NCBI RefSeq assembly: GCF_963921235.1
Contig: NC_086108.1
Coordinates: 54,500,001-54,564,000 of the forward strand
Source: Mobula hypostoma
Taxonomy: Eukaryota
Reading direction: 5' to 3'
Length of the DNA: 64,000 nt
This document shows positions 1-64,000 of this stretch, piece by piece. The notes under the pieces are model-generated. The model did no database searches. It had not been told where the DNA came from and saw only the letters and a list, made by a program, of their open reading frames with translations. The translations under genes and the position numbers were made by a program. The first letter of the stretch is position 1. Each line of letters begins with the position of its first letter.

Positions 1-2014
1 AGCACTTTGTCAATGGCCTTCTGAAAATCCAAGTAAACAAAATCCAACGCCTATCCTGCCTGTTATTTCCTCAAAGAATTCCAATAGATTTGTCAGGCAA
101 GATTTTCCATTAAGGAAACCATGCTGACTTTGGCCTACTTTATCATGTGCCTCCAAGTACCCTGAAACATCCTCCTTAATAATGGATTCTAACATCTTCC
201 CAACCACTGAAATCAGGCTAACAGGGCTATAATCTTCTTTCTTCTGCCTCCCTCCCTTCTCAAAGAGCATAGTGACATTTGCAATATTTCAGTCTTCCAG
301 AACCATTCCAGAATCTAGTGATCCATGAAAGATAATTTCTAATACCTCCACAATCTCTTCAGTTACCACTTTCAGAACTCTGGGGTGCAGTCCATCTGGT
401 CCAACTGATTTATTTACCTTCACACCTTTCAACTTCTCAAGGACCCTCTCGTCATTAATAGCAAGAGCATTCACTTCTGCCCCCTGACACACTCAAATTT
501 CTGGCCTACTGCTATTGTCTTCCACAGTGAAGACTGATGCAAAATACTTAAGTTTGCTTGCCATTTCTTTGTCCCCAGTTACTACCTCTCCAGATTTATT
601 TTCTAGCAGTCCAATATCTACTCTGCCGCTCTTTTACTCTTTATATATCTTAAAAATATATATTCTCTTTGATATAATTGGGTAGCTTACCTTGATGTTT
701 TAATTTTTCTCTCTTTATGTTTTTTCTTTGCCTTCTGTTGATTTTTAAAAGCTTCCCCATCATCTAATTTATCTAACCATCTAATTTTTGCAATATCTTA
801 TGCCCTCTCTTTAGCTTTTATGCTGTCTTTGACATCCCTTGTCAGCCACAATTGTCTCATTCTCCTTTTCGAATACTTATTCATCTTTGGGATGTATCTA
901 ATCTGTGCCTTCCAAATTGCCCACAGAACTCCAGCCACTGCTGTTCTGCTGTCACCCCTGCTAGTGTCCTGTTCCAATCATCTTTGGCCAGTTCCTCTCT
1001 CATGACTCTGTAATTCTCTTTACTCCATTGTAATACTGATACATCTGACTTCATCCTAAGAGTTCCTTTACCTTAAGCTCCTTAATAAAATCTGGTTCAT
1101 TACACAATGCAGAATTGCCTTTCCCCTAGTGGATTCAAACATGAGCTGCACTAAAATGACATCTCGTAAGCATTCTAAAAAATTCTCTGTCTTGGGATCC
1201 AGCACCAACCTGATTTTCCCAATCTACAGGCATATTGAAATTCCCCATGACTATCATAACATTGCCTTTATTTTGTCTTTTCTATTTCACATTGAAATTT
1301 ATAACCCACATCCTGGCTACTATTCGGGGCTCTGTATATAACGCCCATCAGGGTTCTTTTACCCTTAAAATCCCTGAGGAACTCAGCAGGTCAGGCAGCT
1401 TCTATGGAAGGTCTTAGCCTGAAATGTCGACTGTATTCACTTCCATAGATGCTGTCTGACCTGCTGAGTTCCTCTAGCATTTTGTTTGTGTCGCTTTGGG
1501 TTTCCAGCATCTGCAGAATTTCTTGCGTTTATCCTTCTACCTTACAGTTTCTTAATTCTACCCAGAAGGATTCTTCCAATCCTATGTCACCTCTGCCTGA
1601 GGATTTAATTTCATGTTCTACCAACAGAGCTTCCCCAGGCCCTCTGCCTACCTGTCTGTCCTTTCAATACAAAAGTATATCCTTTGGCTATTGAGCTCCC
1701 AACTGTGATCTTCTTTCAGGCACGTCTCAGTGATGCCCACATGATTCCTGCCCAACTTTAAGATTTATTATTTTGTAGTGTAGTAATTCGGTATGCAGCA
1801 TTTATTTAAGTAACACCTTTAGTCCTGTATTCATTCCTTTTTGATTTTGCCCCCATGTTACACCACCTCATCCCACCTGCTGTAGTTTTGCCCATTCATC
1901 TGCCTATCCATCCTCACAGTCTCACTACATACTGCGTCGACTTATCTACCAACTGCCCCATCCTCAGCCCTATCACTCTGGATCCCGTCCCCCTGCTAAC
2001 TTAGTTTGAATCTT
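1..2014 (-). mobile_element. CR1/HER1-type LINE ORF2 remnant (endonuclease plus N-terminal RT), runs off the window edge
   Basis: Motifs PVSLISVVGKMLESIIK..SQHGF..GKSCLTNLLEFFEE, KSVGPDGLHPRVLK and VMGNFN. Frameshifted. Interrupted by a mini PLE insertion at ~1370-1530. Confidence 0.9.
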
Positions 2015-3309
2015 AGCAACACACACAAAATGCTGGAGGAACTCAGTAGGTGAGGCAGTATCTATGGAAAAAAAGTACAGTCGATGTTTCGGGCTGAAGC
2101 TCTTCGGCAGGACTTGAGATAAAAAAGGAGCTGAGTAGATTTGAAAGGTGGGGGGAGGGGAGAGAGAAACGCTAGGCGATCGGTGAAACTTGGAGGGGGA
2201 GAGATGAAGGAAACGGATAGGAAGTTGATTGGTGAAAAAGACAGAAGGTCATGAAAGAAAGAAAGGGGAGGAGGGGAGGACACCAGAGGGAGGCAATGGG
2301 CAGGTAAGGAGATAACATGAGAGAGGGACAAGGGGATGAGAAATGGTGAAGTGGCTGGGGGTGGGGGGGAGGCATTACTGGAGGTTTGAGAATTCGATGT
2401 TCATGCCATCGATTAGATTGGAGGCTACCCAAACGGAATACAAGATGTTGTTCCTCCAACCCATGTGGCCTTATCCCAAAAGTGGAGGAGGCCATGGATG
2501 GACATATCGGAATGGGAATGAGAAGTGGATTTAAAAAGGCTGGCCACTGGGAGATCCTGCTTGTTCTGGCAGACGGAGTGTAGATGCTCAGCGAAGCAGT
2601 TTCCCAATCGACGACAGATCTTACTGATATACAAAGGGCCACACCGGGAGCACCGGACACAGTATATCACACCAGCAGACTCACAGGTGAAGTGTTGCCT
2701 CACCTGGAAGGACTGTTTGGGGCCCTGAATGGAAGTGAGGTGTAGAGACAGGTGTAGCACTTGTGCCGCTTGCAAGGGTTAGTGCCAGGAGGGAGATCAG
2801 TGGGGAGGGACAGCGATCCCTGCGGAAAGCAGAAAGTTGGGGAGGGGGGAGGGAAAGATGTGCTTCGTGGTGGGATCCAGTTGGAAGTGGCGGAAGTTTC
2901 AGGGAATTATGTGCTGGACGCAGAGGCTGGTGGGGTGGTAGGTGAGGACAAGAGGAACCCTATCACCCTATCCCTGGTAGCATCTACGCTCCGTCCACCA
3001 GAACAAACGCGATCTCCCAGTGGCCACCCATTTTAATTTCACTTCTCATTCCGATATGTTCATCCATGGCCTCCTCCACTGTCGGGATAAGGCCACACTT
3101 AAACAACATCTTATATTCTGTTTGGGTAACCTTCAACCTAATTGATGGCATGAACATTGATTTCTCAAACTTCCAGTCCTGCCAAAGGATTTCGGCCCGA
3201 AACATCGACTGTACTTTTCTCCATAGATGCTGCCTGGCCTGCTGAGTTCCTCCAGCATTTTGTGTATGTTGCTCGGATTTTCAGCATCTGCAGATTTTCT
3301 CATTTCTGA
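2015..3309. mobile_element. Penelope-like element, inverted arrangement (minus arm ~2015-2980, plus arm ~2983-3309)
   Basis: GIY-YIG motif GVIYCVRCSRCGPLYI in ORF 2425-2775. pLTR 3' ends face outward at both ends. Degenerate 14-bp TSD TTAGTTTGAATCTT (2001-2014) / TTAGTTTAAGTCTT (3310-3323). Confidence 0.85.
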
Positions 3310-4809
3310 TTAGTTTAAGTCTTCCCAACTTGAACAGTTCAATTTGATTTATTGTTTAGTGAAGCACCATTCACCAGACATTCCTTTCAATCAAATGTTC
3401 CGGCTTGTGGATTTGTTTCTGTTAGAGATTAACATGACTACTTGGTAAATCTTGAAATAGAAGTTTCATTTGAGAAAAAGCGACAGATTTAACAATTTAG
3501 ATCCAAATGATTAGCTGTTAAATATCAATAAGATGCTTGAGGAACAACTGAATTGAATAGCATGTAGCAGTTGAACTAAGATGGAAGACAGACTTTGTGA
3601 TAAGCGCACTGTTTCAATAAGAATGTCATGGTTATGTCTCATAACCTATCTCAGTACAATCTTGCACATTGTTTTCTTTCACTGCACTTTCACTTACAGA
3701 TTTTACACTTATTCTGTATTGTTATTGCATTGCCTTGTTTTACCTTAATGCTCTGAGCAATCATTCGATCTATACAATCAGAATGCAAGCTTTTCACCGT
3801 ACCTTTGCACGTGACAATAAACCAATTCCTTTCCATTCCCTTTCCATCTCAGAACATCTCAAAGTGATTTGAAAGTGACGAACAGTCAATGTTGTAAAAA
3901 GGCATTGCAGCAGGCAATCAACATGTTAATTGGGTAACTAATTTTAGAGATGTTTATTGAGTATTGGCCAGGGATATGGAAAAACAGTCCTTTAAATAAT
4001 GAAGTATACTGTATACTACGTCCATTTAAGAGAGCAAAAACAACTCATCTGAAAAACAGCATGAGTGCAAACTCAGTCAGCAGTGAACCTGACTCTTTGC
4101 CTAGATTATAGCAAAGGGCTTGAACTCATGTTTTACACCACTGAGGCATGGTTTACAGCGAACTCAATCATTAAAACATTACTAATGTTAGAATGACACA
4201 CTCAAGCTACATAATTCCCCACAAGTTTCATCCAATCAACCTCACAATGGAACTTCACTAAAATTACAAAGAAAGTGACAAATCATGGCCTGAGTCACAT
4301 GGCCTTTTGCAATAAACCCAAGGATGAAAATCCTGATAACTCTGGAAAAGAACAATTATAAACTTGTAATATTTTGAAAATTCAAGATGGCGCTCTTGAT
4401 GCACAGCGATGGCTTGCAGGCTGCTGGCTCAAAACTTGTTCTTAATTTTATATTTTTTTTGTATTATTATCATTCTTTTTATATTTGCAGTTCACCTTCT
4501 TTTGCACACTGGATGTTTGTCCCTCTTTGTGTATAATCTTACATCAATTCTATTGTGCTTAATCTTACATACATTGTATTGTGTTTCCTTGGATCTACAG
4601 TAAATGCCCGCAAGAAAATGAATCTCAGAGTAGTCTTTGATGACATATACACATCTTGATAATAATTTACTTTGAACTTTATTTGACTCATACAGTCACA
4701 CATTTATACTGCACAGAAACTCACCCTTTGGCCCAAATCATCCATACCAATGAAGTTGCCTGCCTAGGCTAGTTCCACTTGCCTGTGCTTGACACATATC
4801 TTTCTTAAT

Positions 4810-4887
4810 CAGCGGCTCCCAACTTGGGGTCTATGGACCCGTCAGTTAATGGGGGGTCCATGGCATAATAAAGGTTGGGAACCCCTG
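4810..4887. mobile_element. hAT/Charlie-type MITE within a CR1 3' remnant
   Basis: TIRs CAGCGGCTCCCAAC / GTTGGGAACCCCTG and a degenerate 8-bp TSD TTCTTAAT / CTCTAAAC. Confidence 0.55.
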
Positions 4888-5289
4888 CTCTAAACTTTTC
4901 CTATCGATGTACTTGTCCAAGTGTCTTTTAAATACTGCTGTTGCACCCACCTCTACCACTTCATTTGGAAGCTTGTTCACAAACCCACCACACTCTGCAT
5001 GACAAACTTTTCCCTCAAGTCTCATTTAAATATTTCCCTCATTGAAATATTTACCTTCTAGTTTTAGACCTCCCTCTGTGCTGGTTGAAAATTAGCTACC
5101 TAGCCTAATGCCAGCTTCCAGCACTTGATCTAGGTCAAAAAGGTTCAGGTTCTTTGAGTGTATGTTCAGGCATTTTTAAATATGGTAATGGCTTCTGCCT
5201 TTACAACCATTTCATGCAGTAAGTTCCAGAACCCTGCCCCCTCTGCATGTTGGTGGTACACAGAATACACAGCACAGGAACAGGAAAAT

Positions 5290-6010
5290 TATTTTACTTT
5301 ACTGTTGCCAAACAATTGATACTAGAGCGTACAATCATCACAGCGATATTTGATTCTGTGCTTCATGCTCCCTGGAGTACAAATTGATAGTAGATATTAA
5401 AAATTTAAATTATACATCATAAACAGAAAATAGAAAAGGAAAAGTAAGGTAGTGCAAAATAAAACGAGAGGCAGGTCTGGATATTTGGAGGGTATGGCTC
5501 AGATCCGGGTCAGGATCTGTTCAGCAGTCTTATCACAGTTGGAAAGAAGCTGTTCCCAAATCTGGCCATATGAGACTTCAAGCTCCTGAGCCTTCTCCCA
5601 GAGGGAAGAGGGATGAAAAGTGTGATGGCTGGGTGGGTCGTGTCCTTGATTATCCTGGCAGCACTGCTCCAACAGTGTGCGGTGTAAAGTGAGTCCACGG
5701 ACAGAAGATTGGTTTGTGTGATGTGCTGGGCTGTGTTCACGATCTTCTGTAGCTTCTTCCGGTCTTGGACAGGACAACTTCCATGCCAGGTTGTGATGCA
5801 CCCCAGAAGAATGCTTTCTACGGTGCATCTATAAAAATTAGTGAGGGTTTTAGGGGGACACGCCAAATTTTTTTAGCTTTCTCAGGAAGTAAAGGCACTG
5901 GTGGGCCTTCTTGGCAGTGGACTCTGCTTGGTTGGACCAAGTCAGGTCATTTGTGATATTGACCCTGAGGAACTTAAAGCTTTTGACCTGTTCCACTTGC
6001 GCACCACCCA
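5290..6010 (-). mobile_element. Rex/Babar-type LINE 3' end (DUF1891-like C-terminus)
   Basis: ORF 5510-5866 LTNFYRCTVESILLGCITTW...LPSGRRLRSL...RFGNSFFP, a C-terminus typical of fish non-LTR RT ORFs. Confidence 0.8.
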
Positions 6011-8679
6011 TCTCTCCTCTGACATATCTATCAAAAACTTAGAAGTACACCCCGGATTTCTGAGGTTACAACAGTCAGCAAAAGACAAAAACACAATGCC
6101 TCTATAACAGAAACAGATCCTTAAAAACTGCTAAATACAAGACCAGCATAATTTAATGCACCTCCAGTAAGACTCTCCTCAGCCTCCTTATCTCCAAACC
6201 ACACGACCATTCCAGCCAAGCCTGTCCAATATGTCTTCAGAGCTAAAACTCTGAATTGTTCTAATTTTCCAGGCAACATCCTTATAATTCTCCTCTGTAC
6301 TCACTCTGGCCCAATAACATCTTTCCCTTGTTAATGTAGCATAGATTTATGGAAAATAGACATGCATCCAGAACTATCCTTACTAAGATTATCTATTGGT
6401 TCTGGGGAGAGGCCAAACTGTTCCCAATTTGGCTAGTGGAAATTCTGGGAAATGAAGAATTATTTCTAGATATTCCTTGTCTTGTCCATTGTCTATGATG
6501 TTGGGACTGAGCTGATTATCCAATCTTTTACCCAAATTCAATACATGGAACTCAGTGACCTGAATCTCTCAGAGAACAAGGCACTAGTAATTCTGGTTTC
6601 CAAATTACAGAAATGATAAGAGAAAGGGAGAAAATACATTAAGGCTTCAACCTAAAATGTCTGCTTATATACCTGTTAACACATTGTATCTGTTTTCAAA
6701 CCAGCTATAAAGTGGCCAAAGAGATGACTTTACAATTATGAAAATTGTTGGAAAGATCTAGTCTCGAGACCATTTATAAAAAGGTAGTGAGAATAAAAGA
6801 TAGAAATGGAATAAGGAATTCAAAAGTAATTTTTTCAACCACAGTGCATTGAGAATAGGAAACAATTAAAATTAATATAGATTCAATTGTGGTCATACAA
6901 GCTGAACATTGGAGGGAGAAGGGACGAGAGGATAACAATGAGCAAAAACAGCCAGGCATTTGAATGGAGCATAAACCCAACATGGATCCATTGTGCCAAG
7001 GGACCTATTTTTGTAATTCATATTCACTACACCATCTTTTCCACAAACTGACAAGCAGGGCAACAATATCATAACTGCACTCAGGTAGAAAGACCACAAA
7101 GATCTCTTTGCACATCTTAAACATTCAATCTTCTTCTTCAAAAAAAAACAAGGATTTACAATAAACACAGGTGAAACACTTTAAAACAATTCAAACCTTA
7201 TTTAAATTATTTGATAATACAATTTCTCCCATCAACAATCTAAAAACATTTAAACTGTCAATAATACCCAAAAGATAGCCATTCTCTAATAAGTTTCAAA
7301 CTAAAAATAATGCAGTCTCTTATGGATCATGAACAATAGTTCTGTTTTGTTTAAAGTGATGAAGAATGGCAGGAGGTGGGCACAGTGCTGTTATAACATG
7401 GTAAATAACTGGAGGTGATGGGATTAACAGCCACCCAGCTCACGGTGCTCGATCTCACCAGGAGTGTAGCTGCAGGAATCAGGTGGGCCACTCCACTTCT
7501 GGCTTCATATCAACTTGACAATCTTTAGAACATCTTTTTTGCAGTGTTTGTCAGATCACCACAGATGTGGCAAAAACTGAGCCCCACTTCACTCTTGCAG
7601 ATGGGTGCTCTGAACAGCCGGTTAGCACCAGCTGCCAAATTTGTTACTGGCCCAGTCCACAAAACTCAATCTCATCTCTACCTGTGAGCTAACTTTTTCA
7701 TCTGGGTGCAGCCCTAGAATTCCTTTATTGAACTCTCCTTGGGTTATGTAATGGAGTTTAATTGCAACTGAGGAGAGTATATTGGTATACTACAAAACAA
7801 AAGGGAACATTTATGATGACGTGCAACAAGTTAATGGGTTCACTCTTTGCTTCATGGGAGGTCTAATGGCAGTGCCAGGACAGTCTACCAGAGCCTGCCA
7901 TCGGGGGAATCAGCAACGGCTGTAAATTTACTCCCCAGTTTATCAGAGCATAGGCCAAAGTGAAGAGAGAGGCTGGCAACTGAAGGAGAAAGGTCTGAGT
8001 GAAGGGTCTTGGAAGACAAGAAGTTCGGGAAGAGGTGATTGAAAGAGGAAGGGGATACTGAACAACTGCTGAAGATACTGCTTGTCTGTGTATGTCTGCC
8101 AATCACGCGTGTCTGACAAAAACCATTTTACCACTGGGCCAAGAATTCGCTCACGAGATCTGTGCCGTGACTGGTGAACAACAGTATCAAAAGAAATCAG
8201 GTGTGCACACATCTTGCATTCCTTGGAAAGGATGTAATTTTGACCAGAATTTCTCGAAAAAAAATGACACCTGAGAAAATCTTTCTATCTTCACGGCGGG
8301 GGGGGGGGGTCAGAACTTGTTACTGAGGAATTACCAAAAATATTCCTTCTCTGGCTTTGGAAAGAAAATAGTAAGACAAATACCGTGTTGCAATTCTGCA
8401 TATTTCTGTAAAATTATTCTTTTTTTTCCTGGAATGGATAATTAGGAACTTAGGTTTTGATTTGTTTCCAACATAGGTTATTTTTTTGAAATATAAAAGC
8501 ATTCAGATACACCCCCACAAGTCTAGATGTCCCTATTCCCCCGTTGTCTCCTTTATTTCATCTTAATAACTTCTCTTTCTCATTGAGCAAGATTTATGCG
8601 ACCCGTGGTACCTATATCTACATTGTAAACACGTGAAACTCTGCAGACGGTGGAAATCCAATGGCCATGCCCATTCAAT

Positions 8680-9510
8680 CCTCCCTCATCTCCACTGAGG
8701 CCCCCGAACAGTTCCTCCAGGTGAGGCAACGCTTCATCGGCGAACGCGCTGCGGTCGTCTATAGTGCCCTGTGCTCCCGATGCAGGCCACTTGGCATTGT
8801 TGAGACCCGTCATAAACTGGGGAACCTCTGCGCCATGCACCAACATAGGAACTTTCCGGTGGCCAAAACATTTTAATTCCGATCCCCATTCCCGCTCCAT
8901 GGCTTCCTCTTGTGCCAAGATGAGGTCGCCCTCAAGGTGGAGGAACAACCCCTTGTATTCCGTCTGGGTAGCCTCGAACCTGATAGCATGAATATCGATT
9001 GCTCCTTACAGTAAAAAAAAATTCCCTCCCCCTCCCATTCCTCACCCTGGCTTCTTACCTGCCTTATCACCTTCCCCAGGGCCCGTTCCTCCTTCCCTTT
9101 CTGCTTCGGTTCACTCTCCTCTCCAGCCCTTTACCTTTCCTAACCACTTCGCTTCACCAATTTGGAGGTAGATACACTAGTGAAGTGTAAAAGACTACTA
9201 GACAGGTATATGGAGGAATTTAAGGTGGGGGCTTATACGGGAGGCAGGGTTTGAGGGTCGGCACAACATTGTGGGCCGAAAGGGCCTGTACGTTGCTGTA
9301 CTATTCTGTGTTCTATGTAATCGTCTTCCAGCTAATCCCCCTTCGCTCCCCCCCCCCCACCCTTTCATTCTGGCATCGTTCCGTCCTGATGAAAAGTCTC
9401 GGCCCTAAACGTCGACCATTTCCACAGAAGCTGCCTGACCTACTGAGTTCCTCCAGCATTTTGTGTGTGTTGCTTTGGATTTCTAGCATCTGTAGAATTT
9501 CTCGTGTTTA
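8680..9510 (+). mobile_element. decayed PLE 3' end (GIY-YIG plus pLTR) interrupted by a CR1 3' fragment (~9160-9318)
   Basis: Similar to 19310-20040; degenerate hammerhead at ~9383-9417. Confidence 0.8.
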
Positions 9511-9962
9511 TGAATCTACCGTGATCCCCATATTCTGCGAAGCACGACAAACGGTGGCATCCATATCCAACTCCTTGTCCCCCCAGCCACCCAAAGCCGA
9601 CTCATTCAAACTTGGGTAACTGGTTTAAAATATGTCACTTGCCTAAATTCGGTATGGTTAATTCCAATAAAGGTTACCCATCCATACTGACGGAGCCAAA
9701 CTTCTGGTTCAGGGAAAGGGGAAATTCCACTGATGTCAAATAACAAGCCCTTGCTCCTTTATCACAGGGTTCGTAACAATCTGCACTTACAATTAATATC
9801 GCCGCCGACCGTATTTTTTAAATTTACAGTACAGTGCTTGATATTGTACATTTGTTTCTGAAGAAACACCGTAAACAGCGATCATATGAACGTTCTCATT
9901 TATTAACAAATATCAACCTATTTTACAAATGTCACTGAATTCGACTCTTTCGTATTACTCAC

Positions 9963-10170
9963 CACTTCCTTGTTAGATCCTCTTCGTCTTTATCTGAAAA
10001 TTCTCCTCGGGCAACATAAAATAAAGCCTCCAATTTTTGTTCCTCGGACAGAAGAATACTATGAAGGCCTTCCAAACCGTTCAGTTGTTATTTCTGGTTT
10101 ACGATACACTCTATATTTACTATTTTAGCTGTTTAAACTTCCTGACACGAACAAGCCTTCCAACGCGCTA
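9963..10170 (-). other. candidate non-coding first exon (5' UTR) of the downstream gene; 5' boundary approximate
   Basis: Consensus donor AAGTG|gtgagtaa at 9963/9962 just downstream of the promoter. No ATG-initiated frame stays open to the donor. Confidence 0.55.
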
Positions 10171-10320
10171 CACTTGGTAGGCGATCCTGAATCGCGTTGA
10201 TTGACAGTGGGCGGGGCCTATTCCCCGGCCTCGCCGACATAGTCACGTGGTGAGCAGTTCCTGCGATCAAAGGCCCTGGACTCAACACGCCTCCTGGGAG
10301 TTGTAGTCTTCCAAATATTT
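10170..10320 (-). promoter_or_regulatory. housekeeping-type CpG promoter (probably JAK1 by synteny)
   Basis: GC box GGGCGGGG (10209-10216), E-box GTCACGTGG (10242-10250), ZNF143/Staf site ACTACAACTCCCAGGAGGC on the minus strand (10289-10307), ATCAAAG (TCF/LEF-like). Gene identity is inferred only from the known MIR101-1/JAK1 linkage. Confidence 0.75.
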
Positions 10321-11829
10321 AAATTACGAAATGCGCGAGTGTAATTTTTTGTGTGTTTATAATTCAAAGTCTACCCACACGATGACAAAGAAAAAAATAA
10401 TAAACGGAAACTCCGAGAACACGATCGTCTAAAGAGCAAGAGTCATTTTGGAGTTTGCGCTTGTAATTGGTGGGACCCTGTTTACAGTTTTGTGTTTGCT
10501 CCAGCTCTATCTATAGCCGGTTATATTTATTTATTAATTCGTGATATTTCTGAAACGACACCCATAAAGTTCACATTTTTTTGCTCAGTGTGACCCGGTG
10601 GCGCACGAGGAAATAAAGGGAATTAGGGGAGAGCAGGGGAAATCCGCAATGACTGAATGCACTGGACGCCAAACTTCACAGCACTTTTTTAGGTCATCGC
10701 TTCACCCTCATTTAAATCGGCAACGCTGAGCCTCCTTCTTAATCTTCTAAAACATTTACACGTGCTCAAATAGACCTATTGCGTGTTCATATGATACAGA
10801 ATAATAAGGTAAATGAAACATCAATGTACTAGCTTGCAACAGAACAGGCGGGTTTCATCAAGGTCATTACAAGCTTCAGTTTCTTTACAAATAACTCTTG
10901 TTCTGTACTTTCCCAGCAAGCAGTGATTAAAACGAGAAATTGACAAATAGACTTTGTAGAAGAAGAAATAGGTCGCTCTTAACTACGCATGATGCAAAGA
11001 AAATTACCTATTTAAGACTTACAAACTTTAAAAAATATGTTCCATCTGCTATAATTTTATAACATGTTCAAGGCCAGTGATTTTATATGGGAACTTGTCT
11101 TGGCATTAATCAGCAATAGTCTGGACTCAGCATACGTATTGTTGAGTGACCCTATTCAGTTTCAAGCCATTTCTCAATTTACGATGGGAATTCAGTAGGT
11201 TGAGCAAAATCTACGGAGACTGAGGAGTTGTTGACATTTTGGATCAATTCCTGTATCTCGGATGAGAATGGGGAGAGGATCTAGCCTGTATAAAGAGGAG
11301 AGGCGAGGCAGAGGTCAGAAGTGATTGGTACACTGAGAGGGAGTGGGTGTTGTGAACACCAAGGCTACCAGTGCTGGAATCTATAAGGGAACCACTGGGG
11401 GTGCGGAGATGAACGGTGTAGGACAGGGACCAGACGAGGGAGTGTGAGAGATCCAATGGGTGAAATATGGGGTGAACAAGTGGATGAAAGTGGGAGGGTG
11501 AAGGGGTCAAAAATAGGTCATGGGAAGATGTGGGTGTGTGGAAAAAGGGAAAAATGTGAGAAGCTTGGAAGGAGAGAGAGTAGTGGGAGGTTTAAAGTAC
11601 AGATATAAAATGTGCATAAATCCCAGCATGTATTTACAATGTAAACAGCATTATTAAAATGATTTGAAGTGCTTACAAACCATTACAATGACTGAGGTAA
11701 TAGATAGAGAGGGGTGAGGGGGGCTAACTAAAATGATTGATCAGATTAACTGACTGGGGGAAGAAACTTTTAAGATGGCAGAGTCATCATCAGAGTTTTA
11801 AGATGGTTATAGAGCTATGCAGCCCAGAA

Positions 11830-12645
11830 AGTTACCCAAAGTTTGAAAACTCAATATTCATACTGCTGGGCTGCAGACTACCCAGGTGAAATGTGAGGTG
11901 TTGTTCCTCTAGTTTGTGTTGGATTTCACCCTGCCCATGGAGAAGGCTGAGAATGGATAGGTTGGTGTGGAAATGGGAAGGGGGAAAAAGGTCATTTCAA
12001 CAGGCCACTTCAGACTAATTGTATGGGCATTTAATTTTCCAATTTCAAGTAATTTTCACCTCCATTTCCATTCTCTTTCCCTCCACTTCTCCTCTAGTCC
12101 GACTATCTTTTGCCTTTCCCATACCCTTCACATGGCCCCTCCCCAACACCATTTCTGTCCCCCAGCTGGTTCCATCCACCTACCCATATATTTCACCCAC
12201 TGGTTCTTCCCTTGCTCACCCCATCACATCAGATCCCAGATTCTCCCCTAATGGTTCCCAGGATCACCTTCCTTGCTTATCAGATTCCAGCACTGATAGC
12301 CTTTATGTTCCTGCTTTTCCAAAAACTGCCCACCTTCACCCTTTTCACCCACATCCTGGGTCCATGTATGAAGTTTCCCAATTCTATTCCTCCCCCTTCC
12401 CCAACTGGTTCCACCACCCTTCAACACTCCCTCCCTCTGCCCTCGGTCCATCAAACTCCTACTAGCCTCTGTCCCAGCCATCTTTTTCTACTGGCTATTT
12501 CCCTTCTCTTTCAGTCCTGATCCAGGATTTCAACCTGAAACATTGACAATTCCTTTCTCCCCAGAATACTATTCCACCTGCTAAATCCCTCCTTTAATGT
12601 TTGTTTATCCCTCCAGATTCCAGCATCTGCAGTCTCTCTCGTGTC
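11830..12645. mobile_element. old PLE fragments in inverted arrangement, with a long CT-rich pLTR
   Basis: Minus-strand endonuclease tail at 11830-11990. Plus-strand pyrimidine-rich tract ending in a hammerhead-like agtcCTGATcc..GAAAcattgac (~12513-12547) and the cagcatctgcag tail. Confidence 0.6.
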
Positions 12646-12670
12646 AAGAATCTACTTCATTCGCCATATA

Positions 12671-13140
12671 CACTCAGTGGCTAGTGTACCTAATAACTTT
12701 GCCACTGAGTGTGCGTTTGTGGTCTTCTGCTGCTGGAGCTCATCCACTTCAAGGTTACTCATGTTGTGAGTTCAGAGGGGCTCTTCTGCACACCACTGTT
12801 ATAACACAGTTATTTGAGTTACGGTCGCCTTCTTGTCAGTTTGATCCAGTTTGGCCTTTCTCCTCTGACTTCTCTTATTAACGAGGCTTTTTTTGTTGCT
12901 TACAGAACTGCCACTCACTGGGATGCTTTGTTTTGTTTGACGCACCATTCTGTGTAAACTGTTGTACACGATCAGCAGTTACTCAAAGCATAGCAACAAC
13001 CATCATTCCACCATCAAAATCACTTAGATCACATTTCTTCCCCGGTCTGAACAACAGCCGAAGCTCTTGAACATGCATTGAGTTACTACCACATGACTGA
13101 CTGATTGACTAGGCATTTGCAATAACAAGCAAGTGTACAC
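12671..13140. mobile_element. probable non-autonomous Tc1-like element
   Basis: TA followed by CACTCAGTGGC with an internal inverted copy GCCACTGAGTG. The right end is degenerate. Confidence 0.45.
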
Positions 13141-13382
13141 TGTGTGCAAATTTACATGTATTAGGAATTTGCAGAGGTGTGTTAATATGACACGCAACAT
13201 TCAACAATTATTAATAAAGAATTTAACTTGTTTATAGAGTATGAGGTTACAGATATAGTATAAAATATGCACAAGTACAAAAGTACCAGCATGCATTTAC
13301 AATGTGAATAGCATTATAAAAAGTGGTTTAAAGTGTTTGCAAGCAACACACACAAAATGCTGGAGGAACTCGGCAGCAAAGG

Positions 13383-14081
13383 CAGAGTGAGCAGTTTCAA
13401 GTTCCTGGGTGTCAAGATCTCGGAGGACCTAACCTGGTCCCTACATAGTGATGTAGTTATAAAGAAGGGAAGACATCGAGTATACTTCATTGGGACTTTG
13501 AAGAGATTTGGTATGTCAACAAATACAATTAAAAACTTCTATAGATGTACCGTGGAGAGCATTCTGACAGGCTGAATCAGTGTCTGGTATGGGGGGCAGG
13601 GGCTAGTGCACAGGACCGAAGGAAGCTGCAGAGGGTTGTAAATGTAATCAGCTCCATCTTGGGTACTAGCGTACACAGTACCCAGGACATCTTCAGGGAG
13701 TGATGTCTCAGAAAGGTAGCGTCCATTATTAAGGACCCCCAGCACCCAGGCCATGCCCTTTTCTCACTGTTGCCATCAGGTAGGAGGTACTGAAGCCTGA
13801 AGGCACACACTCAGCAATTCAGGAACAGCTTCTTCCCCTCTGCCATCTGATTCCTAAATGGACATTGAACCCTTGGACACTACCTCACTTTTTTTAAATA
13901 TACAGTATTTCTTTTTTTTTGCACATTTTTAATCTATTCAATATATGTATACTGTAATTGATGTATTTATTTATTATTGTTATTTTTTTTCTCTTCTATA
14001 TTATGTATTGCATTGAACTGCTGCTGTTAAATTAACAAACTTCATGTCACATGCCGGTGATAATAAACCTGATTCTGATTC
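13383..14081 (+). mobile_element. Rex/Babar-type LINE 3' end inside a short inverted PLE pLTR (13341-14115)
   Basis: FKFLGVKISEDLTWS...FYRCTVESILTG; 3' tail AATAAACCTGATTCTGATTC. pLTR pieces on both sides and duplicated AAAGTGTTT flanks. Confidence 0.8.
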
Positions 14082-14530
14082 AACTTTTTGGGCAGAGATC
14101 CTCCACCAAGACTTGTTTTTAAAAGTGTTTACGGTGCATTATAGTGACTGAGGTAATAGATGGGGTGGGGGCTAACTAGAATGATTGATCAGATCATCTG
14201 CCTGAGAGAAGACACATTTATTTCAGCATAGAGTAATCATTAGAGTTTTTAAGATTACTATAGACTTATACAGCCCAGAAACAAGCCCTTCAACCACTAA
14301 AATGCCCCATGCAAGCTAACCCCATATGCCAGTGCAACTGTCTTTTAAAAGTTATTCCTAGCTCAACCACTTCCTCTGGAAGCTCATTGTGTAATATGTT
14401 GCCACTCAAGTTCCCTTCAAATCTATTTCCTCTCGCTTTTGCTACCCCAGCTCTGGGAAAAAGACTGAGTGCATTCACTTATCTATGCCCCTCATGATCC
14501 TATATGTCTCGATAAAATCACCTCTCAGTC

Positions 14531-16205
14531 CATAAGACCATAAGACAAAAAAGAAGTCAGCCATTCGGCCCATTGAGTCTGCTCTGCCATTTTATCATGA
14601 GCTGATCCATTCTCCCATTTAGTCCCATTCCCCTGCCTTCTCACCATAACCTTTGATGCCTTGGCTACTCAGATACCTATCAATCTCTGCCTTAAATAAA
14701 CCCAATGACTTGGCCTCCACTGCCACCTGTGGCAACAAATTCCACAGATTCACCACCCTCTGGCTAAAAAAATTTCTTCACATCTCTGTTCTGAATGGGC
14801 GCCCTTCAATCCTTAAGTCATGCCCTCTCGTACTAGACTCCCCCACCATGGGAAACAATTTTGCCACATCCACTCTGTCCATGCCTTTCAACATTCAAAA
14901 TGTTTCTATGAGGTCCCTCCTCATTCTTCTAAACTCCAAGGAGTACAGTCCAAGAGCGGACAAATGTTCCTCATACGTTAACCCTCTCATTCCCGGACTC
15001 ATTCCAGTGAATCTTCTCTGAACCCTCTCCAACGTCAGCACATCCGTTCTTAAATAAGGAGCCCAAAACTGCCCACAGTACTCCAAGTGAGGTTTTACCA
15101 GTGCCTTATAGAGCCTCAACATCACATCCCTTCTCCTATACTCTATTCCTCTAGAAATGAATGCCAACATTGCATTCACCTTCTTCACCACCAGCTCAAC
15201 CTGGAGGTTAACCTTAAGGGTATCCTGTACGAGGACTCCCAAGTCCCGTTGCATCTCAGAACTTTGAATTCTCTCCCCATTTAAATAATAGTCTGCCCGT
15301 TTATTTCTTCTGCCAAGGTGCATAACCATACACTTTCCAACATTGTATTTCATTTGCCACTTCTTTGCCCATTCTCTCAATCAATCCAAGTCTCTCTGCA
15401 GACTCTCTGTTTCCTCAGCACTACCGGCCCCTCCACCTATCTTCGTATCATCAGCAAACTTAGCCACAAAGCCATCTATTCCATAATCCAAATCGTTGAT
15501 GTACAATGTAAAAAGAAGCGGCCCCAACACGGACCCCTGTGGAACACCACTGGTAACCGACAGCCAAACAGAATAGGATCCCTTTATTCCCACTCACTGT
15601 TTCCTGCCGATCAGACAATGCTCTATCCACGTATGTAACTTGCCCGTAATTCCATGGGCTCTTACCTTGTTAAGCAGCCTCATGTGTGGCACCTTGTCAA
15701 AGGCCTTCTGAAAATCCAAATATACAACATTCACTGCATCTCCCTTGTCTAGCCTACTTGTAATTTCCTCAAAAATTTCCGCCATCCCCTTATCTCCCAT
15801 TACAATTTCTCCAGCATCATTTTCTATTGGTCCTATATCTACTCTCACCTGTCTTTTACCCTTTATATGCTTGAAAAAACTTTTAAGTATCCTCTTTGAT
15901 ATTATTTGCTAGCTTCCTTTCATAGTTCATCTTTTCCCTCTTAATGACCTTCTTAGTTTCCTTTTGTAAGCTTTTCAAAACTTCCCAATCCTCTGTCTTC
16001 CCACTAATTTTTGCTTCGTTGTATGCCCTCTCCCTTGCTTTAACTTTGGCTTTGACTTTGACTTCTCTTGTCAGCCATGGTTGAATCCTTTTTCCATTTG
16101 AAAATTTCTTTTTTGGAATATATCTGTTTTGCACCTTCTTCACTTCTTGCATAAACTCCAGCCACTGCTGCTCTGCTGTCCTTCCTGCTTGCATCCTTTT
16201 CCAGT
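14531..16205 (-). mobile_element. younger CR1 LINE (RT, 3' UTR, tandem tail) with an internal deletion, nested in an older CR1 (14260-16720)
   Basis: [33 protein letters not shown] and VKPHLEYCGQFWAP motifs; tail CATAAGACCATAAGAC; CAGTC at both junctions. Confidence 0.92.
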
Positions 16206-16959
16206 CTCCTAAACTATAAGGAATAAAGTCTAGCCTGTCCAACATTTCATGTAACTCTCTCCCTCAAGTTCTGGCAGCATTCCCTGTAAATCTTTTATGC
16301 ACTCTTTCCGGTTTAATAAAATCCTTTTTATAGCATGGAATCAAAACTGAGTACTATACGCTGGGTGGCCTCACCAGTACCCTAATGGCCGCACACGACC
16401 TCCCTACTTTCATACTCTGTGCCCTGATTTATGAAGATCAGCTTGCCAAAAGCTTTCTTTCCCACCCTGTCTTACCTGTGACTCCACTTTCAGTGAACTA
16501 TATATTTGAGCTCCAAGGTCCCCTATGTTCTATACCACTCCTCAGGATTCTGTCATTCTCCGTGAAAGTCATACCTAGATTTGAGTTTCCAAAATACAAC
16601 ACCTTGCATTTATCCAATTTAAACTCCATTTGCCATTCCTCAGCCTCCTTACTCAGATGATCAAGATGCCCCTGTAATTTTTGATAACCTTCTTTATTGT
16701 CCACTGTACCTTCCCCAACTCCCACACTGGAAACACTCCATAATTCTTTCTCTTCCTACAGATGCTGCCTGACCTGCTGTGTTCACCCGCAACTTTGATG
16801 TGTGTTGCTTGAATTTCCAGCATCTGCAGAATTCATCATGCTTGCATAGTTCTTTCTCTGCTACATTGACAACTGTAGGGTTCCAGCCGAAACGTTGACT
16901 GATCGTTTCCACGGATGCTGCCCAACCTGCTGAGTTCCTCCAGCATGTTGTGAGTGTTG

Positions 16960-17140
16960 CATTGACAACTGTATTGGTTCTGTTCCTGCACCTATACTGA
17001 GCTTCTCAATTTCATCACATTTGTCTCAAACTTCCACTCTGCCTTGAAGTTAATTGAGCCTATTTCCAATACCTCTCTCCCCTTTCATGATCTCTCTGCA
17101 TTCTTCTCTGGAGACAGACCATCTACAAACATCCTTCACA
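16960..17140 (+). mobile_element. old PLE reverse transcriptase fragment
   Basis: Degenerate copy of 18595-18777 (IDDCIG...NFHPALKF region). Confidence 0.65.
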
Positions 17141-18252
17141 AGATTGTAAAATGTCATTTCCTGTACACACATGTAAAGGAGAACAAAATAATTGTTACTC
17201 CTGATCCAATGCAGCACTATAAAGCCAGAATAAGATAAAAGAATCTAATAATTTAAAAAAAACCATGATAGCTTATACAGTGGTGCTAGAAAGCTTGTGA
17301 ACCCCATAAAATTTTCTCTATTTCTGCATAATTATGACCTAAAATGTGATCAGATTTTCATGCAAGTCCTAAAACTAGATGAAGAGAACCCAATTATATA
17401 AACACAAAAACATTATAAGCAGCACACATTATTATGTTGTTTGTGTTATTTATTTAATTGGGTTCTTTTTGTCTATTTATTTATTTATATATTGAGAAAA
17501 TTGTTCCAATGTTACATGTAATTGTTGGAAAAAGCACATGAACTTTTGGGGTAACGTCGTCTACAAAAGCTTTTGGAGTTGTGTTCCAATCAACAAGATA
17601 GAATTGGAGGTGTGGGTTGTAGAGGTGCCCTGCCCTATAAAAAAGATGCACAAAGTCAGGCTACTGACAGAGGCCGCTCTTCTCAAGAAAGATCTGTTTA
17701 TGTGCACCATACCTCAATCAAAACAACTTTCAGAGGACCTCAGAAGAATTGTAGAGATGCATGAAGCTGGAAAATGCATTTCTGAAGACCTGCGTGTTCA
17801 TTAGTCCACAACAGGAGAAAATGTCTACAAGTGGAGGAAACTGAGTATTGTTGCTACTCTCCCTAGAAGCAGGCATCTTGCAAAGATCACATGGAGTGCA
17901 CAATGTGCAGCGGCGAAGGAGGTGAAAACGAACCCAAGGGCAACAGCTAAAGACCTGCAGAAATCTCTAGAATGTGCTAAAGTCTCTGTTCACAGAATGA
18001 TACTCATGGAAGGTCACGACGGAGGAAACCACTGCTCTCCAAACAAAAAAAATTGCTGCACATCTCAAGTTTGCAAAGGCCACTTGGATGTTCTACAACG
18101 CTTCTGGGACAATGTTCTCTGGAAAGATAAAACAAAAGTTGAAATTTCTGGCAGAAATGGACATTGCTGTTTTAGGAGGAAAAAGGGCACTGTACACCAA
18201 CAGGAAAGTGTCATCCCAACTGTGAAGCATGGTGGAAGGACCATTATTGTTT

Positions 18253-20046
18253 TCGATGATTTTAAGTTCCCTGGCCCCCACCGCTTTATTTTCAGCATGG
18301 ATGTCCAGTCCTTATATACTTCCATCCCCCATCAGGAAGGTCTCAAAGCTCTACGCTTCTTTTTGGATTCCAGACCTAATCAGTTCCCCTCTACCACCAC
18401 GCTGCTCTGTCTAGGGGAATTAGTCCTTACTCTTAATAATTTCTCCTTTTGCTCCTCCCATTTCCTCCAAACTAAAGGTGTAGCTATGGGCACCCGTATG
18501 GGTCCTAGCTATGCCTGACTTTTTGTTGGCTTTGTGGAACAATCTATGTTCCGTGCCTATTCTGGTATCTGTCCCCCACTTTTCCTTCGCTACATCGACG
18601 ACTGCATTGGCGCTGCTTCCTGCACGCATGCAGAACTCGTTGACTTTATTAACATTGCCTCCAACTTTCACCCTGCCCTCAAGTTTACCTGGTCCATTTC
18701 CGACACCTCCCTCCCCTTTCTAGATCTTTCTGTCTCTGTCTCTGGAGACAGCTTATCCACTGATGTCTACTATAAGCCTACTGACTCTCACAGCTATCTG
18801 GACTATTCCTCTTCTCACCCTGTCTCTTGCAAAAACGCCATCCCCTTCTCGCAATTCCTCCGTCTCCGCCGCATCTGCTCTCAGGATGAGGCTTTTCATT
18901 CTAGGACGAGGGAGATGTCTTCATTTTTTAAAGAAAGGGGCTTCCCTTCCTCCACTATCAACTCTGCTCTTAAACGCATCTCCCCCATTTCACGTACATC
19001 TGCTCTCACTCCATCCTCCCACCACCCCACTAGGAATAGGATTCCCCTGGTCCTCACCTACCACCCCACCAGCCTCCGGGTCCAACATATTATTCTCCGT
19101 AACTTCCGCCACCTCCAATGGGATCCCACCACTAAGCACATCTTTCCCTCCCCCCCCCTCTGCATTCCACAGGGATCGCTCCCTACACAACTCCCTTGTC
19201 CATTCGTCCCCCCCCATCCCTCCCCACTGATCTCCCTCCTGGCACTTATCCGTGTAAGCGGAACAAGTGCTACACATGCCCTTACACTTCCTCCCTTACC
19301 ACCATTCAGGGCCCCAAACAGTCCTTCCAGGTGAGGCATCACTTCACCTGTGAGTCGACTGGGGTGATATACTGCATCCGGTGCTCCCGATGTGGCCTTT
19401 TATATATTGGTGAGACCCGACGCAGACTGGGAGACCGCTTTGCTGAACATCTACGCTCTGTCCACCAGAGAAAGCAGGATCTCCCAGTGGCCACACATTT
19501 TAATTCCATATCCCATTCCCATTCTGACATGTCTATTCACGGCCTCCTCTACTGTAAAGATGAAGCCACACTCAGGTTGGAGGAACAACACCTTATATTC
19601 CGTCTGGGTAGCCTCCAACCTGATGGCATGAACATTGACTTCTCTAACTTCCGCTAAGGCCCCACCTCCCCCTCGTACCCCATCTGTTACTCATTTTTAT
19701 GCACACATTCTTTCTCTCACTCTCCTTTTTCTCCCTCTGTCCCTCTGAATATACCTCTTGCCCATCCTCTGGGTCACCCCCCCCCCGTCTTTCTTCCCGG
19801 ACCTCCTGTCCCATGATCCTCTCGTATCCCCTTTTGCCTATCACCTGTCCAGCTCTCGGCTCTATCCCTCCCCCTCCTGTCTTCTCCTATCATTTTGCAT
19901 CTCCCCCTCCCCCTCCAGCTTTCAAATCCCTTACTCACTCTTCCTTCAGTTAGTCCTGACGAAGGGTCTCGGCCTGAAACGACGACTGCACCTCTTCCTA
20001 TAGATGCTGCTTGGCCTGCTGCGTTCACCAGCAACTTTGATGTATG
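18253..20046 (+). mobile_element. young 5'-truncated Penelope-like element (Neptune-like): RT, Cys linker, GIY-YIG endonuclease, pLTR
   Basis: RT motifs SMDVQSLYTSIP, QTKGVAMGTRMGPSYA, RYIDD, LPFLD; linker CKRNKCYTC; GVIYCIRCSRCGLLYIGET. One stop (18516-18518) and a frameshift at the poly-C near 19155. Perfect 10-bp TSD ATTATTGTTT (18243-18252 / 20047-20056). Confidence 0.95.
19952..19987 (+). ncRNA. minimal type I hammerhead ribozyme motif with a mutated cleavage triplet
   Basis: agtc-CTGACGA-agggtctcggcct-GAAA-cg-AC-gact; sister copies have cg-TC-gact. Confidence 0.7.
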
Positions 20047-20699
20047 ATTATTGTTTGGGGCTGCTTTGCTGATTCAGGGCCTCTACAGCTTGCAATCATT
20101 AAGGGAACAATGAATTCAACATTGTATCAAGATATTTAACAGGAGAACTTCAGGGTAGCAGTCCGTCACCTGAAGCTTAATGGAATTTGGATAATGCAAC
20201 AAGACAAAGATCCAAAAGACACGAGTAAGGCAACAAAGGAATGGATTAAAAAGAACATTTCTTTTTGCAGTGGCCAAGTTAAAGTCCTGACCTTAATCCT
20301 ATGTTGCAGTAGGACCTGAAGCAAGCAGTTCGTGCAAGGAAGCCCACCAACATCCCAGAGTTGAAGCTGTTTTGTAAGTAGGAATGGCCTAAAATTCATC
20401 CCAGCTGATGTGCAGGACTGATCAACAGTTACTGGAAATGTTTGGTTGAAGTTATTGCTATACAAGGGGCTCACACCAGTTACTGAAAGCAAAGGTTCAC
20501 ATACTTTTCCCAATGAATGCATGTAATATTGGATCATTTTTCTTAATAAATAAATGAACAAGTATAATGAATAATGATTTTTGTTATTTATTTAATTGGG
20601 TTCTCATTATCTAGTTTCAGGACATGTGAAGGTCTGATCACCTTTTAGGTCATATTTATGGAGAAACAGACAACAGGATTCACAAACTAGCACCACTGT

Positions 20700-21095
20700 A
20701 TATATAGATTGATTTATGTACCTAAACTGATGCTAGGTACAGGAGTGCCTGTACAAAAGGTGACTTACAGGAATTGATAGAGGTGGTGGCAGGTGTGGAG
20801 AGGTGGGTCAGTGGATGGAGGTGTTGATCAGCCTCGCTGCTTGGGGAAAGTAACTGTTTTTAAGTCTGGTGGTCCTGGCATCCATGCTATATAGCCTCAT
20901 CCCTAATGGGATGGGACAAATAGTCCAGGGGCAGGGTGGGTGGGTGGGTTCATTCATGATATTATTGGTCTTTTTTCTGACACCTTTCTGTACATTTGTC
21001 ATTGATGGTGGGTAGAATGGTGCCAGCGATGTGTTGGGTAGTTTGTCTAGCTGTTGTGTGCCACAGTGCAGTTCACGTACCATGCAGCGATACAG
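20700..21095 (-). mobile_element. Rex/Babar-type LINE 3' end; its tail lies at ~17140-17277, beyond the Tc1
   Basis: ORF 20808-21098 ends ARTTRLKNSYFPQAARLIN. Confidence 0.7.
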
Positions 21096-21949
21096 CATGT
21101 TAGAATGCCACTCACTGGCTGATTTTTTTCATTTTATTAAAACAAAAATTAAATTAAAAATTAAAATTATTTCTCATGAACAGGATTTTTTATTTGGTGA
21201 AGTGACAAAGGAAATTGATCAGGGCAGCCTTGTACACGAGGTTTATATGGACTTCAGCCAGGGCTCCTGCAAGGTCTCTTATAGCCCCTCGCTATGATTT
21301 TAGATATACCTGGTCAAACCCTGGAGATACATCTACCTTCCTAGCTTTTAAGACACCCAGCCTCCTCCTCTACTACAATGCAGAATATATAGATCCTAGT
21401 TTTGAAGTCTTCATGTATTTTTCCATGGTAACAACAGGGAAGATATTTTCAATAAGGACCTCGCCCCCCCCCCACATAAAGATGTCCCATGAGGTCTTTG
21501 TGGGGCCCTGTTCTTCCACTTCTTAACTCTTTCCCCCTTTAATATATTTTATAAAATTTCTTTGGATTTCCCTTAATTTTCTCTGCCACATACACTTTCA
21601 GATATTTGCACTTACAGAAACATTTCTTTTCAATGTGCAAGTTCCTCCCCTCAGCTCTGATAAAATTTCAGCTACTCTTACTTCTCTACAGAGGCATTTG
21701 CACGGTTGTGTGTCAGTCAGAACTAATTTTCCTTGTTTAATTATTTCTCTGCAACGGTATGAAAGTTTAATACAAAAAGAACTGGTAACTGAAGCCCTTC
21801 TTATATGTAATGCTTACTAAGTAACTAATTGCAAGGACAAGTTTAATAAAAATGATGAAACAGAATGTAATGCATTAAATAAACATAATTTCTTTTATTT
21901 TTAAGTGATTTGCAGAATTTCTGCTCTATGTTTATCTTCAATTGACCTC

Positions 21950-24010
21950 CTCGATTTGGGCAATCTATTCTGAGCTTTGCTATGTGGGGAAGCGCGACTG
22001 AGGATATACTCCTGCGGAGGAATTAAAAAAAATATTTATCAGAGCTGAGGGGTGGAACTTCCGCATTGAAAAGAAACGGTTGCGTAAACGCAGTAACCAG
22101 AAAGCGTACGTGGGCTGAGGATAATTGCCGATTGAGCTCCATGCTGATTGGCACATTTCCCATAACATTTGTTTTTGTGTGCGCGCGGAGCAATGAGCGT
22201 TTAGGGAGAATTGGTAATCAAATCAGTACATTTTTAACTCTAAAAGAACTAGATTAATAGCGCGCCAGGCAAAAACTTGAATGGACTTGAAAATTATTCC
22301 TTCCTGAAATGTTTTCACTTTAAATTAATATCCCTGACTCAGGGAGAGCGGAGGCGCAGTGCATTTAACCAGATTAACTTTACGGGAAATCAGATGATCT
22401 ATATATACAGTGCTACACGTATTACAATAGGACGGTCATTTCTCGCCATTGCAATACTCACTACGAACAGCGAATTCTACCGTCATGGTTTACCGACTGC
22501 AGAGGGTTTCAAGCCCCAGCAGCAAACCACACTTCATTCTAGGAACTCAACTCCATAAAGTCCCTACATTGCACTGTAGTATTTTGTAGTTTTCACATTT
22601 TACCTCAGTCCTAGAAAGGAAGATTATACAATCTCGTGATATAGAAGCTCAAATACAACTTTCTATATAATCTTTCAGTATGGGAACGCTGTAGCCGATC
22701 TCTGGAACAAGACGAAACTGCCCACTTAATTTCCCATAACTGCCTGTATGTAAAATAGAGAAATTCTGAAGATTTTAAACTGTGGTCTGATGAGAAAATG
22801 ACCACAGCTTCTCAACTTCGCCTCTGGAAAGTGACTGATCCCCATATCTGTGAGAAATTTAAATGTTACTTTTAAAAGCGACTACGAAGAGTATTACTCA
22901 GCTCACCAGCAAACAACCCGAATTGGAAGCTACTGTCACTGGATTAATTTATAACTGGCCTATTAATTTACATTACATACCATGGAATATCGATTTCGTA
23001 CGCCCGGACGTGAAATCAATTAACAATGTTTCCACGCGCAGGGAGGCAGGCCAGCATCTGCCGAAGCGTGTTTATAGATCAACTTCACGGCTCACTTACC
23101 ATGCACATCCATAAATCTTAAAATTGCAGATATTATTTCCTGCTGACAACGATGCAAAACACGATGTGCAGATTCATCCACTTGATTGGATCTTTTTATT
23201 TTTTGTCTATACTAAGATCTACGCTTTTAGAGCACCGACACTGCCAGAAGAAAGCATTTATTACGTGATTGACGCCTTCAATAAATGTATTCCCAGAAAC
23301 AGTACTCGCTACTTTGGTACCAGTAGAAACATTCCAGGAATTTGACCGCTTCGCGGTAACTCAAAGGAGCTAATTCACTCATACTCAGGTTTGCTGCGTA
23401 GATTCCGTGGCCAAACTTGGTTATTAATAGCTGATTGCACCATTGTACCGACAATTGATCAACGGCGAGGGGCATTCCGCTATTGGCTGTACGCTAAAGG
23501 GTCCCTAAAATCCTTTTCCCCTCTGAGAAAGAAACTGCTTGAAATTATGGAGTTGAGAACAGTAACAACAAATAGTGAACACAAAGGTATTTATTGTTTT
23601 AAATAGCGCAACTCCCAAAGCAAAATCCTAAGAGTGCAAGTTCTTGTGATCTCCCTCCACACAGACGCACAAACTAAAACAGCAGTTTTTGCTCGACTTT
23701 GAAGAGATAGATTTTCCATTCTGCCGGAAACGATTCATTAACGTGGACAAGAAGTTATTTCAAGTGCGATATTATCGTAATGATTCGTATTATAGTCGTG
23801 AAGAATAGTTTCGACTGTTAACTGCTCGTCTCGGTAATATTTAAATAATGGTTGTAAATGAACAAGAGGGCGTGTGTGTATGTGAATAATTAAGTAAGCG
23901 ATTATCAAGATTTCAAACCCAGCACAAACCGTGTACCAGCCAGCGGTAACCCCTGCCTTTTCTCTGCGACGTGGCCTCCTGCAGCAGCCGATTCAAAGCA
24001 GTGAAGAGAC
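21950..24010. promoter_or_regulatory. repeat-free CpG-enriched island; candidate enhancer or alternative promoter
   Basis: Many CpGs compared with the depleted 25-29 kb flank. GAS-type sites at 22380, 22537, 23290 and 23332, CCAAT (minus) at ~23482, TAAT-rich motifs, perfect minus-strand donor G|gtaagtgag at 23100. Confidence 0.55.
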
Positions 24011-27000
24011 ACCAACTGTCTTCACAAAATCCTCCCACATTAACTGATGAGTAAGCAGGCCACCCAAAACTTCCAGGGGCGAGGTACTTTACACTAGGTC
24101 CAATTCAAGCCTTGGGAATGGTCCACGTCCCCTCACTCTGCACAACCTTTTAAAATCACGGCTGATTTGCTAATCCCAATCACATATTATCACCCATCCT
24201 CCCATCATTTTACCAGTGAATTTCACCCCTTCATTAAATAGCTTTCTAACTTTATCTTCAAGATAATCTAAAAATTCACTTTGCCACACATTGACAGTCC
24301 CAAAAGATTACTATGTTCAGGGGGGAAAAAAAATCACCTAATCTTCAGAGTAAATGGGTCATCCTTTATTTTTAAACTGTACCCTCCATCTCTCGATTCT
24401 CCCACAAGAAGAAGTATTTTCTGCACATCCATTCCTCGTCTCTAAATTGTCAAATTGCCTTTCTTATTAACTCACATATCATATCTAAAATTTCTTCATA
24501 GACAAGCCACCCACTTTAGGGATCAATCTCCCAGTTTTTTTAGTGTGTTTTTTTCCTCATACCCAACAACAGATAATCTTTTCGGAGCTTGGTCCTACCA
24601 AGAGGTCAACTGCACGCCTCATGTCCACCTGTGGAGAGTACTTAGAAACTCAAACTAAATGGCAGAAGCACAATGCTCCTCAAACTATCTACTCCCATCA
24701 TACACCTCCTGCCCCAGCCCTGAGAGCATGTAGAACTGAAATAACATGTCATCCTCAATCCCAAAGATTTGGGAATCTAATACACCACACTAACTACAAT
24801 ACTTTGAATTCAAATAAACCTAATCTGAAAAATTGTAGTCTTAATAAGTGAGAAGTTAAGATTAAATGAATGACACTTTGAAAAATTGCTACTCAGAAGA
24901 AAAAAATCTTTTTTTTCCCTAAAAAAAAAGTTCAGTTTCACAAGTATTGACAGTCATCAAACCGAAGAACCCCGATTTCATGAAACACTACTAACACAAA
25001 ATTGCAAAAGCATATTTTGGTTAAGTATTCAGAAGTGAAAAGTTCTTCCATTTTTATCCAATTTTATTTTGGCAAGTGTGTAATTTCATTTTTATTTAAA
25101 TGAAAATGTTAAAGACATACCTGTCAATGAAGTAATTAAAACAGAAAAAAATAATTGTCAAACTGAGCAGGATCTAGAGAAAAAGGGTTTAACGTTTCCA
25201 TTTGGGGGCTTTCATCAGAACACACACGATTAGAAGTTTCTCTCTTCTCTGACACTGCCCATCCAACTTAATACTTCCAGTGCTTTTATTTCAGGATTTC
25301 CCAAAACCTATAGAGCTTTTTGCTCATCAAGTACTCTTGCTCAGCTATGCTTGCACATTTTGAACCTATCAATAAATGTTAATTAAATATTTAAGAACTT
25401 TTCATTAAGATTATTTAAAATGCTAAAACATGTCCAATATTTTTTTAAAATATGGTGCATTGCCATTGCAATTTAAAACCGTTGAATATTAACTATAACA
25501 GACTGTAAATAAAGGAATTTAGAACCACCTAATTGGATGGAATAGTAGAGAGACGATCATTATTGCTTCAGAAAACATTTAATTGAAATGTGTAATATGT
25601 CTTTAAAATTATACATTTACTTAGCTATCAATTAAACAAACAGGAAACTAATGGCATGATGAAGGAATCCCTAAACACTGCCAATGATGGAGGATATTCA
25701 TTGTTGCCCTAAATGCCAGCAGCACAATGGGCAATAAGTTATCAATTAAAAATAAAGTCAGTTAAACAGGTATTAGCTCTGGAGGGGTCCTTGAATGATA
25801 GAAAGTAGTATCAGAAAAGTGAGTTTGTAATTTTACCTCCCACACAATTCACATATACAAGTGACATGAGGTGAAGAGGGGAAGGAGGACAGATTCTTCT
25901 TTGCTTGCTGACACCCAGAATTCTGTCACTATAGTGCTCTGTTGTTACTTGGAATATCACTTCCTTTGATGAGGAGGTGGAAAAAAATTACTGCAGGTAG
26001 AACTTACACAGTGCAAAGCACATCTTACAATATACATCAGAAATGGCTACATCACAAAATGTTTGAAATTTTAATGAACTGAATGTTCAAATGCTTTTGC
26101 CAAATTAATTTGGAAAATTAACTCAAACCACTTAATCTGCGTCCATCAAAATTACCTTGTTATTTGAACCAACATATTATTGAAATGTGTCTGAGGATAA
26201 TGTGCATGGTATAATATACAAGAATAACCTAAAATTACCCTTGTGACTGTTCCTCCAATTGAACTCAGAAATAAATGAACTTTGTGTCCTGCAAGTAATA
26301 CCCAATCCCATTCAGGCTTTCCCATTATTTCTTTTAAAAAAACATACAAGATAACAGACTTGTATTACTTTGTACCTTTCATGAGCTCAGGAAATGCACC
26401 AACTAAATTCTCCAGTTCCTCATCAAGATTGTGTCATGTGATCTCTCCACCCGCTTCCCCCACCACCATCCACCTGCAAGAGCAAGTGGAATCTCAGTTC
26501 AACAGTTCATGAGAAAGTCAATGCCAACCAAAACTTTAGATTTCAATATGAATTTGCAACTCGACTCTGGGAAATACTGACAAGCCAAATTTGCAGAACA
26601 TGGGAATGTGACTGTAATTTACAAATTGTACAGAATTGTCAAATGCATTTAAAATTTAGATAAGCAGAAATAACATTTAATCAGATAGACAGAACTGGAC
26701 ATAGAGTGGATTAATATAATGTGCATTCAATGGTATAATATTAGAGCCTAACATTTATCTAGAAATACAACTTGCTAGGATTCATATGCATTTCAAATCA
26801 CATTATGTAAAGTAAGATAAAAAGATCCTGGGCTACACTATTAATCCATTAAACTTTCTGCCATGCTTTCCAAATTTAAAGCAGGTCTACCACAAGGTAG
26901 TGGCAAAGGCTTGCCACTGTGGTCTGAGTGGTGGCAGAAGGAATAGTATGGGTAAGCTTACATGTAAATATTATCACAGTGTAAGGTCTAGGGTTGAGTT

Positions 27001-29639
27001 CCTATGTTTCAAAGCTTAATAAACTCAGTTAGTGGTCAACCAAGAAGTGAAGTGAACCATGAAACAAATCTTAAAGTCCATTAAAAAAATTCCCTCAACT
27101 TCACATTGGCCCTTCAAAACAAAAACAAAAATATCCCAAAACTTTGTAATTTCAGCCAAAACAGAGTGATTTTTCTTGTAATTATGTTTTTGAGAGGGGT
27201 GATATTAGCAAGTATGAAGGTGATAGGACAATATGAACAATGAAGTTGGGTGTTTATATTTGGGTAAGAAGAGTTAGGTAACTGTGGATGGCCTGGCCAA
27301 TATTTTCTATCAATTCCAACAGCGTCCTGTACCCGAAAGATTATTGTTCTCTTTCCATGGGGTCCCGCTTCTATATTTTCAGCATTTTCTGTTTTTATAT
27401 TTAAGTAAATGCAAGTCTGATTTTAATCAAGAAGCAACAGGTCATTTTTTTTCTTGTATATTTTACCATTAAAACATATTTGAGAAAGCAGGTATGGCTG
27501 GGTATGACTTGGGACAGTGAAGTTTTTGTTTTTGAATTTAGTGGCAGGGACATCCCATGGACAAGTTTGGAAAGCAAATTTGTGCAAATAAAGATGAACA
27601 AATACAACATGAAAGTTTGGGAACTGGGTGGTCAGGAATATTCATGGTTTGAAATGATTGCCTGATTGAAGAAAAGTAGCAGAGACAGAATTTCAGTCTC
27701 ATTGATCAACAAATTAATTAATCTTCGATGGAGAAAATTGAGTACAGTAAATATTTTTAAACAGAGAAAAGTTATATGTGTGGAATAAAAAAAATACTCT
27801 CAAGAGCTGGACCTAAGACTAATAAAGGTCATTCATGAAGGTCTCGGTGTATTACTTAATCAGTTGTTACCTGCATTAAGTCTCTGCCTTTTGAACATGA
27901 GGGAATACAAACAAAGGTTTAACTAGGGAACAGCTAGGTTGATAGAAAGTAATGGTTTTTAAATGGGAATCAGCATATCAAAGGTGGAAGCAAGAATATC
28001 TTTGAGAAAATCTGTTACTGCAGAAATTCTGTGGTGAATGAAGGGCCAAGCTGGCCTGTTGAGAATTTGAATTCCAGTGGTACGCAAGTCAAGATATAGT
28101 TTTTCCAAGGATCAGTATAAAATGAATATTGTATGCAAAGATAAGCAACAGAATATCACTAACCCAAACCATACTCTATCATCAAACGCAGGAGCAAAAT
28201 AAATATGCTCCATTGATTTTCATTTTCAAATTTCTGAGGAGTTTCCCCAGTTTATTAAAGTAGTGTTGGCAGAAACGCCAGAGAAAGCTTAAAAATTGTT
28301 TGGAAACACCATCAACATTTCTAATTTTACACCATGGTTACCCAGACAACTCTGACAAGTCAGTTAACAGAGTAAGTTCCAATTTCCATCAGACATAGAG
28401 CAGCTGTGGGAAGGTCCTACATTCAAATATTGAACTATTCTTCTATAAGAGCACTCAAAACCAGTCACTGGTCAATATAATCCCATTACCCAACATTTAC
28501 CATGACTAACAGCCTAATATAGAACTTCTCCCAAACACCTCAGATCTGAAGAAGATTGGGGAAGCCTCAGATATCAAGAGGAACTCAATTTTGTGTTTTA
28601 GTCAGTTTTGTTTTCTTTCCGTGTTAAATCAAAAGGATGTGCTTGCTGTAAAAACCTGTATTCTTTAAATAGTTGGCAATTTTATCAGAAAATTTATAAC
28701 TGGATATTGCTCATTATGATGTCTATAAGAGTGCGGCTGTGGCTCACCTTCACGCTTAAAAAAATTTATGATTGGATATATTTTTATCTTCCCCTTTACA
28801 TTATTCCTTTGAACTGAATCTGAAACTAATGTGGTTTAGTGATCATTTTACTTCCAAAACAAAAATCCCCTGCAGGCAAAATTAAAAAGGCTTTTTCAAC
28901 TGTTTTACAGGTTAAATACAGTTATTAATTCATTTATTCACTCTCAAAATGTTTTGATAGAAATATTCATAATACATATTACTCAATAAGAAATCACTAT
29001 TTTTTAATAATGAATCCTGTAATGAGATGTTGAAGCCTCTGCTTCCACTAAAATATTTTTTAAAAACTTCTGAAGTGTGATAACTTGCAATATCTTCAGT
29101 ACGACAGTCACTGTCTTACTTTAATGACTCAATGATATGTATAGCAGAAAACTTTCAGTGCATTGGAAGTTAGACTATATCTGAATTTTCCTTCTCCAAA
29201 CATGCCCTGATTGAAAACTACCACCAACATTAGCTTCTCTTTGCAATGCCACAGGAGTTTAACAAGGGCAAGTAGGCCACATATGTCTACAAATATCAAC
29301 TCAATCAAAAATATGCTCAAGTATTTCAAAAAGGGCCTGAATGTAAGTCATGCACATTCTCCAATAATGAACACTAAATATGAATCAAATATCTTGCTGC
29401 TATTTTCCATTCCATCAGTAGCAAAAGGAGTACAGAAAAATGGGAGGAGGCGGCAAATAGTTCAAGATTGGTGTGCTACCCAAAGCGATCCTGGTTGATC
29501 TACCGTATGTAAATCTTTCTTGTGCCAATTCCCTATTGCCAAGATTTCCACAAAAGCACGCCTACCCATTTTTAAGTACCATGAGGATTTTTGCGTGTAA
29601 AGAACTGAATTTTTTTTTTTAAAAGAGCGAATGGTTCAG

Positions 29640-30900
29640 AGATTAGAACAGTCCAGCACAAAAATAGGCTCTTTGTGCCACAATCTCTGTAGCAACTATG
29701 ATGTCAAGTTAAACGGCCTGCTCTCTTCCATATCCCACAATTCCTTGCCTCTTCATGTGGTTGTCTAAATTCCTCATAAACACTGCACTCACATCGACAT
29801 CCATCAATATACTGGGGAACACAGATTAAAAATACCTGCAAGCACTTTATTTTCCATGGGTATGAATAAACAGCAACAAAGGAACCATGTACTACTTGTT
29901 CATAGAATCAGGAATGTATAGCACAGGAATATGTCCTTCCATACCACCTCATCCACGTTGACTCTATGCTAATCACACCTGGCTGCATTAGATCCATATC
30001 CTATCTTTCCCTTGCAAGTGCATGTCCAATTAATTACCTTTTAAACATATTATCTGCCTCCATTACCTTGAAGCTTGTTCCAGATATTTACTACTCTCTT
30101 CATGTGGGGAAAAACTTGCCTCTCAGATGAATATTACTTTCTCCCCTCTTAAATTTGTACCCTGTAATTCTACATCCCCCTCACTGGGACAAAATTTTGA
30201 CTATCTACTTATCTAAGCCTACCATTTTATAAATCTCCAAGATCATTTGTCAGCCTCATATATTCCAATGAGAATAAACTTGACCTATCCAATTTCTCCA
30301 CTTAACTAGAGACCTCCATTCCAAGCAATATCCTGGTGCCTATTTTCTGCACAAACTCTATTAACTATTACAACCTTCCTGCAGTGTGACAACCAGAACT
30401 GTACAAACTATTCTATAACTGCTGCCTAACCATGCAAAACATTTAAATATTTCACATTTTCTTATGACCATTCAGCCCACTGAGCTTATGCCAGAGCAGA
30501 ACAATCCCAGTAATACTGTTATCCCACTTATTCCCCATAACCTCTTCTCATATATCCATCAACAAAGCTAATTTACCACAGCTAATTAACTAAAAACCAG
30601 CATGTTTTTGGGACATGGGAAGGAACTGAGTATCGAAAGGGGAACTCACTTCGTCAAGTGTGAGAACATGTAAGCTCCATACTTTATCCCTTCACCTTCA
30701 CTCTTGCTACCATTCATAGAATATAGAAATCTACAGCACATTACAGGCCCTTTGGCCCATAATGTTGTGCCGACTATGTAACCTACTCTAGAACCAGCCT
30801 GGAATTTCCCAAGCACATAGCCCTCTATTTTTCTAAGCTCTATGTACTTATCTAAGAGGCTCTTAAAGGACCCAATTGTATCTGCAACCTCCATTATCTC
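29640..30900 (-). mobile_element. cluster of decayed CR1 3' ends and a V-SINE remnant
   Basis: CR1 3' UTR and tail motifs (CATAGAATATAGAA, ACAGGCCCTTTGGCCCA); SINE-like stretch at ~30460-30690. Confidence 0.6.
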
Positions 30901-31349
30901 CAACCTCCCTCTAACGCCAAAATTCCTTAAACACATTGTAACTCACCAATCCAGAGCTACGAAGATTTCACCACAGTCAGCTCTGTATCAGTTTCATTGA
31001 TTGACAGTGCACCTGTGAGCTCCATAGGACATCTATGCATTGTTGTAAGGTCAGTGAAATTATTTTTCAGGAAAATTATATTTTAGTTGTTCCTTGTCCT
31101 CTTTTTTAAAGCTGTCCCTTGTGGTTCATATCAATCCTGGTTATTCACTGAGCTTGCTGGCTCTGAGAGCCAAACAAGGATTGATTTGGGCCGTCACAAG
31201 TCTGAGGCAGCTGCTCTACCTTGCTGTAACACTGTTACTGCCTTGCACAAAGTCGGCACTTCAAGTTGAGCACTTCAAGTTCTGCACACAATTTCAACCA
31301 GACACTTCATGTGTAAGAACGAAGTCAGAACAAAAATTTAAAGTAAAAC

Positions 31350-32250
31350 TGATGGAGTTAATTGGTTTGTGGACAAGTTTGCAGATGATACTAAAATAGT
31401 TGGAGGGTTAGGAGGTGTTGAGTCTGCCGAAATGCTTGGACAGGTTGGGAAAGTGGACAAAGAAGTGGCAGATGGAATACAGTGCAGGGAAGTGTATGGT
31501 TACGTACATTCGTAAAAGGAATAAAGGCATAGACTATTTTCTAAACTGGCAGCAAATTCAGAAATCAGAGGGGCAAAGGAACTTGACAGTCCTCGTGCAA
31601 ACTGCCCTAGAGATTAACTTGCAGATTGAGTCCGTGGTTAAGGATGGTAAATGTAACATTAACATTCATTTCAAAAGGACTAGAATATAAACACAAGGGT
31701 GTAATGACTAGGCTTTAGAAGGCACTGGTCAAATTACACCTGGAGTATTATGAGCAGTTTTGTGCTCTTTATATAAGAAAGGATGTGCTGGCTTTGGAGA
31801 GGGTACAGTGGAGGTTCACAAAAACTAGCCTGCAAAATAACAGGGTTAATGCATAAGAAGTGCTTGATTTAGAAGCATGACAGAGCATCTCATTGAAACC
31901 TACTGAAAACTGAAAGGCCTAGATAAAGTGGACATGAGCCCTCTGGTGGATCCCAGGGTGGGGGTGTCTAGGGCACAGCCTCAGAATACAAGGATACCCT
32001 TTTAGAACAAAGATGAGAAGGAATTTATTTAGCCAGAAAGTGGTGAATCTGTGGAATTCATTGCCACAGACAACTGTAGAGGCCAAGTCATTGGGTACAG
32101 GAGGTTGATAGGTTCTTGATTAGAGAGAATGGCAAAAGTTATGGGGAAAAAGCAGGAGAATGGGGCTGAGAAGGATAATAAATCAGCCATATGGAATGGC
32201 AGAGCAGACTTGATGGGCCAAATAGCCTAATTCTGCTCCAATGTCTTATG
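31350..32250 (+). mobile_element. CR1 LINE 3' part
   Basis: KFADDTK; LDRLGKWTKKWQMEYSAGKCMV; ends GTCTTATG. Confidence 0.88.
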
Positions 32251-32774
32251 GAAATTCATCCTTTCATCAATACTGAATTAAAAAACACCAGCAAAATTCC
32301 AGAAAATTTCTAGCTGTTAAAATACTCCCTTCAGCAGTATACCACGCATCTAAAATTAGAAGTGAAATAAATGGATAATACAAATCGTAATAGGACAAAA
32401 TATCTTGTAAAGTTTCCCAATACACAAGAACCTCTGTAATAAAGCTGCATACATTGTATAGTCATAGAGATCTGCTCTTTACTTTGCTTTTTAATCTGCA
32501 AAATCATGTTCACATTTGTCACAAAATAATTCACAAACAAAATCAGTTTTTGAATATTTTACCACAATGAACAATTTAACCAGGTCACTCCATCAATTCC
32601 ACCTGTGACTGTGAAGCATTCAGCAGACCAATTTCCAGAATTTTTTTTTTCTATTCAATTCCAAAATGGAACTGAGAAGGAAGTAACCTACCAGCAGGTT
32701 CTGGGGTGAGTATTTCACGAATCCAATACATGTTCCTTCTCATATCTTTGCAAGGGCTCTGATGTCCAGGTGGC

Positions 32775-32849
32775 TGCCATCCTTCAGTTATCACAGTACT
32801 GTACCTTGAGAATGGACAGCATCAGCACTGTGATAACTGAGCCAGGGCA
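32775..32849 (-). ncRNA. MIR101-1: pre-miR-101 hairpin (mir-101-1 type); mature 3p 32783-32803, 5p/star 32818-32839
   Basis: Minus strand reads TGCCCTGGCTCAGTTATCACAGTGCTGATGCTGTCCATTCTCAAGGTACAGTACTGTGATAACTGAAGGATGGCA. It contains exact miR-101-3p TACAGTACTGTGATAACTGAA. The arms match the mir-101-1 precursor as I recall it (differences only in the loop), and the basal stem extends via TGGCTGCC/GGCAGCCA. Confidence 0.97.
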
Positions 32850-33879
32850 GCCAGAGAGTCACTCCCTGTCAGCATTCAGCTGCCGTCAAGGTTCTTAGCT
32901 GAAAGACCAAAGATACATTGCCATATTCAAGTGTTTCATAGTAAACCCTTATCTAATTATAGTGTGAAGTTAAGTTGGGAAGATTTATACATTTTACATT
33001 TCAAGCTATTGCTTTCTCCAACAGGCAACTCAACACTTTTGCATGTTGAATTGAACTTAGTTCAGGATGTTCACTGCCAAAATCCATTTCATTTCCTTGT
33101 ATTCTGCCAACTTTTCCATATTTGTATGGTAAGGCTCATGGACTCAAGCCTATGTAACTAGTAAACCAACTCTTGACCTCGCAGTATTCACATACTTTTT
33201 CTTATACAGAGGAATCAATCAATAATATATAATCAAGAAAAACTGAGCCCAAATGTGGCAGGGCCAATTCACAATCCATTCAGTGCTTTGCCCATTTGAG
33301 AACACTTATCTGGAAGACCAAGTCTGTTCCCATCTCTTTGCATCAGTTCTTTATCCCACATATATTGTTTAGTGAGTATCATTAGCAAACCATCAACATA
33401 AATCTCTAATTGCTTTACAGAAGATGAGGCTGGCCACTACCTTGAACTGCTGCAGTTCTTTAATGAGGGTGGAGAGCTCCAAGATTTTGTCTCAGCAATG
33501 ATGAAGCAGTAACAATATATTTCATTTGGAGGGATATCTGCAGGTAGTGGCACGCCTTCAGGTATGTTGTTGGACCTAGTGATGTAGGTTATGAGTTTGA
33601 GTACTGTAGATGGGATACCAGACAGACCATTTATCACTAAAGGTTACTGGAGTTGCACTCATCCAAGCATGTGCACAACCCTGACGTATGTCTTGCAGAT
33701 GGTGGAAGGGCTTTGAGTAGATAGGAAGCAAGTCACTCTCCATAGAATACCTAGCCTTTGAATTCTGTGTTTCTGCCAGGTGCATGGTGTTACACTGCAC
33801 CATAAATGTGCTTAGTTCTATCACTAAAAAGGATAGATCTGGTGATGGATATGGAGTCCAAAAGTACAAGTCACTTGAA

Positions 33880-34440
33880 ATACCAATGTGGATTAATAAA
33901 TCAAAGCACTCTGCTCATCTCCAAATGGATATTTGCGTTAATTATTTTATTTGAACTTGGCTAGACCTGGAATACTGTGAAAGGTTCATATACGAGTAGA
34001 TAGCAATGGTCGATGAAAGGTGCAAAAACAAACAGGAGATCACCAGAACTGAGAAGTTATATACATTTCCAGATACAAGAGAGAGAGGCAACTTAACAAT
34101 TAGATCTTCAACATTCTGAAAAGCTTGATAGAGAATAAATGGAGATGTAGTTTCTACTTGCAGAGAAGGCATGTACATGGTCATGCATAGAAAATTTAAA
34201 AGACACTTATTTACGCAACGTATTACTGGAACATGCAGCCAGGTGTCATACAAAAATGGTTTAGGTGAATAAGAGCAATTATGCATTTAAGAGGAAGTTA
34301 GATAAACAGATAGAGCAAAAAAAAAGGAACAGGATGATATTTTTACTGAGGTTAGATGTAGAATGGTGGAAGGAGATGCACACAAACACTAAAATTGAGA
34401 TGGCGGTGAAGTAAACGGCCTGATCTTGGACTTGCATCAG
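33880..34440 (+). mobile_element. highly decayed CR1 3' fragment
   Basis: Degenerate LEYC motif and CR1-like 3' region. Confidence 0.5.
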
Positions 34441-37094
34441 ATACCAAATGGAATGAGCATTAACACTCTGAAGACAGTCCCATATCATCTTACTCATCTA
34501 TATACCAGGGCAGGGCAATTATTTATAGAGACAGCATCCCTGTATTAACTTGAAATAAGATACATATGACAGCCAAGGTAAAGAGAAGCTGCAGATACAG
34601 TAATCTAATATAAATTTATTCTGATTGCCCCAGGACTATACCTGAAATAAAATTAATTCTGCATTCACTTGCCTAACACCAAGGCTATTGAAAATGAAGA
34701 AAGAATACTTCAGGATTATTTTTACTGCAGCCAATACAAAAAAAAACTTCCTATTGGTTTGGACGGTTTCACTTTCAGCAACATGTACGTTTTAAGTCAG
34801 TTATCATACCTTACTCAACCGACAAAGACACACTATACCACATCAGACTATAGTGTGTGGTATGCTAATTGGATAGTGTGAATCTGGATGTTTATAAACA
34901 CGACACTGTGACCTACATAAAGTGCTACAATCAGTGAATATCTTGGCGGTTTTGAAATTTGATTGGCTTTTAATTTAAATCACATTTTCCCAATTTAAAA
35001 ATACTGAAGCAGTTTTTAAGTTTTTCCATTCCCTCTTGAAGGTGTTGCGTCAACTGCTCTGAGACGCTGCCTGAGATGTCTGAATTTCATCATATTTTGA
35101 TAGCTCTGCTCAGCCTTCAGGCAGACATCAAAGCCACCATACTTTGTTGAGTTCTGTTGCAGCATAAATGGAAGCCAGACACTCAAGCTGGAGAAAATAT
35201 TTAAAACTTAGAAACAGATTAAACATAGCAAATATTTTCTCCTATGGATTACACTGGATGCCTTCTGCTGTCAAACAGAATTACTTCATAGCAATTCTTC
35301 CCTTTAGAAAGGACCTAGTTTATATTTAGAAAAACAGAAGTTACTTCAGTAGCCTACAAATGAAAGCAGCTCTTGGAAAAGCATTGAGCTCTGAAGATTC
35401 AGGGTAGTTAACAATTCGGCTTCACTGTTTGCAAGATTGAGGGCCAGCACAATGACCTTTGCTGGGACATGCACATGTGATTGTCAGCCTAAGCAAAATT
35501 TGCCAAAAATATGCCTCCTCTGATGAATATCCAGGCACACTCAGTGACCAGCACTGTAAGGACACACTCTAAGGTAATTGAGCTCACCTACCATTTCTAG
35601 AAACATAGCCCAACAAAGCTAGAGGTGGAAAGAAATGCCAAAGTGCAAAGGTATAGGGTTGAACAACAGCAGCTGGCCATTGAACACAATAAAGCTCCAT
35701 CTATAAAATCATCAGCTTTGAAAAGCACTTCCAGATGGCCTAGGGAAGTTCAAACATCGAGAAAGGAAAAAAAGAGATCTGAAAATTGACACTGGAACAG
35801 ATTCTTGTCCTATTGCAAGACCAAAGATAATGAAACCATGCAAGGCAACTGACTGACCATGTACCATAGTATTTAGAAGGGGAAACTGCAGGATGAAAGA
35901 GTACCAAAACTACCACAGATCCTGAAGCTGTCAGATTTGTTTCACTTTTTGGACAACCATGATACAGCCAGGAAATGGAAATAATAAGGAAAACCACAGC
36001 AGCATTTGGTACCGTAGGAATGTAGGTAGGATATTTATTAGTGAAGTTACAAGCAAAGAAACTATTCATATGCATTGTTTACCAAATTTATGCTGAGCTC
36101 CTTCAGAAATCACTGTGAAGTAAGATCTCAGCTGCAAGTTGTAGCTCATGTCAAAACCAGCGACATAAGAAAAAGGATTCAAGTCTTACAAAGACAACAG
36201 GAGTTTAGATAGAGGTTCCGAATTAATTTTAAAAACGTAACCTAGGAATTACCATTATGCCAAAGCATGCACAGCCATATGTGAGAATGATTCTATTGAT
36301 GAAATTGATCACATTCCTGTTGTCACTTAAGAGACGAGCAGAGCTGACCAAATTACTCAAGTGTTGACTTCAACTTTGCAGTAGGTTTAATCTAATACAG
36401 TTTAGGTTCCAAGTCAAGTTGGCAACTTGGAAACAACAAAGAATGTGGAATAAAATGACAACTGAGGTGTATACTTTCCAAGCCTTGCCCTGCCAAATGC
36501 AAGTTCCTTTGAACTTTATAGTACTGCAGTGGAGAGCAGATCTAGATTGCATGCTCTAATATTTTGGATTGCAGCTTGAAGAGATAACGTTCTAATTTAG
36601 GGATATACATGCTGTCATTGGGGCAGGTCTGATACTAAAGCATGCAGATTTACAAGAGGCAAGTGGCTCAGCATTAATCTTTAGCATTAGTCTTGCTTCC
36701 AATTCATCTGTTCTTTTGTTCTGTAATTCAAGCAATACTCAAAAGATTAGTCTCCAATTTGCAGGCAGGATGAGGTAGGGAATATAAAATATTTAGAGGA
36801 AGATATGCAGTAGTTAGCTGTAGTTATTATCGAAGGAAACACTGGGTTAAATCTTTTAAGGTTCATGGAAAATCTATCAGAACAAAACAGAAGTGGATGC
36901 AATGGCGTTAATGAAGAAAAACCTGAAGATGCAACAGAAATTCTATGTTAAGAAAACTGGGACCGAATACTTCAAGATGGCAAATGACAATTCACTCTTC
37001 ACAATAGTTATTGGTAAGCTGCCTGGCCTGCTGAGTTCCTCCAGCATTTTGTGTGTTTTGCTCAGATTTCCAGCATCTGCAGATTTTCTCTTGC

Positions 37095-38140
37095 TGGTAG
37101 ATACAGTGTATTTAGTTTTCTAAAAGGTGTCTGACAAGGTGCCACATCTGAGGCTGGTGAATGAATTAAAATCCAAGGTATTGGAGAAAATGTTTTTACC
37201 ACAGATTGTTTTCTACGTGACAGCCAGTTTTCAACAGACAGGTTTATGAGAACATGAGAAGAGTAAGAATAAGATTAATATAGGATTGCTTTAAGTGGGT
37301 GGTCGATAGTCAGTGCAAATCTGATGAGCAGAAGAGTCTGTTTCCTGCTGCCAGTTTTCAGGTTGGAGGGTTGTAGTTAATGGAGTATTCCAAGTATGGG
37401 TCTTGGCCTTCACTAATTTATTATTTATATTAATGTCCCAGATGAAGGAAAAAATTAATATTTCCAAGTCTGCTGATGTTACGAATGTCGTGTGGAAGAC
37501 ATGGTGATCCTGTAACAAAATAATAATAGATTGAGTGAAAACCTGGCAAATAAAATTGAAGGTGAGGTCATGGTATTAGGAACTATTAAAGATGGATTAA
37601 TATCTTACTGGGGAGAGACTGAAAATGGGTGAAATTCAGAAGGATCTAGGTGGAGTAGTACATTAATCACAAAATGTTAGCAGGTAGATACATTAAGTAG
37701 TTTAAAAAAGAAAATAAATTTTTTTCCTTTATTGTGAAGGGGGTTAAGGTTTAAGAATAAGGAGCTTTTGTTACAGTTGTACACAGAACTGCTGAGGTCA
37801 CACCTGGAATAATATCCAGAGTTTGGCCTAATATACGCAGTAACATTGCAGGCTGCACAAAGGAGATCCCCAGACAAATTCACTGGATGAGGGTGTTGTC
37901 TTCTCAAGACAGGCTACACAGGGTTGGATCTGTACTCGTAGGCGCTCAGTAGAATAGGAAGTGAAGGCAGCCAAATATGCAAGATCCTAAGGAGACTTGA
38001 CAGGGGAAATGTTGGGAGAGTCACGAAGAAGGGCACACAACTATAAAATATGGATCTCATCATTTCAAACTGAGGACAGAAATGTCTCCACTCTTCTATG
38101 GAATTCTTTGCCCGAGGGCGATGGAAGTCAGATCATTAAA
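37095..38140 (+). mobile_element. decayed CR1 RT region, with a short PLE pLTR piece at its left edge (~37018-37092)
   Basis: DKVPHLRL, KSADVT and RSHLE-like motifs; many indels. Confidence 0.7.
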
Positions 38141-41100
38141 TATTTGAACCATGACCTTTCTCAGGATGGTACAGCCTAGTGAATGGTGACCGTCAGTGAG
38201 GATGCGTATCATTACTCATTTATATGTGAAAATCGTCAATAATTGGAGTAATATCAGAATGTACTGATGTAACCAAATTGGTAAGGGAATTAAAATATTA
38301 AATCTGGATGCAACAGGATGGATGACAGGTCTTATGCACTGTTTAAAAATGATAACCAGCAGATTTTGAAAGCAGTTGATGGTTAGAAAGAGTGTATCAG
38401 CAGGAACTAAAAGAGCAAAATGTTTATAGAGTGCTGTATTGCAATATTTTAATAAGCAACAACTTGCTATCAATCATTGCTATCACCCTTTGGGTAAAGT
38501 TAATCAAGTGTTTTATCTATAATTTTGTTACTTCAATAATTCTAAAGAACCACAAGGTGTCCTCAGTAAGATTTATAACTAGAAAACAAAAAAGCGGTTT
38601 AAATAATGTTATGTAATTTTGTAGGCATTTAAAAAAACATTAAAATTTGGCATCTCCATTGACATTGGAAATACCATGGAAAATAAAACCTACAAATTGC
38701 TAAAGCACGGATGTGTGCAAATTCATAGCATTCAGTTATGGTATTTATACAGATTTGTTTCTCAAGTTCCATGCTTTGAACCAACTGATTTAAAGACCAA
38801 ATGCAAACTTGGCTTTGCTGTAAACAGACTTGAACAAAATCTGGAATACAAATCAGCCAGATTGCTGGAAACATCTTCATAATTTATTTTTCTTTTTGCA
38901 CAAATCCTTGGCTCACTTACTTGGCAGTGGTGAGGATACACCACATTGTCAATATTCTTCTGATCTCTTGCAAAAACCCCATTTCATATCTCTAATAAGA
39001 ACAGCAGGTTCATTCCCAGCCTTTGCCCAATTATCATCCCCCAAAAAGATCATAAAAATAGATCATCTGACATTAGCACACTGCTTCTTTGGGAAAGCTT
39101 ACAGCCCAGAAGTTGTTACTGTGTTACCTACAAGTGATTACATTTCAGAAAGTTATTCAATTATAAACCTGCTTGGGAGAAAAATGCAAAGTAAATGCAA
39201 GTGTTTCTTTCAGAAGAATGGCATTTTTACCAGTCTCACAGAACTGGATATTTAAACAATGGCTTCGGGTCCAGAACTGGGGTGGGAAGAAAAAAACGAT
39301 CAGACAAGATTCTTTCTGCACTTGGCCATGGCTACCATCCTTGCTCCAGCAGCTGAAAACCTGACAAAGCTCTCAGCCACAGGTCAAAAGTGCTCACTTG
39401 GGACCCATGTCAGAAAGCATATGGTAATTCTACGTAGAGGATAGGGAGGAAAGAGGACTGGGCGGAAGAGGTGGGAAGAGTGCACTGCATGATCCAGACC
39501 CTGCACTCAGCATCATTCAATCTCCCAAATTCTGACCTCCACTCATCCCAGGGAGATCAGAGTCGTGAGAACTTCCAAATTATGATAAAACAAACAGACA
39601 AAAAAAAATCATTCTTGAGCAAATTCTCAATGGTATTTTTGTCTTTTCATCAACTATTGATTACAAATAGAGATCAGCTAAAAGCAAATTTATTGTATTA
39701 ATTGGATAACAATAACCCTTTTTGTTTAACATTTAGAGCTGAGGGAATCCTGCACCTACATCTCTGATAACACCATACTAAAAAGCACTCATTACGTTAA
39801 TACGGGTATACAGACTCAGGACTTTATGCCACTTTAATTTACTGCCAGGCACCCACTACCCACAGCATTACTGCTGTAGAACTCCGCACCTGAAGGCTCA
39901 GAATGCAAATAGATATGCAGCCACTTGAAAAGATTACATAAAATGTGCAATATAGGATCATTTGGACAAACTAAAGCTGATCTTTACTTCCAATTTGCTT
40001 GCCACATTGTAGCCTTTCAGTTATTTATTCCCCCCTCTCCCCACCTTTGGTGTGCACTTGTCTAGTTTTAAGAATCTAAGCCATTTTGCAGTGTGAGTTC
40101 TACATAACCATGCTTAATAAAAATCTCCCAATGGAACCACTGGAATCCATCTATGCCCCCTCTAGATTTGAATTCTCCAACCTATTCATGATACTTGCAC
40201 CAGTGAAAGGTTCAAATACTTACCAGTTTACATATGAAAGTGCTTTTCAGTCTTCATTTCAATTAGTTTTTCCATTTTTGTTCTGTTAAAATCCACAAAC
40301 AACTTCTTGACAGTGATAAAACTGTTATATTCTCAGCAAACCATTTTAATTTTATAACATGGCTTTCAAAAGGTTCATGTACACAGACTAACAACCAAAT
40401 GGAGTAGATAGAATACACTCCACAATAGTATAATGGGTAGGCTAGGAGAAAAAATCTCAAATTAGTAGAATTACAAGCAGCTTTCAAAGTGTGGACTTTT
40501 TTTGCTATTGATGATTCATTTGCAATTTATCATAAAAAGTCTATGTTGAAGTTTTGCCTATTTTTTTAGAAACTAAAAATACTGAGTTTTATTAAAGTCA
40601 TTAACTGAAAAACAATCCTAAACTGAACCAATAACGAAATTGAAAAGTGCAAGCACCAATTCTTAGCTGAATTGAAGAAGGGCAGAAGTGAAGGTGCAGG
40701 AAACCATCAAAGTTGAAAAGGATGTTATGGAAAGTAGATAAATATGAAAGCTGTAGTTCAGGTAAGGCTAAACTTTGATTCAGAGGCCTATAAAAGTGTA
40801 ATTTCACTTTATCACTTCCATATTTTGACAAGATCAGAGTATCACTAAATGAAGTTGCAAATCTTGACAGCATCCCTGCAACAACAAATCTTCTGCCTCA
40901 TTGTTATCATTGTTGAAAGACTGAACATAAACAAATGGGGGGGGCAAGAGAAAATATAAACTTTGTTACTTCAAACTATTGCTGGAGTTAGTATTAAACT
41001 GTAACAACTTATGTTAACACCTCGCTACAAAAATGATCATTTTCATTCATGGGCTTTCAAGCAAAAGCAGAGATAGAATCTAGGTTTAACAATATGAGAA

Positions 41101-41899
41101 AGTCCCTACACTTATTGATGCAGTACAACCCTTATGAAATAGAAGAGCATAGCAAAGATACAGAGAAACCACTGGTTAAGAATGTAACAAGAACTGATAT
41201 ATCACAAGAAATTAAAGCCATTCTGCATATTGTCCAGCACTCTTTGCTCCCCCTTCCTATCTGAAAGATGCACGCTCAGGATGACCTCCACTTCCATGGG
41301 TGCTGGCTAGTCTCTTGCACCTTGTTCAAGTGACCATGGGCAAACAGAACCAATGTATTGGTAGACATTTAATCATAGAAAGCATCACAAACAGGTCTGA
41401 TGTTTAAAACTGTACTACTTATTTGTTTGTTAAACTTGTAGCCCTTGACCTATTATCAAGGTTTTTAATTTTGTTAAAATAATGCACAGTGCCCGGCCTC
41501 CCATTCTCCCCTCATTTTAAACATCAGTTCCTTTGAAGTTCTGTTTCTGATTTACATTGGTCTAAAATCTGTGGATGAGAATTTAAAATGAGGAATGGAG
41601 GACCAGGAACTAATAAACATCCTTCTTTCACAGGCCAATAAATGCTACTGAATACCAATTCTAGAGAAGGAATCATGAATCACTTCAGTCCTATGACGCT
41701 AGGGGATCAGGGCCACATGATTTACAGCCAGCAACAAAGTAGGAATGAGGACACACTTTCAGGTTTAGGGACCAGGTCATCTTGTTCCTTTTGCTGGCTG
41801 CTCTTTTCTCTACAAGTGGATCAGGCATGTCGCAAACATTGCAGCATCCTTCCAATTTAAGCATTGTAAATGGTGAAAACACTTTTTATTTCACTAAAT

Positions 41900-42560
41900 A
41901 AAGCAAGCCACACATGCATGCAGCGGCGCCTAGACAATATTCAGGCATGGCCTAATAAATGGGAAGTAATCTGATACTCCGACTTGACAGTGCAGGGCAT
42001 TACTGTGGTGAGGCCTTCATCATTAACACCCTCAGAGACACCACAGACCAGAAACTAAACTACACCAGCCTCAAAAGTATTGTGGCTACAAGAGCAAGCC
42101 AGGAGCTACTGTAGGTAGGCTGCATCAACAAATCACCTCCTGACACCTTAAAGCCCTCCTGCCATATCCAAGGCATGAGTAAGTGACGTGATTGCAATAG
42201 TCCCCACTTGGATTTCTGCAGTGCCAACAATACTCAATTACCTCAACATCATCGACTCAAAGCCTCCTGCAACCTATCATTCTCAAACAGCGCTACCTCC
42301 ATCACTGTAGCATCCTAGATGCAAAACGTAGACTGCAGTTACTTGCTTATGCTACTTAGGACATCACCTCTCAAACTCACAACTACCACCACCAAGGAGG
42401 TTGAGGGCAGCAGGCACATAGGAACACCCAGACTTTCAAGCTCCCTCCAAGTCACATTTCCTTACTTGGAAATACACTGTCACCCCTTCAACAAAATGAC
42501 TGCGACAATTTAATGTGGTAATTCATCACCACATTCTTGATGGCAATTATGAATAAGCAA
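41900..42560 (+). mobile_element. old LINE (CR1/L2-like) 3' remnant; related fragment on the minus strand at ~33420-33800
   Basis: Degenerate LDNIQAWPNKWEV and DQKLN-type RT C-terminal motifs. Confidence 0.45.
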
Positions 42561-44232
42561 TATATGAATGTTTTTTTGGGCAATGACCTGATTCTTAGAA
42601 TATCTAAATGTTCTATCTTTGTTATATAAATGTTTGGTGTGTTGCTAATTACAAAAAAATACAAGTATATGTATTTTGAATAAGAATTGCTGAGGTCAGT
42701 TACAGTTTGTTCAAATATTACTGATTAAAGTTGAACAAGTGTCTGTACCATATTGACCTATTACTGGTCCCATCACATTTTCTGATTCATCATCAAGACC
42801 CACTTACCTCACCCCTGGCTCAGTTTAGCTATTACAGAAACCTTCATCTAGCATGCGAGCTAACATTGATATTCAGAGTTCTAAAACTTTCCACTCCTTC
42901 TCTGTAAACATGTTTCTTAAAACTCTTATCTGTCCCACTATCCTTTCTGTGGTTTGGTGTCAATTTGTGTTTGACAATGCCAGCCATGTGTAAAAGGGAG
43001 AGGAAGGCAGAGCACAAATCTATGCCCAACATTTGTTATTGGATTATTAATGATCACCAAACTAGATATTTAACTAGACAGGCAAAATAAGCTCGGGGCA
43101 ACAAAAGGAGGTTTTGCTGCTTCGCTACAGTGAATATCTTGTCGATTCTTCAAAGATTTTCCACCATCAAATCAGGACCGCAGCGTCAGAAGAGCTTCTG
43201 AAGGTGCTAGAAATCTTGAATGACACAAAAAATGCTAGAGAAACTCAGCAGGCCAGGTAGCATCCACACGAATCCTGATCAAAAATCTCAGCCTGAAACA
43301 ATCAACTGCTGAACTCCACCCCCGCCCCCCCCCCCCCACAGATACTGCCTGACCTGCTGAGTCCCTGCACGTATTGGTTAGGACTGCAGTGGAGCACTTC
43401 ACTTGTCTGGTCAAATCCAACACTGAAAAGGGAAAACACTATTGAAGATTAAGCTGCCTACTTCACTGACATTGTAAGTTAGACTTAAAATTCTTCTTCT
43501 GCACCACTGGCACACCATCTGTTAAATCGGCAACACCTTCCAAACCTGGGACAAGTATCATCCAAAGAATGCCACCGCATCAGACATCAGCCTGACATGG
43601 AACTAGGAGTGCCACTTTTTATTCAAAACAGGATCAAACTTCTGCCCAGCAGAGTGTTTATTTAAAGCAGAATGGCTTATTATCCTTACAACAGCTTCAG
43701 GTTTATTTCCATTTAAAAATTCAGCATGCACCTGTTTTGTCACCGGGCAAAAAAAATTGCACAGTACAAGAATTTTGAGTGCATTGGTCATTACGAATTA
43801 GAAGGGCCATTGGTAATAGTGCCCTCAACATCTGAATGTGCTGGTGAAGAGCCGTACAATGCAGAGTTATTATCAAGTACTGGAATTAAATGGGATTAAT
43901 TTAACGATCACTTCCAAATAGCATGGATAAGGTTGGCCATATGGTTTTCTTGTATGCTTTGTAATTCCTTGTGAGCTTTATAATTCTATACAGGGAACAC
44001 ATGGTTCACAGTGGCTCAAAGCTGTGGTAACCCACATTCTTGATACCAATTCTGAATGACTAGTAAACAGAGGTCTTGCCAGCACCTCCTCAATTCTGAA
44101 CAAGTAATATAAAGTTAACATTCATAAATTAAATTCAAAACACCAAAAAGTTCTTCCATTTAATTTTGGTGTTGATGATACAAGTGTCTCAAAGGGGGTT
44201 ACTCTTCACTTACAGTCAGTCGCATTGCCTAC

Positions 44233-44404
44233 CTTGTTTAAGAGGGTGAAGAGGAGGAGCTGATTTTCCCAGAGATCTAGGAATTAGGAATTCGCTGCTC
44301 CGCCCTTCCTCTCCATGCACGACCCTCGATGTAAACAAGTTAGATTTGGACGTTGTTTCCAATCTTACGAGCCAGCAGAAATCTTCAAAAATAAACATAC
44401 AAAT
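44233..44404 (-). ncRNA. candidate internal exon of the miR-101 host transcript
   Basis: Acceptor ttttaatttatcttttccag| and donor AAG|gtaggc on the minus strand; an alternative donor gtaagt would end the exon at 44214. CpG-containing and repeat-free. Confidence 0.55.
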
Positions 44405-44699
44405 CTGGAAAAGATAAATTAAAAACTCTCCAACCACAGGAAACCGAAGAAAACAGTACAGTTTTCCGAATATAATCAAATCGCGCTTACAAATAAAAGC
44501 CATAGGAAATTCAGAAGGAACTCACATTTTGAATTAACTGTAATTCCATCAGTTTAAAAAAAATACACGCTTAAACTTTGAGCTTTTTTTTGTCAATTTT
44601 AAGCCCCGGCTAGCAACAATAATAACCTGTATTATAATACACGGTATTTTAATTCTACACATACAGGCATATCTGTTAAATAAAAAAAAATTGTAAACA

Positions 44700-45060
44700 T
44701 ATCCAGCCAACGCAGCCACAATTGCAGTAGGAGACTTGCTCAGCCACAGAGCGCCCCCGAGACCCCAGCAAGCTCGCCTCGTCCTTAGTGCCCCGTCTGG
44801 AGCTCGACCGTTCCCACATCGCTGACGCTACTTGCTCAGTTCCCCCTCACACTCTCTCCCCGTTTTCCCTCCTTCTCCTCGTTCTCCTCTCTTTGTTTAC
44901 ATGCATATTATTTTATGACGCAGCAAATACACTCTCGCAATGTGACTGCCGCCATTTTTGTGTTTTTATTAAATCTCATAGCCATGTGATATATAAAAAA
45001 CTTCCGGGTCCCACTTCGACTCCCCGGAGTGCGAAATAAAGTAGAATGCAATCTTTTAAA
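44700..45060 (-). promoter_or_regulatory. CpG-rich promoter and probable first exon of the miR-101 host transcript
   Basis: Local CpG enrichment. YY1 motif GCCGCCATTTT (44948-44958), ETS ACTTCCGG (45000-45007), CRE half-site TGACG (~44916), forkhead TGTTTAC (44894-44900). Lies ~12 kb upstream of mir-101 on its strand. Confidence 0.7.
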
Positions 45061-46275
45061 AATTTGCCTGCTTGTAAGATTTTTTTTTGCTGTTTGGAAT
45101 AAATAATTTGTTTTGTGACTTGTTTTTTTTTTGCTTCCAGTTAGTTGGCACCCCAAACTGCTAGCTTTCACTTTGCACAAATAATATATTTGCTCACTGG
45201 AAGGGAAGAGTCTCGATGATGTGTGCAATTTGATACCTCGCTTCATGGTAAAGGACAAGGGTTAAATCGGTCTGTATTCCCTTAGGAGCTGAGCCCACCT
45301 CAGATTTGCAATTTAATCACTTAAGCATTTCTCCTAAATGTGGTTCGTCAAATGGAAAGACAATTGACAAAAAGCTATATTTGAGGCTATTGGAAACATA
45401 ACATAATGCTAAACGGTCCCAAAATGGTTATATTCATAACACTAATTGAACTTGAAGTTGTTAAATTACGATTAAATTTTGTGTTCTGAAAAATTGTCTT
45501 TTAATCGATTCTGTGTGAATGGCATCAAACCAACGGAATGTGCTAGTGTCACAATAATAGGGTCATCTGCTTCAGAACATGACATATTAACCAGAAGATC
45601 AGAGCAAACTTGACTGATGCCTAGACTGATTAGGTGAGCTCCCATTTGAGTAAGGTACTGCAGTGTAGTTATTGTCTTTCTTTTCCCAATATTTTTATTG
45701 ATTTCTACATAGAAGAATACAGAGTTCAAGAGAATACATATTAAAAAACAAAAGAAAAAATATAATAATACCAGGTACAGTATATTGAATCACATTAACA
45801 AACTCCTTACTCTATATGCATATAGATCAGAATTAATTCGTAAATTAGAATATAAACAATTTTATTAAAAATGATCTACACCCACTACCAAAGTCAAAGC
45901 TGAAAGACATTGTCTTAAAATTCTACATTGGAGAATAATCCTATTCTTTTTTGGAGTTTCAAAAAATGGGCAAAAAAGAGAAAAGGGTTGAAGCCATGAG
46001 TAAATACACCAGAGTTATGTAAAACTAGCAATTCCAAAATACTTTGGAGGATTTTTTTCCCCACTCTTGCTGTATTAATCCTTTATTCCAAAGGCATGGA
46101 ATACTAATTGCATACTTGAGAACTTTCCAAACTGCTGTTCTTTAAGTAGCGCATAAGTCACACATTTGATTAAATGAGAACAACAGGAATTCTGCAGACG
46201 CTGGAAATTCAAGCAACACACATAGAAGTTGCTGGTGAACGCAGCAGGCCAGGCAGCATCTCTAGGAAGAGGTGC

Positions 46276-46311
46276 AGTCGACGTTTCAGGCCGAGACCCT
46301 TCGTCAGGACT
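46276..46311 (-). ncRNA. minimal type I hammerhead ribozyme motif, intact core
   Basis: Minus strand: agtc-CTGACGA-agggtctcggcct-GAAA-cg-TC-gact. Confidence 0.8.
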
Positions 46312-46589
46312 AACTGAAGGAAGAGTGAGTAAGGGATTTGAAAGTTGGAGGGGGAGGGGGAGATCCAAAATGATAGGAGAAGACAGGAGGGGGAGGGATG
46401 GAGCCAAGAGCTGGACAGGTGATAGGCAAAAGGGATACGAGAGGATCATGGGACAGGAGGTCCGGGAAGAAAGACAAGGGGGGGGGAACCCAGAGGATGG
46501 GCAAGGGGTATATTCAGAGGGACAGAGGGAGAAAAAGGAGAGTGAGAGAAAGAATGTGTGTATAAAAATAAGTAACAGATGGGGGCAAG

Positions 46590-46617
46590 GCTGCCTTCCA
46601 AGCAGTTGACCTGGGTT
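46590..46617 (+). pseudogene. 28-nt tRNA-Gly(TCC) fragment (anticodon arm to T arm)
   Basis: GCTGCCTTCCAAGCAGTTGACCTGGGTT versus vertebrate tRNA-Gly-TCC GCTGCCTTCCAAGCAGTTGACCCGGGTT as I recall it; one C>T at a CpG. Confidence 0.85.
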
Positions 46618-46986
46618 AATGCCCCACCTCCCCCTTGTATGGGTAGCCTCCAACCTGATGGCATGAACATCGACTTCTCTAACTTCCGCTAATGCCCCAA
46701 CTCCTCCTCGTACCCCATCTGTTACTTATTTTTATACACACATTCTTTCTCTCACTCTCCTTTTTCTCCCTCTGTCCCTCTGAATGTACCCCTTGCCCAT
46801 CCTCTGGGTCGTTCCCCCCCCCGTCTTTCTTCCTGGACCTCCTGTCCCATGATCCTCTCGTATCCCTTTTGCCTATCACCTGTCCAGCTCTTGGCTCCAT
46901 CCCTCCCCCTCCTGTCTTCTCCTATCATTTTGGATCTCCCCCTCCCCCTCCAACTTTCAAATCCCTTACTCACTCTTCCTTCAGTT

Positions 46987-47022
46987 AGTCCTGACGAAGG
47001 GTCTCGGCCTGAAACGTCGACT
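46987..47022 (+). ncRNA. minimal type I hammerhead ribozyme motif, intact core
   Basis: agtc-CTGACGA-agggtctcggcct-GAAA-cg-TC-gact; stem I agtc/gact, GUC cleavage triplet. Confidence 0.8.
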
Positions 47023-48962
47023 GCACCTCTTCCTAGAGATGCTGCCTGGCCTGCTGCGTTCACCAGCAACTTTCATGTTTGATTAAATGAGATTCTCTTA
47101 AATCTACATTGATGCTGGAATGTCTATTATGAGTTAGTCTTGTATCTGTAATATTTGAACTCAGAAATTAAAGTACTTGTTATTTAATATTTCAGTAACA
47201 TCTGAGTAATATTCTAAATATATTGTTTGAACAAGCATTCTTTGTTTACATAATTCATTACAGGTTATATGTAATATGTGAATGGCATACATTATTACAC
47301 CACCACATGATATGTGAATGCTTCAGTAGAGTAAAACAAAGTAGACACATTTTCCCAGGCTCCAATGTTTTTCTTTCAATTAATTTCTGAAACTACAAAA
47401 CATAACAATGGTGATGAGTAGGTTTTTAAATGAACCTGAGATGGCTACCTACTTGTTGAAGGGAATGCTTGAGCTAAAAAATGTACAACATATTTTTCTT
47501 TGGAAAAGAGAGAGAGAAATTCAAATTTTTAAAAAGTGCAGCACATATTCCTTCACAAGGGGAGAGAGACATTAGAGTTTTAAAAAAAGCAGGAAATGGA
47601 CAAAATTCATGGGTTTGCTTAGAAGGTTAATGATTCCAACCAAACCAGCTGAAATGAGTTTTGCTGATATTGTGAATGTAATATAGGAACATTTAGAACC
47701 AAAACCATTGTAGACTACAGAATGGTTTAGGTTATATAAGTGAAATCAGAAGAAAGAGGTGTCCATTTGTGGCTGAACTGAAGAGATTGTCAGGGATTTG
47801 TCAGTTCAATGTTGGGCTTCAAGATGCACTGAGAGATGGTTTAGTTCGTGGACTCTTACAAGAAAGCATTCAAAAATGACTCCTAACTAAAGTACAACTT
47901 GCATTTAAAAGGGCAGTTTAAATAACTGCATTAATGGAAACAGCAGACAGAGATGCAATTGAGTTGCATTCAGGAATGAAAGTGAATGTTAACAAAATTG
48001 CAATGTCTAAACAGAAACTCGCCTGGCCAAACAAGTTGTGTTACCGTTGTGGCAGGGGCTCACATTCACCAGACCAATGCAGGCTTAAAGGAAAAACTTG
48101 CAGAAAATGTAACAATGTAGGTCAAATACAAAGGGCATGTTGGGCAGACAAAATTAAGTGGACTGTACAGGGAAGAGAAAGAGATAAAAAGTTAAATTTC
48201 AGATTCAAAAAGAGCACTGGTCTGCATATAATGATGAGAATGACACAGGACTTGGTAGCTTTGAGATTTACAATGTGAAAGCTGACAAAAGACAAGCAAT
48301 GCGGCTTACACCAGAAGTGAATGGCAAATTAATTAAAATAGAATTGGACACTGGCTCAGCTGGTTCAGACATTCCACAAAATGAGTTTGAATGGCATTTC
48401 AAAGGTACTGGACTGAAGTCTGCAGATATCCAACTAAGTATTTATACTGGAGAAATAGAGAACTCCTGTGGGAATGACACTCGTAACAGGGAAATACAAC
48501 AACCAATAAGCCACGTTGGCTTATATGTTGTAAAAACAGAAAGCAGGCATTGTGGGGCCATAACTGGCTGAGACAACCACAATTTCATTTGCGACCCGTC
48601 CACTATTTGCATGCCACATCCCTGCAATGGAGTCAACTGAAAGCAAATTAAGAGAGGTACTGAATGGTGCCACAGCAGTGTTCAAGGATGGAATTGGAAA
48701 ACTGAAACATATCAAGGATGGATAAAATAGTGTTAAATGAAAATGCCAGGTTTACAAAGGCAGTCTGGTTCCTTATACAATCCATGATAAAGTAGCCAGT
48801 GAGCGAGATCACATGGAGGCTGGAGGAAGTTTTGAGTGGAGTTCATGGGCAACTCCAGTGGTCCCAGTAGCCAAGAAGAATGTGTCTGTCAGGATCTGTG
48901 GTCATTTTCAGGTTACCATCAGCCCAGTACTGAAAGCAGGTCAACACCCTCTCCCCAGGATA

Positions 48963-50290
48963 AGTCAAAGTCAAAGTAAAATTTATTATCAGTGTACATA
49001 CGTATCACCACGTACAACCCTGAGATTCTTTTTCTGTGGGCATACTTAGCAAATCTATAGAGCAGTAACTGTAAACTGTAAACATCAGGAACTGTTAACT
49101 GTAAACAAACAGTGCAAATGCAGATAATAAATAAATAGCAATAAAGAACAAGCATGAAACAAACAATATAATAGTCCTTAAATGAGTGTAGCTATCCCAT
49201 TTTTATCAAGAGCCTGGTGACTGAGGGGCCATAAATGTTCTTGAACCTAGTGGTGCGAGTCTTGAGATACCTGTACCTTCTACCTGATGGCAGCAGTGAG
49301 AAATGAGCATGGCCTGGATGGTGAGGATCTTTGATGATGGATGCTGCTTTCCTATGGCAATGTTTCATGTAGATGTGCTCAATGGTTGGGAGTTTTTATC
49401 CGTGATGTACTGGGTTGAATCCACTACCTTTTGTAGGATTTTCCACTCTGAGGTGTTAGTGTTCCCATACCAGGCTGTGATACAGCCAGTCAGTACACTT
49501 TCCACCACACATCTATAAACATTTGCCAAGATTTTTGATGACATGCTGAACTTCACAGACTCCTGTGGAAGCAGAGCCATGGTTGTGCTTTCTTCACAAT
49601 AATATTTATATAGTGGGTCCAGGACATCCATTGACACTCAGAAATTTAAAGTTGCTGATCCTCTCCACCTCTGATCCTCTGATGATTACTGGCTCATGAA
49701 CCTCTGGTTTGCCTCTCCCAAAGACTACAATCAGTTCCATGGTCTTATTGACATTGAGTGAGAGGTTGTTGTTATTACACCTCTCAGCCAAGTTTTCAAT
49801 CTACTTCCTGCATGCTGATTTATCACTCTCTTTGATACAGCCCACAATGGTGGTGTCATTAGCAAACTTGTATTTGATGTTGGAACTGTACGTAGCCACA
49901 CAGTCACAGGTGTAAAGTGAGTAGAGCAGGGGGCTAAGTACATATCCCTGTGGTACTTCTGTGCTGATGGAGTTTGTGGAGGAGATGCGTTTGCCTATCC
50001 AAGCTGACTGGGGTCAACAAGTGAAGAAATCCAGGATCCAATTGCACAAGGGGGTATTAAGGCCTACGTCTTGGAGTTCACTGATTAGTTTTGAGGGGAT
50101 GATGGCATTAACTGCCAAGCTGTAATCAATAAAGAGCATCCTGATGTATGCATCTTTGCTGTCCAGATGTTCCAGGGTTGTGTGAAGAGCCAATGAGATA
50201 GTATCTGCTGTAGACCTGTTACTTCAATGGGTGAATTGGAGTGGATCCAAGTCAGCATTCAGACAGGAGCTGATATGCTTCAACACCAGC
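48963..50290 (-). mobile_element. Rex/Babar-type LINE inserted in the Gypsy RT
   Basis: NNLSLNVNKTMELIV, FKFL and YRCVVESVLTGCITAWYGN motifs; tail (ACTTTG)n after AATAAA-like signal. Gypsy RT resumes at ~50290. Confidence 0.85.
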
Positions 50291-51739
50291 TATAGAAAAT
50301 ACCTTTGAAAACCTTTTAGGAGGGAAATATTTCAGCAAAATGGACTTAGCAGAGGCCTACGTACAGACAGAGATGGAAGGAGAGTCCAAAGTGTTTCTCA
50401 CCATAAACACTCATAAAGGGCTTTCTCATTATATGAGGTTTATTTTTGGAGTAGCATTTGCACCCGTACCCTGGCAGAAAGCTATGGACTAGGTGTTGCA
50501 AAACTGCCCAGACACTCAGTTTTACCTGGATGACATCATTGTTACTGATGAGGGTGACAAACAGCATCTCCATAATCTCAAGACGTTGTTAAAAATATCA
50601 GAAGATTGTGTGAGGTCAGTGTCTGGTGTCACTATTATGATCCATATTGTCTAATGAAGCTTGCCTGTGACTCCTGGCCTTATGGTACAAGTGCGGTCAT
50701 GTCACATATTCTGAGTAATGGAAGTGAATGCAACGTAGCCTTTGCATCACATTCCCTTACGGAGAAAAGATGTGCACAGATTGACAGAGAGGCCTTGAGT
50801 CTGGTTTAGGGGGTAAAACATGTAGTGTCCATTTTCAATTCACAGAAGGGTGTTCCACTAACAGCAGCAGCAGCACAAATGCAGAGAAGTGCTCTGTTTC
50901 TTGGAGGACATAATTACAAGATCAAATTCAAAAGGACAACTAATCATGGAAATGCTGATGGTTTGCCCTGTTTACCCTTGGGAAAGGAAACACATGAAAA
51001 ATTTACAAAAGAGGACACTCCTCTTGAAGTATTCTCCTGAATGCAAACCTAAAGTCTCCCTGTTGTGGCAGAGTTGTTCTAAAAGGAAACCAGAAAAGAC
51101 TCCACACTGACTCAGGTCTGCATGGTCACCCAAAATGGCTGGACTGTGCAGCAGAAATTCCTGGTCCCCCATTTTTACCAGTGCTGAGGTGAACTTGCCC
51201 TTACCTTATGTAGGGATTGAGAATTGTTGTACCATCCCATCTGACATGCTGGTCACCTAAATGAAATCTCGGGTCTGAATGAAAACATTGGCTCGAAGCT
51301 TTGTCTGGTGACCTGGGATAGATCAACGGCTTGCCATGTACCATTTGGGATGCCAGCATGTCCAGAAGATGCCAAGAGCAGTGCCTCTCCATCCCTGGGA
51401 ACGGTGGCCTGCATTGCCCTGCAGAGGATTCGTGTGGATGTTGTTTGATCTTTCATGGGAACAGATTTCTTGATGGCAGTGGATGAGCCTCACATATTGC
51501 TGATGTATTGAGAAGCCTCATCACAAGGGTAGGTGTTCCAGAACACTTTGTCGGTGACAATGGACCACAGTTTGTTGTGGAACAGTTTCAGTCATCCTGA
51601 AAATGAACGTTATAAGACATGTTACATCTGCACTGTACCACCCAGCTACAAATGGCCTGGTGAAAAGATTTGTCCAGAGTCTGCAGAAAGCACTGTAAGC
51701 CATGTCAGCAGGATGGAGTACACTGATCTGAGTGAGTTA

Positions 51740-52370
51740 CCAGTTAGTTCAGTTGTGTCACAGCAAGATCCCTGCACTCAACTTCAGCAAGACCAAAGTG
51801 CTGATTGTGGACTTCAGGAAGGGTAAGATAAAGGAACACAAACTAATCCTCATAGAGGTATCAGAAGTGGAGAGAGTGAGCAATTTCAAGTTCCTGGGTG
51901 TCAAGATCTCTGAGGACCTAATCTGAACGCAACATATGAATGCAGCTATAAAGAAGGCAAGGCAGTGGCTTTATTTCATTTGGAGTTTGAGGAGATTTTG
52001 TTTGTCAACTAAAACACTCAAAAACTTCTACAAATGCACCGTATAGAGCATTCTGACTGGCTGCATCACTGTCTGATATGGTTGTGGGGGTGTGGGGTGC
52101 TACTGCATATTATCGAAGTAAGTTGCAGAAACTTGTAAAATTAGTTGGCTCCATCATGGATTCTAGCCTCCGTAGTATCCAAGACATCCTCAAGGAGCGA
52201 TGCCTTAGGAAGGCGGTGCCCATCATCAAGGACCCCCACCACCCAGGACATGGCCTCTTCCCATTCTTACCATTGGGAAGGAGGTACAGAAGCCTGAAGG
52301 CACACATTCCGTGATTCAGGAACAGCTTCTTCCCCTCTGCCATCCATTTTCAAAATGGATATTGAACCCA
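51740..52370 (+). mobile_element. Rex/Babar-type LINE fragment inserted in the Gypsy integrase region
   Basis: KTKVLIVDFRK, FKFLGVKISEDL, IIKDPHHPGH, LPLGRRYRSLK. Confidence 0.82.
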
Positions 52371-54039
52371 ATCAGGAGCTTGCTAATTTTCTCTTTGCAT
52401 ATTGCAATGCAGTACACTCCAATACAATAACTATGCTGTTCTTGGTTTGTGTCTTGCTCTCACACTTGGATTTGCTCAAGCCCAGTCGCAGAAAGTGTAT
52501 GCAGGACTAACAGCTGAGACAAATTAAGGATTCCTCAAACAAAGAGGTTGGATGTTTCACTCTTAGCCAAGCAGTTCTGGTGAGGGAATACAGCGGTGAT
52601 CAAAAATCGGTACTTGGGAAGATTAAGGACAGAACTGAACCACTCTCTTACATAGTGGAGTTTGCATCTGATATCATTTGGAGACAACACATCGATACAC
52701 TGAGGAGAGCAGAGTCAATTGTTAGAGCAGAAAGGTGGATTCCACTGTCAGAACAACTTCCTGCAGTCCCAGAGTCAATCTCTACTACCACCTTGGAGGA
52801 GGCCCCAAAATCTGAGATTGTTTCCCAGCCAGAAGTCTCACCTGTCGAGAAAAGTGACCCTACGCCCCCAATCCCTAGTCAGGAAAGACGTTATCCCACA
52901 AGAGTAAGAAATCTTCCACAGTGATTAAATCTTTAGACCTGAATGGGACAATTTAAAATTTACTATGATGTGGATGTCTATATAGCAGTTGTATTATATA
53001 TTTTACTGTATATAAGATGACTGGAGAGCAAAATGTTGCATTTTTGTGTTGAATGCATTCTATATTGAGATGGAGTTTATAGCTAAGCAGGGAGGAGAGT
53101 AGTATATTAATATTAAACATTCTTTGTCTGTTTACATAATTCATTATGGGTTATATGTGAGATATACGTCATTACACCACCATGTCATATGTGAGTGCCT
53201 CTCCGAAATGAAATGAAGTAGACACATTTTCCTGGACTCCTGTGTTTTTCTTTCAATTAGTTTCTGGAGTTACAAAACATTGCAGAACGGATGCTAAGTC
53301 ACGCCAACAATTACGTAGTGAATGCTATTCATTGCTCCCCAATATCTCAGCACCTTGTTAGATAAGCAAAGAAAATGGAAAAGTGAAATCACAAGGTTAG
53401 TGAAAGGCTGGGCTTGGTGCGCAAATGAGAACGTACTGTGTAAGTTGTGGAGAGCCCCAGATCCACACCATCTGGGCTATACAAATGAAAAGCAAACATT
53501 GGCAGCACTCAGTGGATCAAAGAGCATCGATGTCGATGCTTTTGGTCAAGGACCCCTTATCAGACTGGGAAAGTGAGTAATCAAACAGGTTATGTTGCAG
53601 AGAGGAAGAGGGATGGGGGGGGAAAGGCGGAAAAACCCAGTGGGAATGTCTGTGACAGTATGCTGACTGAAATTGTTTAAGGGGCAACTATTTAAAAATT
53701 TGCGATTTGTGATAGGAAATAAAAGAAAAAAATCAACAATATCTGTGCAGAGAAATGCGGAAGTGAAACCCATTTTTTGACGATCCAATGAGCCAGACAA
53801 ATCTGAGAAATTGAGATTTAATTGATCTCACTAGATGATGACACTCCATGTCAAAGTCCATTGAAAAGTTGTGGCTTTTGTTTTACCCATGATTTCTTCT
53901 AAGCTTGAGCATAAAGCTAAGAAGATCCAGGTTATCATTTTCTCATTCATAAAAGAATCACTGCGACTTTAAAGCCCCAACAACTATTTTGCTAAACATT
54001 GTGACTCAGAGATTCTGTTGGTACGAAATACACAATTTC

Positions 54040-54312
54040 ATTGAGGTGCTACAATAGCGTAACAGTTAGTGTGGCCGGGATGTCAGAGTTCAGAGTTCAT
54101 GTCTGGCGTCTCCTGTAAGCAAGTTTGTACGTTCCTTCCCATGTGTGCTTGGGTTTCCTGCGGGTGCTCCAGTTTCCTTTCACAGTCCAAAGACGTATTG
54201 GTTAGTCGGTTATTTGTTTGTTGTAAATTGTCCCATGATTAGTCTAGGGTTAAATTGGTGGATTGCAGCCTGCACGACTTGAAGTGCTGGAAGGGCCTGT
54301 TCTGCACTGTCA
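54040..54312 (+). mobile_element. HE1/V-SINE-type SINE
   Basis: V-core TGGGTTTCCTGCGGGTGCTCCAGTTTCCTTTCACAGTCCAAAGACG and CR1-like 3' end GAAGGGCCTGTTCTGCACTGT. Confidence 0.75.
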
Positions 54313-55207
54313 CCATACCATTTATACTGGGTAAATGATGCAAATTATTACAGCTAACTGTATTTTAGAGAGCTTATAACAATGCAAAACATCCAATTGT
54401 GCCTTTCCAGAAGTATTAAGAAACTAAATTTAATAACAAGTCAGCTAAAAGCTTGAACACCAAGTGAGATTTTAAGGACTGTCTAAAAGATGAAAGAGTG
54501 ATGGGATGCTTTGGAGGAATTTCAGAGCTTTAAATCTTGCAAAGGACAACCACCTTTGGTGAAGAAATTAATATTGTAAATAATCAGGGGACCAGAACTG
54601 GTGCAATGATATTTTAGCAGATTGTGGGTCACAGGATAGAATGGAACCACATTATCTTGTAACTGAGAAGTAGTGGGTGGAAAGGGAATGGGGGTAAGAG
54701 AGAATGAGTGTGGGAGGAATGGAAGGAGAAGGAGATATTATGAGCGTGGGATTAAGAGTGAGAGGTGAAGGTGTGTATGGGAGGGAGAGGGAGGAATTGA
54801 ATGTGTCAGAGCAAGGAGGGCATGGGAAAGCTGGAGGAATGGGTATGTTTAGTAGGAGATGGGAGGAAGGGAAGTGGGAGCATAGGAAGGGAGTTGGAGG
54901 AAGGTGGAGAGAGAACTTGTGGAGTCCAAGGAGGAGGGTGTGCAGGTTGAGTATGGGATAGGAATAGATGATATGACTGGGTGTAAAGGGAGAAAGGACA
55001 GCAGCGATTGGAGTTGGGGAGTTCTTCTGCTATGTTGTAAGATATCATATGTTTCAATGAACATGGCAGATGATGAAAACTTTCTGCGAATTTCAGTTTT
55101 CAACTGATCAAAGTTTGATGCTTTCTCCTTATTTGAGTGACCTTGTGTCTGATCTTGCATCACTTAATATTTCAAAATGTATTTATTACTTCTTACCTGA
55201 ATTTTTT

Positions 55208-55430
55208 ATTTAATTTTTATTTATTTTATTTAGAGATACTGTGTGGAACAGGGCCTTCTGGTGCAACGAGCTGCACCACCCAGAAACCCGCCTAAGAGGT
55301 AAATCACAGAACAATTTACAATGATCAATTAACCTACTAATCGGTACGTCTTTGGACTGTGGAAGGAAACCGGAGCCCCTGGAGTAAACCCACATGATTC
55401 ACAGGGAGAACAGACAAATCCTTACGGAAT
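55208..55430 (-). mobile_element. HE1/V-SINE-type SINE
   Basis: Reverse-strand V-core (CTCCGGTTTCCTTCCACAGTCCAAAGACG) with an (AAAT)n tail. Confidence 0.72.
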
Positions 55431-55999
55431 GAATCGCTGTCTGTAAGTTAGATGTGAGCACTCTTCACAGATTGCCAACACAATTGAGATCTCTTCCCCG
55501 TTTGGAAAAGTTGAAACTGAGGATGAAAGCAACAATGCAGAAGTTGTATCTTTTGACAGCAATAAAAGTGGTGAACTACTGTTGTTATTTTAAATAGTTT
55601 GAAGTAGACAGCACAGGATCAGAATCAGACTTAATATCACTAGCATATGTCATGAAATATGTTGTTTTGTGGCACCAGTACATTACAATACATAATAATA
55701 AAAAATACAAATTACAAATATATATATATATATAAAACATTAAATAAGTAGTGCAAAAGGAGACAAATAAACAGAAAGGAATTATTTCAAATACTGTAAA
55801 ATATGTATATCAAGATCTACAGAATGTGACAGCAAACATAATTAGAAAGCAAATAAGGGAGGAGGTGAAGCAGCAGAACTTGTTTTTCAGATATATGATT
55901 ACAAAATGTCAACAAGAAAAAAATATCTTTAGTTGTGCACTACATAGCAGTATTTTATTCTAATTTCCATGCCAGCATAAAACTTGAAGTTAACTCACT

Positions 56000-57190
56000 C
56001 CTGGAGAAAATAAAACTTGCTTCACAAATGCAACATTGATAAGAATGTGTGTACAGGTCAGTGTTGTGATGGGGCTGTTATGATATCCAGCTACAATCAG
56101 AATTATAGAGAAGTTTTGTACAAAAATACTGTCAGCAGTTTACATAGACCTCCACCTGTGGAGAAGGTAACCTCGTCACAAATATGGCTATATTGTAAAC
56201 ATAATTTTAGCTAATATCTCAGCTGTTGTGCTGTATACCAGCTTACTTTACAACTGTACTCATTCTTTTCATTTAGTTTTAGTTGACTGTGTTAATAGTT
56301 CAGACCTTGCTGAGTTTTCCCTAACTATATTTCAATGGTACAATTAGTTTCATCGACTAATTTACAAGATTTGTTTACTCAAAAAAAAAGAAATTTGAGT
56401 CCTCAAAGGATTAGAAAGATTTGACCCATAAGGAATTTGTCAATAAGTTGCTCACTGGGAAAACAAAAACAATGTCAGCATTATGTATAGCATTAACTGA
56501 TGTCATCAACTCGTCAAATCTGCACAGAGTATCAGGATAAGTGCAATGAATAAACAAGATTGATCGGTCATTTACAGCCAATCTCAATATGATGGAAAAT
56601 CTTCCCTAATTTACAAAAACAATGCCTGATCATTATCTGTCTCCTGGCATGCGGCTGGTTTCTGCAATTAATCTTCTTGACTTGGTTATATTTGCCCTCA
56701 GGAATACATGGAATAAAGAAGAGAGTAGAGCAAGTGATCTGTGTGGACTTGGAGAGTAGAGCAAGTGATCTGTGTGGACTTGCTGGAATCAAAATGGAGC
56801 AGATTCAAGAGACGAGGAAAAACGGCACAACCATTCTGTATAGAGCAGTTCATTATGCATTCTGAAATAGGGAAACAACTCTATTTCAGAACAACCCTGC
56901 CCTTCACAACATCTGATAATTATCAGATTACATCCAGTAATAAACAACTTAATTAGTGGATTAAATCAATGCTTTTCCCATAACTCTTGCAATATCTTGA
57001 ATTTTATTTCATATATTGGTTCTATTAATCTTTATAATATTGTGAGTCAACTACAAGTCTATGAATTTACCACTTTAAGAGACATCCAAACTAGCAATCT
57101 CACTTCACTTTCTGTAACTAGAATGAACGTATTCGATGCTGACAAGATCATCGAGGCACTTTCCACAAATTAAGAAGGTGAAGTCTCTGT
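56000..57190 (+). mobile_element. possible very old hAT transposase remnant
   Basis: CTGQCCDGAVMISS resembles the hAT GQxYDGAxxMSG motif; ~57090-57175 resembles the hAT C-terminal dimerisation tail. No TIRs seen. Confidence 0.3.
56721..56782. repeat. perfect 31-bp tandem duplication
   Basis: GAGAGTAGAGCAAGTGATCTGTGTGGACTTG x2. Confidence 0.95.
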
Positions 57191-58296
57191 TGTGATCGGC
57201 AGGAAAGCATTTCTTGTTGCAATTCTTCACTTTGCTTTCAATAAGGATCCCACAGAAATAGAGCTAATCTTCAGAATTAAATACAAATTACTCAACCTAA
57301 ACCAGCAAGATTCATCCAAGCTCATTATAGTAGCTGTGATATGCAAACAATGATATGTTTAGAGGCCTAAATCCAAGTCGCAGTTCATTCACGGAATCAT
57401 ATGTTGAGGGGCCTGCACTCAACTTCCACAAGACAAACTTGTCTGCAGTAGAGTGTCACCCTTATGGCAATATCCTTCAAAGTGTAGCTTGGGAGGTACC
57501 TCTCTGCAAGGACAAAGAGGAAGATTGATGAGGCAATTCGCCATCCTCTCCAATGCAGAAGCATAACCTTCTATCACAGGAAAGCAGCATAAGGTTTAAC
57601 ACAGCAACAATGTATCTGCAAAATCATTAAGTAAAACAGAGGCATAAGTTAAAGAATATCATTATTTTCTCATGGGCTAAAATCCCAGGCACGAAAGCAG
57701 AATTACATTCCATCGGCTACATTAAGCATACCCTTGAAAACAAACAATCTATTCTGAGCTCTATCATGGGAAGAAATTTTCTCAAAGCTTCCTCAAAACT
57801 TCCTCAAAACAATGCAAAATCCCTTCTGACTCTTGGAACCCATGATCCATGACCTAATGTTGGAGACAGATTGGGATGACGCTGAGAATTTGCTTCAATG
57901 TGTTGGAAGTAAAAAGAAAGCCAGTATGAATGGTCAAAGGAATGCAGCACCTTGCAAACCACCCACATATTAACACCACTGGGCAAGTTGCACCTCATCT
58001 GTCGGTAAGTCTGTGGGTACTCCATCAGCCATCAGAACACATAGAACTGGAGTGGGAGTAAACCGTCCTCTATTCTGAAAGATTGCCTCAGAAGAAAGAA
58101 GTAACTTAGTTAGTATTTTCTGTGCTTTTAAAAAAATTTATATTTTAGTTTCTCATTGATGTAGTGAAAACCATGAAGGTATGTTTCAGAAATGACAGAT
58201 TTACATCTCGAATTTTGCTGTTTCATGCTTTCATGCACTTTTTGTGTTTTTGAATGATATTTTAGTTTTCTAAGAGCTGAATTGCTCTTGTTGGTT

Positions 58297-61200
58297 GACA
58301 AACTTAGCATGGGTAAACACTAACACATTTTATTCTGAACCGTGTTCAACACTGAGCACGTGCAACCAGTTCACCATTGTCACTTCCGGTTCTGGGGTGA
58401 ACCACTCACAATGCCCATTGGGAACTGAAGTTCTTTATTATGTACACACGTACTAGCACATCTTCCCCTTTTAAAGAAAAAACAAACACAATACTATGTC
58501 CTCATAAACCTGCAAGGAACAATATTACTTTCGAACAAAAATATCTACATTAAACAATTGTAATGAGCAACACAGTTCCTTATTCACTTATCAACTGTCA
58601 ATCAGTCTCTGACGTGGTTTGTTGATCCTTTTTGATCTGATTTTTTTTGCACAGATATATTGCTTTCATTTGCGGCATTAATATTCATGGATTTCTGAGA
58701 ACTCTGATCAACATGTCCAATTTTTACATCTGCGGGCCCCTTTGGTGTACTGACAGGTGATGTGTCACAGTTATGGATTGGAGATTGTGATCATAAATCC
58801 ACACAGTTCCTTCTTAGAGGTGTCCCTCAATACACCTGGATCTGAAAAGAATGTGGAACTACTTCTTCTTACACATATTCTTCCATGGACCATGTGCCAG
58901 AATTGTGCTCTTGGATCCGGACTTGGTCTCCAGGCTTCAGGACTGATATGTTTTTCGCAGTCTTGTCATGATACTGTTTCCATTTTTCTTTCCCTTTCAC
59001 TTTAGCCAGTTTGATCTTGTGTGCTCCTTTAAGTATCAACAGGTTTTTGTGCACTGGCAGGTTAATGTGTTTGCATTGAACCATCAGTATTTGGCTGGTG
59101 AAAGTCCATTCTGCAGTGGCGCACTTCTGTAAATCATCAAATTCTGTGGAAATTGCCTCGTCCATCTTGTGTTTTCTTCTTCATGAGGCCTTTCATTACC
59201 TTTACCAAACGCTCTGCTGGGCTATTAGATTTTGAGTGATGTGGGCTTTAAGTTATATGTTTAAACCCCCAGTCATAGGCAAAAGAATCAAATTCACAGT
59301 TCGAAAATTGTGGACTATTGTGTAATACCACTTCATCTGAAACTCCATGCCTCACAAACACATCTTTTAGGAAGGTGATAACTGCTTTGCTGGACGTTAA
59401 TTGCAGTGCTGCAACCTCTGGTTAATTGGAAAAGTAGTTTGTTACAATAATATGACTGTTCCCATTACAACAAACAAATCCATTCCAACTTTGAAGTACA
59501 GCCTGTCTGGTACAGGGTGTGGAGTAAGCTGTTCTGCTTGTTGATTTGGTCTGTAGGTAAGGCATATTTCACATGAAGCAGTGGTCAGGCTGATGTCTTG
59601 GTTCATTCTTTGCCAGTACATCACTTCCCAAGCTCTATGTTTACATTCTTCCTCACTAAGATGCCCTTTGTGTATCTCCTGGAGCAGCACAGGAGTCACA
59701 AACCTGTTCCCTTTGAAGACAATATTTTCCACTACTGACAGTTCAGCTCTGCATGCCAAAAATCCGATATACACATTGGACAGTCATTTTTAACTGCTGG
59801 CCATCCTTTCTGTATTGTCTGTTTGAGTACTTTCATTGCTTCATCCTTCCCTGCTGCTTTCTTAATCTTCTCCGTTCTATCAGGAGATACTGGAATGGAG
59901 ATCACAATCATGTCAACATAGGGCTGTATATCAGCATTAATCTCTTTTCCCTCTTTTTGACTGCTTGAGACATCACATCAGTAGTATTTTCCAGGTGTGT
60001 AGATTATTTTCACTTCATACTTCTGCAGCCTTATCAACATACACTGTATCCTCATGGGACAGTCATTCAATACTTTGGACATAATTGATATCAGTAGTCT
60101 GTCTCCTTCTCAAAAGCTTGTCCATAGATGTACTGATGGAACCTTTCACGTGCATATGTGCTGGTGAAAAGCTCCTTCTCTATTTGTGTGTAGTTGGCTT
60201 CTGCACTTGTTAAATCCCTTGATGCATAGGCCGCAGGCTGTCATGTGTCATCATGCTGCTGCAGTAGTACTGCTCCAAGGCCGTACAGAGACACATCAGC
60301 CACGATCCTAGTACACCTTACCGGATTGTGAAACGTCAGCAGGGGCTCTTCAGTAAGGACTTTCTTCAGCCTCCGGAAACACTTTTCTTGCTCATGACAC
60401 CAAAACCACACATTTCGCTGCTCAAGGAGTGACCTAAGTGGTGCTGACACAGTAGATAATTGGAGGATGAGCTTAGCCAGGTAAATCATCATGCCCTGGA
60501 AATGTCTCACCCCCTCTTTGTTTTGCGGCCTCTCCATGTTGTCGATGGCTAATGTCTTTCTTGGGTTAGGGTTCACTCGCTCTTCCGATATGACATCTCC
60601 TATGAAAGTCAGTGTCTTAACACCAAACTCACATTTCTCTTTATTTAATTTCAAATTGACATTCCATGTCACATCTAGCATCTGTCTCAGTCATGCATTA
60701 TGCTCATCCTTAGTGGACACTCAGATGATGAGATCATCCATTATGGTCTCAACATCATGTATGCCCTCAAAGATCATGTGGATGGTTTTATATTAGATAT
60801 CGAGTGCAGACAGGATCCGATATGGTAGCCGAAGATAGTGATATCTCCCCTCAGGTGTGCTGAAATAACACAGTCTCGAACTTGCCTCGTCAAGCTTCAT
60901 CTGCCAAAACCCAGATGATGCATCGAGCTTGCTAAACCACTTGGCACCTGCAAACTGGGACAGGATCTGCTCCCATGCTGGCAATCTAACATGCTCTCTC
61001 TTGATGGCTTTATTGAAATCTCTTGGAATGAGAAATATCCACAATGCTCCATTTTTCTTTTGCACAATGACCGGTGAGCTCACCCAATCTGTTGGTTCTT
61101 CTATCTTCTGTATATTTATCTGTTCCTTGTGTGCTAGTTCTTGTTTATGTTTGTCTCTTAGTGCAAACAGAACTTCCCTGTATGCATGGACAACAGCATA

Positions 61201-62667
61201 CTTCATCTATATGAATTTTTTGTACAACAGGCAAGCATCCAAGCCCCTCAAAGACATTTGTGTACTGTTCCATGAGTGAAGTCTGGTCATCTTTGGACTG
61301 TGAAGCCACTACGAAAACTCTTTTCAAGAGGTTGACCTTAACACATTCACTCAGACTTAATATTAGCTATACTCTCTTTTCTACAATCGGTATCTGCGCC
61401 ATTAGGTGCTGCCCTTGTGCTTGGAGGTCACTATACAGTTCGCTTCTGCAAGAACATTCTCTCCAGTATAGCCTGTCACTTTTAATTTCATTGGGTAAAT
61501 ATTGCTCTTTACTTTGAGAGTCTTGTAATCATCGATGGATAACAGATTCAGCTAGGCTCTGTTGTCGAGCTTGAATGGAATTACTGTCTCATTCACAATC
61601 ACTGGAACAATCCATTCTCTCATACCAGCACCAGTAATCTGCTGAGAATCTATAAAGATTTTCCTCAGCAATAGTGTGTATCTTTCTCTTGGTAGCCCCA
61701 GCTTTGCAGGACTTTGAAAAATGATTATTCTTTCCACAATTATTGCAGTTCTTTCCTTAAGCAGGGCATGTCTTTTGAATGTGCCTACCTCTACATGTGC
61801 TGCATTTGCTGCTTAAGTCTTCCTTTTTGCTTTGCTATTGCTTTGAGAAACGCCTTCTGCTCTGCCCCTCTGTTTTCACAGCATGCACTGTCGAGTCAGC
61901 TCTGTGCAGCTCCTTAGCTTGTGCTTGTGTGTTTCTGCTGCCTTACATGTATCCACAGCCTTTTTCAGCGTCAGACTTTTTTTCACGGAGCAATCTCTTT
62001 CTGAGCCCATTATCTGAGTTTCCACAAACTATTTTGTTTTTAACTAGTGAGTCTCTCAAATCTCCAAACTCACAGGACTTACTCAGTGTGTGAAGCTTGA
62101 CTAAGTATTGGTCAAAGCTAACACCTTGTTTCTAGTCACAGGAAAAGAACTTGTTTTTCTCAAACAAGATGTTTTTAGTTGGGACAAAATACTCCTCAAA
62201 TTTTGTCATCAGGGTGTCTAATGTAAAGCCTGTCTCATCAATTTGAAAGCTGTTATAGTTGTCCAAAGCATCTTCACCAATTACATTTCGAAAAATAGAG
62301 ACTTCCAATTTTTCAACAACCGCTCCAAGTCTGCTAGCTGAAAATATATGTTGAATTGCTGTCTGAGGCATTTCCAGTTATCCATTAAATTGCAGGTAAA
62401 CTGCATAGGTGTGGGACTACTTAGCTTATCCATGATGGGAATTTTCAGCCTTTCACCTGAATTTCCTGGTGAATTTAGGGACACTATGTGTTCTCTTACC
62501 TTGCTGCCCGTCTTTTTTTTCATTGGAACTAGTGTCTCTCAGTCATCATGGTATTCATTTATGCTCACACTGACTTCTGACACCATGTTACATTTATTCT
62601 TAATAAAGACAAACTTAATGTGTGTAAAAACTAACACGTTTGATTCTGTACACTGTTCAACACTAAA
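58297..62667 (-). mobile_element. decayed Ty3/Gypsy LTR retrotransposon with partial LTRs (58297-58460, 62586-62667)
   Basis: PBS TGGTGTCAGAAGT (62573-62585, tRNA-Leu-complementary), PPT AAAAGGGGAAGA (58461-58472). RT DWVSSPVIVQKKNG, FSKLDASSGFWQ, IMDD; RNase H ADVSLYGLGAVLLQ; integrase zinc-binding IHKGHL...CEIC. Confidence 0.9.
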
Positions 62668-62669
62668 GT

Positions 62670-62920
62670 TTGTGAGTTCTCCCTGAGGTGACATCATTTC
62701 ACCTGGGACCTCTGGTTTCTGTCCATGTCTTGATGCCATGCTGGCTGTCAAGCCATTAACTACTGTAAAGTATCCCTCATGTAGGTGGGGCAGGGGAATT
62801 GAGAGGGGGACCAGGGGATTTGATGGGAACATGGGAGACAAAGTGGAATTAATGGAGATAAGTGCTTGATGGGTGGTCCAGATACAATGGGCCAAAGGGC
62901 TTGCTGCTGTTCTCTATGAC
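62670..62920 (+). mobile_element. decayed V-SINE truncating the 5' LTR
   Basis: Degenerate V-core; tail ATGGGCCAAAGGGC..CTGTTCTCTATGAC. Confidence 0.5.
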
Positions 62921-63159
62921 TTCATATATTTGGACTTTAGTTTGATGGGAATTGTTTGATTTCCAGAAATGCGAACTCAAGTTTGCTTAGTTGCAGTTTA
63001 TTTTTCTTTAGATGGCTAATTAAGACAATGTAATACAGTAAATCATCTGAGATGATGTATGCAATGAGGTTTGATCTAACCAGGTAGGGGAAAGCGTCAT
63101 TTAATTGCTCACCCAGGCGTGGTTAGGATCCATGGTCTGATTGGTCAACTATTGTTTTA

Positions 63160-63542
63160 TTAGAAATGGAAGAGTTAGGAGAGGAGATCTTATTGAAAAC
63201 ATAGAACATCTAGAGGATCTGACAGGAAGGATCCTGAAATGTTATTTCCCCTAGCTAAGGCATCTGAAACAAATTTTCTCAAAACAAGCAGCCAATCGCC
63301 GAGACGAGAAAAATATCAGTTACTCGAAGAATCATGAATCTTTTGACTTCTCCATTAAGAGGGCAGCGGAGGCTTATTTCCTAGGTATATGCTAAACAGA
63401 TATTGATAGATTTTTGGTCATTATGTAATTCAATGTATGTGGCATTTATACAAGAAAGTAGCACTGAGGTAAGAGATCAGGTAAAAAGTGTGATAAGCTA
63501 AAAGTCTGCTCCTGTTCCTGCTTCATATATCTTATGTTCTTA
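63160..63542 (+). mobile_element. decayed CR1 3' end
   Basis: RGDLIE motif and TCTTATGTTCTTA tail. Confidence 0.6.
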
Positions 63543-64000
63543 TAACATTTTACCAAATTTAACGTAATTATTTTTTGTATTATTCATTTACTTATCCTTA
63601 TTCCCCTTACAATCATTGTTCTAGCAAACTGTAATAATTAAATCTAATCTGTTTGCAGATAATCTATACTTTCATTTCCATTCAAAAGTAATATAATTAA
63701 ACCACATACTTCTCGGTGTTGCTAAAAATGGCTAAATAACCCTTGGCCGGAAGATCTATCGTGCTCCTTTTCCACCCCTATAGAAAGAGGCTGACGCCAT
63801 ACTTGGATTTATTTGACTTCCTTTCATCCAATGACCTCATTTATCAAGCCAATTTTTCATACATTTTAACTGCCTTATCAGCTTGTCCTGCCATTTGGAG
63901 AATCATATTTCTATTGGTTTTTAAATACTTATGTAGAAAGATAGGCTAACTTACATCCTAAACCTGAGCGAGGCTAATTTTGATGGCATTAGACAGGAAC

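What the first reader, a model, noticed from the sequence alone, without database searches (positions are those of the whole stretch)
46165..47092. Inverted Penelope insertion with a captured tRNA-Gly fragment at the inversion junction
Seen: one insertion bounded by a perfect 15-bp TSD. It has four parts: an inverted pLTR; a 28-nt tRNA-Gly(TCC) piece starting at the first base of the anticodon stem (46590-46617); a displaced ~23-nt piece of the element's own post-stop sequence (46617-46639); then the endonuclease tail and pLTR. Known: PLE insertions often carry inverted 5' pLTRs. Inference: the RT made several template jumps, one onto a cellular tRNA or tRNA fragment, before copying back to form the inverted arm. 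I am not aware of tRNA capture being a described step in PLE inversion, but I cannot check the literature.
Basis: partly seen in the sequence, partly recalled or inferred. Interest (0 to 1): 0.72.

Follow-up and report, generated by a model that had tools for sequence, protein, structure and literature searches.

The report
Penelope insertions capture tRNA pieces
A two-armed Penelope jumping-gene insertion holds a 28-base piece of a glycine tRNA at its seam, and three other copies in this genome hold tRNA pieces at the same kind of seam, likely because the element's copying enzyme hopped onto broken tRNAs before the two arms were joined.

Summary
A perfect 15-bp TSD frames a head-to-head Penelope-like insertion. 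Its seam holds tRNA-Gly(TCC) G27-U55 (27/28 to the main gene), absent from family copies and SINE heads examined, and contigs of three runs of one sample carry the seam unchanged.

The capture recurs. tRNA-centred searches found three more TSD-framed inverted copies with tRNA at the seam: Gly 1-52, Asp 1-54, and Ala ~24-72 plus genomic trailer. The three trailer-less pieces all fit a 3' end at T54, the cut that releases tRF-3b (one needs a lost G), and two start at the mature 5' end.

Copy-back does not fit: the inverted arm has a ~37-nt tail the other arm lacks. Best model (0.55): two cDNAs primed at opposite nicks, one RT jumping onto a tRNA piece. RNA ligation and repair filler are not excluded.

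tRNA chimeras are known for L1; my searches found none for Penelope elements. The scan's earlier notes seen report host-DNA capture here, not tRNA. New variant, rare, no function implied.

The parts
46165..46179 (.). Left target-site duplication, 15 bp
   Evidence: 15/15 identical to 47078-47092
46180..46216 (-). Long 'tail' extension at the outer end of the inverted arm; absent from the right arm
   Evidence: Same sequence follows the pLTR in many family copies; tail match 63 nt from the anchor versus 22 nt on the right arm
46217..46584 (-). Inverted pLTR arm; inner end at position 3206 of the full-length copy L275
   Evidence: 361/371 complementary to the right arm; position
46585..46589 (.).
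   Evidence: Sequence; does not match the element's antisense continuation; a like 8-mer lies at about 46500-46507 in the same arm
46590..46617 (+). tRNA-Gly(TCC) piece G27-U55; last T shared with the next part, so the 3' end is T54 or U55
46617..46639 (+). Displaced 23-nt element piece (stop codon and start of 3' UTR, L275 positions 3183-3205), which in the element directly precedes the inner end of the inverted arm (3206)
46640..46692 (+). End of the GIY-YIG endonuclease coding region with stop codon at 46690-46692
   Evidence: 95% to the window copy at 19602-20050, whose ORF scores Pfam PF01541 above cut-off
46693..47077 (+). Forward pLTR ending at the short-tail site
47078..47092 (.). Right target-site duplication, 15 bp
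   Evidence: a contig across this boundary also lies in runs X5 and X6 of organism B

Best explanation
This is one Penelope-like insertion whose two arms were likely made as two separate cDNAs primed at the two staggered nicks, and whose tRNA piece was likely picked up when one reverse transcriptase jumped onto a tRNA broken in the T-loop before the arms were joined. Shown: one TSD, two arms with different outer ends, a tRNA piece and a displaced element piece between them, and recurrence. Inferred order: the right-nick RT starts at the short-tail site and copies to 46640; jumps back on the element RNA to the point where the left cDNA ends and copies 23 nt; jumps to a tRNA-Gly at T54/U55, just 5' of m1A58; copies to G27; and its end is joined to the left cDNA, which started at the long-tail site. 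Whether the tRNA was already cut at 54/55 or was entered internally at the T-loop is open. The product is a rare accident with no function implied.
For: (1) Recurrence inside single TSD pairs: Gly 1-52 at G000:C58, 13-bp TSD; Asp 1-54 at C9, 13-bp TSD, full-length forward arm; Ala ~24-72 plus trailer at C2, 13-bp TSD. Of 18 exact matches to the Gly core, 16 are full-length genes or pseudogenes and both fragments sit at Penelope seams; for Asp 1 of 28 is a fragment and it sits at a seam. (2) RNA signature: two pieces begin at tRNA nucleotide 1 with no leader and match a gene exactly for 51 and 53 nt; the three trailer-less pieces all fit an end at T54. tRF-3b is 22 nt and its A4 is A58 (PMC9021294, passages), so it starts at 55. 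(3) Two primed cDNAs: one short plus one long tail in 9 of 9 other head-to-head copies and in the three captures listed; the Ala capture shows the same pairing by eye. A purified PLE protein nicks and extends both strands and starts at two sites that bracket the tail (PMC11167929, parts 1-2 of 4 read). (4) Jumps: element-derived fillers at 5 of 22 other inverted seams; the Asp case has a ~32-nt repeat between tRNA and arm. (5) Little or no homology at the tRNA 3' joins (1 nt, 0-1 nt, 0 nt).
Against: Only three trailer-less cases. The C58 case ends at G52 unless one G of a GGG run was lost. The Ala case carries about 50 nt of genomic flank running past a T4 tract, plus 16 unexplained nt, so it may be DNA-templated. 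RNA ligation before reverse transcription predicts the same polarity and the same lack of homology, and authors of R2 work leave both open (PMC11371274, passages). In a head-to-head element any insert is sense to one arm, so orientation alone says nothing: the tRNA 3' end faces the short-tail arm in three cases and the long-tail arm in one. In roughly a third of the inverted copies the two inner ends lie within 80 nt of each other in the element, which hints at coupling or fold-back in some copies. The seam was not recovered in organism B, although B holds the right boundary. No capture turned up for nine other tRNA types searched. I read no paper showing template jumping by a PLE RT.
Confidence: 0.55

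Rival explanations
1. RNA ligation: a T-loop-cut tRNA piece was ligated (RtcB type) to a broken element RNA, and the RT simply read through the chimera.
For: Predicts a sense join with no homology at a nuclease cut, as seen. Named as a route for L1 chimeras (PMC13174262, passages) and left open for R2-U6 joins (PMC11371274).
Against: In the window and in the Asp case a displaced or repeated element piece lies between tRNA and arm, so a jump is needed anyway; in the Asp case the RT reached nearly the same element position twice, as at an RNA end.
Confidence: 0.17
2. Host repair filler: the two cDNA ends were joined by an end-joining polymerase that copied short patches from nearby element sequence and from a tRNA or a tRNA gene.
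For: Short templated patches from adjacent sequence are typical of such repair (my knowledge) and common here. The Ala capture includes genomic flank matching the gene at C78 at 47/50.
Against: A DNA template gives no reason for two pieces to start at nucleotide 1 and three to end at 52-55. A five-term paper search for RNA-templated tRNA capture at breaks returned 0 papers, which is weak evidence either way.
Confidence: 0.12
3. One reading: one cDNA ran through all jumps and then folded back on itself to make the inverted arm (self-priming on an antisense template).
For: Proposed for PLE inverted repeats (PMC3846280, passages). In the Asp case the inverted arm is contained in the upstream pLTR and starts 4 nt from it. 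Near-equal inner ends in some copies.
Against: Here and at C58 neither arm contains the other: the inverted arm has a tail that the forward arm lacks, and the forward arm reaches further in.
Confidence: 0.08
4. The tRNA piece primed plus-strand synthesis on the first cDNA and was kept when its RNA part was copied.
For: Polarity fits: tRNA 3' end joined to element sense in all four cases.
Against: A primer needs pairing; shared sequence at the 3' joins is 0-1 nt, and join positions in the element differ in every case.
Confidence: 0.04
5. A later event: a tailless tRNA retrocopy or SINE piece landed in the seam afterwards, or a 55-bp micro-inversion flipped 46585-46639.
For: Tailless tRNA retrocopies exist here (L127, Gly 1-36 with an 11-bp TSD). 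Flipping 46585-46639 would make the 23-nt piece continue the left arm. Seam not seen in organism B.
Against: No duplication flanks the tRNA piece. With at most about 240,000 element ends a random landing within 5 bp of a seam has p below about 1e-3 per fragment (my estimate), and three further cases exist. C58 and C9 show the same layout with no flipped piece. SINE heads differ in this region.
Confidence: 0.04

Closest known systems
EN+ Penelope-like insertions with an adjacent inverted 5'-truncated copy and optional 30-40 bp tail (PMC8557442, passages; PMC3846280, passages)
   Same: RT plus C-terminal GIY-YIG, pLTR, inverted arm, tail at one end, TSD; sequences captured between pLTRs are reported in the rotifer.
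   Different: The seam holds a processed tRNA piece. 'tRNA' occurs 0 times in PMC3846280 and once, on selenocysteine, in PMC8557442.
tRNA/LINE-1 chimeras, 21 human loci (PMC13174262, passages)
   Same: tRNA fragment and retroelement inside one TSD pair.
   Different: Those are mostly 5' halves (1-37), antisense to L1 and at the outer 5' end, explained by twin priming on the tRNA. Here the piece is internal, between two element arms, and ends in the T-arm.
U6/LINE and U5/L1 sense chimeras (PMC4476161, passages); R2 transgene-ncRNA 5' joins (PMC11371274, passages)
   Same: Small RNA joined in sense to a 5'-truncated element by template switch or ligation; U5 pieces are 3'-truncated.
   Different: Different RT class and RNA; not at an inversion seam.
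Tailless tRNA retropseudogenes (PMC5322556, passages)
   Same: 3'-truncated tRNA ending in a loop.
   Different: Those stand alone with their own TSD and 2-18 nt of target complementarity; this piece has neither.
Poseidon element of Anolis in vitro (PMC11167929, parts 1-2 of 4)
   Same: Both strands nicked and extended; two RT start sites bracketing the tail.
   Different: The parts read report no jumps to other RNAs and do not treat inversion seams.

Membership tests
EN+ Penelope-like element | RT followed by a C-terminal GIY-YIG endonuclease in one ORF | tested here: met
   L275 547-aa frame: RVT_1 E 3.5e-5 and GIY-YIG E 0.0016, both below Pfam cut-off; window copy GIY-YIG 24.5 bits, above cut-off 22.6
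EN+ Penelope-like element | pLTR in partial tandem or inverted arrangement | tested here: met
   L275 has an upstream partial pLTR and an inverted arm; 24 of 58 copies with the 5' junction in view were called inverted
EN+ Penelope-like element | Optional 30-40 bp tail at one end | tested here: met
   Short and long ends about 35-40 nt apart
EN+ Penelope-like element | Hammerhead ribozyme motif in the pLTR | not tested
   Rfam scan of 46100-47200 listed no hammerhead family; no dedicated model was run
Neptune/Nematis clade | CX2-5CxxC motif upstream of GIY-YIG (PMC8557442) | tested here: met
   C-x4-C-x2-C upstream of the GIY-YIG motif in the window copy's ORF 19136-19657
Neptune/Nematis clade | RT phylogeny places it in the clade | not tested
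   No reference set in hand; no tree built
tRNA/L1-type twin-priming chimera | tRNA antisense to a single element arm and abutting one TSD | tested here: not met
   tRNA lies between two element arms, 410 and 460 nt from the TSDs
Tailless tRNA retropseudogene | Own TSD flanking the truncated tRNA | tested here: not met
   No direct repeat around 46590-46617 among repeats of 12 nt or more, none shorter seen by eye
tRNA-derived SINE piece | Sequence matches a SINE head rather than a tRNA gene, in many copies | tested here: not met
   All 14 other genome matches are tRNA genes; SINE heads listed differ across this region
Template-jump product | RT shown to move from element RNA to the acceptor RNA | not testable with these tools
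   Needs biochemistry; footprint shared with RNA ligation

The most novel reading that the evidence does not exclude
Penelope reverse transcriptase jumps end-to-end onto the 5' three-quarter tRNA remnant left when tRF-3b is cut off at 54/55, so inversion seams of this 100,000-copy family are a fossil record of germline tRNA cleavage and an in vivo marker that inverted PLE copies are two cDNAs joined in the middle rather than fold-backs.
Probability: 0.35. Interest if true: 0.65.

Novelty: new variant of a known kind. Interest (0 to 1): 0.48.

Why it matters
How Penelope-like elements make their inverted copies is unsettled: self-priming on an antisense template was proposed from genomes, two-strand priming was seen in vitro. 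A captured RNA of known polarity and known ends marks which strand was reverse-transcribed and where the enzyme could enter. With over 100,000 element ends in one genome, a full seam catalogue would test both models directly and show whether T-loop-cut tRNA remnants exist in the germline. It would add PLEs to the retroelements that pick up small RNAs. The locus itself has no sign of function.

Tried and rejected
Rfam on 46100-47200 did not see the tRNA piece; its 6 weak hits (MIR408, snoR125, PrrB/RsmZ, DdR5) are below gathering score and reflect the inverted repeat. ARAGORN finds no tRNA gene in the window.

tRNA searches without a Penelope capture: iMet 17 of 17 loci examined; Cys 20 of 20; Gln 21 of 21; Ser 17 of 17; Glu-CTC 21 of 21; Arg/Trp 18 regions fetched for 41 matches; Val 11 fetched of 46; Tyr 9 fetched of 50, the unfetched ones lying mostly in gene clusters; Lys-TTT core with a non-A at position 58, 0 matches. 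Gly 5' core gave two new places, both SINE heads. Anchor-plus-A-box search gave 6 matches: the Asp case (positive control), 4 element point variants, 1 chance. His, Pro, Leu, Ile, Phe, Thr, Lys-CTT, Glu-TTC, Gly-GCC and elongator Met were not searched. Exact-core patterns miss diverged copies.

L201 first looked like a fifth case; it is another LINE-like element inserted into a Penelope copy with an antisense tRNA-Asn 3' half, so it was dropped. L278 (Asn with trailer beside an older inverted arm) has an imperfect TSD and at most a 10-nt second arm; not counted. L322 and L323 are 17-nt matches within chance.

Organism B: no contig laid on the seam in X5 or X7, nor in X9 of organism C; the tool says this is no proof of absence. 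No empty site was seen in the rows shown. Folding the seam gave z 0.05. No long reads were laid.

Literature: searches (listings and abstract starts; passages of eight papers and half the text of one) showed no report of tRNA capture by a PLE. The library lacks most subscription papers and I opened no supplements; the L1 chimera table (Table S3 of PMC13174262) could hold T-loop-ended cases.

Full report
Observation. The insertion spans 46180-47077 between perfect 15-bp repeats. The arms are 361/371 complementary. From left to right on the + strand: long tail (46180-46216), inverted pLTR (to 46584), 5 nt of filler, tRNA piece (46590-46617), displaced element piece (46617-46639), endonuclease end with stop at 46690-46692, forward pLTR (to 47077). 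The 28-mer has 15 genome matches: 14 tRNA-Gly(TCC) genes and this site. It differs from the commonest gene by one C>T at a CpG and equals gene L013; chance expectation 8e-6. Contigs of runs X1, X4 and X2, one sample and probably the assembly's source, carry the seam with no difference. Organism B, about 1.5% different in the flanks, has a contig across the right boundary, but none was laid on the seam. So the seam is not an assembly error, and its age relative to B is open.

The element. [quoted passage not shown] No tree was built. A 20-nt pLTR anchor has 116,227 matches. Of 58 copies with the 5' junction in view, 24 were called inverted, two of them the Gly captures; among the other 22, five have fillers of 25-107 nt made of element sequence and none has a foreign filler over 5 nt (two apparent long gaps there are split hits). 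Inversion and displaced pieces are therefore ordinary for this family, and the tRNA is not.

Recurrence. I searched from the tRNA side. Gly(TCC): 18 core matches, 16 full-length, two fragments, both at Penelope seams. The second, at C58, reads TSD, long-tail inverted arm, 9-nt slip repeat, tRNA 1-52, one T, 1.9-kb forward arm, short tail, 13-bp TSD. Asp(GTC): 28 matches, one fragment, 1-54 exact to genes L209-L211, between an inverted arm and a full-length element, with a ~32-nt repeat after it and a 13-bp TSD. Ala: 22 matches, one capture, tRNA ~24-72 plus about 50 nt of flank from the C78 gene and 16 unexplained nt, between a short-tail inverted arm and a 28-nt long-tail stub, 13-bp TSD. Nine other tRNA types gave none and ten were not searched (see Tried and rejected). 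One candidate was dropped (L201) and one left uncounted (L278). Other truncated tRNA copies of 94% identity or more that do not sit at Penelope seams were also seen (L127, L198, L200, L201, L203), so four of about nine such copies lie at seams. With at most about 240,000 element ends, a chance landing within 5 bp of a seam has p below about 1e-3 per fragment (my estimate).

What the ends say. Two pieces start at nucleotide 1 with no leader, which points to processed RNA. The window piece ends at T54 or U55 (one T is shared with the element), Asp at T54, and C58 at G52 or, if one G of GGG was lost, at T54. tRF-3b is 22 nt and its fourth base is A58 (PMC9021294, passages), so it begins at 55, and 1-54 is the remnant of that cut. 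The same passages say m1A stalls RTs, so entry just 5' of A58 on an intact tRNA would leave the same mark; truncations in loops are the rule for tailless retrocopies (PMC5322556, passages). None of the four pieces shows more than 1 nt of homology at its 3' join. At the 5' joins, C58 shows about 6 nt of likeness between the tRNA start and the arm's antisense continuation, as expected where two cDNA ends anneal. The Ala case, running past a T4 tract, does not prove an RNA source.

Mechanism. Copy-back from one cDNA needs one arm to contain the other. Here the inverted arm has a tail the forward arm lacks, and the forward arm reaches 76 nt further in. One short plus one long tail is seen in 9 of 9 other head-to-head copies with both ends in view and in the three captures listed. 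A purified PLE protein extends both nicked strands and starts at two sites bracketing the tail (PMC11167929, parts 1-2 of 4). Two cDNAs joined in the middle is thus the better model. The displaced piece ends at element position 3205 and the inverted arm begins at 3206, which suggests, as inference, that the right RT re-entered the RNA where the left cDNA stopped. It then moved to the tRNA. Orientation gives no extra support, since any insert between head-to-head arms is sense to one of them. RNA ligation (0.17) and repair filler (0.12) remain live; copy-back (0.08), tRNA priming (0.04) and a later event (0.04) fit poorly.

Comparison and novelty. Small-RNA capture by retroelements is known: 21 tRNA/L1 chimeras, mostly antisense halves (PMC13174262, passages), U6 and U5 chimeras with several LINE clades (PMC4476161, passages), ncRNA joins in R2 insertions (PMC11371274, passages). 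PLEs are known to frame captured sequence between pLTRs (PMC3846280). Eight paper searches listed nothing on tRNA capture by a PLE; the library lacks most subscription journals and I read no supplements. The scan's own index had no finding with these words; the 8 notes shown of 117 for this genome concern host-DNA cargo, ribozyme sites and fold-backs, not tRNA.

Verdict. Real, recurrent and rare. It is a new variant of small-RNA/retroelement chimeras, seen here in a Penelope-like family, with a shared T-loop breakpoint resting on three cases. Its value is as a mechanistic marker that a genome-wide seam catalogue and one in vitro assay could test. Interest 0.48.

Noticed in passing
L201 = G000:C66:49466175-49470216, minus strand: A LINE-like element with a short-repeat tail sits inside a Penelope copy with an 11-bp TSD and carries an antisense tRNA-Asn 3' half ending in CCA shared with the target: an L1-style twin-priming tRNA chimera in a non-mammalian LINE.
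   Followed up: partly
L278 = G000:C21:187359408-187361478, minus strand: Older insertion: 41-nt inverted Penelope end joined by 5-nt homology to a pre-tRNA-Asn copy that ends at the T4 terminator; imperfect 11-bp TSD.
   Followed up: partly
L127 = G000:C68:55666588-55666623: Tailless tRNA-Gly 5' half (1-36) with an 11-bp TSD and a few extra bases each side.
   Followed up: partly
L016-L045, L148, L275: Head-to-head copies pair one short-tail and one long-tail arm in every case with both ends in view, matching the two RT start sites found in vitro.
   Followed up: partly
window 46590-46712 versus 46217-46584/46713-47077: The arm cores differ at only 2 of 357 positions, while the ~120-nt spacer carries about five differences from tRNA or family; the arms may have been homogenised.
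   Followed up: no
L216, L219, L220, L225, L229, L231, L232, L233 (C82, C83, C86): A tRNA-iMet 1-35 half with a shared non-tRNA continuation is repeated through tRNA-cluster duplications.
   Followed up: no
window 18240-20050 and 17805-18240: A 5'-truncated copy of the same Penelope family lies directly after, and in frame with, a Tc1-like transposase remnant (Tc1 label from recall).
   Followed up: no
L295 = G000:C91:54898160-54901176: A Penelope copy ends a few bases upstream of a tRNA-Cys gene.
   Followed up: no
L275:4330-4400: The full-length copy of the Asp case has a pLTR variant with a deletion in the region of the recalled hammerhead core.
   Followed up: no
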